Below are positions 1-64,000 of a stretch of 64,000 nt of DNA, one piece after another. The first letter of the stretch is position 1. Each line of letters opens with the position of its first letter. The notes beneath the pieces were generated by a model. It was not told where the DNA came from and made no database searches. It saw only the letters and a program-made list of their open reading frames with translations. The position numbers and the translations under genes are program-made. Source of the DNA: Coriobacteriaceae bacterium (GTDB taxonomy: Bacteria > Bacillota_I > Bacilli_A > RFN20 > CAG-826). The stretch lies in assembly GCA_963612925.1 (NCBI GenBank), contig CAVDXG010000002.1, positions 5,543 through 69,542 on the forward strand, written 5' to 3'.

Positions 1-428
1 TTGCCCCCTGAAAGGGATTGCGGCCAAACGTGTTCTCTATTCCAACTACTCGCAGCATTTTTCTTAACGGAGTCTCTAGTGTAAAAATAAATCATGTTTT
101 CTGAATTAGTGGGATCTTCGTCAGCGCCTTGAAGAAGTTTAGCTAAAGCAGTGGAGCCGCTATTTCCGGAATAAGTTGGATAAGAAGCCGGTACTATTTT
201 ATTCGATAATTGCTCTCTTAAACTGCCGTTAAGTCCTTCACCAGAAGCAGTTATTGAACTGTAATATGAACCTGAATAGGTGTAGCTATCAAAGTTATCT
301 ACATGTGCTACTGCATTTACCTCTAAGGCATCGCTTTTAACATTGCTTTTACTTAATAGTAAGGAAGTTGAAATCGTCAAAAAGGGAATGAAGGCTAACG
401 TTATTAGATTTTTCTTGGCTCTTTTCAT
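1..428 (-). pseudogene. Secreted endonuclease I-family nuclease, 5' part (3' end lies beyond window start). Its signal-peptide segment is out of phase with both the ATG and the mature domain.
   Basis: The minus-strand frame is open over 1-359 and reads ...SYYSSITASGEGLNGSLREQL...DEDPTNSENMIYFYTRDSVKKNAASSWNREHVWPQSLSGG. WNREHVWP is the endonuclease I family motif. The ATG at 428-426 is in the same phase but meets TAA at 407-405. A good signal peptide, KAKKNLITLAFIPFLTISTSL, is encoded at 423-361 in another phase. Confidence 0.45.
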
Positions 429-509
429 CGCTATTTTATTATAGATGAGCACTTAAATTTTTCCTATAGTTGATGGCATTTCAAGAAAGAATGTTTGATA
501 ATTGAAGTT

Positions 510-1994
510 ATGAAGAAATATATATTAGCCCTTGACCAAGGAACAACATCCTCTAGAGCCATCATTTTTGATGAATGTGGTCATAAAATTGCTCAAGCGA
601 GTCGTGAAGTCGCTTGTCTATATCCTGAAGAAGGATATGTGGAAGCTAATCCAATGGAAATTTGGATTTCAATCGTGGATGTTACAAACGAGGTTTTGAT
701 CAATTCCAACCTAACTTGGAAAAATATTGATTCAATCGGTATTACCAATCAAAGAGAAACGACGATTATTTGGGAAAAGAAAACAGGAAAACCTGTTTAT
801 AATGCGATTGTTTGGCAGTCTCGCCAATCCGCGAAGATTTGTGATCAATATATAGATAAGAAGGAATTCATCCATAAAAGAACAGGACTATTATTAAATC
901 CATATTTTTCAGCCAGTAAAATTCGCTTCATCTTAGATCATATTCCTAACGGCCAAGAGCGAGCTGAAAACGGCGAATTCATGTTTGGCACAGTTGATAG
1001 CTGGCTAATTTATAAGATGACTAATGGCAAAAAGCATTTAACCGATGTTAGCAACGCTTCTAGGACGATGTTATTTAACATCAATACTTTAAAATGGGAT
1101 AAATCATTACTAGATTTATTCAACATTCCAAGAGTGATGTTACCACATGTCTGCGATTCATCTTTTGATTATGGTGTTGCCAGTGCTTTTAATAGTAGCG
1201 TCCACATCTTAGGTGTGGCGGGTGATCAACAAGCTTCTTTGTTTGGACATAACTGCTTTGGTAAAGGACAATCTAAAAATACTTATGGAACAGGTTGCTT
1301 TATGCTCATGAATATTGGTGATAAACCAATTCTATCTAAAAACGGCTTGCTCACCACAGTGGCGTGGAGCATTGATAAGAAAGTTAGCTACGCCTTAGAA
1401 GGTTCGGTCTTCATCGGTGGCGCAGCGATTCAATGGCTTAGAGATGGCCTTAAAGTTATCTCCGATGCCGCCGACAGCGAGCATCAAGCTAAGAAAATAT
1501 CAGATTCGATGGGCGTTTATTTAGTCCCAGCTTTCGTTGGACTTGGCACGCCTTATTGGGATGATGATGTTAAAGGGGCGATGTTTGGCATCACTCGAGC
1601 TACGACTAAAGCTCATATCATTCGGGCGACCTTAGAGTCGATTGCTTATCAAAGCAAAGATGTTTTTGACATCATGGAAGAAGAATCAAACATTAAAATA
1701 AAGTCGCTTCAAGTCGACGGAGGAGCAACAGCCAACAACATCCTCATGCAATTTCAAAGCGATATTTTAAATATCAAAGTCTATAAGCCTGAATGCTTAG
1801 AGACTACCGCTCTCGGGGCGGCTTATTTAGCTGGTCTAAAAAGTGGCTATTGGAAAAGCATCGATGATATTTGCTCTTCCCATAGCTATAAGCAAACTTA
1901 TTCGCCAAATATGAGCAAAGAGGAAATAAGTAGACGCTACGCCGGCTGGAAAGAAGCAGTTAAAGCGACAATGATGTTTAAACCTGGAAAATAA
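510..1994 (+). CDS. glpK: Glycerol kinase
   Basis: MKKYILALDQGTTSSRAIIFD and GDQQASLFG are FGGY/GlpK motifs. The length is typical. ATG 510 is preferred over the in-frame TTG at 495 because homologues start right at the M-x-KYIL motif. Confidence 0.95.
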   Translation: MKKYILALDQGTTSSRAIIFDECGHKIAQASREVACLYPEEGYVEANPMEIWISIVDVTNEVLINSNLTWKNIDSIGITNQRETTIIWEKKTGKPVYNAIVWQSRQSAKICDQYIDKKEFIHKRTGLLLNPYFSASKIRFILDHIPNGQERAENGEFMFGTVDSWLIYKMTNGKKHLTDVSNASRTMLFNINTLKWDKSLLDLFNIPRVMLPHVCDSSFDYGVASAFNSSVHILGVAGDQQASLFGHNCFGKGQSKNTYGTGCFMLMNIGDKPILSKNGLLTTVAWSIDKKVSYALEGSVFIGGAAIQWLRDGLKVISDAADSEHQAKKISDSMGVYLVPAFVGLGTPYWDDDVKGAMFGITRATTKAHIIRATLESIAYQSKDVFDIMEEESNIKIKSLQVDGGATANNILMQFQSDILNIKVYKPECLETTALGAAYLAGLKSGYWKSIDDICSSHSYKQTYSPNMSKEEISRRYAGWKEAVKATMMFKPGK

Positions 1995-1998
1995 AAAA

Positions 1999-3081
1999 AT
2001 GAAAATAGCAAAAGAACAATTCGATAAAATCTATCCTTTATTAAATATTGATTCGCGTTTAAATAAGGATTTCATTTTTGATTGTTTAACTTTTGCTCTT
2101 GAAGGAGCAGATGAGCTAATTAACAAAAATGTTTTCGGTAAAGTTGTGCCGTTAAATCCGGTTTCTTTATGTTTATATATTGCTCATGAATATGGCTATA
2201 ACGAAAAACTTAATGACTTTAAATTAGAAGAAAATGATTCATTGATGGAAAAAGTGGTGTCGATGTCACTTGATAAATATTTCACCAATGAACATCTTAA
2301 TTTTGCTAACAAGGCTTCAATTACTAAATACGATCCCGAGATTTCAACATTAGCCACTTATCTTAACTTTGTCTTAAATGTTTTATCGAAAGTAAGCCGC
2401 CGCAATCCGAGTGAAACTTTGATTGTCGATATTTTATATAAATCCTTTTCAATGTCGAAAGCGATTATTGAATTGTTAGATGATGGCTTTGAAACTGAGG
2501 CTTTCTCCACCTGGAGAACGCTTCACGAATCAGAATGCGTTTTAGCTTTATTAGTTAAACATGGGCAAGACATTCGCAATGCCTATTTAAAACATATCAA
2601 TTACATGATGGCGTTTAGAGGAATTATTCCTGATAAAGAGAAAGTTGATCAAATCTTTGTGCAAATAAAAGATGAGATGAAGAAATTATCTTTGAAGAGC
2701 AAAGATATGAAAAAATACATTGAATACGGTTGGCTAACTGCGATTCCTAATTATTTAGAAGCTGAGCAATTTAAATTTAATTTTCGCGATGGCGTCGAAC
2801 ATCTCGCGGGATTAAGCCAATATTCTAAGACTTATGAGATGGCGAGTGAAATTGCTCATGGTTCGCCTATTCTCATCTATTCAAAAAGTACCTTCTTCTA
2901 TCAAATAACTTTAATCAACTTGTATGAATCATTCTTTAGACTAGAAGTTATTTTTACCAATATATATAAATCAATTGCTAATGAAGATGAATTCGCTAGA
3001 TTCTTGACGATGAAAAATATTTATTATCGAAATTTGTTAGTCATCTATGAAGAATCGAAGAAGAATTTTAAAGGGAATTAA
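1999..3081 (+). CDS. Hypothetical protein, 360 aa, no recognised catalytic motif. The C-terminal half resembles the DUF5677 family from memory (unverified).
   Basis: Long ORF with matching codon usage. It starts 4 nt after the glpK stop. No TM segments are evident. Confidence 0.7.
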   Translation: MKIAKEQFDKIYPLLNIDSRLNKDFIFDCLTFALEGADELINKNVFGKVVPLNPVSLCLYIAHEYGYNEKLNDFKLEENDSLMEKVVSMSLDKYFTNEHLNFANKASITKYDPEISTLATYLNFVLNVLSKVSRRNPSETLIVDILYKSFSMSKAIIELLDDGFETEAFSTWRTLHESECVLALLVKHGQDIRNAYLKHINYMMAFRGIIPDKEKVDQIFVQIKDEMKKLSLKSKDMKKYIEYGWLTAIPNYLEAEQFKFNFRDGVEHLAGLSQYSKTYEMASEIAHGSPILIYSKSTFFYQITLINLYESFFRLEVIFTNIYKSIANEDEFARFLTMKNIYYRNLLVIYEESKKNFKGN

Positions 3082-3314
3082 TAAGCCACTTAGGGCGATT
3101 TTATTACTTTCACTTGTTAAAAATCACCTTTCAAAGTGATTACATAGTAATCAATATTTTTCTGGTTTGACAGATTATTGATATTTTTCCTAATTTTTGA
3201 TGCTTAATTTCTATTTTTGAATAAATGAAAATTATATAGAATTGTTGTTATTTTTCCTTTTGGCTTAATCTTTATTTAGAAAACAAATTCTTTGAAAAGA
3301 AAGATAGGCATTTT

Positions 3315-4523
3315 ATGGCAATTAAATATGTTTTGATTAGTTGTTGGCAAGAGCACGGAGGAAAACCTGGATTAGCTCTTTTACGCTTTGATGAAGATAA
3401 GGGAATTACTAAATTAGTTAATAAACAGTATGAAAATATCTCTTTTAACAATGCTTATTATAATAAAGAAAATAAAGTAGTTTATATTTGTAACGAAGTT
3501 CATAACAACCCCGATTATCCTAAAGGTGGTGGCGGGCTCATCTACGCTTTTAAATTTGATAAGGAAAAAGAATTATTGACTCAAATTTCGCGAGTTGAAT
3601 CTTTATGCCCATGCCCATCATATCTTTGTCTAGATAAGAGCAAAAAATATTTAATTAACGCCAATCACTCCTCATTTAACGCTGTCACTATTGCGAATAA
3701 ACTTGACGATGGCTATTGGGGCTTAAAAGTCATCTATGATGATGCGATTGTTTCGCTTAGACGAGTTGATGTAGATGGTTCTTTAAAAGAAGTTGTAGAT
3801 GTTAAAAAGCACGATAAATATAAAGTTGATGGCCGAGGTTTACATGCTCATCCACATAGTTGCAATTTAACACCTGATGGCAAATTCTTCGTTTGTTGCG
3901 ATAAAGGTGATTCACATATTTATTTATATTCATTAGATTATGAAAGCGAAAAATTAATCTTAAATAGCGAACCTTATCTAGACAATGAAGGTGCTGCGCC
4001 TAGATATGTGGTATTTCACCCTTTTAAAAACTGGATGTTTGTAAACCATGAAAGAGATTTACATTTATCAAGTTTTTCATATTCATCTAAAGGTGAATTG
4101 ACTCGTTTAGATTCATGTGAAGTTTTGAATAATAACAGTTTAAAAGAAACTAAGGAAATTAGAGAATGGCTTCACAATGAAAGCGTTGATGAGCCAAAAG
4201 ATCACATTTGGCCAGTTGAACAACAAGGGTTAGCTATTTCTTCAGATGGCAAATATTTATATGATGCGATCAATGGGGCGGATGCTATTTCAGTTTTAGA
4301 AATTGATCAAAACAATGGGCATTTAAAGCTTGTTCAAGTTATGCCGATTGACGGCAGATGGGTAAGAGGCGTCAATATTTCCTCTGACAATCGATTCCTA
4401 TTTGTTTCTTGTTTACAAGAAGGTGGCGTTTATGTTTATAAGTTAAATGCTGATGGCACACTTGGTGAAATTATTTCTCATATCGATATCGATGGAGGTT
4501 CCACGATTACATTTTTGGATTGA
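3315..4523 (+). CDS. Lactonase-family 7-bladed beta-propeller protein (6-phosphogluconolactonase-like)
   Basis: About 400 aa with repeated blade-like segments. GAAPRYVVFHP resembles the G-x-GPRH-x-xFHP motif of the YbhE/lactonase family. Confidence 0.7.
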   Translation: MAIKYVLISCWQEHGGKPGLALLRFDEDKGITKLVNKQYENISFNNAYYNKENKVVYICNEVHNNPDYPKGGGGLIYAFKFDKEKELLTQISRVESLCPCPSYLCLDKSKKYLINANHSSFNAVTIANKLDDGYWGLKVIYDDAIVSLRRVDVDGSLKEVVDVKKHDKYKVDGRGLHAHPHSCNLTPDGKFFVCCDKGDSHIYLYSLDYESEKLILNSEPYLDNEGAAPRYVVFHPFKNWMFVNHERDLHLSSFSYSSKGELTRLDSCEVLNNNSLKETKEIREWLHNESVDEPKDHIWPVEQQGLAISSDGKYLYDAINGADAISVLEIDQNNGHLKLVQVMPIDGRWVRGVNISSDNRFLFVSCLQEGGVYVYKLNADGTLGEIISHIDIDGGSTITFLD

Positions 4524-4528
4524 AAATT

Positions 4529-6181
4529 ATGAATGATTATTCTTATAAAGATATTGACATGTGGTCGGATAAAACTTGGGAAGGAACAGATGCTTTAATC
4601 CATCCAATTGTTTCAGATTTAATTCGATATAATTATGAACATATTTTTCCTAACTATAAATCTAACAAATTTTTAAATTGTTCTTTCGAAGTGCTTGATC
4701 ATAAATCTAATGCAGCGATTTTTGATGATGTTATCGCCGAATTATCCGATTTAGGGCTAGAGTTTCATTGCACATCTATGGGCTTTGTGGAATGGGTAGC
4801 TTTGCTTCCTAAAAAGAGAAGCAGAGACACTAAATTATTGGTGGTTTTCACTTCGATGGATACAAAAAATGACCCATTATGGGCGATGGAATTAACAGAA
4901 TATTATCGCGATTATATCTCTATTTCCGGAAAAAACGACTTTGCTATTTTGTTTTTGGTTCAAGCTCATGATCGTGTAACTGGCATTTATACCGACATCA
5001 TCTTAGAAGTTTCCGCCTTATGGAAAATTGATATGAAGGAAGTCTATTTAGAAGCTAAAAATGTCAAAAAAGATTATGGCGGTTTTAAGAAAAGTGAATT
5101 TTTTGGCATTGAAGCAATTGATATTACTAATAAATGGCAAGCTACAACTGCTCATCAATATATATGCTTAAGTTTAAATAAAAAGAACAAAGAATTTGAT
5201 GTTAATCGTTTTGTTCATTCTACCCTTGGAAAACGAATTGCTGAATCCCTCCATTTAGAAAAACAATATCGAAAATGGAATGATGAAGGCTTACTTAAAA
5301 AAATAAATGAAAAAGGCTTAGATATAAACGAGCATTACACTCAAAAAGAGAGATGGCTATCGATTACTCCAACTGATATGAGTGAAAAGATACCACTTCT
5401 TATTTGCATGAAAGAGGTTAGACCTACTTGTGAATTTCAAGCGGTGACAGCTCTTCAATTCTATTATGATTATTTAGATGTTGCTGGATGCAAAGAATGT
5501 GCACTTCTTTTCTTTGCTTTAGAATCGCCAGATGATAACGATTTGCTTGTTGATATTATCGATGAAATGTGCGCTTTATATCCGATTGATAGGGAAAGAA
5601 TTTATATAACTGGCCAATCTCATAATGGCTGTTTCGCTTTAGAATTTGCTAGACGACATCACGATATAATTGCTGCAGTCGCCACGCTTAATGATAGACA
5701 TGGCTTTGCTTCGCCTAGATATTCAGTTGATAACGTAAAAATAACCGATTCGATGTTAGAGGATTTCAAAACATTTGATTTACCTTTAATCAACATTTGC
5801 GGACAGATTGAAAATGTTTTTCCTCATACAGTTATTGATAGCGTTGCTTACTATAATCAACTTAATGCTTTGCATCGCCGATTTGAAGCCTTCAAAGTTC
5901 ACGATTATAGCGATGAAGAAATTAAAGATGCTTTAAATAGTTCAAATAAAGTTGTACGCATTAATGGACTTCCAAGTGATAAAACTGAAATTATCTATAC
6001 GATGGGCTTTGAAGCTTATGTTTCAGATTTTAAAAATAGCGATGGCAATTATCATCTGCGATTAGTTACATTAGAGAATTTACCACATATGATAACGCCT
6101 CAAATGGTGGAGTTATCCTGGTCATTTTTAAGACGTTTTTCGCGTAACAAAGATGGAATAATTATCGAAAGAGAAAAATAA
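4529..6181 (+). CDS. Two-domain protein with an unknown N-terminal half and a C-terminal alpha/beta-hydrolase of the PHB-depolymerase/CE1-like esterase type
   Basis: DRERIYITGQSHNGCFALEFARRH is the nucleophile-elbow region. The C-terminal LPHMITPQMVELSWSFLRRFSR parallels the tail of the 21800-23017 esterase. An alternative TTG start at 4520 overlaps the upstream stop. Confidence 0.6.
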   Translation: MNDYSYKDIDMWSDKTWEGTDALIHPIVSDLIRYNYEHIFPNYKSNKFLNCSFEVLDHKSNAAIFDDVIAELSDLGLEFHCTSMGFVEWVALLPKKRSRDTKLLVVFTSMDTKNDPLWAMELTEYYRDYISISGKNDFAILFLVQAHDRVTGIYTDIILEVSALWKIDMKEVYLEAKNVKKDYGGFKKSEFFGIEAIDITNKWQATTAHQYICLSLNKKNKEFDVNRFVHSTLGKRIAESLHLEKQYRKWNDEGLLKKINEKGLDINEHYTQKERWLSITPTDMSEKIPLLICMKEVRPTCEFQAVTALQFYYDYLDVAGCKECALLFFALESPDDNDLLVDIIDEMCALYPIDRERIYITGQSHNGCFALEFARRHHDIIAAVATLNDRHGFASPRYSVDNVKITDSMLEDFKTFDLPLINICGQIENVFPHTVIDSVAYYNQLNALHRRFEAFKVHDYSDEEIKDALNSSNKVVRINGLPSDKTEIIYTMGFEAYVSDFKNSDGNYHLRLVTLENLPHMITPQMVELSWSFLRRFSRNKDGIIIEREK

Positions 6182-6241
6182 AATGAAAGAAAAATACGAA
6201 AAAATTGAGGTTTTAAATAATCTTATCGAGGAGAAAACTAT

Positions 6242-7225
6242 ATGAAGATGATTGTAAGAGTGGATGATGTCGGTTTTAGCGATGTATGTAATATTGGTAC
6301 ATTTCTAACTTTTGATGAAGGGATAGCAACTTCCGCTGATGTGATGCTTGATGTTCCGGGCACAGTTGATGCTTTGAATCGACTTAAAAATTATCCTTGG
6401 ATTAGCGTTGGCTGGCATACTCACATGTGGGGAAGCCCTCTTTTAGATGTTAGTAAAGTACCTTCTTTAGTCGAACACGAAGGCGAATTTAAGGGTAGAT
6501 TTAGGACTGATTTAAGAAGTAGCAATGATATTAATTATGATGAATTAGTTTTAGAATTAGAAGCTCAGTTAGAGCGGTGCAAAAATATTTTAGGCCATTA
6601 CCCAGACACTGGACCGACTCCTCATGGAAATAGCACTTTCGATAAAGCGCTTCGCTTTGTGATGGATAAGCATAACATTCCTTATGGGTTTGCTTCTAGA
6701 CAAGTTGCTGATTCTCGCCCGTTAGAAGTCATCAAAAAGGGACGAGAAAATAATGAAGAATGGGCTTTTTTATATGGCTTAAATGGTATGCCTAGCAGTG
6801 AAGCATTGCCTCAATACAAAGATAAAAAGATTTTAATTCTAGATGGCGGACTAGCTTATATCGATTTATTGACCGATAGACTTAGTGATGTTGAAAATAA
6901 TTACGATCCAGTCAAATATTATCTTGAAGATAGAGCCGGCATTTTATCATTGGATAAAGACATCATTGTTGAACAATCTTGGCATCCTGGATGGCTGGAT
7001 TATTTTGTCTATCGCTTAGGCGAAAGAAGTGCCCGTCCTAGAGCTCGTCAATTTGGTGTTGCTCGTTGCATTGATGTTGCTGCTTTATGCGATAATCGGC
7101 TTAAAAAATGGATAATTGATAATCACATTGAATTAGTTAATTTTAAAGACGCTCTTTATGGCACGAACACTTTTCAAGAGCATTTAAAACAAATCGGTAG
7201 TGATTTATACATGTTAGGAAAATAA
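6242..7225 (+). CDS. ChbG/YdjC-family carbohydrate deacetylase-like protein
   Basis: The N-terminal MIVRVDDVGFSDVCNIG matches the YdjC-family pattern (hhh-x-aDDfG-x-s-x-x-x-N-x-G). SD-like GAGGAG lies at 6228-6233. Confidence 0.6.
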   Translation: MKMIVRVDDVGFSDVCNIGTFLTFDEGIATSADVMLDVPGTVDALNRLKNYPWISVGWHTHMWGSPLLDVSKVPSLVEHEGEFKGRFRTDLRSSNDINYDELVLELEAQLERCKNILGHYPDTGPTPHGNSTFDKALRFVMDKHNIPYGFASRQVADSRPLEVIKKGRENNEEWAFLYGLNGMPSSEALPQYKDKKILILDGGLAYIDLLTDRLSDVENNYDPVKYYLEDRAGILSLDKDIIVEQSWHPGWLDYFVYRLGERSARPRARQFGVARCIDVAALCDNRLKKWIIDNHIELVNFKDALYGTNTFQEHLKQIGSDLYMLGK

Positions 7226-7227
7226 AA

Positions 7228-8640
7228 ATGAATTCTGATAGTAAAAAAACGATGGGAAAGGATTTTACTGAAGGCAAGATATTGCCTCTTTTAATCGGTT
7301 TTTTTCTTCCGTTTTTGCTTGCTAATATCTTAACAAGTTTATATAACACAATTGACACAGCCATCATCGGCAATACTGTTGGATCAACCGGAACAATCGC
7401 GGTCAGCAATGGCGGAAAATTATTGAATTTATACACCAATATTTCGATTGCTATCGCTGGAGGCGGCCAAGTTTTAATTTCTCAGCAAATAGGTGCAAAA
7501 AGGCGAGATCAGCTCAATCGAACTATCGGAACTTTGTTTACCTCGATGTTCATAATCTCGGTGATTTTGATGGCGGTTACTCTTATTTTGTCTAAATATA
7601 TTGTTGTTTGGCTCAACATCGATGAAGCGGCTCGAGATCAAGCATTGGCTTATTTACGAATTACTTCCTTAGGACTTCCTTTAGTTTTTGGCTATAATGC
7701 CGTCAGTTCGGTTTTAAGAGGACTTGGAGATAGCAAATCTCCGCTTCTATTTATTGCGATTGCTACGGTTGTGAATTTTGCAGGTGATTATTTCTTTATC
7801 TTAGTCTTACACATGGAAGCGGATGGAACAGCTTGGGCGACCATTATAGGTCAAGGCATTTCTTTATTATTCTCTTTAATACTTTTATTTATAAAAAGAA
7901 AACAATTCGGCTTCGACTTTAAGCCTAAGAGTTTTTTAATTCAAAAAGATAAGTTGGCAGTTATTTCAAAAGTTGGCTTTCCAACTGCTTTAAGAAGTTG
8001 CTGCATTTCGATCACTCAGTTGATTTTGATGAGTTATGTCAATCCGTTTGGACTTGTTCCAGCTGCGGCATATAACATCGGCGACAAGATTGTTCATCTC
8101 ACCAATGTCTTTGATACAACCACCAAAAACGCGGCTGGTTCGATGATCGCTCAAAATATTGGAGCGAATAAACATGATAGAGCTAAAAAAATTGTCAATT
8201 GGGGATTTTTTATCACCTTATCAACTTCCGCAATTTTAATTGTTTTAGGTTTAGTGATTCCAAATCAAATTTTCTCGATATTTACTAACGATCCTGAAGT
8301 TATTGCTTTAGCGCCGACATTCATGAAGATTGCTTGCATTATTTTCTTATTAAGCGGCATCATGTCGCCTCTTGATGCGGTGGTAACTGGAACTGGAAAC
8401 GCAAAATTAAGTTTAATCGCTGGAATACTTGATGGTGTAATTTTGCGAATTGGATTTTCGCTTTTATTTGTGGGAGCATTAAATATGGGCGTTCCAGGTT
8501 TCTTTTTAGCGGATGCTTTAGCTAGACTTGGACCGATCATCATCGGAGGAATTTATTATTACGGCGGATTCTGGAAGAAGTATAAAAAGCTTGTTAAAGA
8601 TGAGGCGCCAGCATTAAAAGAAGCGAATGAAAACAACTGA
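7228..8640 (+). CDS. MATE-family efflux transporter
   Basis: 470 aa, about 12 hydrophobic helices. The N-terminal PFLLANILTSLYNTIDTAIIGN is a MATE-type motif. Confidence 0.85.
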   Translation: MNSDSKKTMGKDFTEGKILPLLIGFFLPFLLANILTSLYNTIDTAIIGNTVGSTGTIAVSNGGKLLNLYTNISIAIAGGGQVLISQQIGAKRRDQLNRTIGTLFTSMFIISVILMAVTLILSKYIVVWLNIDEAARDQALAYLRITSLGLPLVFGYNAVSSVLRGLGDSKSPLLFIAIATVVNFAGDYFFILVLHMEADGTAWATIIGQGISLLFSLILLFIKRKQFGFDFKPKSFLIQKDKLAVISKVGFPTALRSCCISITQLILMSYVNPFGLVPAAAYNIGDKIVHLTNVFDTTTKNAAGSMIAQNIGANKHDRAKKIVNWGFFITLSTSAILIVLGLVIPNQIFSIFTNDPEVIALAPTFMKIACIIFLLSGIMSPLDAVVTGTGNAKLSLIAGILDGVILRIGFSLLFVGALNMGVPGFFLADALARLGPIIIGGIYYYGGFWKKYKKLVKDEAPALKEANENN

Positions 8641-9118
8641 ATTAAGTAAAGAAGAAAAAGGCTATCGCATTCGTAGATGGGTTAACATTATCGCAATTAT
8701 TTTGGTGATAGTTGGGGCAACTTTATTTTTCATTTTTAATGGAAAATATGTTGTATCTTTTAAAAATGATACAGCCAATTCATCTTTTCAGATAAAAGGC
8801 CACGATTCGAGCTTTATCTTCAATGTTAAATATCAAGATATTGAAGGCGTATATTATTATGATGAATTCAGTTTTGGAGAAGAAATTAACAAAAATTCCA
8901 AGCGAGGTTTAACTTGGGGCGAATTTAAAAATGAGGAACTTGGAGAATACAAATTAATCGCTTTAGATAAAGTAACCTCTTATATAGCGTTGCTAGACAA
9001 CAGCAATTCTAAATATGTATTTAATTATTCTAGTAAAGAAGAGACTAAATCTTTGTATGTTTCTATTGTTGAATTTTTAAATAAACAAAATGTCACTTTT
9101 ACGAGTGAGGAAAGATAA
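8627..9118 (+). CDS. Hypothetical membrane-anchored protein
   Basis: One N-terminal TM helix (WVNIIAIILVIVGATLFFIF). The start overlaps the MATE gene end by 14 nt. Confidence 0.55.
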   Translation: MKTTELSKEEKGYRIRRWVNIIAIILVIVGATLFFIFNGKYVVSFKNDTANSSFQIKGHDSSFIFNVKYQDIEGVYYYDEFSFGEEINKNSKRGLTWGEFKNEELGEYKLIALDKVTSYIALLDNSNSKYVFNYSSKEETKSLYVSIVEFLNKQNVTFTSEER

Positions 9119-9133
9119 AAAAGGAGCAGAAAA

Positions 9134-10144
9134 ATGAATATTGGAGTTATTGGAACAGGTACAGTAGCTAGTTGGGCATCAAGCATTTTGAATCAGCTTA
9201 ATGATCCAAAAATTAAATTGTATGCGTGCTTTGACGCGAATGAGGAAAAAGGAAAACAATTTAAAGAAAAATTCCATTATATTAACGCTTATAGCAATAT
9301 TGATGAATTGTTAAGAGATGAAAATGTTGATGTCATCTACATTGCTGTGCCAAATCATTTGCATAAAGAAATTGCATTGAAAGCATTAAATGCGAATAAA
9401 AATGTCGTCTTAGAAAAACCTTTCGCAGTCAACGAAAAAGATTGTCAAGAGATATTAAATTTAGCTAAAAAGAATAATTTGTTTATCTCTGAAGCTTTGT
9501 GGCCATTGTTTTTGCCATCATATAAGATGATTAAAGAAGAAATTAGTAGGGGCGTTATTGGCGAATTAGTTTCCGGCGAAATTATGATGCTCGATTTTGT
9601 GATGTTTTTAGATCGCGTCAAAAAACTTGAAACTGGCGGTGGTTCCCTTCTTGATGGCGGGCCATACACTTTAGGTTGCCTTACCTATTTCTTTGGAACT
9701 GATATAAAAGAAGTTAAATCAACTACCCGAAAACTCGATAGCGGTGTAGACGCCGAAGATGAAATTGATGTTAACTACAGTAATGGGGTAAAAGTTAAAA
9801 TTAAACAAACTATCGATTGTCCTCACGAGTTGCATCAAGAATATTTTGAAATTGTCGGAACAAAAGGAAAAATTAGATCAGATGTTGTTTCTAATCCTCA
9901 TCATGTCGATATTTTTGATTTAGAAGGCAAAATAATTAAATCATTAAAGATACCGCCTCAAATTAAAAATGAAGGCATGCCTCCTGTAAGCGGTTATGAA
10001 TATGAATGGATCGCCTTTGAAAAAGCGATTTCTAAAGGTGAAAAAGAATGCTTAGAAATTCCTCATTCATCAACTTTAACGATATCTTCACTCATGACTG
10101 AAGTAAGAAAACAAGCGAAGATTGAATTTCCTTTTGAGGATTAA
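9134..10144 (+). CDS. Gfo/Idh/MocA-family NAD(P)-dependent oxidoreductase
   Basis: MNIGVIGTGTVA Rossmann start and the EKPFAVN motif. SD AAGGAG lies upstream. Confidence 0.85.
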   Translation: MNIGVIGTGTVASWASSILNQLNDPKIKLYACFDANEEKGKQFKEKFHYINAYSNIDELLRDENVDVIYIAVPNHLHKEIALKALNANKNVVLEKPFAVNEKDCQEILNLAKKNNLFISEALWPLFLPSYKMIKEEISRGVIGELVSGEIMMLDFVMFLDRVKKLETGGGSLLDGGPYTLGCLTYFFGTDIKEVKSTTRKLDSGVDAEDEIDVNYSNGVKVKIKQTIDCPHELHQEYFEIVGTKGKIRSDVVSNPHHVDIFDLEGKIIKSLKIPPQIKNEGMPPVSGYEYEWIAFEKAISKGEKECLEIPHSSTLTISSLMTEVRKQAKIEFPFED

Positions 10145-11032
10145 TTATTTTAAGTTTATTAAGAACTGGTTGAAGACATATTCAATCAGTTTTTCTTTTA
10201 ACGGCGTTAAAGTTCCGTTTTTAAAAATCAAATCGATATAGCTTACTAACGGAGGATCTAATGGAATAATTTTAATTTCATTAGAATATTTGGTGTTGAT
10301 AAGTTCGGATAAATAGATGGTCACACCCTTATTTTTGATGACGTTTTCATAGATGATGTTCGCTTCATCAAAAAGAAGATGGGGAACTTTATTTATTTTA
10401 TTAAATTCATCAGTGATGACATCGTATAAAGTCGACTCTTTTGTTCTTAAAAATATTGTTTCTTTCGCAAGATCTTTAAACGATAATTTATCTCTTTTTG
10501 AAAGCGGATTTTTTACACTTATATAGACATAGGCTTGGCTTTTGCAAAGCGGTATATAAGACAATTCTGGATCACGAGTGATGGTAACCCTTTCTCTATG
10601 AAAAGCAAAATCAGCTTCTCCGTTTTTAACTTTTAAAGGTCCTAAGTGATTGGACAACTCGATTAGTTCGATGTTAACATTCGGGTTTTGATAAGTGAAA
10701 TTTTCGATAACTTTACCAGATAGTTCACGTGTTTGAATTGGGCTGAGGCAAATCTTTAATGATGAATTGTTTTCATATTCTCCTAGGATTCTATTTTCAT
10801 TGTAATCATTAAAATAAGCGATGATTTCTTCAGCGTGTGGCTTCAATATTTTTCCATATTCGGTGAGGATATTTTTTCTAGCGTTAACAAATAAGGACAC
10901 CGCTAGTTCATCTTCGATGCTTTTGATGTGTTTTGATAGAACCGACGGAGATATGCCAAGCTTTTCTGCAGCTTCTTTCATGTCGTAGCTTTCAGTTGCC
11001 ACGATAAAATCATGCAAATAATTTAGTTTCAT
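10145..11032 (-). CDS. LysR-family transcriptional regulator
   Basis: N-terminal wHTH AAEKLGISPSVLSKHIKSIEDELAVSLF and about 295 aa. ATGA overlap with the upstream LysR gene. Confidence 0.85.
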   Translation of the reverse strand: MKLNYLHDFIVATESYDMKEAAEKLGISPSVLSKHIKSIEDELAVSLFVNARKNILTEYGKILKPHAEEIIAYFNDYNENRILGEYENNSSLKICLSPIQTRELSGKVIENFTYQNPNVNIELIELSNHLGPLKVKNGEADFAFHRERVTITRDPELSYIPLCKSQAYVYISVKNPLSKRDKLSFKDLAKETIFLRTKESTLYDVITDEFNKINKVPHLLFDEANIIYENVIKNKGVTIYLSELINTKYSNEIKIIPLDPPLVSYIDLIFKNGTLTPLKEKLIEYVFNQFLINLK

Positions 11033-11922
11033 TTGTTCTCTTTCACCTTTTTGACTAGATAACTAATTACCTTTTTACCTAGGCTATTAATTGTATTTTT
11101 GTTGTAGACGATGACTATTTTTAAATCGAGAGGAATGTCGATATCTAACACAGTTGTTCCATTTAGTTGATGCTCGATTGTCGGCTTTTTTAAATCGAGA
11201 GTAGTGTACTCAGGATTATTTTTGATGTATTCATACGCCTGATTGCCGACAAATCCAGTTTTGACTATATCGACTTCAATATTATTTCTTTTGCACATTT
11301 CAAAAAGTATGGACATCGGTTTGGTCTCTGGCGATGAGGTAACAAATTTGTAGTCCTTGATTTCTTCTAATTTAATGCTTTTCTTTTTGGAAAGTGGGCT
11401 TTTATTATTGACTACCACGACTGGTTTATCTTTAGCTAATGTTATAGTTTCTAAATCTCTAACTTTGTCATAAGGATCTTCTAATAAGACAGCGATATCG
11501 CAGACGCCATCTTTGATCATTGCAATTAGCGATTCAGAAGCATCTTCAATGATATTGATTTTGGCGTAGGAGTTTTCAACGATAAAATTAGCGAATAGTT
11601 TATTAATGTTGTATAAGGAAATCAAATAATTATAGCCGATGCGGAGCTCGCCGCTTTTTTCGCGTTTAGCTTTAGATAATAACTCGTTGCAAGTCTTTTC
11701 AATTTTGCTAACTTGTCTAGCAAAAAAGAGAAATCTCGTGCCCTCACGAGTTAAATCGACATGCTTGGTTGTTCTATTGAACAAAGTGACGCCAAGTTCT
11801 TCTTCTAACGCCATGATGTGGCGGGACAGTGTTGATTGGGTGACAAACATGATTTCGGAGGCAATTAAATAGTTTCTTTGCTCCGCTAAAACGATAAATT
11901 CATTAATTTGTTCTGTAGTCAT
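11029..11922 (-). CDS. LysR-family transcriptional regulator
   Basis: N-terminal wHTH ASEIMFVTQSTLSRHIMALEEELGVTLFNR and about 297 aa. It is divergent from the ABC transporter operon. Confidence 0.85.
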   Translation of the reverse strand: MTTEQINEFIVLAEQRNYLIASEIMFVTQSTLSRHIMALEEELGVTLFNRTTKHVDLTREGTRFLFFARQVSKIEKTCNELLSKAKREKSGELRIGYNYLISLYNINKLFANFIVENSYAKINIIEDASESLIAMIKDGVCDIAVLLEDPYDKVRDLETITLAKDKPVVVVNNKSPLSKKKSIKLEEIKDYKFVTSSPETKPMSILFEMCKRNNIEVDIVKTGFVGNQAYEYIKNNPEYTTLDLKKPTIEHQLNGTTVLDIDIPLDLKIVIVYNKNTINSLGKKVISYLVKKVKENK

Positions 11923-12707
11923 AATAGGCTCTAATTTCCATTTCTGAATAAATAATAGAAAACATAAATTATTAAGTCAAGATATTTGCTATACCATTAA
12001 ATCAACAAAAAAAATTCCCCTAGATAAAACCGATGTCGTTATAGAAAAACATCAGAAAAAAATATCAAGTTTAGAAATTAGTCAATTTAGTTGTTCACTA
12101 ATCTTGATAGCCCTTTCACTTCCTTAAGAGATTAAGGCAAAAATAGTTCTTTGAAACCCCGGCTAATTAATTTATATCGCTTTCGATGTTAGCGGTTACA
12201 TCATTTTATTATCTTTATAAATAAATAGATTGACTGCTTAAAAACGAAAGTTCAGTAATTAATAGCAAAATCATTAAGTTTCATAAGCGTTAATACTTTT
12301 TATATCGCTTTTGATACATAGTTCAAAGAGTTCGTCTTCTAACTTTTTGAGCACCTTCTTATTTGATTTAGAAGGAGTATTGGCTTTTTGGTTTTTTATT
12401 TAAGAAACGTACTTAAACAAAAAGCTGAAGAGGCAACACACAATTAGAGACTGTCTATGGCTTTGACGAAAATATAAGCCCCTTTTTAACTACATTTTCT
12501 TCATCACAGTTTCTTAGTTAAAAAAGGTGTTAGTTCATTTATCTATTTATGGGCTAAATGTAATTGCGTTTTTTATTCTCTTATCGCTCTTTATTATGAG
12601 ATAAAAAAATTGCTTTAGTTCTAGTTATAATAACTATAACAATAGAAACCTATGATGAGAAAGGCGACCCTTAAAGGGTCATTCAAATAATACAAGGAGA
12701 ATTATTT

Positions 12708-15359
12708 ATGAAAAGAAAAAGCTTAACCGCAATCATGGCTTTATTGTGTTCTTCTACACTTTTAGCTTCCTGCGGTAATGGCTCCACCGACGATCAATTG
12801 GATGAAGACGGTCTTTATCCAAAAATTACTGCCGCAGTTCGAATGGACATCGATAATCTTCAACCAACGAATGGTAATAGTACACCTAAAAATGCCTTCT
12901 ATTACAATCTTTATGAATCGTTGTTTGATCTAGATGATGATGGAAAATTCGCACCAGATTTAGCTAAGAAATTAGATTTTATTAGCCCAACTCAATGGAG
13001 AGTTACTCTTTTTAATGGCATAAAAGATTCTAATGGCAATGAAATTACTGGTGAGGATGTCGTTTCATCCACTCAATGGCTAATCGATGCTGCTGAAAAC
13101 TTAAACTATGAATTATTTGATCACTGTGCAGTGGTTGAAGGCGAACCTCTTCAAGTTGATTATTTCTGGAAGAGTCAGCCAAAGTCAGTTTCGGAAGTGG
13201 AATTTCCTCTTTGCCGAACATTTATTTTTGACAAGCAATACAAAGGCAGTGACTTTGGTCAAAAACCAGTTGCCACCGGCGCTTATACTGTCAAATCTTA
13301 CACCAAGAGCAACAATGTTATTTTATCCTACAATGATAACTATTGGGCTAAATCATGCACTGATGAAGAAGTGAAAAATCGTCTTGCTCTTCACAAAGGC
13401 ATGGTTCGTGAAATCGAATACAAAATTATTACTAATACCGCGACTGCAACAGCCGCGATGCAATCTGGTTCCATTGATTATTTTGATTATGTCAAATCCA
13501 ATCAAGTGAACTTATTTAACTCTGATAAATACACTGTCGGAGAAGAAATTAGCGATTCCTACACCTGGCTTGGTTTCAATATGTCAACAAAGAGCCACTT
13601 TGCTGATAACTTGGAATTAAGACAAGCCATTGCCTGGGCTTTAGATAGCGATACTATCGCAAGCTATATTCCTGGCAACTATGAAGCGATGAAGACTTAT
13701 GGAACTCCGTATTTCAAAGACTACAACGCTGATTGGGAAAAGGATGAAACCTATCTCTTAAAACAAGATTTAACAAAAGCAAAATCCTTATTGACTGAAT
13801 CTGGTTTTGATACATCAAAGACAATTAAAATCATGGCTAAATCTTCTGATGAAGATAAAAATGCTGGACAAATTATTGAAAACCAACTTGAAAATGGTCT
13901 TGGTTTAAAAGTCGAAGTTACCTACAAAGATAGCACTTTATTCCAAACCGATACCGGCGTTGATACCGCTTGGGATATTGTTTTATTCTCCGGCATGGGT
14001 GGATCTTCGCTTGTCGGTTCTTGGCAACTTGCTCTTTCAGGAGTTAACACCGATCAATCCACAGGTGAAAAATACACCTTAACCTTCAATAAAGATGCCA
14101 CTCTATTTGAAAAATACGCTAAAGCAGATGCCTCTTATTCAACTACTGAAGCTAAAAGTGCAGCGATTAAAGAATGCATCGATTATGTATTTGAAAATGC
14201 ATATGTCTATCCTTTGGATTATGCTAGATCAAATCCTGTTTATTTAAGTGCCAAACTTAAAGCTTTATACAAAAGAGAAGGTGTCACAACTCTAGCTTGT
14301 TCAACTTATAAAGACCAAACCGAAAATAAAGATGGTTCTGATAGAACTACTTATGAAATGCCTGTTTGGGGAACAGTCGATCCAGCTTTAGTTGGTACAT
14401 ACACTTTTGAAGCTCCATCGATGACTGCGACTATGACTGGAACTTATACTCTTGTTCTCAACGCTGATGGAACATTCAAATTAACTGGCGATTATTCTAA
14501 CCTTGGTGAAATTAATTACATTGAAGGAACTTGGGTTTTATATAACGGCATTGTCACCTTGAATCAAATTGGTGAAGCCACCGTTGTTAAAGGCGGAAAT
14601 GATAAATTCTGTGCTAACGGATGGTATGATTCTGATGCCAAACAAGTCTATGTCAAGATTACTGATGGCAAGTGCTCAGCTTACATTGCTGATGAAGAAC
14701 CTGATGAACTTCCAGGCATCGTAAATCACTATGTCAATAACGAAGGTTATGACTGCTTTGTCTATGACAAACGAGTCTACGTTTTAATTAAAAACGAAGC
14801 TAAAGATGAAGCTAGCAATACTGAAACTGGTAAAGCTGTCCTTGTCTATGAAGGCGCTAGCGAAATTGTCTATCGTGGCAGCTTCTCAAAGGTCGGACCT
14901 GCTATTACATTGAATAGTTGTACTACCGACGGCGGAACATTTGATGAATGGTTCTGGGAAGGTGAATCAGGTAGCAAGACCTGCACATGGAACATTAAAG
15001 GTGCCGGCGTTATTGAACCTAAAGTTTCCGAACTTCCAGGCATCGTAAATCACTATGTTAATAGCGAAGGTTACATGCTTTGGAACTGGAATAACATGGT
15101 TTATTTGCTCACCAAAACAGAAGCTACTTCAACCGACAATGTTGAGACTGGTAAAGCTGTCCTTGTCTTTGAAGATAGCAAAAACAATGCTGAAGTTGTC
15201 TATCGTGGCGACTTCTCAAAAACCGGACCAAATATTACTGTCAGCAATTGCACCGCTGATGGTGGGGATTTCCAAGAATTCTTCTGGAAAGGCGAAACAG
15301 GCAGCAAGACTTGCATCTGGGTCATTTCCGGTGCTGGTGTTATCGGACCGAACGAATAA
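12708..15359 (+). CDS. Lipoprotein, ABC transporter substrate-binding protein (family 5, Opp/Dpp/oligosaccharide type) with a C-terminal extension of about 340 aa
   Basis: Lipobox LLASCGNG. The first ~540 aa look like a family-5 SBP, and the gene heads an operon with two Dpp/Opp-type permeases and two ATPases. SD AAGGAG is at 12694-12699. Confidence 0.85.
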   Translation: MKRKSLTAIMALLCSSTLLASCGNGSTDDQLDEDGLYPKITAAVRMDIDNLQPTNGNSTPKNAFYYNLYESLFDLDDDGKFAPDLAKKLDFISPTQWRVTLFNGIKDSNGNEITGEDVVSSTQWLIDAAENLNYELFDHCAVVEGEPLQVDYFWKSQPKSVSEVEFPLCRTFIFDKQYKGSDFGQKPVATGAYTVKSYTKSNNVILSYNDNYWAKSCTDEEVKNRLALHKGMVREIEYKIITNTATATAAMQSGSIDYFDYVKSNQVNLFNSDKYTVGEEISDSYTWLGFNMSTKSHFADNLELRQAIAWALDSDTIASYIPGNYEAMKTYGTPYFKDYNADWEKDETYLLKQDLTKAKSLLTESGFDTSKTIKIMAKSSDEDKNAGQIIENQLENGLGLKVEVTYKDSTLFQTDTGVDTAWDIVLFSGMGGSSLVGSWQLALSGVNTDQSTGEKYTLTFNKDATLFEKYAKADASYSTTEAKSAAIKECIDYVFENAYVYPLDYARSNPVYLSAKLKALYKREGVTTLACSTYKDQTENKDGSDRTTYEMPVWGTVDPALVGTYTFEAPSMTATMTGTYTLVLNADGTFKLTGDYSNLGEINYIEGTWVLYNGIVTLNQIGEATVVKGGNDKFCANGWYDSDAKQVYVKITDGKCSAYIADEEPDELPGIVNHYVNNEGYDCFVYDKRVYVLIKNEAKDEASNTETGKAVLVYEGASEIVYRGSFSKVGPAITLNSCTTDGGTFDEWFWEGESGSKTCTWNIKGAGVIEPKVSELPGIVNHYVNSEGYMLWNWNNMVYLLTKTEATSTDNVETGKAVLVFEDSKNNAEVVYRGDFSKTGPNITVSNCTADGGDFQEFFWKGETGSKTCIWVISGAGVIGPNE
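14706..15356 (+). repeat. In-frame tandem duplication (2 x ~108 codons) inside the SBP C-terminal extension
   Basis: 14706-14734 and 15030-15058 are identical (gaacttccaggcatcgtaaatcactatgt). A second identical block, actggtaaagctgtccttgtct, occurs in both units. Protein units are ELPGIVNHYVN..ETGKAVLV..VYRG.FSK.GP.IT...C.DGG.F.E.FW.GE.GSKTC.W.I.GAGVI.P. Confidence 0.9.
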
Positions 15360-15415
15360 TTAATTAAAATTTGAGGTGGGTCAATTATTGACTCACCTCT
15401 ACTTAAAGGAAAAAT

Positions 15416-16378
15416 ATGATTAGATATGTAATTAGAAGGCTACTCTCCGTCATCTTGATCATTCTTGGTGGTGCTTTTGTGGCTTTTACATTCCTATATT
15501 TAGTTCCTGGCGGAAATGGGCTAGATGTGGCTAGATTAATTCTAGGAACATCTGCTTCACAAGAGCAATTAGTGGAGAAAGCTCATCTACTTGGTGTTGA
15601 TGAACCTTATTTTGTTCAACTTGGCAAATACTTCTTTAATACTTTTATTAGATTTGATTTTGGAACATCATGGAGAGATGGCTCTTCAGTAATTCAATCA
15701 ATCGGGCAACGAGCAGGACATACGCTTATTGTCGGAGGATTTGGACTCATATTAAATGTTATCCTTGGAACGGTATTAGGTATTTTTGCAGCCACTCATG
15801 AAGGCAAATGGCAAGACTCATTAACCATGATTATAGCTATGGTTTTTGTCAGTGCCCCTGGTTTCTGGGTTGCTCTTATGTGTATAAATCTGTTCTCAGT
15901 GAATCTTGGTTGGGTATCGCCGATCTTTGTTGAAGGAGATTGGACTACTTATATTTTGCCAACTGTCACTGGAGCTTTAGGTGGCATTGCCATCAACGCT
16001 CGTCAATCTCGAAGTGCGATGCTTGAGGTTATTCGAGCTGATTATGTAACTACCGCCCGTAGCAAAGGGCAAAAAGAGAAAAAAGTTGTTTGGAAGCACA
16101 TGCTTCCTAATGCGATGATGCCGATTATTACTGGCGTCGGCGGTGGACTAGCTATGATTGTAGCGGGTTCTCCTGTTATGGAACTTTTGTTCTCAATTCC
16201 TGGTATTGGAGCTTATATGTTATCTGGCATTAACGGAAGAGATAGACCAGTCGTTGTTGGCTGCGTTATCTTCTTTGCCTTATTTACCGGTGTGGTCATG
16301 ATTTTGACCGACTTAGCGTATGCTTTCTTAGATCCTCGTATCAAAGCACAATATGCTTCTGGAAGGAGGAAAAAATAA
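15416..16378 (+). CDS. ABC transporter permease (DppB/OppB type)
   Basis: Six predicted TM helices. EAA-loop region TARSKGQKEKKVVWKHMLPNAMMPIIT. Confidence 0.9.
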   Translation: MIRYVIRRLLSVILIILGGAFVAFTFLYLVPGGNGLDVARLILGTSASQEQLVEKAHLLGVDEPYFVQLGKYFFNTFIRFDFGTSWRDGSSVIQSIGQRAGHTLIVGGFGLILNVILGTVLGIFAATHEGKWQDSLTMIIAMVFVSAPGFWVALMCINLFSVNLGWVSPIFVEGDWTTYILPTVTGALGGIAINARQSRSAMLEVIRADYVTTARSKGQKEKKVVWKHMLPNAMMPIITGVGGGLAMIVAGSPVMELLFSIPGIGAYMLSGINGRDRPVVVGCVIFFALFTGVVMILTDLAYAFLDPRIKAQYASGRRKK

Positions 16379-17289
16379 TGGATAAATTTCTGAATTTTTT
16401 AAAGAATTTATGGTCAAAAATTACCAAATTCTTTAAAACAAATAAAACATGGTTGACCTTCAAAGATTTTTGGCGAAGATTAACTAAATCATGGTCTTCA
16501 AAGATTGGAATGATTTTGCTTCTTTGCATCGTTTTATTCTGTTTGTTCTACCCACTTTTTTCTCCGTACGGAATTAACGACATGACTCTTGAAAATGTCA
16601 ACGCCACTCCAACATGGGAGCACTGGGCTGGATGTGATTCAATGGGTCGAGACATGTTAACGCGTATCGCTTATGGCGGAAGATTTTCACTACTACTCGG
16701 CATTATCTCTGCGCTTGTTGGAGCGATGATTGGTGTTGCAATTGGCTTAGTTGCCGGTTATATCGGTGGACCAGTTGAAAATGTCATCATGCGCATTATG
16801 GATGTTTGGTCATCTATTCCAGGAATGCTTCTATGCATTATTATCTCTGCCTCTTTCGGAGGAGGATTCTTTACCACAATTATTGCTTTAACTGTCGGAG
16901 GAATTCCAGGCAGTGTCAGAATGATTCGAGGTCAAGTTTTAACCGAACGCAGCAAAGAATATATCGAAGCTGCTGAATCAATTAACTGCTCTAAAGCCAA
17001 AATTATGTTCAAGCATTTATTACCAAATGTTATTCAGCCTGTCATTGTTACTACAACGATGAGCATCGGCGGAACAATTGGTATGGCTGCTTCATTAGCT
17101 TATATTGGATTAGGCGTTCAACCGCCGACACCTGAATGGGGGCAAATGTTATCTGAAGGACAAGCCGACTTCATGGTTTACCCTCATTTAATCTTAGTTC
17201 CTGGCCTTGCGATTGCTTTAACTATTCTAGCTATTAACCTTGTTGGAGATGGGCTAAGAGACGCTCTCGATCCAAAGATGAGAGGATAG
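16378..17289 (+). CDS. ABC transporter permease (DppC/OppC type)
   Basis: EAAESINCSKAKIMFKHLLPNVIQPVIV loop. TAATG overlap with the upstream permease gene. Confidence 0.9.
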   Translation: MDKFLNFLKNLWSKITKFFKTNKTWLTFKDFWRRLTKSWSSKIGMILLLCIVLFCLFYPLFSPYGINDMTLENVNATPTWEHWAGCDSMGRDMLTRIAYGGRFSLLLGIISALVGAMIGVAIGLVAGYIGGPVENVIMRIMDVWSSIPGMLLCIIISASFGGGFFTTIIALTVGGIPGSVRMIRGQVLTERSKEYIEAAESINCSKAKIMFKHLLPNVIQPVIVTTTMSIGGTIGMAASLAYIGLGVQPPTPEWGQMLSEGQADFMVYPHLILVPGLAIALTILAINLVGDGLRDALDPKMRG

Positions 17290-17298
17290 GAATTCATT

Positions 17299-18327
17299 AT
17301 GAAAAAGAAAAATAAATTTACAGTTGTTGATACTGAAGTGCATGAAAATCCTAAAAAACCTCTCAATGACTTTTTAGATATTCGTAATCTTGAAGTCATT
17401 TACACTCAAGGAAAAGATATTGTTCAAGCTGTCAACGGCGTTTCATTTGTTCTAAACAAAGGAAAGACCTTAGGATTAGTCGGTGAAACTGGGGCAGGTA
17501 AAACTACCATTGCCAAATCAATCTTAAGAATTTTGCCAGATTTATCTTCAAAAGTTTTGCGAGGAGAAATTTGGTTTAAAGGAAAAGATTTAAATAGAGC
17601 TTCTATTGATGATATGTATGAAATTCGTGGCAGTAAAATAGCGATGATTTTCCAAGACCCTATGACAGCTTTAAATCCTCTTATGACTGTTGGCGATCAA
17701 ATCAAAGAAGTTGTTTTGTTACATAACAATATCACTCATAAAGAAGCTATGGACCGCGTTGGCGATATGCTAGAAATGGTTGGCATCCCTCGTGAAAGAT
17801 ATGTCGAATACCCTCATCAATTTAGCGGCGGAATGAAACAACGTGTTGTCATTGCTATGGCTTTAGCTTGCGATCCGGAATTATTAATTGCCGATGAACC
17901 AACAACAGCCTTAGATGTTACCATCCAAGCGCAGGTTCTTGATATGATTCGCGACTTAAGAGAAAAACTTAATACTTCGATGATTCTTATTACTCACGAT
18001 TTAGGAGTGGTCGCCGAAACATGCGATGATGTCGCGGTTATTTATGCTGGACACATTGTTGAAATGGGTTCAAAAGTTGATTTATTTGATAATCCTAAGC
18101 ATCCATATACATTAGGTTTATTTGGCTCTTTGCCTAATATGGCAAAAGGTGAGAAAAGATTGCATTCAATCAAAGGTTTACCGCCAGATCCGACTAAACT
18201 TCCGAAAGGATGTCCGTTTGCTCCTCGTTGTCCTCATGCATGCGCTAAATGTAGTGAAGATATAGATGTGCCAAATGTTGAGGTTACATCAGGACATTTT
18301 GTGAGATGTTATCGGGAGGTTAAATAA
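17299..18327 (+). CDS. ABC transporter ATP-binding protein (OppD/DppD type)
   Basis: Walker [10 protein letters not shown], signature FSGGMKQR, Walker [13 protein letters not shown], and a C-terminal Cys-rich Opp-type tail. Confidence 0.9.
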
Positions 18328-18328
18328 G

Positions 18329-19333
18329 ATGAGTGAAAAGAAAAATAGCAATGCTCCTTTAATCGAAGTTGAGCATTTGAAGAAATATTTCAAAGTCCCA
18401 TCCGGAACAAATCATGCGGTAGATGATGTCAGTTTTGTCATCAACCATCATGAAACATTAGGAGTAGTTGGTGAATCCGGGTGCGGAAAATCAACATTAG
18501 GTAGAACTATCATTCGCTTATTAGAAGCGACTGATGGCACAGTTAAACTTAATGGCGAAGATATTACTCATGTTAAACGTCATAAACTACGAAAAGCTCG
18601 TGAAAAAATGCAAATTGTTTTCCAAGATCCTTATTCTAGTTTGAATCCGCGTCTTAGAGTTGAAAGTGCAATTATTGAGCCTTTAAAACATTCTGGTAGA
18701 TTCAAAACTAAAAAAGAATTAAAAGCGGAAGCAAATCGTTTGATGGAACTTGTCGGAATTGATGAAAGATTGCGTCAAAGTTATCCGCATGAGCTTGATG
18801 GCGGAAGACGCCAAAGAGTTGGTATCGCTCGCGCTTTAGCGCTCAATCCAGATTTTATTGTCTGCGATGAGCCGGTTTCTGCCCTTGATGTTTCTATTCA
18901 AGCTCAGGTTTTGAATTTGCTTATGGATTTGCAAGATCAACTTGGACTTGCCTATATGTTTGTTACTCACGATTTATCTGTTGTCAGACATATATCCGAC
19001 CACATCTTGGTTATGTATTTAGGTCAAGCGGTGGAAAAAGCTCCAACTGAAGAACTTTTTGAACACACTTTGCATCCATATACCAAAGCACTATTATCAG
19101 CGATTCCATCAACTGATATTCATCATCCGATGCAACGCATTCGACTTAAAGGTGAAATTACTTCACCTATTAATCCAAAACCTGGATGTCGTTTCTATGC
19201 CCGCTGTCCATATTCATGCGAAAAATGTTTAGAACCGCAAGTGCTTGAAGAAGTGCTTCCGAATCATTTTGTGCAGTGCTGCCGTTGCCGTGAGATTAAC
19301 AATTTAAATGGCACAAATAAAAAGAAAAAATAG
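18329..19333 (+). CDS. ABC transporter ATP-binding protein (OppF/DppF type) with a non-canonical signature motif
   Basis: Walker A GESGCGKST and Walker B FIVCDEPVSALD. The signature position reads LDGGRRQR instead of (L/F)SGGQRQR. Confidence 0.9.
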   Translation: MSEKKNSNAPLIEVEHLKKYFKVPSGTNHAVDDVSFVINHHETLGVVGESGCGKSTLGRTIIRLLEATDGTVKLNGEDITHVKRHKLRKAREKMQIVFQDPYSSLNPRLRVESAIIEPLKHSGRFKTKKELKAEANRLMELVGIDERLRQSYPHELDGGRRQRVGIARALALNPDFIVCDEPVSALDVSIQAQVLNLLMDLQDQLGLAYMFVTHDLSVVRHISDHILVMYLGQAVEKAPTEELFEHTLHPYTKALLSAIPSTDIHHPMQRIRLKGEITSPINPKPGCRFYARCPYSCEKCLEPQVLEEVLPNHFVQCCRCREINNLNGTNKKKK

Positions 19334-19347
19334 CAAGGAAACATATT

Positions 19348-20613
19348 ATGTATAAAGATATTAAATTTACACCAAAATATGTTCGCATAGGAAGATGGAT
19401 GAACGGCGTATTGTATTTGCCAGAAGAGCACTTACAAGATACTGCGATTCTTGTCATCCATTCCGATGCCGATTATTTGGATTTTCCGGCAGGAAGAGGA
19501 TTAGCAAGCCATGGTTATGCTACATTGTGTGCGAATATTTCTCGTCCCGTTGAAGAATTAGATAAAAAATTATTAGAGGTAAAAGAAGCTTTTGAATATC
19601 TCCACGCATTGGATTTTGTAAAGCATATTGTCCTTTTAGGTCATAGCGGAGGTGCAACTCTTATGAGTTGCTATCAAGCTGTAGCGGAAAATGGAGCTAA
19701 AATTTTCCAAGATGAACATCGCATTGTCAAAATGAGTGATGTTCCTAGTTTATCTAAGGCTGATGCTTGTTTATTCATCGATTCAAACTGGGGAAATGGA
19801 GCGATGACTCTTTTTAGCATCGATCCAGCGATTAAGGACGAAAAATCTGGTTTAGATTTAAATCCAGTCTACGACACCTTTTCTTCGGAAAATGGCTTTG
19901 TTGATGGTAATACTCACTACAGTGAAGAATTTAAAAAACGCTTCTTTAAAGCCCAGGCCAAACGCAATAACTATTTAATTGCAACTGCCCTTAATCGTTT
20001 AAATGCGATTAATTCTCATCAAGGAGAATATCTTGATGATGAGCCGTTTATCATTCCTGGCGGAGCTCAGATTGCTCCTGTAAATAAATTATTCCCTCAG
20101 GATTTATCGCTATTCTCTCACACTAAAAATGAATACGATTTAGTGCACGCGGATGGAAGTGTGAGCCATGGAATCATTCATTCATTAAGAAAACCTCGAG
20201 GAAATAAAAGCATGACTCCTGTCTTTGGCTTATCTACTTTGGTAAGCACAGTTAAAACTTATCTCACCAATAGCGTGGTTTTAGCCACTGATGAATATGA
20301 AATAACTGAAACTGGAGTTAAAGGTATTGATTGGGATAGCAGTTATTGCTGCACACCTGGCAACATACAATATATCAAGGTTCCTACTCTTATCATGGGT
20401 ATGACCGGTGGATATGAATTTTTAGCTAGTGAACTTTTATATGAAAAAAGTGGTAGTAAAGATAAAAGCATCGCCTTTATCGAAGGTGCAAGCCATATGC
20501 TTACGACCGCGAAAGAATGTGAAAGATTTCCTGGCGAATTTAAAGATACAACTGTCACATTGTTTAACTATGTGGCAAGTTGGCTTGAAAAGCATTTCAA
20601 ACAAAGTAATTAA
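19348..20613 (+). CDS. Alpha/beta-hydrolase fold protein
   Basis: Nucleophile elbow VLLGHSGGATL (GxSxG), 421 aa. Confidence 0.7.
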   Translation: MYKDIKFTPKYVRIGRWMNGVLYLPEEHLQDTAILVIHSDADYLDFPAGRGLASHGYATLCANISRPVEELDKKLLEVKEAFEYLHALDFVKHIVLLGHSGGATLMSCYQAVAENGAKIFQDEHRIVKMSDVPSLSKADACLFIDSNWGNGAMTLFSIDPAIKDEKSGLDLNPVYDTFSSENGFVDGNTHYSEEFKKRFFKAQAKRNNYLIATALNRLNAINSHQGEYLDDEPFIIPGGAQIAPVNKLFPQDLSLFSHTKNEYDLVHADGSVSHGIIHSLRKPRGNKSMTPVFGLSTLVSTVKTYLTNSVVLATDEYEITETGVKGIDWDSSYCCTPGNIQYIKVPTLIMGMTGGYEFLASELLYEKSGSKDKSIAFIEGASHMLTTAKECERFPGEFKDTTVTLFNYVASWLEKHFKQSN

Positions 20614-20629
20614 TTACTTATAAAGCAAA

Positions 20630-21280
20630 ATGAAGATTAATAGGAAAGTAAAAGATATCGCTAGTGAAAGCGGAAAAGAGCCGCGTCACGGTTATCATTC
20701 TCGGGCTTATCATAACTATTTCGAAGGTTATGAAGAAAGAAAAGTTATCGATAAAAACGGAAAAGAAAAGATTGAGCGAAATTATGTAGGTAAAAGTTAT
20801 TCTCGCGATGTTTCTGATAGAATGAATGTCTTTGTTAAAATCGCTTATTGGTTTATCTATGCACTTATCCTGTCCGCTTTTATTGTCATAGTCACAAGAA
20901 ATATTGGAGCGAATAAAGTGTGGTGGTCGATTATTGGCGAATTTATAGCAATTATCTTTCTTATTATTCTTCTTATTGCTGTGCTTGATAACAGCATAGC
21001 TAAAAGGAAGATGAAAATATTTGACTATCGAGTTACTCATCAAAGAATTGTTTTGCTTTCAACTATATTGATGTTTGTTTTCACTTACTGTTTGTTATCA
21101 CATCTTATCTATATTTGTGTCGATCAATCCTCATATTTAGAGAATTTATTATGGGGTTTATTATATTTGCTTCCTATCAGTTTATGTCTACTTTTAAGAA
21201 TATGGGAAGGCAAAACCAAATATATTGAAACGCCTTATGAAGGCGAAAAGCATACTGATGCTATTGAAATTGAAAAATAA
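20630..21280 (+). CDS. Hypothetical integral membrane protein
   Basis: Charged N-terminal ~70 aa followed by about 4 hydrophobic helices. It is preferred over the antisense ORF at 20618-21043. Confidence 0.55.
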   Translation: MKINRKVKDIASESGKEPRHGYHSRAYHNYFEGYEERKVIDKNGKEKIERNYVGKSYSRDVSDRMNVFVKIAYWFIYALILSAFIVIVTRNIGANKVWWSIIGEFIAIIFLIILLIAVLDNSIAKRKMKIFDYRVTHQRIVLLSTILMFVFTYCLLSHLIYICVDQSSYLENLLWGLLYLLPISLCLLLRIWEGKTKYIETPYEGEKHTDAIEIEK

Positions 21281-21291
21281 AGGATGATTTT

Positions 21292-21807
21292 ATGCCTAAA
21301 ACAACCTTTCAACGATTTATTTTTACTTTAATCGGAGTAATTCTTATGGCCACGACGATGGCATTATTTAACAAATTGCTGGCTGGTTATGTCGAAGCTG
21401 ATCGTTATAGCGGTCTATTTGATATTAATCTTTGGAAAGATGTTGGAATTGCTTTTGTTCAAAAAGCACCTCTCGCTTTTCTATTGCAGTTTTTCGTTGT
21501 ACAAAAATTAGCTGCTAAATTTTGCGCCAAGCATCCTAGCGAAAATAAGATTATATCCAAATGTATTCGCGTCGAAATTACAGCTTGCATGATGGCTCCA
21601 ATAATGTGCATATATTCGAATCTTATTATGTTAATTCAATATCAATGGACATTTGAAAAATTTCTTACAAATATAGCGATTAAATTAGTTCAAAATTACA
21701 CCTTTGCTTTTCTAATTCAAGTCCTTATTTTAAAAGACTTAAATGTGCTTATTTTCAAAGCTATCTTTCATAAACAATTTGTCAAAAAGGAAGTAGAAAA
21801 TGCGTAA
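21292..21807 (+). CDS. Hypothetical membrane protein (DUF2798-like, from memory)
   Basis: MPKTTFQRFIFTLIGVILMATTMALFN start and several hydrophobic helices. Confidence 0.5.
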   Translation: MPKTTFQRFIFTLIGVILMATTMALFNKLLAGYVEADRYSGLFDINLWKDVGIAFVQKAPLAFLLQFFVVQKLAAKFCAKHPSENKIISKCIRVEITACMMAPIMCIYSNLIMLIQYQWTFEKFLTNIAIKLVQNYTFAFLIQVLILKDLNVLIFKAIFHKQFVKKEVENA

Positions 21808-23017
21808 TCCGATTTGGAAAGAAAAGAAATTTGATGACTTTCATGGCTATTTATATGCGGTTAACAATGGCAAGATGGATGTCGAAGGTTTTATTGATTC
21901 AGCTTATGGCGAAGAATTAACTAGAAGATTATCAATTCGTTTTCAGATTGAAGATGACATTAAAAAAGCCGAACAATATTATGATTCTATCGGATTAATT
22001 CGAAAATTATTCTATTGGGATAATTATTATGAAAGATATAGTTTATTAATTCCAAAAGATGCATACAAAAATAAAAAGAAAATGCCTTTAATTTTTTATC
22101 TTCATGGTTTAGGGAATTCTATTGAAGCTGAAGAAAATATGACTGGCTTTACTGATATTGCAAATAAAGAAGGATTTATGCTTTGTACTCCTCAGAACAC
22201 CAATCCTACAAAAATATTAGAAATTATTGAGGAAATATCATCTTTATATAATCTTGATAAAACGCGCATCTACTTGGCTGGTTTCTCGCATGGTGCCGCT
22301 CAAAGTCATGGTTTATATTTCAGACATCCAGAATTATTTGCTGGAGTTCTAACAAGTGGGGATGAGATATTTTGCCCATGGGATAGTTTTGATGTTCCTT
22401 ATTCTATAGAAGAATTGGATAAATGCAAAAAACTTAAAATGCCGTTATTTTTAATAAGTGGACAGTGTGAGCCGTTTCCTTATGCTCCACTGAATGAATT
22501 TCATCCAAAACAAAGACTAGTTAAACGAGATTGGGGTCGACCTGATACATCATTTCAGCCTAATAAAGATATGAATAAAGACCCAACTCGATTAAGACGG
22601 ATTTTTAAAGACGAAAATGGGAATGAAGTTATTCAAAATATGATGGCAAAAGACTATCTTCCCCAAGAAGATGAAGATCCATCTATTTGGAATTTAACTC
22701 GTTTAAATAAAAGATTAGATTTATTATCTATAGCTCCGAGAAATATCGATAAATGCTTATCATTTAAGAGATTACATGAAGATGATATTCATCGCATTTT
22801 AGGCTTTTATGGCGATTTTGAAGAGATTGAATATCATTACGGATATCGTCATTATGTCATCGGCATTAACGATGATAAACATCACGAATTGTTTAGATTT
22901 GTGCTCGTCAGTAACTCTCCTCATTGGCCTCAATTAACTATTGGAGAAATGGGTTGGAATTTTTTCAAGCATTTTTCGCGCGATTTATTAACTGGAGAAC
23001 TTATCTATAAGGACTGA
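21800..23017 (+). CDS. Alpha/beta-hydrolase, PHB-depolymerase/CE1-like esterase family
   Basis: PLIFYLHGLGNS (oxyanion region), RIYLAGFSHGAAQ (GxSxG), and C-terminal SPHWPQLTIGEMGWNFFKHFSR. Confidence 0.7.
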   Translation: MRNPIWKEKKFDDFHGYLYAVNNGKMDVEGFIDSAYGEELTRRLSIRFQIEDDIKKAEQYYDSIGLIRKLFYWDNYYERYSLLIPKDAYKNKKKMPLIFYLHGLGNSIEAEENMTGFTDIANKEGFMLCTPQNTNPTKILEIIEEISSLYNLDKTRIYLAGFSHGAAQSHGLYFRHPELFAGVLTSGDEIFCPWDSFDVPYSIEELDKCKKLKMPLFLISGQCEPFPYAPLNEFHPKQRLVKRDWGRPDTSFQPNKDMNKDPTRLRRIFKDENGNEVIQNMMAKDYLPQEDEDPSIWNLTRLNKRLDLLSIAPRNIDKCLSFKRLHEDDIHRILGFYGDFEEIEYHYGYRHYVIGINDDKHHELFRFVLVSNSPHWPQLTIGEMGWNFFKHFSRDLLTGELIYKD

Positions 23018-23019
23018 TT

Positions 23020-23865
23020 ATGATTAATAAACCGATTGTAATGGAAATCTCAGATAACAGTTTCGCGGTTAACGAATTTGGTTTAGCTACGATGTTTATT
23101 ATCGTTGGCAGTGAAAGTGCCTTAGTTATCGATACCGGGATGGGTTGTTTTGATTTTAAAGAGTTAATTGAATCCATCACATCATTGCCATATAAAGTAG
23201 TTTTAACTCATGGCCATCTAGACCATATCGGAGGAATTGATCAATTCGATGAAGTATATCTTCATCCTTCTGACTTTTATAAGATTGATTCTGCTTCAAA
23301 AGAAGAAAGAGAAAAATCTTGTAAACATTTATATGGCTTAGAAGGCGATAAAGATGTTTGGGATTTTTCTAAGGTTGAACCTAGAGAATGGCAAAAGCGG
23401 CCAAATATTATTCCATTAGCTGATGGAATGGAATTTGACTTAGGCGATAGGAAAATTATTTCTATTTACACTCCGGGACATTCAAAAGGTGGCATGTGTT
23501 TTTTAGATAATAAAACTCATATTTTATTTTCCGGCGATGAATGCAATCAAAATATTTTAGTGACAGATTGTTCAGTTGAAACTGAGCTAAAAAGCATGCT
23601 TCATTTAAAAAAATATGAAGGATTAATCGAAAGAAATTTTAATGGACATCTTGGTTTTTCTTCTGGACTAACTCATATCTCGATGCCAAAAAGCACACTT
23701 GATGACATCATCATTGCTTGCCAAAAGATTATGGATGGAAGTGCAACTCCAATTCATATATCACCTTCGCCTCGTTACTTAAATCAATTAGTGGGAACTT
23801 ATTTGTACGGAGCAATTTCTCTTACTTATCGACTTAACTTAATTTATCAAAAGGATGAAAAATAG
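23020..23865 (+). CDS. MBL-fold metallo-hydrolase
   Basis: Intact VLTHGHLDHIGG (HxHxDH), later TPGHSKGG and FSGDE ligand positions. Confidence 0.85.
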   Translation: MINKPIVMEISDNSFAVNEFGLATMFIIVGSESALVIDTGMGCFDFKELIESITSLPYKVVLTHGHLDHIGGIDQFDEVYLHPSDFYKIDSASKEEREKSCKHLYGLEGDKDVWDFSKVEPREWQKRPNIIPLADGMEFDLGDRKIISIYTPGHSKGGMCFLDNKTHILFSGDECNQNILVTDCSVETELKSMLHLKKYEGLIERNFNGHLGFSSGLTHISMPKSTLDDIIIACQKIMDGSATPIHISPSPRYLNQLVGTYLYGAISLTYRLNLIYQKDEK

Positions 23866-24667
23866 TATGCCTGTTAATAAAGCTATCATTGTCGAAATTG
23901 ATAAATCAACCTGGTTAATTGATCAGTTCGGAACTGTTATTAGTTACGCTCTTTTGGGTGAAAAAAGAGGACTAATTATCGATGCAGGATCCGGCTTATT
24001 AAATATTAATGATTTAGCGGAAAGATTATTTCAAGGTAAACCTTATAGCGTTATTTATACTCATCTAAATTCTTTAACTGCTGGAGGTTATCGATTCATT
24101 AAAGCTAGTCAATATGCACATCATAAAGAGTTAGAAAAAATCGCTAATCTCAAACCAATAGAGGAAAAAATAGATAAAAATGTTTCATTGCATTGTCCAA
24201 AATATGATTATCAATTTGGACATATTGAAGAGCTTAAACTTGATGAAATTATTGATTTAGGCAATAGAAATATTATTCCTTTTCTTACTTCGGGAGTAAG
24301 CGAAGGAAATATATCTTTATTCGATCAAAACACTAAGATAGTTTTTTCGGGTAATGTGTTTTCATTAAATATGGAATTATTTAGTTTTGTAAGCGATGAA
24401 TTTGTAAGTTTGCAAAGACTTAAATCTTATAAAGCGAGCCGCATATATCCTAGTTATCTTTCTTTTGGCGATTATCGTTCTTTTAAAAGAGATTTATTAG
24501 ATGAAGCGATAAGCTGCATTCATGCTTGTTTGCATCCTAGTGGAAGAACATATTTAGTTGATGGTAGCGACAATATTTATCGATTTAATCGCATAACTAT
24601 AAAAATTAACAAAGACAAGATTTGGCGCGATTATGAATCGCAAAGCCCTTATCCAATTGGTATTTAG
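23855..24667 (+). CDS. MBL-fold-like paralogue lacking the metal-binding motifs (probably non-catalytic)
   Basis: It aligns with the upstream MBL protein, but HxHxDH reads THLNSLTAGG, GHSKGG reads GVSEGN and FSGDE reads FSGNV. An alternative start is ATG 23867. Confidence 0.6.
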   Translation: MKNSMPVNKAIIVEIDKSTWLIDQFGTVISYALLGEKRGLIIDAGSGLLNINDLAERLFQGKPYSVIYTHLNSLTAGGYRFIKASQYAHHKELEKIANLKPIEEKIDKNVSLHCPKYDYQFGHIEELKLDEIIDLGNRNIIPFLTSGVSEGNISLFDQNTKIVFSGNVFSLNMELFSFVSDEFVSLQRLKSYKASRIYPSYLSFGDYRSFKRDLLDEAISCIHACLHPSGRTYLVDGSDNIYRFNRITIKINKDKIWRDYESQSPYPIGI

Positions 24668-24678
24668 GAGGATTTTTT

Positions 24679-26310
24679 ATGGACTTAAAAGGAAAACCAT
24701 TTTATCTAAGTGAAAAAGAAGAAAAGTGGGTTTATAACACATTAAATAAACTCACTTTAGAAGAAAAAATCCATCAGATGTTTTGCATTTTAGGTGATGC
24801 ATATTCTAATGAGGAATTATTAGATTTAGTCAAAGGTGGCATCGGCGGAGTTCTCTTTCGCCCTGTAAGAAGTTTACAAGAGACTAAAAATCTTTATCAA
24901 AAATTAGATGAATTGTCTTCTTTACCACTTCTTCACGCGGCTAATTTAGAAGAAGGTGGGGCTGGCATTGCTAATGATGGAACATATTTTGCATCTGAGC
25001 TTGGCGTAGCCGCCTCTAATAATATTGATGATGTAGTTAATTTTGCAAAGGTCTGCGCTTATGAAGGCATTAAAGCAGGAGTAGATTGGACTTTTTCTCC
25101 TGTTTCAGATATTGATTTAAATTTTTTAAATCCAATTACAAATTGTCGTACATTTGGAAGCGATGCTAATAGAGTCAAAGCTTTTACTTCTAAATTTGTA
25201 GAAGTCTATCAAAGCTTTGGACTAGCCGCCTGTGCGAAGCATTTTCCAGGCGACGGAGTAGATTTTCGCGATCAACATTTACATCCAACTTACAATTCTT
25301 TATCTAGCCAAGAATGGTTTGCTAGTTATGGAAGCATATATAAAGCGATGATTGATGAAGGACTTCTTTCAGTGATGGTCGGCCATATTTGTCAGCCAAG
25401 CATTGAAAAAGAATATAACCCTGGAATCGCCTTTAAAGATATAATGCCTGCCTCTTTGTCAAAGACATTGTTAACAAATGTTTTGCGCGAAAGACTTAAT
25501 TTTAACGGATTGGTGTGCACAGATGCATCGATTATGGGCGGTTATACTATGGCTATACCTAGAAGTGTTGCAATACCTACATCGTTTGCTTCAGGCGTTG
25601 ATTTAATTGTATTTTCTACCGATATTAAGGAAGATTTTTCCTTTGCTCTTGATGGAGTTAAAAATGGAATATTGTCTCAAGCACGAGTGGATGAATGCGT
25701 AACTCGAATTTTAGCGATGAAAGCTCACTTATCAAGAAAGAAAATAGTTCAAGAAATTGATGGAAATAAAGCTGCAAGATTGTGTGCGAAACACGCGATT
25801 ACTTTAGTAAAAAATAATGCTTCTTATTTACCGTTAAATGTTAAGAAATATCCTCGCGTGCGATTAACATTTTTAGGCGATGATAATTGTTATGATGGAA
25901 GCGTTAAACAGTTAGCTAAAAATGCCTTTCTTTCAAAAGGTTTCGATGTTGAAATCTATGAGCCATTTAAAGATGACTTGCACGGGACAAACAAGATTGA
26001 AAAAGACCGAATTAATGTAACTTTTTTACATTATCCTCCCGCTAGCAATCAGACCACAGTTCGCGTTAATTGGTGCGCAAAACACGCTCTAGAAATACCG
26101 CGATTTGTTAACGAAGAAGATTACATTTTCATTTCTTTGGCTAACCCATATCATCTTATGGATATTCCTCGAGCAAAAGTGTTTATCAATGCTTATAGCG
26201 GAACTAAAAATGTTATTGAAGAAGTGGTGAATAAGTTATGTGGAGAATCCTCTTTTGAAGGAGTTAGTCCGGTTGATCCATTCTGCAATTTAAAGGACAC
26301 TAAGTTATGA
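24679..26310 (+). CDS. Glycoside hydrolase family 3 (NagZ/beta-glucosidase-like)
   Basis: KHFPGDGVDFRDQH matches the GH3 KHFPG(H/D)G..D.H motif. 543 aa with two domains. SD AGGAGG is at 24664-24669. Confidence 0.85.
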   Translation: MDLKGKPFYLSEKEEKWVYNTLNKLTLEEKIHQMFCILGDAYSNEELLDLVKGGIGGVLFRPVRSLQETKNLYQKLDELSSLPLLHAANLEEGGAGIANDGTYFASELGVAASNNIDDVVNFAKVCAYEGIKAGVDWTFSPVSDIDLNFLNPITNCRTFGSDANRVKAFTSKFVEVYQSFGLAACAKHFPGDGVDFRDQHLHPTYNSLSSQEWFASYGSIYKAMIDEGLLSVMVGHICQPSIEKEYNPGIAFKDIMPASLSKTLLTNVLRERLNFNGLVCTDASIMGGYTMAIPRSVAIPTSFASGVDLIVFSTDIKEDFSFALDGVKNGILSQARVDECVTRILAMKAHLSRKKIVQEIDGNKAARLCAKHAITLVKNNASYLPLNVKKYPRVRLTFLGDDNCYDGSVKQLAKNAFLSKGFDVEIYEPFKDDLHGTNKIEKDRINVTFLHYPPASNQTTVRVNWCAKHALEIPRFVNEEDYIFISLANPYHLMDIPRAKVFINAYSGTKNVIEEVVNKLCGESSFEGVSPVDPFCNLKDTKL

Positions 26311-27746
26311 AAAATGTTTTAAATAAAATTGAATTAAAGCCAAAAGCATTGGTGGGCTTATTTTTAGCCATTATTTTAATCGTTGTTGGTTGCTCTTTGC
26401 CTTCTTTAAATTTTACTCATCTTTCTTTTAATAGCGACCAGGTTAAAACTTTAGCAGTTCTTCTCGCTTTTCTATGCATTCTAATTAGTGAAGCTTTACC
26501 AGTTGTTATCACTTCTTTTCTTTTTATAGGATTATTGTTTTTTACTGGCATCGCTAAAGATAGTAACGGTGCCGCCTCTTTAAAAGTTGCTTTAGACGGT
26601 TTTTCTGATCCGGTTGTCTATTTTACTTTAGCATCATTTGGCTTAGCGGCTGCTTTTACAACTACTCCGATTGCTAAAAGAATATTGAAGAAATTGCTCA
26701 AAGTATTTGGCAAATCCATCAATACCGCGATACTGGCGTTAATGGTTTGTACCGCCTTAATTTCTTCGATTATATCGAATGTTCCTACATGTGCAGTCTT
26801 TATGTCCATCGCTTTAAGTTTTTTAAATGTATACACAAAAGAGGAAGATAAAAAACGGACTGGAAAAGTGCTGATGATTGGCATTCCGATGGCCTCAATG
26901 ATTGGTGGCATGATGACACCGGCTGGCTCATCTATTAATTTAATTGCTATTGGTTTATTAGAAAAAAATTATGATGTAACTATTTCTTTTGTTAAATGGA
27001 TGGCAGTAGGCATTCCTTTAGCAGTTGTTCTTTTACCGATTGCTTGGTTTTTGCTCATTAAAGTTTTTAAGCCTGCGCCATTGAGCAAAGAAAAAATTCA
27101 AGAATTTGTTAGTAATATCGATGTGCCAGAAAAGATTACTCCGATTGAAATCAAGGCTTGGATTATTGCTTTAAGCATGTTGATTTTGTGGATTTTATCT
27201 TCTTGGTTTAGCTTCTTTAATGTCATGGCCATTTCATTAATTGGTTGTGCTTTATTGATGTTCCCAGGTATTAAAGTCATCACTGTTGAGACATTTATCA
27301 AAGAAAATTCTTGGGATGCTTTCTTTTTGGTGGGCACAGTTCTTTCGCTTGGAACAGTTATGAAAAATAATGAGGTTATTACTGCGATTACAAGCAGTTT
27401 GCCAAACTTCAACATGCAATTATTTTTCTTCCTTTCACTCGTCTGCTTAATTGTCTTTTTATTCTTAATTATCTTGCCGGTAGCAACCTCGCTTATCACT
27501 TTGATTGGTGCAGCCTTAATGGCGATTGGCGTTTTATCTGGAATCGATCCGGCGTTGGTAATTTTGTGTGCGGCTTTATGTGCATCAAATTGCTATTTAT
27601 TGCCATTAGATACAGTTATGCTCATCACCTATGGTGAAGGCTATTATTCGATGACTGATTGCTTAAAAGTATCTGTTATATTGCAACTTCTCATGGCTTT
27701 ATTATGCTCTTCTTGGGTGGCGTTAATTGGACCTCTACTTTTTTAA
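26307..27746 (+). CDS. Ion-transporter superfamily permease (SLC13/DASS or ArsB/NhaD-like)
   Basis: 479 aa, more than 10 TM helices, hairpin-tip-like MMTPAGSSINL and CASNCYLLPLD motifs. ATGA overlap with the GH3 gene. Confidence 0.65.
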   Translation: MKNVLNKIELKPKALVGLFLAIILIVVGCSLPSLNFTHLSFNSDQVKTLAVLLAFLCILISEALPVVITSFLFIGLLFFTGIAKDSNGAASLKVALDGFSDPVVYFTLASFGLAAAFTTTPIAKRILKKLLKVFGKSINTAILALMVCTALISSIISNVPTCAVFMSIALSFLNVYTKEEDKKRTGKVLMIGIPMASMIGGMMTPAGSSINLIAIGLLEKNYDVTISFVKWMAVGIPLAVVLLPIAWFLLIKVFKPAPLSKEKIQEFVSNIDVPEKITPIEIKAWIIALSMLILWILSSWFSFFNVMAISLIGCALLMFPGIKVITVETFIKENSWDAFFLVGTVLSLGTVMKNNEVITAITSSLPNFNMQLFFFLSLVCLIVFLFLIILPVATSLITLIGAALMAIGVLSGIDPALVILCAALCASNCYLLPLDTVMLITYGEGYYSMTDCLKVSVILQLLMALLCSSWVALIGPLLF

Positions 27747-27757
27747 GGAATTTCACT

Positions 27758-28390
27758 ATGAAAGCATTTATTTTTGATTTAGATGGTGTCATTTGCTTCA
27801 CTGATGAGTACCATTATTTAGCTTGGAAAGCTTTAGCAGATAAAGAAGGCATTTATTTTGATAGAGAAATAAATAACCTTTTGCGAGGCGTTTCGAGGAT
27901 GGAATCGCTTGAAATTATTTTAAGAAATGCGAAAAAGAGTTATAGCGAAAGCGAAAAGAAAGATATGGCGGAATATAAAAATAATATCTATCGTTCATAT
28001 CTAATGAAGATGACAGATAAGGACTTGCCAATTGAAGTTTTTGAAACTTTAAAAAGGTTGAAAAGTTTAAACTATAAGATTGCTATCGGAAGCAGCAGTA
28101 AAAACGCGAAGACTATTTTGTCAAATATTGGAATTATTGACATATTTGATGCGATTAGCGATGGAGAAAATATTAGCAACAGTAAGCCCGATCCTGAAGT
28201 CTTTTTAAAAGCTGCCGAGATGTTAAAATTAGTCCCAAGTGAATGCTATGTTGTTGAAGATGCTTATAGTGGAATTGATGCAGCAAAAGCTGGCGGATTT
28301 ACCTCAATTGGAATTGGTGATGCCAGTAATTACGATAAAACAGACATAAAAATCGCTAAGTTTTCTGACATTTTAAAGTTGATTGAATAG
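27758..28390 (+). CDS. pgmB: Beta-phosphoglucomutase (HAD superfamily)
   Basis: MKAFIFDLDGVI..TDEYHYLAWKALADKEGIYFDREINNLLRGVSRMESLEIIL closely follows the beta-PGM N-terminus. The upstream extension in the ORF track (from 27659) overlaps the permease gene and is hydrophobic junk. Confidence 0.85.
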   Translation: MKAFIFDLDGVICFTDEYHYLAWKALADKEGIYFDREINNLLRGVSRMESLEIILRNAKKSYSESEKKDMAEYKNNIYRSYLMKMTDKDLPIEVFETLKRLKSLNYKIAIGSSSKNAKTILSNIGIIDIFDAISDGENISNSKPDPEVFLKAAEMLKLVPSECYVVEDAYSGIDAAKAGGFTSIGIGDASNYDKTDIKIAKFSDILKLIE

Positions 28391-28405
28391 TTTTATTTAA
28401 GCAAT

Positions 28406-28436
28406 AAAAAGGCTCACAATTAAGTGAGCACTTTTT
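28406..28436. terminator. Bidirectional intrinsic terminator between convergent pgmB and the nucleoside kinase gene
   Basis: aaaaa-GCTCAC-aattaa-GTGAGC-ac-ttttt. It is a 6-bp stem flanked by an A-run and a T-run. Confidence 0.5.
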
Positions 28437-28450
28437 AAGGTTGTTATATA

Positions 28451-30091
28451 TTAGTCAGCGTAGCAACTTCCTCCGATGAATTCGCGCATGAGTGAGTTGC
28501 ATGGAACCCATTCATCTGGCATATCATCAAAGTATTTAAGCATTCTAATTAGTCTTTCCGCGATTGGGAAATATGGATCGAATTGATCAATTGCTGTAAG
28601 AAGTGGCAAGGCATATTTTTTCATGACGCATAATTCGTATGAGAGCATGGAGTTATAGACATAATCCGCTCCTTCTTGCGTATCGTAAATCCATTTGAAT
28701 TCGCCTCGACGAACGCTTGGCCACATCGACATCGTCTCTTCTGCGCTGGCGGCTCTAAATTTGAAGTCGCGGACAATTCGGCGAAGAAGTCGAAGGTCGG
28801 TAATTGAAATTGGGTTGGTGTTATCGAGGTTGATTTGAGCTTGTGGAGCGATGAAGATTTTGAATTTTTGATGCTTTGGAATTAAAGTGGTCATTCTTTC
28901 ATTTAAAGCATGAATTCCTTCAATGATAATTGGCTCATTTTCGCCAACATGAAGAACTCTTCCAGGCACTCTTTTGCCTTGTTTAAAGTCGAATTTAGGA
29001 AGCTGGACAGTTTTTCCAGATATTAAATCGAGCATATCTTTGTTGAATAATTCAACATCTAAAGCTTCAATACTTTCTAAATCCGGTTTTCCATCTTCGT
29101 CGATTGGCGCAAGTGATTTTGGTAAGTAGTAGTCATCGATTGAGATTCTAATTGGTTTAATTCCACGACTTAATAGTTCGATTCTTAATCGATTTGCAAA
29201 GGTAGTTTTTCCTGACGAGGAAGGACCGGCGATGCAAATAAGACGGATATTAGAAATATCGCTTTCGATTAAGTCACCTAAGTGCGAGAGCATGCGGTTA
29301 TGACGCGCTTCGCAGAGTTGGATGAAATCGATGACGCCGTCTCTTTTAATGTGTTCGTTAATTCCTGCTACTGAATCTGCGCCGGCAATTTTGCCCCAAG
29401 CATGTGATTCCTTCAAGGTTTTGCCAAATGTTGGGGCATCCACGAACTCAGGAATGATTCCGCCACATTCAGCGCGAGGGTATTGAAGAATGATGCCAGG
29501 CTGATAAAGTTTGAGCTTGAATTCTTTTAAATATCCAGTGGATGGGACCATGTGAGAGAACATGTAGTTTAAATAGCCGTTGCAATCATATAAATGGATT
29601 GTTTTCTCTGGACGATATTTCAAAATATCGAGTTTATCTTCTAAATCGTTTTGTTTATAGACTTCTTTTGCTTCTTCTTTGCTGACGACAAAGCGTTTAA
29701 GAGGATAGTCCATATTCACAATGCGATGCATTTCTTTTTCGATTTTTGCCACCATGTCTAAATCACTTGATTTCTTGGTGTTGATTAGTTGAATAAAGAT
29801 TGATCTAGAGACGTTATAGCAAAGTCTAATCTTTAAATCTGGATAGACATTGTGAAAAGCCATCGCAGTAATAAAGCGAAGTGAAGCCTCATAAATTTTA
29901 ATGGCGTCAGTATCTTTAACGGTTAGAAATTCAACATTAGCGTCATAATAGACCTCATAGGTGAGTTCTCGAAGGCGGTTGTTGACTCTAGCACAGATGA
30001 CTGATTTATCATTATTTTCGATTAAATCTAATAATTTAACCTTTTTATCAAATTCTTTTTCTTGTCCTAAATATTTTAATTTAAATGACAT
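28451..30091 (-). CDS. Uridine-kinase-family nucleoside kinase with an N-terminal ThrRS/TGS-like extension
   Basis: P-loop IAGPSSSGKTTFANRL. The size (~547 aa) and architecture are typical of long Udk-like proteins in Bacillota. The start was chosen at MSFKLKYL (30091), which is preceded by GGAGGG. Confidence 0.7.
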   Translation of the reverse strand: MSFKLKYLGQEKEFDKKVKLLDLIENNDKSVICARVNNRLRELTYEVYYDANVEFLTVKDTDAIKIYEASLRFITAMAFHNVYPDLKIRLCYNVSRSIFIQLINTKKSSDLDMVAKIEKEMHRIVNMDYPLKRFVVSKEEAKEVYKQNDLEDKLDILKYRPEKTIHLYDCNGYLNYMFSHMVPSTGYLKEFKLKLYQPGIILQYPRAECGGIIPEFVDAPTFGKTLKESHAWGKIAGADSVAGINEHIKRDGVIDFIQLCEARHNRMLSHLGDLIESDISNIRLICIAGPSSSGKTTFANRLRIELLSRGIKPIRISIDDYYLPKSLAPIDEDGKPDLESIEALDVELFNKDMLDLISGKTVQLPKFDFKQGKRVPGRVLHVGENEPIIIEGIHALNERMTTLIPKHQKFKIFIAPQAQINLDNTNPISITDLRLLRRIVRDFKFRAASAEETMSMWPSVRRGEFKWIYDTQEGADYVYNSMLSYELCVMKKYALPLLTAIDQFDPYFPIAERLIRMLKYFDDMPDEWVPCNSLMREFIGGSCYAD

Positions 30092-30242
30092 ATTGTGCCC
30101 TCCAAGTAACGAAATTAAATATATATGAAAGCGCTTCAATATTCAAGATTGGAAAACGCAAAATAGTTCGCAATTTTAAAATGTTTGTTCAAATTGTTTA
30201 GATAAGTTCTATTTATATATTTATAAAGATATAATTTAATTC

Positions 30243-31709
30243 ATGGAAGAAAAGATAATAGTTATTGGAGGTGGCATAGGTGGATTAGCCTCCTCTATAG
30301 AAGCCTTAAAAAGAGGTTACGAAGTCCATTTGTTTGAGAAAAATCCTTGTTTAGGCGGACTTTGTTTTTCTTTCTTTAGAAAAAGTCACTATATCGATGG
30401 CTGTCTTCATTGGTTAACAGGCACAAAAGAAGGTACATTTTTGAATTCACTTTGGAAAGAATATGATGTGCTTAATGATGATGTTGAAATCATTAAATTA
30501 GATTCATTAGTTTCTTATAAAAATAAATTCCATCTTTATCGCAGTTATGAAAAAAGCGAGGAAGAATGGCTTAGAAACGCTTCTGAAGATGAAGAAGAGA
30601 TTCATCATTTTTTCAAAATGGCGAAGCGCTTCAGCATGCTTCAACTTGCTAGTTTAAATAGGCCGTATGAACTTTTATCTTCTGATGATGTTTATTCGAT
30701 GGTTAAGGAAAAATATCCGAAGTTATTGCCTTTTATAGATGAGTTAAGAATTTCTAGAAGTGAATACGCCTTAAGATTTAAAAATGCTGATTTGCGCTTT
30801 TTCATTGAAAATGCTCAAGTTGGCTATAACGATTTATTTTGCTTATTGTTTGTTTACACCAAGTTCGTGCAAGGCGATGTTGATATTCCTTCCGGCGGTT
30901 CTTTAAAGATGATTGAACGAATGAAAAAATTATTTTTATCTTTAAATGGAAAACTGCATTTAAACGAAGCAGTTGAAGAAATAATTGTCGATAAGGGAAC
31001 TGTCAAAGGAATTAAAACTAATAAGGGAAGCTATTATTCTAATTATGTAATTGCATCACTTGATCCTTTATATACATTAAAGGTATTGCTAAAAGGAAAA
31101 TTTCATTGTCCAAAATTAGAAGAGGCTTACCTTGATAAAAAAAATTACCCTCTTACCGGTGCTTTTCAATTAACTTTTCTTTTAAATGAAAACATCAATA
31201 TTTTTGAGGCCTCAAATGTTATAAAAACTGAACCGTTATTGATTGGCAAAAATGAATATGTTGCATCTCTACTAAGAAATTATTCATATGATAAGAAATA
31301 TTTTTCCAATAATGGAAAGACTATTCATCACATCTTTTTTAACCAAAATGAGGATGATTATCTCTTTTGGAAAAGTTTAGATCAAAAATATTACATGCAA
31401 GAAAAAGAAAGAATTGCTTTAGATATTCAAAAAGAATTGTTCAAACAATATCCTTCTTTAAAAGATAGTTTTGAAGTGATTGATATATTTACGCCTTTAA
31501 CTATTTCTAGATACACGAATGCCACTTGCGGGGCATATATGTCTTTTCCGGTTTTAGGCAAAAAGAATGCCATTTTTTATGATGGGAAAATAGAGGGATT
31601 AGCTAATTTTGTTTTTGCTAATCAATTTCTATCTTCTCCAGGTGGACTTCCTAACGCTTTGATAAACGGCAAATTAGCGGTCTCTAGATTATTAAATGAG
31701 CCTTTTTAA
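30243..31709 (+). CDS. FAD/NAD(P)-dependent oxidoreductase, phytoene desaturase (CrtI)-like family
   Basis: N-terminal IIVIGGGIGGLASS dinucleotide-binding motif. About 490 aa. Confidence 0.7.
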   Translation: MEEKIIVIGGGIGGLASSIEALKRGYEVHLFEKNPCLGGLCFSFFRKSHYIDGCLHWLTGTKEGTFLNSLWKEYDVLNDDVEIIKLDSLVSYKNKFHLYRSYEKSEEEWLRNASEDEEEIHHFFKMAKRFSMLQLASLNRPYELLSSDDVYSMVKEKYPKLLPFIDELRISRSEYALRFKNADLRFFIENAQVGYNDLFCLLFVYTKFVQGDVDIPSGGSLKMIERMKKLFLSLNGKLHLNEAVEEIIVDKGTVKGIKTNKGSYYSNYVIASLDPLYTLKVLLKGKFHCPKLEEAYLDKKNYPLTGAFQLTFLLNENINIFEASNVIKTEPLLIGKNEYVASLLRNYSYDKKYFSNNGKTIHHIFFNQNEDDYLFWKSLDQKYYMQEKERIALDIQKELFKQYPSLKDSFEVIDIFTPLTISRYTNATCGAYMSFPVLGKKNAIFYDGKIEGLANFVFANQFLSSPGGLPNALINGKLAVSRLLNEPF

Positions 31710-31717
31710 AGGTTGCA

Positions 31718-31778
31718 AAACCGGAATTTCCCGTGACTTTTAACCGGAATTTCCCGTGATGATTTCTTGAGTGTTATC
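31718..31778. repeat. 61-bp direct repeat, left copy, with an internal tandem pair of 18-mers AACCGGAATTTCCCGTGA
   Basis: It matches 33138-33198 with a single mismatch (31768 t versus 33188 c). The 18-mers lie at 31719-31736 and 31742-31759. Confidence 0.9.
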
Positions 31779-31799
31779 AACTTTTATTATTTCATGTTG

Positions 31800-33089
31800 C
31801 TAATCTTTGATGCAACCGATTGGAATGACTTTAACCCCTTCTTTGGAAGTCACGGCATATTCAGTAGCAGTAATAACAATTAATAGAGTAGGTTCAGGTA
31901 TTTCAACTTCTCCTTTTTTCAAATTATTGTTGTGATTAGTTATTAACTGCTTAACTTTTAGCATGTTATTTATGCCTTTTTGAACATTATTCCCACCTAG
32001 TTTTATTTCGATAAGAGCGTATCGGCCATCCTCAAGATGCAAAACTGCATCAACTTCTAAATCGAGTGAATCGTGGTAATGGGAAATATGCCCGTTAATT
32101 GCTTCTGAATATATTTTCATGTCGCGAAATACTAATGTTTCAAATAGATGACCGAGAGTGTCGAAATCTTTATTGAAATAATTTGGGCCTATTGCTAATG
32201 CTGCGATGGCAATAGAAGGGTCGATGAACATTCTTTTTTTAGCAGAACGCAAGTTTTTTTTAGAACGGATTTGCGGACACCACGCATCGATGTCTTCAAT
32301 TACATATAAATCTTTTAATTTAGAGACATATTCATCAAATGTTTCTTCAGAAAAGCCGAAAGCAAATGCGCTGTCGCCGAGCAATACATTTTTCTTTGCT
32401 AAAGTAGCAACATTTCTTGCATAACTTTTAAGGATGGCTTTTGTCCATTCTCCATTTCGTTTTTTCTCATCTATGCTCGAGATGTCTTCAGTGTATATTT
32501 GCTTAAAGTAATCTTTAGCAACTACTAATTGAGCTTCTTTATTTTTAATTGCTAATGTTTTTGGCCAGCCGCCACGACACATTGCAAATATTAAATCATC
32601 CATAGATAAATCGCTTTTGATGCCATCGATGTCTAAAGTGGGATTATCGAAAAGTTCTTTTAATGATATTTTTCCATTAGATTCGCTTGTCTCATATAAA
32701 GACATTGGAAGCATCTCGATTGTAGCTATACGAGCTGTGCCTGTGTGAGCAACTTTTACTTTTTTTGATGATGAACCTGTTAAATAAAATTCGCCAAAGC
32801 AGGAATCTTTGTCGGATTCAGAACGAACGAGGTTCCATACTGATGGAGCATCTTGCCATTCATCAAAAAGAATTGGTTTTTCATTTTTTAGAAATGTAGA
32901 AGGTTTTATTGAGGCGATATTTAAATAATCTCTCCTTAAATCTGGATCTTGAAAAGCGATCACAGTTTTGCAACGCTCTTGAGCGGTTCTTGTTTTTCCT
33001 GAGCCTTTTGGACCTAAGATATTAATCCCGCCCATGGCTTGAGAATATAGATCGATTTTCTTATCAATTATTCTTTTTTTGTATTCCAT
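31800..33089 (-). CDS. AAA-type ATPase with a DUF4143-like C-terminal domain carrying a PD-(D/E)xK-like motif
   Basis: Walker A GPKGSGKT, Walker B-like ILFDEWQD, and C-terminal DLEVDAVLHLEDGRYALIEIKLGG. Its own SD (AGGAGG) and TATAAT lie upstream. Confidence 0.8.
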   Translation of the reverse strand: MEYKKRIIDKKIDLYSQAMGGINILGPKGSGKTRTAQERCKTVIAFQDPDLRRDYLNIASIKPSTFLKNEKPILFDEWQDAPSVWNLVRSESDKDSCFGEFYLTGSSSKKVKVAHTGTARIATIEMLPMSLYETSESNGKISLKELFDNPTLDIDGIKSDLSMDDLIFAMCRGGWPKTLAIKNKEAQLVVAKDYFKQIYTEDISSIDEKKRNGEWTKAILKSYARNVATLAKKNVLLGDSAFAFGFSEETFDEYVSKLKDLYVIEDIDAWCPQIRSKKNLRSAKKRMFIDPSIAIAALAIGPNYFNKDFDTLGHLFETLVFRDMKIYSEAINGHISHYHDSLDLEVDAVLHLEDGRYALIEIKLGGNNVQKGINNMLKVKQLITNHNNNLKKGEVEIPEPTLLIVITATEYAVTSKEGVKVIPIGCIKD

Positions 33090-33137
33090 ACGAGCTTCCT
33101 CCTAAATTATATGAATTTTAAATGATCAAAACAATAT

Positions 33138-33198
33138 AAACCGGAATTTCCCGTGACTTTTAACCGGAATTTCCCGTGATGATTTCTCGAGTGTTATC
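33138..33198. repeat. 61-bp direct repeat, right copy
   Basis: See the left copy. The 18-mers lie at 33139-33156 and 33162-33179. Confidence 0.9.
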
Positions 33199-33428
33199 GA
33201 TATTTTTATTTTTTTGAGGCAATTTTTTTGATACATTTTTGTTTCGAATTTGGAAGTATTATAATTTTGCAAATTTATATGATGAAAACGCGAGTAGATT
33301 AGCTCTTTAAAAACGATGAAATTAAATGAATTATTGTGCTAATCAAGGAAATTAATTTATTGAATTATTCAATTAAAAATATTGAGATGATACAATAATC
33401 ACGGCTAAAGTTTAGGAGATAGATTTTT

Positions 33429-34637
33429 ATGAGTAAAAAAGCAATGGTTTACATTCAAAGTGGTGGTCCAACTTCGGTTATTAATTCCTCCCTTTATGGA
33501 GCAATTATCGAAGCTAAGAAACACGGCGATAAAATCGATAATATTTATGGTTCGCTTTACGGAATTGAAGGACTATTAACTGATGATTTAATTGACTTGA
33601 ACAAAGAAGATGAAAAAACAATTGAATTGTTGAAACAGACTCCAGGTTCAGTTTTAGGAACAAGTAGACATAAACTGCCAAAAGATTATCATCACGAAGA
33701 ATATCAAGAAATTATTAAAACTCTTAAAAAGCATAACATCGGTTATGTCTTTGTTAATGGCGGGAATGATTCGATGGATACTTGCTATAAGCTATCTGAA
33801 TTATGCAAAGAACTCAACCTTGATATCAAAGTTATGGGCGTGCCTAAAACAGTTGATAATGACTTAGCAGAAACTGACCATTCTAACGGATTTGGTAGCG
33901 CAGCTAAATACATTGTTAACACTGTGAAAGAGATTTGTGTTGACGCCAAATGCTATAAAAAAGGAAAAGTTTATATCATTGAAATTATGGGTAGAAATGC
34001 TGGCTGGTTAACAGCTTCTGTTGACTTACTTGAAGGAGAAAATCGACCAGATTTGATTTATCTACCTGAAAATAAATTTGATTTAGACCGCTTTTTAGAT
34101 GATGTTAAGAAATTATTTAATAAGAAAGGTAACGCGATTGTTGCTGTTAGCGAAGGCATTAATTTTGAGCGAGATGAAAGCAATGTTCGCGTTGATTCAT
34201 TTGGCCATAAGCAACTCGGCGGAGCCGGTTATGATTTAGCTAAAATTGTCGAGAGTAGACTAGATTTGCCTACTAGATCAATTGAATTGTCGTTGCCTCA
34301 AAGAGCTTATTCATTTTTGACTAGCAAAGTCGACCAAGATGAAGCGATTATGTGCGGAAAACTTGCAGTTATCAAAGCTTTAGAAGGTGTAAGCGGAAAA
34401 ATGATCGCCATCAAAAGAGTGAGTTCAAGCCCTTGCACTGTTAGATATGAAGATGTTGATATTTCTAAAATCGCCAATGTCGAAAGAGTGGTTCCTTCTT
34501 CAATGATGGTTGACGACACAAAAATGGCGCCTTCATTTAAAGAATATTGCCTTCCTTTAATTCAAGGCGAGATAGTAGTTGAATACGAAAATGGCATCAT
34601 CAAAAGTGCGCAGTTAAAGAAGATAAAAGTTAACTAG
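33429..34637 (+). CDS. pfp: 6-phosphofructokinase, probably PPi-dependent
   Basis: SGGPTSVINS, GGNDS, PKTVDNDL and MGRNAGWLTA are PFK family motifs. Asp at the Gly104-equivalent position and Lys in PKTVDND are the residues associated with PPi use. Confidence 0.8.
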   Translation: MSKKAMVYIQSGGPTSVINSSLYGAIIEAKKHGDKIDNIYGSLYGIEGLLTDDLIDLNKEDEKTIELLKQTPGSVLGTSRHKLPKDYHHEEYQEIIKTLKKHNIGYVFVNGGNDSMDTCYKLSELCKELNLDIKVMGVPKTVDNDLAETDHSNGFGSAAKYIVNTVKEICVDAKCYKKGKVYIIEIMGRNAGWLTASVDLLEGENRPDLIYLPENKFDLDRFLDDVKKLFNKKGNAIVAVSEGINFERDESNVRVDSFGHKQLGGAGYDLAKIVESRLDLPTRSIELSLPQRAYSFLTSKVDQDEAIMCGKLAVIKALEGVSGKMIAIKRVSSSPCTVRYEDVDISKIANVERVVPSSMMVDDTKMAPSFKEYCLPLIQGEIVVEYENGIIKSAQLKKIKVN

Positions 34638-34642
34638 AATTA

Positions 34643-34669
34643 ATCGGGCCAAACGGCTCGATTTTGTTT
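34643..34669 (+). terminator. Intrinsic terminator after pfk
   Basis: ATCGGGCC-aaac-GGCTCGAT forms 8 bp including one G.U pair, followed by TTTTGTTT. Confidence 0.55.
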
Positions 34670-34715
34670 AAAATCAGACGTATTATTCATAGGCGTTCAT
34701 TCTTTCATTTTTCTT

Positions 34716-34744
34716 TTGACAAGCCGGTTTATTATTTAGATAAT
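34716..34744 (+). promoter_or_regulatory. Candidate sigma-A promoter of the atp operon
   Basis: TTGACA (34716-34721), a 17-nt spacer, then GATAAT (34739-34744), 25 nt upstream of atpI. Confidence 0.4.
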
Positions 34745-34769
34745 ATTCATTGCTTAAAAAGAAAAAATT

Positions 34770-35249
34770 ATGAAAAAATTCTTAGATAAATTAAACGAAT
34801 TAGAAAAGATGCTCATCCTTGCTTTGTTAGTAGGTGTTATTTTGATGCTTTTTTCACTAATTCCTTTATTCGTAGTTAAGCAACCTGGCTGGTTAATCGG
34901 CATCGCCATTGGAACTATTATCGGGATTATCAATATTTATCTCACCTATTATGGCTCAGAAGTGGCATTAAAAACTTTTAAGACTTATTCGTTTTTGCTG
35001 TTTTATTTTCTAAGAGCGATTCTTGTTATCATCGCTTTAGTAGTTACAGCCATGTTTCAATTTGGCTTTTCAGTTGGCGAGACTAGCTATGTTGAAGCTG
35101 TTTCAGCCTTTAATTTCTCTTTATGGGGCTTTTTAATTGGCTATTTTCCGATGAAGATTGTAATGATTATCACGATGGCGAAAAGTAAAACTAACTCTGT
35201 CACCATCTCTGATAATTTGCATAAAGACAAGGAGAAGAAAGATGAATAG
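34770..35249 (+). CDS. atpI: AtpI-like small membrane protein
   Basis: Four hydrophobic helices. It sits immediately upstream of atpB and overlaps it. Confidence 0.5.
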   Translation: MKKFLDKLNELEKMLILALLVGVILMLFSLIPLFVVKQPGWLIGIAIGTIIGIINIYLTYYGSEVALKTFKTYSFLLFYFLRAILVIIALVVTAMFQFGFSVGETSYVEAVSAFNFSLWGFLIGYFPMKIVMIITMAKSKTNSVTISDNLHKDKEKKDE

Positions 35250-36024
35250 CTTCTTCTTAACTGATCTCATTGGGCCAGATAATTTAAAATTTGCGCCAAA
35301 TTTAGAGACGCTTATTTGCATTGCTATTTGCTTTGTATTGGCAATTGTTTTTATCGTTGTCGGCATCATCGCTCGTCACGCCGACTATAAGAAAAGTCCA
35401 AAAGGATTGCTTTTCCTTTTCGATTTTGCTGTTGAAAAGATTGATAATTTCACCAGCGATACGATGGGGCCGGGATTTGAAAATTTCGGCGGAATTTTAT
35501 TAGGTATCATCTGTTTTCTCTTTTTCAATTTCATTATTGGACTGACAGGTTTGCCTACTCCGATGGCTTATCTTCCAGTTCCTTTATCGCTTGGTTTATT
35601 TACCTTTTTGATGATTCACTTCACGGCGATGAAGGAAAACAAATTCAAATATTTCAAACGCTTTATCGACCCTTTTCCAATCTTTTTGCCTGCCAACTTA
35701 TTAAGCATGTGGGCTCCGCTTCTTTCGCTCACACTTCGTCTATTTGGCAATGCAGTTGTTGGTTGGGTCTTGCTCGCACTTATTAACTGGGCACTTGAAA
35801 ATGCTTCAGCGATGATTCTAATGGGCAGTGTTGGTTCGGCTAGCGATTTATTATTAGTTCCAATCGCAACTCCGTTGCTACATGCTTATTTTGATGTTTT
35901 CTCAACTTGTATTCAAACATTGGTGTTTACTTTCTTAACAGCTTTGTTTGTCGCTCAAGAAAAATCAGAACCAGAAGAAGAAGTTGCTTTAGGTTCTAGA
36001 AAGGAGGCTATTGAACATGACTGA
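35242..36024 (+). CDS. atpB: F0F1 ATP synthase subunit a
   Basis: LSLTLRLFGNAVVG contains the conserved Arg of subunit a. Operon position agrees. Confidence 0.9.
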   Translation: MNSFFLTDLIGPDNLKFAPNLETLICIAICFVLAIVFIVVGIIARHADYKKSPKGLLFLFDFAVEKIDNFTSDTMGPGFENFGGILLGIICFLFFNFIIGLTGLPTPMAYLPVPLSLGLFTFLMIHFTAMKENKFKYFKRFIDPFPIFLPANLLSMWAPLLSLTLRLFGNAVVGWVLLALINWALENASAMILMGSVGSASDLLLVPIATPLLHAYFDVFSTCIQTLVFTFLTALFVAQEKSEPEEEVALGSRKEAIEHD

Positions 36025-36262
36025 TTTAGGTATGATCGCTCTTGCAGCCGCTATCTCGATTTTCTCATCAGGTTGTTCTTCAATTGGTGAAGCTATGCTT
36101 ATCACTAAAGCTATTGAAGGCATGGCTAGAAATCCAGAAGCTAGCAAGACACTTCGTTCTAACATGATCATCGGTACTGCTCTTGTTGAAACTTGTGGTA
36201 TCTATGCTTTGTTAGTGTCCATCTTACTCATCTTCGTGATGCCTGGTAACATCGTTCATTAA
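36017..36262 (+). CDS. atpE: F0F1 ATP synthase subunit c
   Basis: EGMARNPEA loop and the ion-binding Glu in TALVETCGIYALL. ATG 36017 is well spaced from AAGGAGG (36001-36007). The TTG at 36011 is too close to that SD. Confidence 0.9.
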   Translation: MTDLGMIALAAAISIFSSGCSSIGEAMLITKAIEGMARNPEASKTLRSNMIIGTALVETCGIYALLVSILLIFVMPGNIVH

Positions 36263-36293
36263 TTTTTGTTCATCAATTTTTAGGAGGGCTTTT

Positions 36294-36881
36294 ATGAAAA
36301 AAAGAATACGAAGTATTTCTCTTCTTGCTTTGTTTTCTTTAACTCTATCTTCTTGCTCAGAAGTACCTTTTAAAACTGAAGATTTTACTAGCCGTATTTT
36401 CTTCAATTTATGGGATTTCTTAGCGGTCTTTTTAGCGTTTATCATCTTAGTGGTGGTCGGCTTCTTTTTCGCTTATAAGCCAGTGAAAGCTTTTATTCAA
36501 AAGCGAAAAGATTACATCGATAACAACATTAAAACTGCTGAAGAAAGAGAAAAGAAATCGCAAAATATTGTCTCTGAAGCTGAAGCTATTAAATCTGATA
36601 GCAAAAAAGTGGCAATTGAAACTGTTAAAAAAGCTCAAGATGATGCCTTAAAAGAAAAGGAAATCATTTTAGAAAGTGCCAAAGAAGAGGCTAAACAAAT
36701 TAAGATAACTGCCCAAAAAGAAATTGAACAAGAAATTGAAGCTAGCAAAGACGAGATTCATTCCAATATCGTCGATGTAGCCTTAGATGCATCCAAGAAA
36801 ATACTTGACCGTGAAATAAATGAAGACGATAACCGAAAACTTGTCGAAGATTTTGTTTCCGATATTAGAAAGGATAATTGA
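36294..36881 (+). CDS. atpF: F0F1 ATP synthase subunit b, with a lipoprotein-type signal
   Basis: One TM helix plus a long charged helix. The N-terminus MKKRIRSISLLALFSLTLSSC carries a lipobox. Confidence 0.85.
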   Translation: MKKRIRSISLLALFSLTLSSCSEVPFKTEDFTSRIFFNLWDFLAVFLAFIILVVVGFFFAYKPVKAFIQKRKDYIDNNIKTAEEREKKSQNIVSEAEAIKSDSKKVAIETVKKAQDDALKEKEIILESAKEEAKQIKITAQKEIEQEIEASKDEIHSNIVDVALDASKKILDREINEDDNRKLVEDFVSDIRKDN

Positions 36882-37432
36882 TGGATTCGTTAGCTTTAAG
36901 ATACGCTAGAGCCCTCTTTTCTATCGCAAAAGATGAAAAGAAAGTTTTAGCCTACAAAGAAGCGATGAATTATCTTGAAGACTATTTTGTTCAAAATAGT
37001 GAAGTTGACACTTATTTAAAATCTTATTTCGTGTCTGAAAAAGATAAATACGATGTCATCGATAAAATTACTAAGCAATTTGAATTAGTTAATTTATCAT
37101 CATTTATCAAATTGTTGGTTAAAAAACATCGATTTGATGTCTTTAGATATATCGAAAAAGAATTCATTAAATTAGCTAACGAAGAACTCGGAATTTATTC
37201 TGGCATAGTCTACTCGACTATTCCTTTGTCTAAAAAAGAAATTGCTTCTATTGAAGAGGCGATATCAATAAAAGAGAAACAAAAAGTTGAACTCATTAAC
37301 AAAATCGATGAAAAGCTTATCGGCGGAGTCAAAGTTGCTATCGCGGATAAAGTTTATGATGGATCGGTTAAAAACAAATTAGAGATTTTAAAATCTCAAC
37401 TTAGCGAAAGGAGAACAATAAATGAATATTAA
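36881..37432 (+). CDS. atpH: F0F1 ATP synthase subunit delta
   Basis: [13 protein letters not shown] start typical of OSCP/delta. TGATG overlap with atpF. Confidence 0.85.
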
Positions 37433-38927
37433 TTCTTCAGAAATAAGCGCATTGATTAAAAAACAAATTGAAGATTTTTCTCACAAAGCCGAGGCGCTTG
37501 ACGCCGGGACAGTTATCACTATCGGTGATGGCGTTGCTTTAGTATATGGTCTTGATAAAGCAATGCTTGGTGAACTAGTCGAATTCCCACATGGAATATA
37601 TGGCATGGTGATGAATCTTGAAGAAGAACATGTCGGTTGCGTACTTTTAGGCGATGACACCGAAATTAAAGAAGGTGATTTAGTCAAACGAACAAATCGC
37701 GTCGTGGAAGTTCCGACTGGCGATGCGCTTTTAGGAAGAGTCGTCAACGCCCTTGGTCAACCTTTAGATGGGCTTGGCGAAATTAAAACTAAGACAACTC
37801 GACCTGTTGAAGTTATTGCTCCTGGCGTTATGTATCGTGAATCGGTTAACACTCCGCTTCAAACTGGCATCAAAGCCATCGATGCGATGATTCCAATTGG
37901 ACGAGGTCAACGCGAACTCATCATCGGCGATCGTCAAACAGGAAAAACCGCGATTGCAATCGACACAATCATCAATCAAAAGGGCCAAAATGTGAATTGC
38001 ATTTATGTCGCGATTGGTCAAAAAAATTCAACTGTGGCTAACATCATCGATAAATTGAATAAATGCGGTGCGATGGAATATACGACCGTTGTCTCTAGCT
38101 CGGCTAGCGAACTTGCTCCTCTACTTTATTTAGCACCTTATTCAGGCATGGCGATAGCGGAAGAGTGGCTTCATCAAGGCAAAGATGTTTTGATTGTCTT
38201 TGATGATTTAAGTAAGCACGCTGTTTCGTATCGAACTTTATCTTTATTATTGAAGCGCCCAAGTGGAAGAGAAGCCTATCCAGGTGATGTATTCTATCTT
38301 CATTCTCGTCTTCTTGAACGAGCTTGCAAACTCAACAAAGAAAATGGTGGCGGTTCGATTACGGCCTTGCCAATTATTGAAACGCAAGCTGGCGATATTT
38401 CAGCCTACATTCCAACAAATGTCATCTCCATCACAGATGGACAAATCTTTTTGCTCAGCGACTTATTTAATGCTGGACAGCGACCAGCTGTCGATTCTGG
38501 TCTATCAGTGTCCCGTGTTGGAAGTGCTGCTCAATTAAAGGCGATGAAACAAGTCGCCGGTTCACTTAAGATTGAGTTAGCCTCATACAACGAACTTCAA
38601 TCCTTCTCACAATTTGGAAGCGATTTAGATGAAGAAACTAAAAAGACACTTCATCATGGAGAAGTTTTACTCGAAGTCTTAAAGCAAGACCAATATGACA
38701 CTTATGAAGTAAATCGACAAATTATCGAACTTTTCGCGGCGAAATACCGTTACTTAGAAGATATTGAAAAGTCAAAAATTAAAGCAACTCTTTCTGGTTT
38801 GTATTCATATATCAAATCCGCTCATAAAGAAATCTTAGACGAACTCAGTTTGAAAAAAGAATTCTCTAATGAACTGATCGAAAAAACTAAGAAAGTTATT
38901 GAAGATTATTTAAAAGCAAATAAATAA
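37422..38927 (+). CDS. atpA: F0F1 ATP synthase subunit alpha
   Basis: [19 protein letters not shown]-loop and highly conserved sequence throughout. Confidence 0.97.
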
Positions 38928-38930
38928 AAT

Positions 38931-41199
<2,269 letters not shown>

Positions 41200-41200
<1 letters not shown>

Positions 41201-41595
41201 TGTCTTTTAAAGTTGATATCATCACTCCCAAAGGATTGTATGCATCATTAGATGCGGATGCTTTAACCTTAAAACTTATTACAGGTTATCGAACAATTCT
41301 AGAAAATCACGCGCCATTAATTGGTTCGCTTGATTATGCTAGCATGCATGTTTTACTTGATGGAAAAGAGCATTATTACACTCTTTTAGGTGGGGCAATC
41401 AACATCAAAAATGGCAAAGTAATTTTGCTCACTAACGCGATTGAAGAAAAAGATGAAATCGATGTTGCTAGAGCTTTAGCTGCTAAAGAAAGAGCAGAGA
41501 AGCGATTAGCCTCATCTGATCCTAATTTAGATGTTAAGCGAGCCGAAATCGCACTTAAAAAAGCGTTAGTTAGAATTGAGACATCTAAAAAATAG
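41200..41595 (+). CDS. atpC: F0F1 ATP synthase subunit epsilon
   Basis: 131 aa, last gene of the operon. TAATG overlap with atpD. Confidence 0.9.
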
Positions 41596-41602
41596 CCATA
41601 AA

Positions 41603-42403
41603 TTAATTTAAGTAAGTAGCGAGAAAATCGCTACTTTCTTTATTATTTAAAGAAAATGTATGCCATTTATTATCTTTTTTTCTATAGCCGATGGGCGAGG
41701 ATAAATCTGTAAGAGAATATTCTTTTTTAAATTGTTCTAAATTATTTGAATCAAGTTCAACAAGGGCAGTTTTTTTATCACTATTTTGGATTTCATCTTT
41801 AATTATTTCTTTATATCTTTTATTTGCTAAAGAGTCATAAGAATCTAAAAAGATAGTGAGTAAATCATCTTCTTTTTCTAAAAATGATTTATAACTTTCT
41901 AGCGAAGAAAAAGTATAGACATTGCTAGTGGTGAGGCGATCATTCATCGCTTTATTAAATAACAAGGATGAAGAATACATCGACTGAGGGATTAAAGTCA
42001 TTTTTTCTTTGCTTTCAATTAAATAGACTCTAGGAGTGTCCTCTAATAAGAGAGTTGAGCTATATTTTTCATGTAATTTATAAGCGAGATCATTTTGTTC
42101 GCTGAGATTTAATTTTATTACAAATGATAAGGTTTCTTTCACATAAGAGAGCATTACATCTTTAAATTCTTCGCATGATTGGCAATTGTTTTGCATAAAG
42201 TAGAAGATAAAGCTTTCTTCCTTTTCTATTAAATTATCGATATATTCAAAGCTTCCAATCTTATAAGCATTGCTATCATTGATTTCGCTTAACGAATATA
42301 GTTCACCATTTTTATTGATATGAACTTTTTCTATATTTTCTCCGCAGCTTGATAAAGATAGGGTTATTAATAACGCTATTGAAAATAGTTGTTTTTTTAC
42401 CAT
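41603..42403 (-). CDS. Lipoprotein with a thioredoxin-like CxxC motif
   Basis: Lipobox LSLSSCGEN. FYFMQNNCQSCEEFK resembles a thioredoxin-fold active-site context. Confidence 0.65.
   Translation of the reverse strand: MVKKQLFSIALLITLSLSSCGENIEKVHINKNGELYSLSEINDSNAYKIGSFEYIDNLIEKEESFIFYFMQNNCQSCEEFKDVMLSYVKETLSFVIKLNLSEQNDLAYKLHEKYSSTLLLEDTPRVYLIESKEKMTLIPQSMYSSSLLFNKAMNDRLTTSNVYTFSSLESYKSFLEKEDDLLTIFLDSYDSLANKRYKEIIKDEIQNSDKKTALVELDSNNLEQFKKEYSLTDLSSPIGYRKKDNKWHTFSLNNKESSDFLATYLN
41616..41644 (+). terminator. Intrinsic terminator of the atp operon, lying inside the 3' end of the convergent lipoprotein gene
   Basis: GTAGCGA-gaaaa-TCGCTAC (7-bp stem) followed by TTTCTTTATT. Confidence 0.5.
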
Positions 42404-42494
42404 GCGTTTATTATAAAGACTTTTTTATTTAACAAAAGGTTGTTTTTCTTTGATTCATCTTTAATTTTCAACGCAATTTCATTATTCTATTGAT

Positions 42495-43502
42495 ATGAAA
42501 ACACTTATTTATTTCCAAGATGCCGATACGATTAAAACTAGCGGAATCGGTCGAGCGATGAGCCATCAACTTGAGGCTTTAAAAGATGTGGGCGTAGAAA
42601 CTACCACCAATAAAAAAGATAACTACGATATCGCTCATATAAACACATATTGGCTAAAATCTCATCGGGCGCTGAAATTAGCTAAAAAAAGAGGAATCCC
42701 AGTCATTGTTCATGGACATAGCACTTTTGAAGATTTTCGCAATTCCTTTAGATGCTGGAAACTTGTTGCTCCAATTTATAATCATCAACTCAGATATATG
42801 TATTCTCGGGCTGATTTAGTGATTGCTCCGACCCCATACGCTAGAGATTTAATTGCAAGCTATAAACTAGCGAATAAAGTCATCAATATTTCCAATGGAA
42901 TCGATATTAAAAGTTACGCTAGAAACGAAGATTGGATTAGAAAATTTCGAGAAAAATTTAATCTTAAAGATGATGAACCATTTGTCATGGGAGTGGGCTT
43001 TCCTTTTGAAAGAAAAGGAATTATCGACTTTTTTGAAGTAGCTAAAAGCTTTCCAAATGTTAAATTCTTTTGGTTCGGCCATTTAGCTAAGATTTTAACT
43101 AGTTCTAAGATTTTAAAAGCGATAAAACATCGACCTAACAATGTCATCATGCCTGGTTATTGCAAGGGCGAACTCATTAAAGGCGCTTATCAAAGTGCCA
43201 CTTGTCTATTTTTTCCTAGTTATGAAGAAACTGAAGGCATTGTTACTTTAGAAGCTTTAGCCTCACATTGCCCGCTTGTCGTGCGCGATATTGGGGTGTA
43301 TTCGCCTTGGCTAAAAGATGGCGAAAATGCTCATCTATGCAAAAACAATGATGAATTTATCAAAATAATTTCTTCTTTGCTTGAAAAAGGAGAAGATCAA
43401 AAAATCCTTGAAAAAGGTTTTGAAGTTTCCCTTGAACGCGATTTAGAAAAAATCGGAAAGCAGTTAAAAGAGGCGTACTTACCTTTACTAAAGAAAGATT
43501 AG
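42495..43502 (+). CDS. Glycosyltransferase family 4 (candidate glycolipid synthase)
   Basis: GT-B retaining-type C-terminal E-x7-E region (PSYEETEGIVTLEALA). Confidence 0.8.
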   Translation: MKTLIYFQDADTIKTSGIGRAMSHQLEALKDVGVETTTNKKDNYDIAHINTYWLKSHRALKLAKKRGIPVIVHGHSTFEDFRNSFRCWKLVAPIYNHQLRYMYSRADLVIAPTPYARDLIASYKLANKVINISNGIDIKSYARNEDWIRKFREKFNLKDDEPFVMGVGFPFERKGIIDFFEVAKSFPNVKFFWFGHLAKILTSSKILKAIKHRPNNVIMPGYCKGELIKGAYQSATCLFFPSYEETEGIVTLEALASHCPLVVRDIGVYSPWLKDGENAHLCKNNDEFIKIISSLLEKGEDQKILEKGFEVSLERDLEKIGKQLKEAYLPLLKKD

Positions 43503-44629
43503 CCTAAAATTTCTTTCCACTTATTCTTAATAGGCTCGTCAGAGAGCCTTTTTGAAGAATTATAAGCTTTTATTTTTAACTCTTTAAATTTAGTGATGTC
43601 ACTTAAAGTTTCGATGATTTTATCGCCGAAATCTTTACTATTATGACTATTTAGAATATAGCCGCCTTCATTATCGATAAGTGCTTCATCAATTGGTCCA
43701 GCCCATAAAGTGGTGATGACTGGTAGACTTGAAGCGTTGGCTTCACTTAAAACTAGTCCAAAGCCTTCATAGGCTGAAGTGCATAAAAGTAAGTCGTGCT
43801 TTAGATAATCTTCTTGACTCGTATTGTGATGTGAAATTAATTTAACTTCATCTAATTTATTATCTTTTATATATTCTTTCATTTTAGCTTCTAGATGACC
43901 TTCGCCATACATCGTAAGAGTATATTTAAAGGCTACATCATGCAGATATTTGGCGATTTTTAAAGCGAACATCGGATCTTTTTGTTCAGTGAATCTTCCG
44001 ACAAAAAGCAAAGAATTATTGTGAAATTGTTGATCTTTAACTGGCTTAAATTTGATGGGGTTATAGACATAACAGGTTTTACCTATTAAGTTTTTCTTTC
44101 TTTTTAATATTTCTTCTTCACTCTGTTTAGCTAAAAAGATAAATTTTTCTGGCTTGACGGAATGACGGAAGCCAAAGCGATTAGCGAAAGAGAAAAAGTA
44201 TTCATAATTGAAGTGGAAGTGAAAATAGACATGGCGATTTTTAGGTGCGAATAGATAACTATCAAGAGCGCTTCCGATGTAGATATCATCTTTCATCATC
44301 ATTGATGCAATTTGCTTACGATATTTATTTTTCTTATAAACATATGTGGATAATGTCTTATGAAGAAGCTTAAAAAACTTGAATAATTTAAACTTCTTTA
44401 AATAGATAAGCGAATATTGGTCAAACCGGGAAACTTCTGGATCGATATTTAATGAATGAAGATGAATTCTTTCATCAAGCGGGTAGCTAATTTCGTCTTT
44501 ATTAAATTTTGAAGAGCAAATTAGATGAATTTCGTAATCATCAGCAAGTAAATTCATTATCTTGATGGAGATGGTTTCAGTTCCTCCAATGCCAACAAGA
44601 TTTTGAATGCCCCAGTAAATTTTTTTCAT
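43499..44629 (-). CDS. Glycosyltransferase family 4 (candidate glycolipid synthase)
   Basis: N-terminal GGTETISIKI motif and C-terminal SAYEGFGLVLSEANA (E-x7-E). Confidence 0.8.
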   Translation of the reverse strand: MKKIYWGIQNLVGIGGTETISIKIMNLLADDYEIHLICSSKFNKDEISYPLDERIHLHSLNIDPEVSRFDQYSLIYLKKFKLFKFFKLLHKTLSTYVYKKNKYRKQIASMMMKDDIYIGSALDSYLFAPKNRHVYFHFHFNYEYFFSFANRFGFRHSVKPEKFIFLAKQSEEEILKRKKNLIGKTCYVYNPIKFKPVKDQQFHNNSLLFVGRFTEQKDPMFALKIAKYLHDVAFKYTLTMYGEGHLEAKMKEYIKDNKLDEVKLISHHNTSQEDYLKHDLLLCTSAYEGFGLVLSEANASSLPVITTLWAGPIDEALIDNEGGYILNSHNSKDFGDKIIETLSDITKFKELKIKAYNSSKRLSDEPIKNKWKEILG

Positions 44630-44747
44630 AATAGAATTATCGCATGAAAGTTCGATGATATCTAAATAGTAAGGAAAAGTGAGGATGAGCGCTCTATAAA
44701 AGCGCTTTCTTTTATGCTATATTATAGAGGTTATTTGGAGGTTAATT

Positions 44748-45293
44748 ATGAACATATGGCACCGCGTAGATCCTAAAAGGATTTCTCCTGAATCTTTTCT
44801 TGCTTGCATTGAAATTTCAAAAGGCAGCAAAAACAAATATGAATTAGATAAATATTCTGGTGCGCTTTATCTTGACCGCATTTTATATACTTCAACTCAT
44901 TATCCTCAAAATTATGGTTTTATTCCACGTACTCTGGCTGATGATGGTGACGCCTTAGATGTGCTTGTCATCGCTAGCGAAGAAATCGTCCCTCTTGCGA
45001 TTGTTGATTGCTACCCAATTGGCATCTTAGAGATGATTGATGGAGGCGATAAAGATGCGAAGATATTAGCGATATGTAAAAATGATCCAGTCTTTAATTG
45101 TTTCGATGATATCAAAAATATTCCTGATCATATATTGCAAGAAATTAAGCATTTCTTCTCAGTTTATAAAGAACTTGAAGGAAAAAAGACTTTTGTAAAT
45201 AAAATCCATGGCAAAGCTAAAGCTATGGAAATCATTCAAAAATGCATTGACGCCTACACTGAAAGATATGGTGATGGCTCTAAATATTATTAA
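44748..45293 (+). CDS. ppa: Inorganic pyrophosphatase, family I
   Basis: EISKGSKNKYELD, YPQNYGFIP and DGDALDVLV are family I PPase motifs. Confidence 0.93.
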   Translation: MNIWHRVDPKRISPESFLACIEISKGSKNKYELDKYSGALYLDRILYTSTHYPQNYGFIPRTLADDGDALDVLVIASEEIVPLAIVDCYPIGILEMIDGGDKDAKILAICKNDPVFNCFDDIKNIPDHILQEIKHFFSVYKELEGKKTFVNKIHGKAKAMEIIQKCIDAYTERYGDGSKYY

Positions 45294-46044
45294 GTTTTTC
45301 TTTGGCGATTTCTAAAAAGATTTCTTTATTTTCTTTTTGGTATGAATATAGCGCCCAATAATACCACAAAATATTTTCAAAATTGATCATTGTGTATATT
45401 TCTATAAGCGGATAGCTAAATTTAGAAGCGAAATATTCAACTTCTTCCTTTTGAAGGCAGTTGTTTTCGCTTAAAAAACTGGCGATATCGAATAATTCGA
45501 TATTATTGCCAGAATATTCATAGTCTAGTAAGTAGGCTTTATCATGTTTAAAAAGGATATTGCCTTTTACTAAATCGTTATGGCAAAAGCACTGCGGATA
45601 TTTTTTGTAGAGTTCTTTAGCTTTTTCAACGATTTCTTTTTCCTTTTCAAAATCGATTTTTACATCTGCTTTTTCTTTATAAACTTCTAGTCTTTTAAAT
45701 GGCTCAAAGGAAAAATCTACCGTTACATTTTGATGAATTGTTTTGATGATTTGAGCAACTATATCGAATTCACTTTTTTTCCAAGGTGAAGATAAGCGGG
45801 TTGTTTTTTCAATATATAAAGATAGCTTTTTTCCAGTTAATTTATCATAGTCAATGACCTTTTCACTAAAAGGGAATTTAGCTACTTTTTTAATGGCGAT
45901 ATCTTCATTTTTTATTTTATTAAAGATGTCTTCATCTCCCTTTTTATCGCGATAGACATATTTATTATCAATTAAATAAGAAGTATTGGTGATGCCTTCG
46001 TTTAATTTGATTGCATTTTTTAAGGAAATATCTTTGATTTTCAT
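45280..46044 (-). CDS. Choline/ethanolamine kinase-family phosphotransferase (APH fold)
   Basis: Brenner-type CHNDLVKGNILF and LLDYEYSGNN motifs. Confidence 0.65.
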   Translation of the reverse strand: MKIKDISLKNAIKLNEGITNTSYLIDNKYVYRDKKGDEDIFNKIKNEDIAIKKVAKFPFSEKVIDYDKLTGKKLSLYIEKTTRLSSPWKKSEFDIVAQIIKTIHQNVTVDFSFEPFKRLEVYKEKADVKIDFEKEKEIVEKAKELYKKYPQCFCHNDLVKGNILFKHDKAYLLDYEYSGNNIELFDIASFLSENNCLQKEEVEYFASKFSYPLIEIYTMINFENILWYYWALYSYQKENKEIFLEIAKEKLNNI

Positions 46045-46070
46045 CGCTCTAATTATATTATGAGTAAGTT

Positions 46071-46571
46071 ATGATTCATATTATTTTATATCATCCTGAA
46101 ATGCCGATGAACACCGGCAATATCCTTCGCACGGCGATGGCAACAAATTCTATTGTTCACATCATTGGACCATTGCCATTTAGCTTAGATGATAAGTCGC
46201 TTAAAAGAGCGGGGATGGATTATTTAAAGTCCGCAAAATATGATTATTATTCCTCTTATGAGGAATTCTTCGAGAAATTCAAAGATAAAACTATTTATTA
46301 TGTGACTAAATATGGCACGCATGTCTATTCCAATGTTGATTTTTCAGATGTGAGCGAAGATGTTTATGTGATGTTTGGCAATGAATCAACTGGCATCGAC
46401 AAAGAACTCTTGCATGAAAAACGCGATTTTACATTAAGAATTCCCATGCTTTCGACGGCAAGAAGTTTAAATTTATCCAACAGCGTAGCTATCGTGGTCT
46501 ATGAAATATTGCGACAGAAAAAATATCCATCATTAGCCACATTTGATATGATTCACAAATATAAAATCTAA
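46071..46571 (+). CDS. trmL: SpoU/TrmL-type tRNA 2'-O-methyltransferase
   Basis: LYHPEMPMNTGNILRTAMA and the C-terminal SLNLSNSVAIVVYE knot motifs. Confidence 0.85.
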   Translation: MIHIILYHPEMPMNTGNILRTAMATNSIVHIIGPLPFSLDDKSLKRAGMDYLKSAKYDYYSSYEEFFEKFKDKTIYYVTKYGTHVYSNVDFSDVSEDVYVMFGNESTGIDKELLHEKRDFTLRIPMLSTARSLNLSNSVAIVVYEILRQKKYPSLATFDMIHKYKI

Positions 46572-47860
46572 TTGTCTCTAACGGCAGTTTGATATATTTC
46601 TTTAACTTCTTCGCTGATGCGGTTGATTTTTAATGAAGAATAATTTTTTAAGATTGCTTCGCCGAGAACTTTTCCTCTTCGAACATTTTTCTTTTTTGTG
46701 TAAGAGACTATGCCATCGCCTACTTTTGATAGAAGGCAGGCTAATTGACTAGCTAATAAGAGCTCTTTTTCAGTTGGTTTTTTAGAGGCGATTATGATGT
46801 GCGAGCCGCTTAGATTTTTAATGTGGAGCCAAGTGAATTCGCGGTCTAACTTTTTAACAAATGATAGATAGTCATTTTGACTGGCGTTTTTGCCAAAATA
46901 GATGATCGTGCCGTTATAATTTATTTTGTAAGGTTTATTAAAAGAAGTCTCTTTGATTTCGCATTTTTTCTTGAAAAAATTGCTCTCTAAAATGATGTTT
47001 TCCTTCTCTTTTTCACTTGCGGAGGAATTAAATCTCTCTAAAAGCGTTTGATATATTTTTAATTCTTCTTCCCCTCTTAGGATATTAGTTTCACTTAGGC
47101 GGATTGTTTCCTTAGCTTTTTTAGCTATTTTATAGAAGTCATTAAGGTTATCGATGAGTTTTTTAGATTCATCGAGTTTTACGATTTCATCGTTTATTTT
47201 TATTTCTTTTAGATGAGCTTTTAAATTAGGATTGAGGCAATATATCTCATCAGCATAGCTTGCGTATTTTAAATTATCTAATGCTTTTGCTTTATCGCGA
47301 TTGATGTTTTCGATTTTATTCTTCGCTCTTTTGACTTTTCCTTTTAAAAAAGTGGTGAAATATTCATATTTTTCTTTCTCACGAATCTTGATTTCATTTT
47401 CGAAGTGCTTTTTTATTTCTTCTTCGTTTAGCTCTTTTATAGGCTTTTCATTTTCAACTAGTGAAACGACATTATTTTCTTTATAAAAACTGTCAATAAT
47501 TTTTTCTTTATTTCTTAGATAAAGGTTTGGCTTAAAACTAATGAGTTTAGCTAAAAGATTTAATGGACTTTCTTTAAAATCGATTTGGATGAATGAACTA
47601 TTTTCTTTATTAGTTATCTTTTCGATGCTTAATCCTTTGATGTCTCTTTTTAAACTATCAAGAAAAGGTGACTCAAAAGAGGTGTAGAAGTCATCTTTAT
47701 TTATTAGATAAATATTAGGCTCGTGATGGTTTAGCGAGATGATAAGCCTTGTTTTTACTTCATTAAAAAGAAACATAAATGTTCTTTTATTGATTAAAAC
47801 GATGTTTTCGATTTTCTTATCAAGCAGTGATTCTAATGCATCTAATAGATTTTTTTTCAT
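46568..47860 (-). CDS. NFACT-family protein (short RqcH/FbpA-like)
   Basis: The N-terminal NFACT-N-like region, a central coiled coil and the C-terminal NFACT-R/DUF814 segment (FTWLHIKNLSGSHIIIA) are present. It is only 430 aa. Confidence 0.7.
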   Translation of the reverse strand: MKKNLLDALESLLDKKIENIVLINKRTFMFLFNEVKTRLIISLNHHEPNIYLINKDDFYTSFESPFLDSLKRDIKGLSIEKITNKENSSFIQIDFKESPLNLLAKLISFKPNLYLRNKEKIIDSFYKENNVVSLVENEKPIKELNEEEIKKHFENEIKIREKEKYEYFTTFLKGKVKRAKNKIENINRDKAKALDNLKYASYADEIYCLNPNLKAHLKEIKINDEIVKLDESKKLIDNLNDFYKIAKKAKETIRLSETNILRGEEELKIYQTLLERFNSSASEKEKENIILESNFFKKKCEIKETSFNKPYKINYNGTIIYFGKNASQNDYLSFVKKLDREFTWLHIKNLSGSHIIIASKKPTEKELLLASQLACLLSKVGDGIVSYTKKKNVRRGKVLGEAILKNYSSLKINRISEEVKEIYQTAVRDN

Positions 47861-48047
47861 AACCTCAGTTAATTATAAATAAGTAAATGTTAGGATTCTA
47901 GATTATAAAAGGCGATATCTAATTAGCTGATGAGAAAAGTGAATCCGTTATTAAGTGTATGTTCCCTTTTCTTTTTCATTTAACTAATCTTAAAGAAAGC
48001 ATTGTCTTATAGACAAGATTAAGCCGAGTCGGTAAGATTAATAATAT

Positions 48048-48620
48048 ATGAAACGTGGATTACTTATAATTATGTCCGGCCCGAGTGGCGTTGGTAAAGG
48101 CACGGTTCGCCTTGAACTTGTAAAAGACAAATCTTTGAACCTTTTTTATAGCGTATCGATGACGACAAGAAGCCCAAGAGTGGGAGAAGTTGATGGCTCT
48201 GATTACTATTTTGTTTCTCATGAAGAATTTGATCGTCAAATCAAGGACGGAAATTTACTTGAATGGGCTGAATTTGTTGGCAATAAATATGGCACGCCTA
48301 AAGACAAGGTAGAATCTAAACGCGACGAAGGAAAAAATGTCTTATTAGAAATCGAAGTTAACGGTACATCGCAGTTATTAGAAAAGTTAAAAGGCGATAA
48401 AGATGTCGTCTCGATTTATTTAATGCCACCTTCTTTAGAGGAACTCGAAAATCGCATTCGTGGGCGTTCTAGCGAATCTGATGAAGTCATTAAAAAGCGA
48501 TTAGCAAGAGCTAAAGAAGAATTAAAATTAAAAGAACAATACGAATATGTCGTAGTTAATGATGATTTAACTACTTGTGTAAATACCATTAAAGATATTA
48601 TCTTTAGTAGGATGAATTAA
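48048..48620 (+). CDS. gmk: Guanylate kinase
   Basis: GPSGVGKGT P-loop, SVSMTTRSPRVGEVDGSDYYF. Confidence 0.95.
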   Translation: MKRGLLIIMSGPSGVGKGTVRLELVKDKSLNLFYSVSMTTRSPRVGEVDGSDYYFVSHEEFDRQIKDGNLLEWAEFVGNKYGTPKDKVESKRDEGKNVLLEIEVNGTSQLLEKLKGDKDVVSIYLMPPSLEELENRIRGRSSESDEVIKKRLARAKEELKLKEQYEYVVVNDDLTTCVNTIKDIIFSRMN

Positions 48621-48628
48621 ATTAGAAA

Positions 48629-50824
48629 ATGAGGCTACTTGAAGTATTAATCGAACGGAAGGTTCAGTCTCTAAATCGCTCATTCACTTATGCCTATTTA
48701 GGCTCTAAGAATGTCGATATTGGTTTTCGGGTTCTTCTTCCTTTTAACAATAAGCAAATTATCGGCTATGTTTTAGGAGTTAGTGAAACTAGTCAAAGCA
48801 AAGAAGAAGTTGAAAAAGACAAAGGCTATAAAATCAATTTCATCGACGATGTGCTCGATGATAAGCCATTATTAAATAGTGAACTAATGGCCTTAGCAGA
48901 TGAAATTAGTAAGTATTATCTTTCGCCACTTATCGCCGTGCTTCAAGCGATGCTACCTAAATCGCTTAAGCCTTCTTCCTCTTCACTTAAAGGACCTAAA
49001 ATTGCTTATGAAAAATATCTTCATCTTTTAGATGATAATGAAGAAGGTCTCACTGATAAACAAATTGAACTAGTTCGTCTATTAAAAGATAATGGCGACA
49101 TTCTTAAACGCGATTATAAAAGTATTTCAATCATTAATAAGTTAATTTATTTAAAGCGAATAGCTATTAAAAAAGTCGAAAAAAATCGACTTGTAATTGT
49201 AGATACTCCGCCTGAAACGATTAAAAAATTGACGCCTGATCAAATTAAAGCTGTCAACGATATTCTTTCTAGTGAGAAGATGGTAACTCTTCTTCAAGGT
49301 GTGACCGGTTCAGGAAAAACCGAGGTTTATTTAAGCTTATCCCAACATTATCTAAAAGAAGGCAGAAATGTCTTAATGCTAGTTCCTGAAATTGCTTTAA
49401 CTCCGGTGATGGTCGCTTATTTTAAAAGGCGATTTAAAAGCGATGTCGCCATTTTGCATAGCGAGCTTACCGATGCGGAAAAATATGATGAATATCGACG
49501 AATTGCTAGAGGCGACTGCCGAATTGTGGTAGGAGCAAGAAGTGCAATATTTGCTCCATTAGAAAACATTGGACTCATCATTCTAGATGAAGAGCATGTT
49601 GAATCTTATAAACAAGATAGTTTGCCTTTTTATCACGCCAGAGAAGTGGCACTTATGAGAGCAAAACATTATCAAAGCAAAGTCGTTTTAGGTAGCGCAA
49701 CTCCATCGCTTGAAAGCAAAGCTCGCGCGGTAAAAGGTGTATATAATTATGCTCATCTTGATAAGCGCATCAATAAGCGAGAACTGCCTGAAACTCATAT
49801 TGTCGATATGTCAAAAGCTGTGAATTTATCGCGACTTTCTTACATGTTTAGCGAGGAACTTATCAATTCATTGAAAAAAGTTATATCGCGAAATGAGCAG
49901 GCGATTTTGCTCATTAACCGTCGCGGATTTTCTGGTTATATCACTTGTCGAAATTGTGGTCATATGGCGGTGTGTCCTAACTGCGGAATTGCCTTAACAT
50001 ATCACAAAAAAGACAACATGCTTAAATGCCATCACTGCGGTTATGTAGAAGTAGCTAGCGATACTTGCCCAGAATGTGGCTCGCATTTCCTCTCCCACGG
50101 AGGATTTGGCACCGAACGCATCGAACAGGAAGTGAAAAAGATTTTTCCAGAAGCTAAAACTATCCGTTTAGATAGCGATATCGGACAGGTGAGAAATAAT
50201 ATTCAAAAAACATTGACCGCTTTTGCGAATCATGAGGCTGATATTTTGGTGGGAACTCAGATGATTGCTAAAGGTCATGATTTCCCTAATGTGACTCTCG
50301 TTGGTGTCGTTTTAGCCGACATCGGTTTATCGATTCCTTCGTTTAGATCTTCAGAAAGAGTGTTTGAACTCATCACTCAAGCCGTTGGTCGAAGCGGTCG
50401 AGCTGATAAAGTAGGCAAAGCTATCATTCAAACATATAATCCATATCACTACGCGATTAGATATGCTTCAAAGCAGGACTATGAATCATTCTTTAAACAG
50501 GAGATGGCGATTAGAAAACTCCGATTATGTCCACCTTATCGATATCTAATCAGCGTTGAATTATCTTGCAAAGATGAAGAAGAGGTTTGCTCAACTTCCT
50601 TAGAAATTGTCAAAGAAATCGAACGAAATAAATTTGAAGATGTATCAATTATCGGACCTGTAACGCCTTACATCGCTTTTGAAAGAGAGCATCATGTTAG
50701 AGTTATTTTAATAAAATATAAAAATAGTGATAAAATTAAACAGTATCTTGAAGAACTCTTAGTTAGAATGAAATCTAACTATCAAATCGATATTCGCATC
50801 AATGTCGACCCATACAATTATTAA
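48629..50824 (+). CDS. priA: Primosomal protein N' (replication restart helicase)
   Basis: GVTGSGKTEVY, DEEH, and the Cys-rich zinc region CRNCGHMAVCPNCG...CHHCG...CPECGS. Confidence 0.93.
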   Translation: MRLLEVLIERKVQSLNRSFTYAYLGSKNVDIGFRVLLPFNNKQIIGYVLGVSETSQSKEEVEKDKGYKINFIDDVLDDKPLLNSELMALADEISKYYLSPLIAVLQAMLPKSLKPSSSSLKGPKIAYEKYLHLLDDNEEGLTDKQIELVRLLKDNGDILKRDYKSISIINKLIYLKRIAIKKVEKNRLVIVDTPPETIKKLTPDQIKAVNDILSSEKMVTLLQGVTGSGKTEVYLSLSQHYLKEGRNVLMLVPEIALTPVMVAYFKRRFKSDVAILHSELTDAEKYDEYRRIARGDCRIVVGARSAIFAPLENIGLIILDEEHVESYKQDSLPFYHAREVALMRAKHYQSKVVLGSATPSLESKARAVKGVYNYAHLDKRINKRELPETHIVDMSKAVNLSRLSYMFSEELINSLKKVISRNEQAILLINRRGFSGYITCRNCGHMAVCPNCGIALTYHKKDNMLKCHHCGYVEVASDTCPECGSHFLSHGGFGTERIEQEVKKIFPEAKTIRLDSDIGQVRNNIQKTLTAFANHEADILVGTQMIAKGHDFPNVTLVGVVLADIGLSIPSFRSSERVFELITQAVGRSGRADKVGKAIIQTYNPYHYAIRYASKQDYESFFKQEMAIRKLRLCPPYRYLISVELSCKDEEEVCSTSLEIVKEIERNKFEDVSIIGPVTPYIAFEREHHVRVILIKYKNSDKIKQYLEELLVRMKSNYQIDIRINVDPYNY

Positions 50825-50839
50825 TGGAGGAGCTAAAAA

Positions 50840-51298
50840 ATGATTACAATCGATATTCTAGGCTTAGATCAATATGTCACTGGCACATATTCAAAAAACC
50901 ACAGCGTAAACCTGGCTTCTTTATTTGAAACAAGTGTCGACGATATCTCTTTTTACGCACCTAATTCATATATTTTCCATCAAGGAGTGGAACAAACAAG
51001 TTGGAACACGATTGTCCGCGTTCACGCTCCAGAAAAATATGTTATTTTTGAGAAAAAAGTTGCCAAATATATCCTAGAAACCTTGAAGGAATTCGCAATT
51101 AATATTTCTATTGAGTTTTATTATTATGAATTAGAACATCATTATGTATATACTAACGACAAATATCCTCATTTTCTTAGCGATGATAATCTTGTAAATG
51201 TCGAAGAAGAGACATTAGAAGATGGCGAAGAATTATATGAAGGTAATATCTTTGAAGACTTCGAAAAGAAATTAGAAGAAGCTAAAAAGAATAAATAG
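50840..51298 (+). CDS. Hypothetical protein (DUF1904/tautomerase-like from memory) with an acidic C-terminus
   Basis: 152-aa ORF with SD GGAGGAG upstream. It occupies the slot where def/fmt usually sit. Confidence 0.5.
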   Translation: MITIDILGLDQYVTGTYSKNHSVNLASLFETSVDDISFYAPNSYIFHQGVEQTSWNTIVRVHAPEKYVIFEKKVAKYILETLKEFAINISIEFYYYELEHHYVYTNDKYPHFLSDDNLVNVEEETLEDGEELYEGNIFEDFEKKLEEAKKNK

Positions 51299-51309
51299 AG
51301 GTGGCTAAG

Positions 51310-52557
51310 ATGAAAGAATTAACGATTGCTCGCGATGGGCTAGTAAAAATTGTAAGTGAAGATGTAACTTTTAAGAAAGTCCTTAAATTACTTTTTCCTC
51401 GAAATAGCCAGGATAAAAAATATTTAAGCATAGTCTCTTCGCTTTTAGGCTGTGAACTTCGTCATCATCTTCTATTCACTGAATTACTTAAAAAAGAAGA
51501 AAATTTAACTATAGAAGAAGAATCATTAATTAGACTTGCTTTAGCAAATCATCTCTTTTTAAGAAAATTAGATGAAGAAAAAGTTCTTCAATTTCTAAAA
51601 GAAAATTTAAACGAAAAATATAGCGATAATTTGAAGAAATTGTTGGCTTTCCAAGGTCAGGTTTCCGAAATCATTGATATCGACCACTCTTCGATTGAAT
51701 ATATTTCACTTCGCTTTAACAGTCCAACATGGCTCATCAAGATGTGGAATAAGCATTACGGAAAAGGCTTAACTTTCAAAACTTTGAAAGCTAATTGTGC
51801 TCCATCACAAAATTATTATCGAATTGATACAAAACTTAAAAAAGAAGCACCATTTTCTGACGAGAGTAAATTCCTTCCTACAGAAGTAAGTGACGTTTAT
51901 AAATATGTCGATAAAGAATCGCTAAAGAAACTGCCTGCTTATCAAAATGGTTCAATCTTTTTAATCAAAAGTGAAGTCAAAGCGATACTTGATAAATATT
52001 ACAACCCATTGCTCAATGAATGCCTCCTTTATAGCGGAGAAGATGATGCAATTGTCAAAGAATTCTATTTAAGAAGCGAAGGCAAAACTGGCATCAATTT
52101 AGTGGTGCCTGATATCTCTAAGCGTGCAGAAATCCTTCGATTGATTCGCGTTAATAATATTAAAAATATTAATTTATTCATGGCGAATGATCCAGTTGGT
52201 TATCAAACTGGTATTTCTCATCCTCAGGAATTGGTTTTCGTCTATCCAACTTCTTCTTCCTTCTCGCGCATTCAGATGTATCCAGATTATTTACTGCATT
52301 TTAAAAAGGATAGTTTTGATGAACTAATTAAAAAGCAAAAAGAAGTGCTTTATGATCTATCTAAATTTGTCCTTCCGGGCGGAACACTTATCTATATGGT
52401 GGACACTCTTAACAAGAAAGAGTCTTCTTCAATTGTGACTAATTTCCTTCTCGACAACACTTCATTTAGTTTAGTTGAAGAGCTTCAATTATTCCCATTT
52501 GAAAATGGTAATAGCACTCTTTATTATGCAGTGATGAAAAAAGCAGATAATGATTAA
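51310..52557 (+). CDS. RsmB/Sun-like protein with degenerate methyltransferase motifs
   Basis: It has a NusB-like N-terminal part plus a C-terminal MTase-like fold, in the conserved position between priA and rlmN. ATG 51310 lies behind SD GAGGTGG. A GTG at 51301 is an alternative start. Confidence 0.65.
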   Translation: MKELTIARDGLVKIVSEDVTFKKVLKLLFPRNSQDKKYLSIVSSLLGCELRHHLLFTELLKKEENLTIEEESLIRLALANHLFLRKLDEEKVLQFLKENLNEKYSDNLKKLLAFQGQVSEIIDIDHSSIEYISLRFNSPTWLIKMWNKHYGKGLTFKTLKANCAPSQNYYRIDTKLKKEAPFSDESKFLPTEVSDVYKYVDKESLKKLPAYQNGSIFLIKSEVKAILDKYYNPLLNECLLYSGEDDAIVKEFYLRSEGKTGINLVVPDISKRAEILRLIRVNNIKNINLFMANDPVGYQTGISHPQELVFVYPTSSSFSRIQMYPDYLLHFKKDSFDELIKKQKEVLYDLSKFVLPGGTLIYMVDTLNKKESSSIVTNFLLDNTSFSLVEELQLFPFENGNSTLYYAVMKKADND

Positions 52558-53602
52558 TTTATACGACTATACCTTAAAAAAATTAGAAGATTTGCTCATA
52601 AATGAATACGCTCAGAAGAAATATCGAGCCAGCCAATTGTTTTCTTGGATTTATAAAAAAGAAGTGACTGACTTTTCTTTGATGAGTGATGTTGCTTTAT
52701 CTTTTCGCGAAGTCTTATTGAAAGATTTTTCTTTAGAACTTCCAAAGATTTATCAAAAGCAAGTGAGCGATGATGGCACGATTAAACTTTTGTTAGAGCT
52801 AAGCGATGGCAGTAAAATCGAGACCGCAATGCTTCCTTATAATTACGGCAATGCTATCTGCGTTACTAGCGAAGTTGGTTGCTCGATGAGCTGCGCTTTC
52901 TGCGCTTCCGGACTTTTAAAGAAAAAACGCAATCTAACTGTCTCTGAGATGGTTGGGCAAATTTTGGTGGTCAATTCTTTATTAAAAGAAAAGGGTGAAA
53001 AAATCACCCATGTCGTAGTTATGGGAACGGGTGAGCCGTTTGATAATTATGATAATGTTCTCGATTTCATCCGCATTATTAACGATCCAAAAGCGTTAGA
53101 GATTGGAGCTAGACATATCACTATTTCCACCTGTGGGCTAATCCCAGGAATTCTTCGTTACGCCGATGAAGGATTACAAACTAATTTAGCTATTTCGCTT
53201 CATGCGAGCAACGATGAGCTCAGAAATTCTCTCATGCCAATAAATAAAGTTTATCCTTTAAAAGAACTTTTAAAAGCGATTAAATATTATCAAGAACACG
53301 CTTCTCGTCGCGTAACCTTTGAATATATTCTTCTTAAAGGCGTCAACGACTCGTTAGATAACGCTAAAGAACTTGCGGATTTAATTGATAATGATTTAAC
53401 TTATATTGTCAATTTGATTCCTTATAACGCCGTTAAAGAAAAAAATTTCAAGCGCAGCGATGATAAAACTGTTCACGCCTTTTTCTCTTATCTAAAAAAG
53501 CGACATATCAATGTCACGATTAGAAAAGAATTTGGCAAAGACATCGATGCCGCCTGCGGACAGCTTAGAGCAAAGGAATATTATGCTTCCAAAAACCATT
53601 AA
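52550..53602 (+). CDS. rlmN: 23S rRNA/tRNA adenine-C2 methyltransferase (radical SAM)
   Basis: Radical-SAM CSMSCAFCASG, GTGEPFDN, and the C-terminal IDAACGQL motif. Confidence 0.93.
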   Translation: MINLYDYTLKKLEDLLINEYAQKKYRASQLFSWIYKKEVTDFSLMSDVALSFREVLLKDFSLELPKIYQKQVSDDGTIKLLLELSDGSKIETAMLPYNYGNAICVTSEVGCSMSCAFCASGLLKKKRNLTVSEMVGQILVVNSLLKEKGEKITHVVVMGTGEPFDNYDNVLDFIRIINDPKALEIGARHITISTCGLIPGILRYADEGLQTNLAISLHASNDELRNSLMPINKVYPLKELLKAIKYYQEHASRRVTFEYILLKGVNDSLDNAKELADLIDNDLTYIVNLIPYNAVKEKNFKRSDDKTVHAFFSYLKKRHINVTIRKEFGKDIDAACGQLRAKEYYASKNH

Positions 53603-54350
53603 AGGACAATTTGCTAGTAAAACGGATATTGGTCGAGTTCGCATTACTAATGAAGACCAAGCTTTTTCGCTTATCAATGCCTCTGGCAACATTCTTCTTG
53701 GTGTTTGCGATGGAATGGGCGGTCACAATAAAGGCGATTACGCCTCTCGCATCGCTAAGGAAGTTATTGTCGAAGAATTCAGGAATAAATCTGGCTTTTT
53801 AAATAGTTGGAGCGTCAAATATTGGCTCTCTAGAGTGATCAAAAAGGTTAATTCGAGAATTTATAATGAAGCTTGTAGTAATCCTGAATATAAAGACATG
53901 GGCACTACTTTGGTGATGGCTTTACTTTATAAAGATTTAATTTTTATCGTCAACATTGGCGATTCTCGCGCTTATTGGGTGAGATATAACGATTTAAAAC
54001 AATTAACGGAAGATCAAACTTATGTTGAATATCTTTATAAGACAGGCAAGATAAGTTTAGAGCAGACAAAAACTAGCGCCGAGCGGCACATTTTAATGAA
54101 TGCATTGGGCACTTTTCCTTCGGTGAGTTTTCGCATTAGAACTTTGCAAAACTTAAAAAATCCGATTTTGCTTTGCTCGGATGGACTATACAATAATGCG
54201 ACAAATAGCGAGATTCATTCAGCTCTAAGAACTGATGAAAGAATTGAACAAAAAATTGATACATTAATTGCAATCGCCAACTCCAATGGCGGTTCTGACA
54301 ATATTGCTGTTTCCTATTTTGAGGTCAATAAAGATGATAAAGATTGGTGA
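53583..54350 (+). CDS. stp: PP2C-family Ser/Thr phosphatase
   Basis: KTDIGRVRITNEDQ, GVCDGMGGH and GGSDNIAV motifs. The start is set at MLPKTIKGQF. Confidence 0.9.
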   Translation: MLPKTIKGQFASKTDIGRVRITNEDQAFSLINASGNILLGVCDGMGGHNKGDYASRIAKEVIVEEFRNKSGFLNSWSVKYWLSRVIKKVNSRIYNEACSNPEYKDMGTTLVMALLYKDLIFIVNIGDSRAYWVRYNDLKQLTEDQTYVEYLYKTGKISLEQTKTSAERHILMNALGTFPSVSFRIRTLQNLKNPILLCSDGLYNNATNSEIHSALRTDERIEQKIDTLIAIANSNGGSDNIAVSYFEVNKDDKDW

Positions 54351-55212
54351 TCGCATTGATAATCGTTATCGAATTACTGGCCGCATCGGAACTGGTGGAA
54401 TGGCTGAAGTTTTTGAAGCAACCGATTTTATTTTGAAAAAGACGGTGGCTATAAAAGTGATGCGAGAAGAGCTGCTAGATGATAGCACGAATGTTCTCCG
54501 CTTTGAAAGAGAAGCCATTTCTTGCGCTTCGATGAATCATCCTAATATCATCCACGTTTATGCTCGAGGGGAAGTTGATTCTCGCCCATACATGGCATAT
54601 GAATACATCAAAGGACAAACGCTGGCGGAAAGACTTGAGTTTTTAACACAGTTAACTGTCTATGAATGTTGCCAAATCATGTCTCAACTTCTCGATGCAG
54701 TCAGCTATATTCATAAACACGGCATCATTCATCGCGACATCAAGCCGCAGAACATTTTCTATTTGCCAGATGGAACGATTAAATTATCGGATTTCGGCAT
54801 CGCGGTGGACGCTAATTTGAATGAAACGAAAACTGAAAAAGGTATTTTGGGTTCAGTCTTTTATCTAGCGCCAGAAATTTGCGAAGGTAAGCCTCCAACT
54901 GTTCAAAGCGATATTTATTCGCTCGGTGTCACTTTCTTTGAAATCTTAACTGGACGACTTCCATATGAAGAAGGCCATGCCGTCGATATCGCTATCTCTC
55001 ATATTAAAAAGCCATTTCCTAGCACTTTGAAGTTTTCACCTAATATTCCAAAAGAAATCGACCGCATCGTTTTAAAGGCTTGTAAAAAGCAACCTAAAGA
55101 TCGTTATAAAAGTGCTGATGAAATGCTAGAAGCAGTTAAAAAAGCGATGGATAATCACGACAATTTTAAAGAGAAAAAAGGCTTTATTCGTCGAATTTTT
55201 GGTTTTAAATAA
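54334..55212 (+). CDS. prkC: Hanks-type Ser/Thr protein kinase, catalytic domain only
   Basis: GTGGMAEVF, AIK, HRDIKPQN, DFG and APE motifs. It is 293 aa and ends right after the kinase domain. Confidence 0.9.
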   Translation: MIKIGDRIDNRYRITGRIGTGGMAEVFEATDFILKKTVAIKVMREELLDDSTNVLRFEREAISCASMNHPNIIHVYARGEVDSRPYMAYEYIKGQTLAERLEFLTQLTVYECCQIMSQLLDAVSYIHKHGIIHRDIKPQNIFYLPDGTIKLSDFGIAVDANLNETKTEKGILGSVFYLAPEICEGKPPTVQSDIYSLGVTFFEILTGRLPYEEGHAVDIAISHIKKPFPSTLKFSPNIPKEIDRIVLKACKKQPKDRYKSADEMLEAVKKAMDNHDNFKEKKGFIRRIFGFK

Positions 55213-56072
55213 TGGAAGGAAAAATTGTTGCTAATCTAGGACATAATTATTCCTTTTATAGCCAAGGAATTTATTACACCGTTTCACCTCGTGGCAGTTT
55301 TCGTTATAAAGGCATTAAACCTTTAGTGGGTGATGATATTGAAATTGATGAAGAAACTTTTTCGATTATTTCATTTAATGACCGGAAAAATTCTTTTGTG
55401 CGTCCAAAAGTTAGCAATGTCGATCAAATAATTTTAGTTTTTTCTTTAAAAGAACCAGATTTATCGGTTGAACTTTTATATAAATATTTGACTTACATCA
55501 ATATGCACGATGTTAAAGCGGTGGTTGTGTTTAGTAAAGATGATTTGGTAAGCGACTTTACTAAAGTTAATCAGCTAATAAGTGAGTTAGATAAAATAGG
55601 CATAACTTCTTTCCTATTAGGAAAGGATGATAAAAATTCTTTATCCTCCATTAAGGAATTATTGAAAGATAAAGTTAGTTTATTCATGGGGCAAACTGGA
55701 GTTGGTAAATCAACTTTAATTAACCTTCTTGATGATTCATTTAATCGCAAAGTAGGTGAGTATTCTTTGGCTTTAGGAAGAGGGAAACATCAGACAAAAG
55801 AAGTTATCTTGTTTCCTTATTTAAATGGTTTTATTGGCGACACTCCCGGATTTTCTTCGCTTGATTTAGCGATTTTTAAAGAAGATTTAGCTCAATTTTT
55901 CCCAGGGTTTAACCGTTATAACGAGTGCTATTTTTCTAATTGCTTGCATCAAAATGAAAAAGACTGTGCGATAAAAAAGATGCTAGAAAGTGGAATACTT
56001 TCTATGGAAAGTTATAAAATCTATTTAAAGATATTAGAAGAACTCCCTTATCGGAAGGAAAGGTATAAATAA
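55212..56072 (+). CDS. rsgA: Ribosome small-subunit-dependent GTPase A
   Basis: GQTGVGKSTLIN, DTPGF, and the zinc motif CYFSNCLHQNEKDCA. Confidence 0.9.
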   Translation: MEGKIVANLGHNYSFYSQGIYYTVSPRGSFRYKGIKPLVGDDIEIDEETFSIISFNDRKNSFVRPKVSNVDQIILVFSLKEPDLSVELLYKYLTYINMHDVKAVVVFSKDDLVSDFTKVNQLISELDKIGITSFLLGKDDKNSLSSIKELLKDKVSLFMGQTGVGKSTLINLLDDSFNRKVGEYSLALGRGKHQTKEVILFPYLNGFIGDTPGFSSLDLAIFKEDLAQFFPGFNRYNECYFSNCLHQNEKDCAIKKMLESGILSMESYKIYLKILEELPYRKERYK

Positions 56073-56074
56073 TT

Positions 56075-56728
56075 ATGAAAGACATCATCTCTCCATCGCT
56101 ATTAGCGGCAGATAAAACTAAATTAGATCAAGAAATCCTTTTAGCGGAGTCTTTAGGAGCGGAATGGATTCACTGGGATGTGATGGATGGCATCTTTGTA
56201 CCTAATAAATCTTATAGTGATAAAGATGTCGAAAAATATGCTCATATTCATAAAATGGTTAACGATGTTCACATCATGGTCGCTGATCCGATGAATGTGG
56301 CTCCATTATTTATTAATGCCGGCGCTAATATTGTTACTTTTCATATCGAAGCTTTAGAATGTCCAAAATGCATTGCTAAATTAATTAATAAAATTCATGA
56401 AAAAAATGTGAAGGTTGGCATTTCTTTAAAACCGAAAACCAAGGTTAAAGAAGTCCTACCTTTCTTAAATAAAATTGATGTTGTTTTACTTATGAGCGTC
56501 GAGCCTGGCTTAGGCGGGCAAAAATTCATGCCTAAAACTCTTAGAAAAATTAAGAAATTGCGCAAAGTAATCGATAAAAATTCCTATAATTGCTTAATTG
56601 AAGTCGATGGAGGAATTAATGATATAACTGGCAAGAAGTGTCGAAAAGCAGGGGCTGATGTTCTTGTCGCGGGCTCTTATTTATTTGGCCATGATGATAT
56701 AAAAGAAAGGTTTAAGGCCTTAAGATGA
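56075..56728 (+). CDS. rpe: Ribulose-phosphate 3-epimerase
   Basis: ISPSLLAAD, HWDVMDGIFVPN, MSVEPGLGGQKF. Confidence 0.95.
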   Translation: MKDIISPSLLAADKTKLDQEILLAESLGAEWIHWDVMDGIFVPNKSYSDKDVEKYAHIHKMVNDVHIMVADPMNVAPLFINAGANIVTFHIEALECPKCIAKLINKIHEKNVKVGISLKPKTKVKEVLPFLNKIDVVLLMSVEPGLGGQKFMPKTLRKIKKLRKVIDKNSYNCLIEVDGGINDITGKKCRKAGADVLVAGSYLFGHDDIKERFKALR

Positions 56729-57399
56729 TTGAATTTAATTTAATTTGGATATTATTGCTGATCATTTATGTTCTTTCTTTTATCGCTTTGATGACTTTTT
56801 CATTCATTTTTAGAAAAAAAGATCAGCCTTTTTCTTTTCTAAATTGCTTTCCCTTTGAATATTTCTCAAACCGTAAATTAGATGTTTTACTCTACATCTT
56901 TGCTTTAATCTCCTTTTGTCCGTTATTTTTAGTTTTACCTCGCTTTGGAGAAATGGGAGATTTAGCTTTATTTAATTTATTTTTAACCTGTTTTTTTGGC
57001 TTAGCCGGAATTGCTTTAGTTTTCGCTTCAAAGATTTCTACATTATATTTAAAATCACATTTTAAAATTGCTACTGTCTTGTTTTGCCTCGCCTTTCTTT
57101 TAAGCGCATTAGTGAGTCTTCATTTCTTTTTGGATTTTAGCCTCTTCGATAGCACTAACTTTAATAGAATCTTTTATTTAATTTTCGGCATTTTATCGTC
57201 ACTATTATCGTTATTAATGCTAGTTCTACTTTTCAATCCAAAACTCAAAGATTGGTACAAATTAGATTCTAAAAATGTCGATGGAAACCTTGTGTATCAA
57301 AGAGCCAAATTTATTTCGCTTGCCTACACGGAATGGCTTTCGATATTGGTCATATTTTTAAGTGAAATTTTCTTCTTTCTTTCTTTATTAAAGATATAA
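56725..57399 (+). CDS. Hypothetical integral membrane protein
   Basis: About 6 hydrophobic helices, Phe/Leu-rich. ATGA overlap with rpe. Confidence 0.55.
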   Translation: MIEFNLIWILLLIIYVLSFIALMTFSFIFRKKDQPFSFLNCFPFEYFSNRKLDVLLYIFALISFCPLFLVLPRFGEMGDLALFNLFLTCFFGLAGIALVFASKISTLYLKSHFKIATVLFCLAFLLSALVSLHFFLDFSLFDSTNFNRIFYLIFGILSSLLSLLMLVLLFNPKLKDWYKLDSKNVDGNLVYQRAKFISLAYTEWLSILVIFLSEIFFFLSLLKI

Positions 57400-57418
57400 A
57401 AAAAGACCCCGAAGGATC
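57398..57418 (-). terminator. Intrinsic terminator downstream of rpmB
   Basis: The minus strand reads GATCC-TTCG-GGGTC followed by TTTTTTT. The stem is short (5 bp, one G.U) with a UUCG tetraloop. Confidence 0.45.
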
Positions 57419-57436
57419 TTGTTTATCTTTATGAGA

Positions 57437-57625
57437 TTATTTAGCTTTTTTAAGAAGCGCTCGATGGGCACGTGCACTCATGCGAACAGTCACGGTACGA
57501 CCATTGATATTTAATCGATATTTTTGTAAGTTGGCGTTCCAAGCGCGTCTTGTTGCAATGTTGCTATGAGAACGAGCATTTCCGCTTAATTTGCCAACTC
57601 CACTTACTTCACACACTCTTGACAT
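57437..57625 (-). CDS. rpmB: 50S ribosomal protein L28
   Basis: MSRVCEVSGVGKLSGNARSHSNIATRRAWNANLQ. Confidence 0.95.
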   Translation of the reverse strand: MSRVCEVSGVGKLSGNARSHSNIATRRAWNANLQKYRLNINGRTVTVRMSARAHRALLKKAK

Positions 57626-57661
57626 ATCTTAACCTCACTTTTCTTAAAAATTGCAAGTGCT

Positions 57662-57690
57662 ATTTTATCACGGCAATTCTAATATGTAAA
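57662..57690 (-). promoter_or_regulatory. Candidate sigma-A promoter of rpmB with an extended -10
   Basis: The minus strand reads TTTACA, a 17-nt spacer ending in TGA, then TAAAAT (TGnTAAAAT). Confidence 0.45.
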
Positions 57691-57728
57691 CTAAAGTTTT
57701 TTCCTTTAAAATTAGCCGATTTTCATTC

Positions 57729-58190
57729 TCAATGTTTTTGAAATCGCTCGTAAAATTCTTCTTCGCTTATTAGATGAGAATAAGTTAAGGCGTATTCGTA
57801 AATTACGCCATCTTTATCAAATGCTAAATAGTAGGGATGACCATTATTTTTATAGAACAAAAGCATTTTATGCTTCTTGGAAAATTTTTCATCGATAAAG
57901 ATGATATCTTTAAAATAATATTCATAGACTTTCCCCATTTTGACATGAACAATTTTGTGTTTATCGACTACATAGTAGGTTTGTTTTATGCTCACGATGA
58001 TCGAAAAGACAGCTAAGATAACTACAATTGGGGTGTAGATATAAAAAGATGCATCTAAAGAAAATGTTTCTTTATCAAACCTTTGGAAAGCGAAAAATAA
58101 GGCTACTTCGATGATTAAAAACAAAATAGATAAAAGAATTATTATTCTTGGACTAGAAATATGAAGTCTTTCTTCCTCTTTTTTAGCCAT
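57729..58190 (-). CDS. Hypothetical membrane protein with a bacterial PH-like (bPH/DUF304-like) C-terminal part
   Basis: Two TM helices followed by YYVVDKHKIVHVKMGKVYEYYFKDIIFID. Confidence 0.5.
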   Translation of the reverse strand: MAKKEEERLHISSPRIIILLSILFLIIEVALFFAFQRFDKETFSLDASFYIYTPIVVILAVFSIIVSIKQTYYVVDKHKIVHVKMGKVYEYYFKDIIFIDEKFSKKHKMLLFYKNNGHPYYLAFDKDGVIYEYALTYSHLISEEEFYERFQKH

Positions 58191-58308
58191 GTCTCAATTA
58201 TATGAAAATATGTAAATGCTTCCAAATGTTTTATTAAATAAATGGCTATGCTAAAATACTAGTGAAAAAAATATTATTTTTTCAAAAACAATTTATAGGA
58301 GAGTCGCT

Positions 58309-59436
58309 ATGTCAGAAAAATTAGTTGCGATGATTCTTGCTGGAGGTAAGGGAACTCGTCTTGAGGCTTTGACCAAAAAGATTGCCAAGCCTGCGGTAAG
58401 TTTTGGTGCGAAATATCGCATCATTGATTTCCCTTTATCCAATTGCGCGAACTCAGGAATCAATGTTGTTGGAGTGCTCATGCAATATGAATCTGTTGCC
58501 TTAGATCAATATGTCGGTAACGGCGGTAAGTGGGGACTTAACGGAGTGCGTTCGTTTACAACAACTTTAACACCTCGGCAAACCGAGGAAGGATTGAGTT
58601 GGTTTAAAGGAACTGCTGATGCTATTTATTGCAATCTCGATTTCCTTGATTCGGTTGATCCAGAGTATGTTTTAATCCTTTCTGGAGACCATATTTATTC
58701 GACAACTTATGATGAAATGCTTAAACAACACGAAGAAAATAATGCTGACTGCACAATTTCTGTTTATCAAGTTCCAATTGAAGAAGCTTCCAGATTTGGC
58801 ATTTTAGTTACTGACAAAAAGCAACAAATCGTCGATTTCGTCGAAAAGCCAGCTCATCCGACTAGCAATTTGGCGAGCATGGGCATTTATATTTTCAAAT
58901 ATAAAGTATTGAAAAAATACTTGCTAGAGGACGCGAAAGATGAAAAATCCTCGCACGATTTTGGCAAGAACATCATTCCAACGATGTTAAAAGATAATCG
59001 CAAGATGATGGCTTATGTTTATAAAGGTTATTGGAAAGATGTTGGAACAATCGCCTCGCTTCACGAAGCGAACATGGATTTATTGAAAAAAGGTTCCACT
59101 CTTGATGAACTCACTAGTGGTAATCGCATTTATAGTGAGGACACCAATTCTCATCCTCAATATATTGGTGAGAACGCTTCTGTGAGCGAATCGCTCATCA
59201 ACCAAGGAGCGGTTGTTTTAGGAAATGTTAAAAAATCGGTCATCTCTAACGAAGTTTTAATTGAAGAAAATGCGAATGTTGAAAATTCAGTTTTGATGAC
59301 TGGCGCAATCGTTCGTAAAGGAGCGACAGTTAAAAATGCGGTCGTTGCTCCGAATTCAATTATTTATGAAAATGATGTCGTTGGTTCAGATGAAGTAACT
59401 CTTTATGCAAAAAGGACGGTGAGAGCTCATGAGTAA
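58309..59436 (+). CDS. glgC: Glucose-1-phosphate adenylyltransferase
   Basis: ILAGGKGTRLEALTKKIAKPAVSFGAKYRIIDFPLSNCANSGI. Confidence 0.93.
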   Translation: MSEKLVAMILAGGKGTRLEALTKKIAKPAVSFGAKYRIIDFPLSNCANSGINVVGVLMQYESVALDQYVGNGGKWGLNGVRSFTTTLTPRQTEEGLSWFKGTADAIYCNLDFLDSVDPEYVLILSGDHIYSTTYDEMLKQHEENNADCTISVYQVPIEEASRFGILVTDKKQQIVDFVEKPAHPTSNLASMGIYIFKYKVLKKYLLEDAKDEKSSHDFGKNIIPTMLKDNRKMMAYVYKGYWKDVGTIASLHEANMDLLKKGSTLDELTSGNRIYSEDTNSHPQYIGENASVSESLINQGAVVLGNVKKSVISNEVLIEENANVENSVLMTGAIVRKGATVKNAVVAPNSIIYENDVVGSDEVTLYAKRTVRAHE

Positions 59437-60562
59437 AAATGTCATTGGTTTTTTAAATTTATACAATTCGCCAAATCTTGGACCTTTAACCGAGAAAAGA
59501 ACGCTCGGCTCAACTTCCTTTTTAGGTCGATTTGCTTTGATGGATTTCCCACTTTCTTGCTTCACTAATTCCGGGATTGATGGAATCAATATCCTTGTTA
59601 AAGATAACTTCCGAAGCGTTTCTAAACATGTCGGTTCGCTTAAAACTTGGGTGAACAACACTAAGCGCGGAATGCAAAATATTTTATTGAATGAAAAAGG
59701 CATTCGAAATCCAAAAGATAACACCGATTTAAAATGCTTATTGCAAAATGACTGGGTTTTACTTGAAAGTAAACCTGACGCAATCGCTCTTTTAAGCGCG
59801 CACATCCTTACTCAACTTGATTTAAAGCCGGTCATTGAAGAACATTTTAAAAATGAAGCCGATATCACTTTAATTTATAAAAACATCGATGATGCTGATG
59901 TTTCATTTTCTTCAAGCAACATCGTTAAAGTGAAGGATGGTTTAATCGTTGGCCACAGAAAGAATAATTCCAAAACTAAAAAGGCAAGCGTTTCTTTAGA
60001 AGCTTATATTATCTCAATAAACGCCGTTCAAATGATTTTTCACAACAAAGAATACATGAAACTATCTTCTTTGAAGAAAGTTATTGAAAAAATAGTTTCT
60101 TCCAAAGCGATGGATGTCCACGCCTATGAATACAAAGGCTACGCCAGATGCTTTGATAGCTTTAAACATTTTGTCAATTATTCATTTGAGCTTTTAGATT
60201 ATGATGTTTCTAAAACTTTATTTGGCAAGACCATCGATAAGGATGCGTGGCCAATTTATACTTTGACTCATAATACGCCTCCAACTCTTTATGGCGAAAA
60301 AGCAAAAGTTAAAAATTCTTTCATTGCTAATGGAGCGTTTATTGAAGGGACAGTTGAAAACTCAATTATTTCCCGTTATGTCACTGTTGGAAAAGGAGCG
60401 GTGGTTAAAAATTCCATCATTTTAACTGGAACTACGATTGATAAAGGTGCAAAAGTTAACAATGTTTTAATCGATAAATACTCAACAGTTTCTCCAAAAG
60501 TTGTAATTGGAGGTAAAAAAGAGAGTCCGTTATATCTAGAACAAGGAAGTTTAATTAAATGA
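59429..60562 (+). CDS. glgD: Glucose-1-phosphate adenylyltransferase regulatory subunit GlgD
   Basis: GlgC paralogue lacking the GGxGxRL motif (LGPLTEKRTLGSTSFLGRFALMDFPLS). It follows glgC as in Bacillota. Confidence 0.85.
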   Translation: MSKNVIGFLNLYNSPNLGPLTEKRTLGSTSFLGRFALMDFPLSCFTNSGIDGINILVKDNFRSVSKHVGSLKTWVNNTKRGMQNILLNEKGIRNPKDNTDLKCLLQNDWVLLESKPDAIALLSAHILTQLDLKPVIEEHFKNEADITLIYKNIDDADVSFSSSNIVKVKDGLIVGHRKNNSKTKKASVSLEAYIISINAVQMIFHNKEYMKLSSLKKVIEKIVSSKAMDVHAYEYKGYARCFDSFKHFVNYSFELLDYDVSKTLFGKTIDKDAWPIYTLTHNTPPTLYGEKAKVKNSFIANGAFIEGTVENSIISRYVTVGKGAVVKNSIILTGTTIDKGAKVNNVLIDKYSTVSPKVVIGGKKESPLYLEQGSLIK

Positions 60563-61992
60563 AGATAGCGATGATTACTAGCGAGGCTAACCCTCTTTCA
60601 AAAAGCGGTGGTTTAGGTGATGTCACCTATTCTTTGTCACGCGAACTCAATAAATTTGATCACGAAACTATTATCATTACTCCTTTTTATAAATCAGTGA
60701 AAAATAAACCTTACAAGTTTGACTATATCGGCTATTTTTATGTCGATATGTCTTGGAGACATCAATATGTCGGCATCTTTAAAACGCATATTGATGGGAT
60801 AAATTATTATCTTATTGATAATGAATATTATTTTCTAAGAGATTCTTTATATGGCTATGATGATGATAATGAGCGTTTTGCTTATTTCTCTTTAGCATCA
60901 TTAGAGCTATTGAAATACATTTCTTTTAAAGCAGACATTGTTCATGTTCACGATTGGCAAGGCGGAATGATTCCTTGTCTATTAAAAGAGAGATTTTGCC
61001 ATGATGATTTCTATAAAAATATCCACAGCGTTTTAACGATTCATAATCCAGCTTTTAAGGGATTGATGGATAGATATTATCTAGCCAATTATTATGGACT
61101 TAGCGATGAATTATTTGATTCAGGGAAAGTGCGTTTTGAAAATGCGGTGTCCACGCTTAAAAGTGCCATCGTCTACGCCGATAAAATAGTCGCAGTTTCA
61201 CCAAACCATCGCAATGAATTATTAGATCCTGCCTTTTCACATGGGCTTGATAATGTATTGCGACTTCGCGAATATGATTTTGCTGGCATTGTAAATGGCA
61301 TCGATGTTGTGGAATTTAATCCCGAAACCGATCCAAAGATTGCTGCCAATTTTTCTCTTACAAATTTCACAACTAAGAAATTAGAAGATAAAAAAGATTT
61401 ATTTAAATCTTTTAATGTTGATTATGTTGATGGGCCTACATTTGGACTTGTCAGTCGCCTTACTTATCAAAAAGGTATCGATTTAATCTTCCAAAACATC
61501 GAATATCTCCTTTATAAAGGAGGAAATATTTTCATTCTTGGAAGTGGCGAATACGATTTAGAAAGTCGTTTTCAAGCTTTTCGCGATAAATTTCCGAATA
61601 GAATCGGCTTATATATAGGCTATAATGATATGCTCGCTCATAAGGTTTATGGCGGGTGTGACTTCTTTTTAATGCCATCATTATTTGAACCTTGTGGCAT
61701 TGGACAACTCTTAGCTCAGCGATATGCTACCTTACCAATTGTCCGCAATGTAGGTGGCTTAGTCGATACAGTTCTAGGTTATGATGGCGTAAATGAAAAC
61801 GAAGCCAACGGATTGTCTTTCAATGATTATTCCGGTTTAGCATTAGGCGATGCGATTAGACGTGCTTTTGATATCTATTATGATAAGCGTCTACTTAAAA
61901 AGCTGCGTTTGAATTGCTTAAAACTTGACCGTTCGTGGACTAAATCGATGAATGAATATCTTTCTATCTACAAAGGGGCTAGCGAAAAATGA
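60559..61992 (+). CDS. glgA: Glycogen synthase (GT5)
   Basis: [16 protein letters not shown]-terminal motif, 477 aa. Confidence 0.93.
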
Positions 61993-64000
61993 ACTATGAT
62001 CATAAAGCCATTGAAGATAAGTGGCGGAAAATATACGAAGATAAAAAACCTTTTTATTGCGATGTCTACGATTTTAGTAAGCCTAAATATTATGTGCTAG
62101 ACATGTTTCCTTATCCTAGTGGGCAAGGTTTACATGTCGGCCATCCTGAAGGCTATACGGCGACAGATATTATCGCCCGTATGAAACGCATGCAGGGATT
62201 TAATGTACTTCATCCGATGGGATGGGATTCTTTTGGTTTACCAGCCGAACAATTTGCAATTAAAAATAATCGTCATCCAGATGAATTCACTCAAGCAAAT
62301 ATCAAAAATTTTAAACGTCAAATAAATAGCTTAGGCTTCTCTTATGATTGGAGCAAAGAAATTGCAACTTCTGATCCATCTTTTTATAAATGGACTCAAT
62401 GGATATTCACTGAACTTTATAAAAGCGATTTGGCCTATGTTAGCAACATCAATGTCAATTTCTGCCCAGAACTTGGCACAGTTTTAGCTAATGAAGAAGT
62501 TATCGATGGCAAAAGTGAACGCGGTGGCTATCCCGTCATCAAGATGCCGATGCGTCAATGGGTTCTTTCAATTACTAAATACGCCGATAAACTTTTAGAT
62601 GGTCTTTCCCTTCTTGATTGGCCTAAGTCCACCCTTGCTATGCAAGAAAACTGGATTGGCAAAAGTAGCGGTGCGGAAGTCATCTTTAACATTGTTGGCT
62701 TTGAGAAGACTTTTTCGATATTTACTACTCGTGTCGATACGCTTTTTGGTTGCACCTATTGTTGCTTAGCGCCTGAACATCCGCTTGTAAAAGAAATCAC
62801 TACTTCTTCACAAAGACAAGAAGTCGAAGATTATATCGAAAAAATTAAAAATAAGTCCGACATGGAAAGGACCGAACTCAACAAAGATAAAAGCGGTGTT
62901 TTCACCGGAGCTTATGCAATTAATCCGATAAACAATAAGAAAGTTCCGATTTATATCGCTGATTATGTTTTGTATGGCTATGGTAGCGGAGCCGTTATGG
63001 CGGTTCCTGCTCACGACCAAAGAGATTATGAATTTGCTAAAAAACATAATTTAGAGATGATTCAAGTTCTTGGTGGCGACATATCTAAAGAAGCGATGGT
63101 TAATGATGGAAAGCACATCAACTCTAGCTTTGCTGATGGCTTAAATATTAAAGATGCGAAAGCAGCGATTTTAGCGAAGCTAATTGAATTAAATAAAGGA
63201 AAAGAGAAGATAAATTATCGTCTCCGAGATTGGGTATTTTCCCGACAACGATATTGGGGTGATCCAATTCCAGTTGTCTATATGGATGATGGCTCAACAT
63301 ATGTTTTAGATAAATCAGAACTTCCTTTGACTTTGCCAACGCTAGATAAATATGCGCCAAGTGGCGATGGATATTCTCCACTTAAAAATGCCACTGATTG
63401 GCTAAATGTGACTATCAACGGAAAACATGGAGTTCGCGAAACTAATACTATGCCTCAATGGGCGGGTTCGTGTTGGTACTATATTCGTTATCTCGACCCG
63501 CATAACAATGAATGTTTTGCGGATCCAAAACTTATTAAGCATTGGCTACCTGTTGATTTATATATCGGCGGAGCCGAACATGCGGTTTTGCATTTACTTT
63601 ATTCGCGTTTTTGGCATAAATTCCTCTATGACAAAGGTTATGTTTTTTCAAAAGAACCATATCAAAAATTATTCCATCAAGGGATGATTTTGGGTGAAAA
63701 CGGCGAGAAGATGTCTAAATCGCGAGGAAATGTCATTAATCCTGATGAGATTGTCGCTAATTATGGGGCCGATTCACTTCGCTTATTTGAAATGTTTGCT
63801 GGACCATTAGAGGAATCTTTCCCTTGGTCGACAAAAGGCATCATCGGGGCTAGAAGATTTATCGAACGCGTCTATCGACTTTATACTGACGAAGAAAATT
63901 TAGCTAAATTTAGCGAGACTAATTCGCATGAACTAGACTTTGCTTATAATGCCAGCGTGAAAAAGATTACTAACGATTTTGAAAATCTTCAAATTAACAC
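61989..64000 (+). CDS. leuS: Leucine--tRNA ligase (N-terminal ~670 aa; continues beyond window end)
   Basis: [17 protein letters not shown] (HIGH motif) and EKMSKSRGN (KMSKS motif). The frame is open to position 64000. Confidence 0.95.

What the first reader, a model, noticed from the sequence alone, without database searches (positions are those of the whole stretch)
31718..33198. Single AAA-ATPase/nuclease-like gene bracketed by near-identical 61-bp direct repeats: a candidate insertion cassette of unknown mechanism
31718-31778 and 33138-33198 are identical apart from one mismatch (t at 31768 versus c at 33188). Each copy contains two tandem 18-mers, AACCGGAATTTCCCGTGA, spaced 23 bp apart. 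Each 18-mer holds the dyad GGAA-T-TTCC, so there are four copies of a protein-binding-like site in total. The repeats enclose exactly one gene with its own promoter-like TATAAT and SD, inserted between unrelated housekeeping genes (the CrtI-like gene and pfk).

Removing one repeat plus the gene (1420 bp) would leave a clean crtI-repeat-pfk junction. That is what site-specific integration or repeat-mediated capture would produce. No integrase, transposase or inverted terminal repeats are present. Mobility would therefore need a trans-acting factor or the encoded ATPase/nuclease-like protein itself.

COG1373/DUF4143-type ATPases are widespread, often multi-copy, and functionally uncharacterised. 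A self-contained repeat-bounded unit could point to a selfish or defence-type module.
Basis: partly seen in the sequence, partly recalled or inferred. Interest (0 to 1): 0.7.

Follow-up and report, generated by a model that had tools for sequence, protein, structure and literature searches.

The report
Repeat-flanked ATPase-nuclease gene, present or absent
A single gene of a very common but untested candidate phage-defence family sits between two copies of its own promoter-side array of protein-binding repeats, sister strains carry one array and no gene at the same spot, and the same 23-base repeat array turns out to precede this gene family across bacterial phyla.

Summary
Two 61-nt direct repeats (R; one mismatch, 1420 nt apart) bracket one minus-strand gene (31800-33089; AAA_14 + DUF4143; PADLOC PDC-S01).

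Empty sites exist. Two conspecific contigs (about 97% nt identity) and a sister species carry crtI-like gene, one R, then pfk, with no ATPase gene.

R is not a generic repeat or a classical att site. It is the gene's own upstream array of direct repeats with a 23-nt period, ending 3 nt (6 nt from the iteron core) before the -35 box. In 72 of 73 distinct homologue loci, the best upstream period is exactly 23 nt. These span Bacillota, Bacteroidota, Actinomycetota and Chlorobiota, down to 26% protein identity. Among 354 control upstream regions, none unrelated to the family shows such an array.

Array sequence changes together with the predicted winged-helix recognition helix, so the protein probably binds its own array.

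The downstream duplicate array is unique to this lineage (1 of 61 arrays). Recombination between the two arrays explains the presence/absence polymorphism. Whether that recombination is passive or protein-driven is unresolved.

No recombinase, transposase or inverted repeats were found. I found no published description of the array.

The parts
31718..31778 (-). R-left: a complete copy of the iteron array (two 18-nt iterons at 31719-31736 and 31742-31759, plus a degenerate distal unit). It lies 21 nt past the ATPase stop codon and 8 nt past the crtI-like stop codon.
   Evidence: This is the position occupied by the single R in empty sites L120/L121. Logan contig L119 ends 30 nt into it.
31779..31799 (-). 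21-nt tail between the stop codon and R-left. It is part of the 1420-nt unit that is missing from the empty sites.
31800..33089 (-). ATPase-nuclease gene, 429 aa: AAA+ domain (Walker A GPKGxGKT, Walker B DEWQD), winged helix (about residues 213-290) and a PD-ExK nuclease motif (D347, E361, K363).
   Evidence: Pfam. PADLOC PDC-S01, E 8.5e-50. Invariant residues in the 21-sequence alignment. AF2 model with pLDDT 88.7. Foldseek matches to PABY2304, ORC/Cdc6 and Card1. 19 synonymous against 4 non-synonymous codon changes versus L037.
33098..33103 (-). Shine-Dalgarno sequence AGGAGG.
   Evidence: Read directly from the sequence.
33106..33134 (-). Promoter-like element: -10 TATAAT (33106-33111), 17-nt spacer, -35 TTGTTT (33129-33134).
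   Evidence: Homologues have the same layout, with the array followed directly by a TTG-type -35, about 17 nt, then TATAAT. The strict scan did not call it.
33138..33198 (-). R-right: the gene's own upstream iteron array (iterons at 33139-33156 and 33162-33179, 23-nt period, plus a degenerate distal unit). The R block ends 3 nt before the -35 box; the conserved TTCCGG core of the last iteron ends 6 nt before it.
   Evidence: The family-wide equivalent is shown.
30243..31709 (+). Left neighbour: CrtI-like FAD/NAD(P) oxidoreductase. Context only, not part of the unit.
   Evidence: Orthologues flank the empty sites.
33429..34637 (+). Right neighbour: PPi-dependent phosphofructokinase, followed by the F-type ATP synthase operon. 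Context only, not part of the unit.

Best explanation
The unit is one autonomous gene of the PDC-S01 / COG1373 family. The protein has an ORC/Cdc6-like AAA+ ATPase, a winged helix and a PD-ExK nuclease domain. The gene comes with its own cis element: an array of direct repeats (iterons) with a fixed 23-bp period that ends 3 nt before the -35 box of its promoter (6 nt from the core of the last iteron).

Shown:
- This array is a near-universal, family-specific feature.
- In the window, the 61-nt repeat R is that whole array.
- In this lineage a second, nearly identical array lies 21 nt past the stop codon.
- Conspecific strains and a sister species carry one array and no gene at the same site.

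Inferred:
- Head-to-tail protomers of the ATPase bind one iteron each through the winged-helix recognition helix. This controls the gene's own promoter, in the way plasmid Rep proteins bind iterons and Orc1/Cdc6 binds ORB elements next to its own gene.
- The presence/absence polymorphism arises by recombination between the two directly repeated arrays. That could be RecA-type or template-switch deletion of the 1420-nt unit, leaving a solo array. The reverse reaction would insert a circular or donor copy into a resident solo array.
- Protein-bound arrays could favour this by stalling replication forks or synapsing the two arrays, but no dedicated recombinase is required.
For: The array is specific to the family:
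- The best period in positions -175 to -30 is exactly 23 nt in 72 of 73 distinct homologue loci. In 354 control upstream regions it is 23 nt in 18 (5%).
- Only three controls reach the score cut-off. Two have period 23: another DUF4143 paralogue and the same array seen from the neighbouring gene. The third has period 21 and is unrelated.
- Arrays of three or more units with period 23 occur only upstream of the ATPase gene in about 0.5-0.7 Mb of flanking DNA.
- The array is present in distant plasmid-borne homologues from four phyla at 26-48% identity.

The array travels with the gene:
- The 80%-identical homologue sits between tRNA genes in another context. It has three units of CACGGGAAACTCCGAAC, against the window's TCACGGGAAATTCCGGTT.
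- Homology between different contexts starts at the first iteron and stops at the stop codon.

Evidence for self-binding:
- Iteron sequence is lineage-specific and decays to random similarity by about 60% protein identity.
- In protein pairs 93-95% identical whose iterons have changed, 4 of 22 and 4 of 29 substitutions fall at residues 247, 249, 252 and 255. These lie in the predicted recognition helix H3 (248-260).
- A 17-residue sliding partial correlation with iteron distance peaks at residues 241-257 (r = 0.46, the highest of 52 windows).
- The fold resembles ORC/Cdc6-type AAA+ plus winged helix.

Evidence for the polymorphism:
- Empty sites L120/L121 and a diverged solo array in L122.
- R-gene-R in a second strain, with a different single SNP between its two copies.
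- The gene is under purifying selection: 19 synonymous against 4 non-synonymous changes.
Against: - No binding or expression data exist. The covariation test uses phylogenetically non-independent pairs and few substitutions.
- A downstream second array was found in only 1 of 61 distinct arrays. The origin of the duplication is not explained by the family's normal anatomy.
- If R-gene-R predates the split from the L122 species, the two R copies should differ by about 12 of 61 positions, as L122's R does. They differ at 1 of 61. This needs either concerted evolution or a recent re-insertion.
- L122's solo array is better conserved (82%) than the adjacent spacer (about 61%). A pure relic would not be expected to be.
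- Empty sites L120/L121 come from k=31 assemblies, which cannot span a 61-nt repeat by k-mers alone. I accept them because contigs of the filled sample break at R, whereas these traverse it. Also, no ATPase of 90% identity or more is on record from those samples. This is indirect evidence.
Confidence: 0.6

Rival explanations
1. Active, array-directed mobility. The AAA+/winged-helix/PD-ExK protein assembles on two arrays, synapses them and uses its nuclease to excise a 1420-bp circle (array, promoter, gene, tail). It then re-integrates the circle into any resident solo array, so the array acts as an att site and the protein as its own recombinase.
For: - The arrays are in direct orientation, and the indel is bounded exactly by whole arrays.
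- A solo array occupies the same site in two species.
- The two R copies are almost identical despite about 18% divergence from L122's R. That fits recent re-integration.
- The family occupies many unrelated contexts: between tRNA genes, on plasmids, next to a MobL relaxase.
- The PD-ExK catalytic residues are invariant.
- Flank matches show an excess of direct over inverted orientation, 7 against 1 in 74 loci.
Against: - 60 of 61 distinct arrays have no second copy.
- No solo arrays were seen in about 0.7 Mb of other flanks.
- PD-ExK nucleases alone are not known to carry out strand transfer (established knowledge).
- The other two long flank repeats (L070, L102) lie outside the arrays. In L102 the repeat is host paralogue upstream sequence.
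- No circular junction was seen. The contig end overlaps are explained by k-mer and SNP geometry.
Confidence: 0.17
2. R is a host regulatory site of the crtI-pfk spacer, for example an operator for a glycolytic regulator of the CggR/SorC type, which uses direct repeats. On this reading the ATPase gene merely landed in it or copied it.
For: - A solo R is conserved at 82% in the same spacer of a sister species that lacks the gene. That is better than the neighbouring spacer.
- pfk is a central glycolytic gene.
- The resemblance to CggR direct-repeat operators rests on my own knowledge only.
Against: - The same motif family sits upstream of the 80%-identical ATPase in a context unrelated to glycolysis.
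- A 23-nt array at that position is a family-wide property.
- R lies about 230 nt upstream of the pfk start codon, far from the conserved pfk promoter and its palindrome.
- The 18-mer occurs nowhere else in the 64-kb window.
Confidence: 0.05
3. The array plus the ORC-like AAA+ protein form a replication origin and initiator module of a small integrated or plasmid-like element. R-gene-R would then be a slightly longer-than-unit copy of a 1420-bp replicon.
For: - Iterons of about 18 nt at a 22-23-bp spacing next to the initiator gene are the classic plasmid-origin layout (established knowledge).
- Foldseek finds ORC/Cdc6 subunits with probability 0.87-0.96.
- Homologues occur on plasmids.
- R-gene-R amounts to 1.04 unit lengths.
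Against: - TM-scores to ORC are low, at 0.19-0.24.
- There is no change in GC-skew polarity at the locus.
- The plasmids carrying homologues are large (23-900 kb). One has another typed replicon, several have relaxase typing, and all annotate the gene only as a DUF4143 protein.
- Most copies are single chromosomal genes between housekeeping genes.
- A nuclease domain is not typical of iteron-binding initiators.
- No helicase or primase is encoded.
Confidence: 0.05
4. Artefact. The duplication, or the empty sites, arise from mis-assembly across a repeat.
For: - Logan assemblies use k=31, which is shorter than the 61-nt R.
- A collapsed repeat could in principle join the crtI flank directly to the pfk flank.
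Against: - Contigs of the filled sample stop at R exactly as a true 2-in/2-out repeat node predicts.
- A second sample independently gives the gene with R at both ends and its own SNP.
- L122 is a 119-kb MAG contig with a diverged solo array.
- The 90% cluster of the ATPase holds only two sequences, from the two filled samples.
Confidence: 0.04

Closest known systems
PDC-S01 (PADLOC phage-defence candidate; COG1373; Pfam AAA_14 + DUF4143)
   Same: Same protein family, shown by HMM matches. It is a single-gene system with an ATPase fused to a PD-(D/E)xK nuclease. It is abundant and patchily distributed (PMC12988326).
   Different: The papers I could search say nothing about a conserved cis element, promoter architecture or repeat-bounded presence/absence alleles. 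Defence activity is untested for this clade. One PDC-S01 representative gave no protection against T4, T5 or T7 (bioRxiv 10.1101/2024.09.26.614923).
Iteron-regulated plasmid Rep genes (pSC101 RepA, F RepE, R6K pi, RK2 TrfA) and archaeal Orc1/Cdc6 with ORB repeats
   Same: These have direct repeats of about 17-22 bp spaced about two helical turns apart, next to the gene of the protein that binds them (established knowledge). A winged-helix DNA reader is involved. The AAA+ plus winged-helix fold resembles ORC/Cdc6.
   Different: There is no sequence homology to Rep_3 or Orc1 families and structural similarity is low (TM 0.19-0.24). The protein carries a PD-ExK nuclease. There is no evidence of replication. 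The period is fixed at 23 bp and the array ends at the -35 box of an ordinary chromosomal single gene.
Campbell-type integrative elements and integron gene cassettes
   Same: Directly repeated sites flank a small cargo. The empty site retains exactly one site. The cargo is a single promoter-bearing gene.
   Different: No tyrosine or serine recombinase, attC-like hairpin or integron platform was found. The 'site' is the cargo gene's own regulatory array. 60 of 61 family arrays have no second copy.
Solo-LTR formation, or deletion between short direct repeats
   Same: Two near-identical direct repeats bracket a unit, and recombination leaves one repeat behind. The second filled strain shows an independent single SNP between its copies.
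   Different: There is no reverse transcriptase or element-wide terminal repeats. The repeat is a protein-binding array of 61 nt.
Pyrococcus abyssi Walker-type ATPase PABY2304 (PDB 2qen; Arch_ATPase family)
   Same: It is the best structural match to the AAA+ plus helical/winged-helix part (Foldseek probability 1.00, TM 0.42/0.50).
   Different: There is no detectable sequence similarity. Sequence identity in the structural alignment is 14%. Function is also unknown. It has no PD-ExK domain of this type.

Membership tests
PDC-S01 / COG1373 (AAA_14 + DUF4143) | N-terminal AAA_14 P-loop ATPase domain above the Pfam gathering score | tested here: met
   PF13173, 50 bits against a cut-off of 27. 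Walker A G26-P-x-G-x-G-K32 and D76-E77 are invariant.
PDC-S01 / COG1373 (AAA_14 + DUF4143) | C-terminal DUF4143 (PD-(D/E)xK fold) with catalytic residues | tested here: met
   PF13635, 91 bits against a cut-off of 28.1. D347, E361 and K363 are invariant in 21 sequences. DUF4143 is listed as PD-(D/E)XK in PMC3424549.
PDC-S01 / COG1373 (AAA_14 + DUF4143) | Match to the PADLOC PDC-S01 models | tested here: met
   PDLC04790, E 8.5e-50, covering residues 3-381.
PDC-S01 / COG1373 (AAA_14 + DUF4143) | Protection against phage | not testable with these tools
   There are no data for this clade. One PDC-S01 gene tested elsewhere was negative against T4, T5 and T7.
Iteron-type initiator/origin module | Tandem direct repeats at about two helical turns, adjacent to the gene of the binding protein | tested here: met
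   The period is 23 nt in 72 of 73 loci, and the array directly precedes the -35 box.
Iteron-type initiator/origin module | Protein homologous to a known initiator (Rep_3, RepA/RepE, Orc1/Cdc6, DnaA) | tested here: inconclusive
   No Pfam or PDB sequence match. Foldseek matches ORC/Cdc6 with probability 0.87-0.96 but TM of only 0.19-0.24.
Iteron-type initiator/origin module | Origin function (autonomous replication, strand-skew switch) | tested here: not met
   Cumulative GC skew rises monotonically through the locus. Strains without the gene keep the array between housekeeping genes. Replication itself cannot be tested here.
Site-specific integrative cassette (tyrosine/serine recombinase elements, integron cassettes) | Directly repeated attachment sites flanking the cargo, and an empty site with one copy | tested here: met
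Site-specific integrative cassette (tyrosine/serine recombinase elements, integron cassettes) | Cognate recombinase in or near the element; attC-type structured site for integron cassettes | tested here: not met
   The unit has one ORF. No integrase or recombinase domains were found in the 24 window ORFs scanned. There are no Rfam hits. R has no hairpin-forming inverted repeat beyond a 4-bp dyad.
Site-specific integrative cassette (tyrosine/serine recombinase elements, integron cassettes) | Circular excised intermediate | not testable with these tools
   Raw reads are needed. The contig end overlaps are explained by repeat and SNP geometry.
Insertion sequence / transposon | Transposase, terminal inverted repeats and a short target-site duplication | tested here: not met
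   There is no transposase domain and no terminal inverted repeats. The 61-nt flank repeat is cargo-derived array sequence that travels with the gene in other contexts. It is therefore not a target duplication.

The most novel reading that the evidence does not exclude
The 23-bp iteron array is the recognition and assembly site for a new kind of self-contained mobile gene. An ORC-like AAA+/winged-helix/PD-ExK protein polymerises on its own arrays, synapses two of them, and cuts and rejoins DNA (or provokes host repair). The array-promoter-gene unit then excises as a circle and docks into solo arrays left at earlier sites. That would make PDC-S01 genes selfish single-gene elements with a recombinase type not seen before, rather than (or in addition to) defence genes.
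Probability: 0.12. Interest if true: 0.9.

Novelty: new variant of a known kind. Interest (0 to 1): 0.62.

Why it matters
PDC-S01 is reported as the fourth most common defence candidate in prokaryotes, with about 39,000 detected copies (PMC12988326). It has no known mechanism, and one reported phage test was negative.

A conserved cis element with a fixed 23-bp period, present across phyla and co-varying with the predicted DNA-reading helix, gives the family its first concrete and cheaply testable molecular handle. It suggests what the protein binds, how many protomers bind and in which geometry, and how the gene is controlled.

The window adds a natural experiment. Filled and empty alleles of one locus are bounded exactly by two arrays. 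The question of whether these genes move on their own, and whether bound arrays drive recombination, can therefore be addressed by PCR or read mapping in samples that are already named.

If the arrays prove to be only autoregulatory operators, the locus is an ordinary repeat-mediated indel of an accessory gene.

Tried and rejected
1. **Exact 18-mer scans.** The scan of 185,579 GTDB representative genomes gave 29 single, scattered hits in unrelated taxa and no tandem pair. This is close to my own estimate of about 17 chance hits for an 18-mer in that much sequence. The IMG/VR scan gave 4 single hits inside a high-GC coding region. These are chance matches. The source species is apparently not among the representatives, so genome-wide copy number of R could not be measured.

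2. **Rfam and tRNA scans of the window.** Nothing was found.

3. **Target-site-duplication model** (a cassette without an array inserted into a resident array, duplicating it as CRISPR repeats are duplicated). Rejected. Arrays travel with the gene into unrelated contexts, and homology between contexts starts at the first iteron.

4. **Host operator for pfk.** Rejected; see the rival explanations.

5. **Replication origin.** Considered unlikely.

6. **Circular element inferred from contig end overlaps.** Rejected. The 10-nt and 26-nt overlaps are exactly what k=31 unitigs give for a 61-nt repeat with one SNP.

7. **Deeper synteny.** CrtI homologues at 67%, 55% and 47% identity have other neighbours, so the history of the site cannot be traced further back.

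8. **Whether the 80% homologue (P0002) belongs to the same genome as L122.** Cluster look-up gave no accessions. Unresolved.

9. **PDB sequence search with the family profile.** No hit.

10. **Search for a general flank-repeat signature.** Three loci have direct flank repeats of about 75 nt, but only the window's contains the array. No general rule could be claimed.
Full report
**1. Observation**

31718-31778 and 33138-33198 are direct repeats (R) with one mismatch and a spacing of 1420 nt. The 18-mer AACCGGAATTTCCCGTGA occurs four times, two per R and 23 nt apart. It occurs nowhere else in the 64-kb window even with three mismatches allowed, against 0.05 expected by chance.

One gene lies between the repeats, on the minus strand (31800-33089, 429 aa). 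It has its own AGGAGG, a perfect TATAAT and a weak -35 TTGTTT at a 17-nt spacing. Its neighbours are a CrtI-like flavoprotein gene and a PPi-phosphofructokinase gene followed by the ATP synthase operon.

Independent k=31 contigs from two sequencing runs break inside R exactly where a true repeat predicts. In a second strain the gene again has R at both ends, with a different single SNP between the copies. The duplication is real.

**2. The protein**

- Pfam gives AAA_14 plus DUF4143, and PADLOC gives PDC-S01 at E 8.5e-50.
- A 21-sequence alignment shows invariant Walker A and B residues and an invariant D347...E361-x-K363 nuclease motif.
- The AlphaFold2 model is confident (pLDDT 88.7, pTM 0.89). 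It has an AAA+ core, a winged helix (H213-225, H233-244, H248-260, then two strands) and an alpha/beta nuclease domain.
- Foldseek finds the Pyrococcus Walker ATPase PABY2304 (TM 0.42/0.50), then ORC/Cdc6 subunits bound to origin DNA, and Card1/Cdn1 through the nuclease domain.
- No solved structure matches by sequence.
- Between two strains the gene differs at 19 synonymous and 4 non-synonymous codons, so it is under purifying selection.

**3. What R is**

The 80%-identical homologue lies in a different context: between two tRNA genes, beside a second DUF4143 gene and a hydrogenase cluster. It carries three tandem units of CACGGGAAACTCCGAAC, 23 nt apart, directly upstream of its -35 box. This is the same motif family as the window's TCACGGGAAATTCCGGTT.

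I then fetched 80 metagenomic loci of the family (49-63% identity) and further homologues from plasmids. Essentially all have 2-8 tandem direct repeats that end at the -35 box.

- After dereplication, the best period between 15 and 32 nt is exactly 23 nt in 72 of 73 distinct upstream regions.
- In 354 control upstream regions from the same loci, the best period is 23 nt in 5%, which is the uniform expectation.
- Only three controls reach the score cut-off. Two have period 23: another DUF4143 paralogue and the same array seen from the neighbouring gene. The third has period 21 and is unrelated.
- Strong period-23 arrays occur nowhere else in 0.5-0.7 Mb of flanking DNA.
- The array is also present upstream of homologues on plasmids of Bacteroides (48% identity), Collinsella (33%), Prosthecochloris (27%) and Lentilactobacillus (26%).

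So the period is conserved across phyla while the sequence is not. Iteron similarity falls to the random level by about 60% protein identity.

R therefore equals the complete array of this gene: two good units plus a degenerate distal unit, as in L035. The R block ends 3 nt before the -35 box, and the TTCCGG core of the last iteron ends 6 nt before it.

**4. Who binds the array (inference)**

The constant 23-bp spacing, the lineage-specific sequence and the fixed position next to the gene all point to the encoded protein itself.

- In two protein pairs that are 93-95% identical but have changed iterons, 4 of 22 and 4 of 29 substitutions fall at residues 247, 249, 252 and 255. These lie on one face of the predicted recognition helix. 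About 0.9-1.1 would be expected by chance.
- Pairs that keep the iteron type have no substitutions there.
- Across 451 pairs, the partial correlation between local substitutions and iteron distance, controlling for divergence elsewhere, peaks at residues 241-257 (r = 0.46, the top of 52 windows).

This is supportive, not conclusive, because the pairs are not phylogenetically independent. The closest functional analogies are plasmid Rep proteins on iterons and Orc1/Cdc6 on ORB elements. Membership in those families is not supported.

**5. The polymorphism**

Two contigs whose flanks are 96.6-97.0% identical to the window carry crtI-like gene, one R, then pfk. Their 298-nt spacer is the window's spacer minus the 1420-nt unit, allowing for a 1-nt indel in the spacer, and both junctions match.

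A sister species (CrtI 77%, flanks 78-84% nt identity) also has a solo array there and no ATPase gene. Its two units have drifted apart, whereas units are identical in the window. That fits a relic. Yet the array is still 82% identical, against about 61% for the adjacent spacer.

Among 61 distinct arrays, only the window has a second copy next to the gene. The repeat-bracketed layout is therefore peculiar to this lineage. It is not the family's way of sitting in genomes.

Recombination between the two arrays accounts for the empty alleles. The direction (loss or gain) and the agent (host recombination or the bound ATPase-nuclease) are unresolved.

- For an old filled allele: the cassette differs by 1.9% between two filled strains.
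- For a recent duplication or re-insertion: the two R copies differ at 1 of 61 positions, whereas L122's R differs at 11-12.

**6. Other readings**

- No recombinase, transposase, inverted terminal repeats, tRNA or structured RNA is associated with the unit.
- The 18-mer is not a dispersed repeat in public genomes or viral contigs. The scattered single hits are consistent with chance.
- A host operator, a replication origin, a target-site duplication and an assembly artefact were each considered and judged unlikely. The reasons are given under rival explanations and under tried and rejected.

**7. Literature**

DUF4143 appears in three papers of the searchable library, always with unknown function. 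PDC-S01 is described as the fourth most common defence candidate, an ATPase fused to a PD-(D/E)xK nuclease, and unvalidated (PMC12988326). One representative gave no protection against T4, T5 or T7.

I found no description of a conserved upstream repeat array. Absence from this library is not proof of novelty.

**8. Verdict**

The repeat is reinterpreted as the gene's own 23-bp iteron array, which is a family-wide and apparently undescribed cis element.

The locus is a new variant of known kinds, combining an iteron-controlled gene with a repeat-bounded accessory-gene indel. Self-mobility remains an open possibility with low probability and high value.

Noticed in passing
window 33359-33373: A perfect 15-nt palindrome, ATTGAATTATTCAAT, lies just upstream of the pfk promoter-like region. 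The block ATTGAATTATTCAATTAAAAAT..ATGAGATGATACAATAATCA is almost invariant between the window, L120/L121 and the sister species L122, while the rest of the spacer is not. It is a candidate pfk operator and promoter.
   Followed up: partly
window 3100-28400 versus L122 4087-4191: In the sister species the FGGY-kinase and DUF5677 genes (window 470-3081, 91-96% aa identity) directly adjoin the PRK-family gene (window 28451-30139). The window therefore has about 25 kb here that L122 lacks at this position. The extra DNA encodes a lactonase, a MatE transporter, LysR regulators, a peptide ABC system and others. It is either an insertion or a rearrangement.
   Followed up: no
L070 3797-3873 and 5391-5467; L102/L106 3786-3859 and 5284-5344: Two other family members are also bracketed by direct repeats of about 75 nt (83% and 78% identity). 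These repeats lie outside the iteron array. In L102 the repeat equals the upstream region of paralogous lipoprotein genes, with a third copy near L102:2282. Across 74 loci, flank matches were direct in 7 cases and inverted in 1.
   Followed up: partly
L035 2815-4137, 4292-4364 and about 6060-6140: The 80% homologue sits between two tRNA-like sequences. One (4292-4364) is confirmed by Rfam. The second (about 6060-6140) was recognised by eye only. It lies next to a second, more distant DUF4143 gene whose upstream region has GTGCA/GCACA-type repeats rather than a clear 23-nt array.
   Followed up: partly
L041 2533-2742: One homologue has an unusually long array of at least 8-9 nearly perfect 23-nt units. 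Close relatives in the human-gut cluster (L078-L099) differ in unit number (3 or 4). Arrays therefore expand and contract.
   Followed up: no
L125 1839-2663; L136: A 66% homologue lies next to a MobL relaxase gene. The Lentilactobacillus plasmid copy is surrounded by IS982, IS30 and IS5 transposases. The family is often found in mobile-DNA neighbourhoods.
   Followed up: no
L072 about 6032, minus strand: A second, divergent AAA_14/DUF4143 paralogue in the same contig has its own 23-nt array with a different sequence (tttttagcagtaaattagcgcat...). Paralogues in one genome appear to carry distinct arrays.
   Followed up: no
L002-L005 (IMG/VR) and L006-L034 (GTDB): Single exact copies of the 18-mer occur inside coding regions of unrelated, mostly high-GC organisms. 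Several are in Chryseobacterium, presumably in one conserved gene. I judged these to be chance matches.
   Followed up: partly
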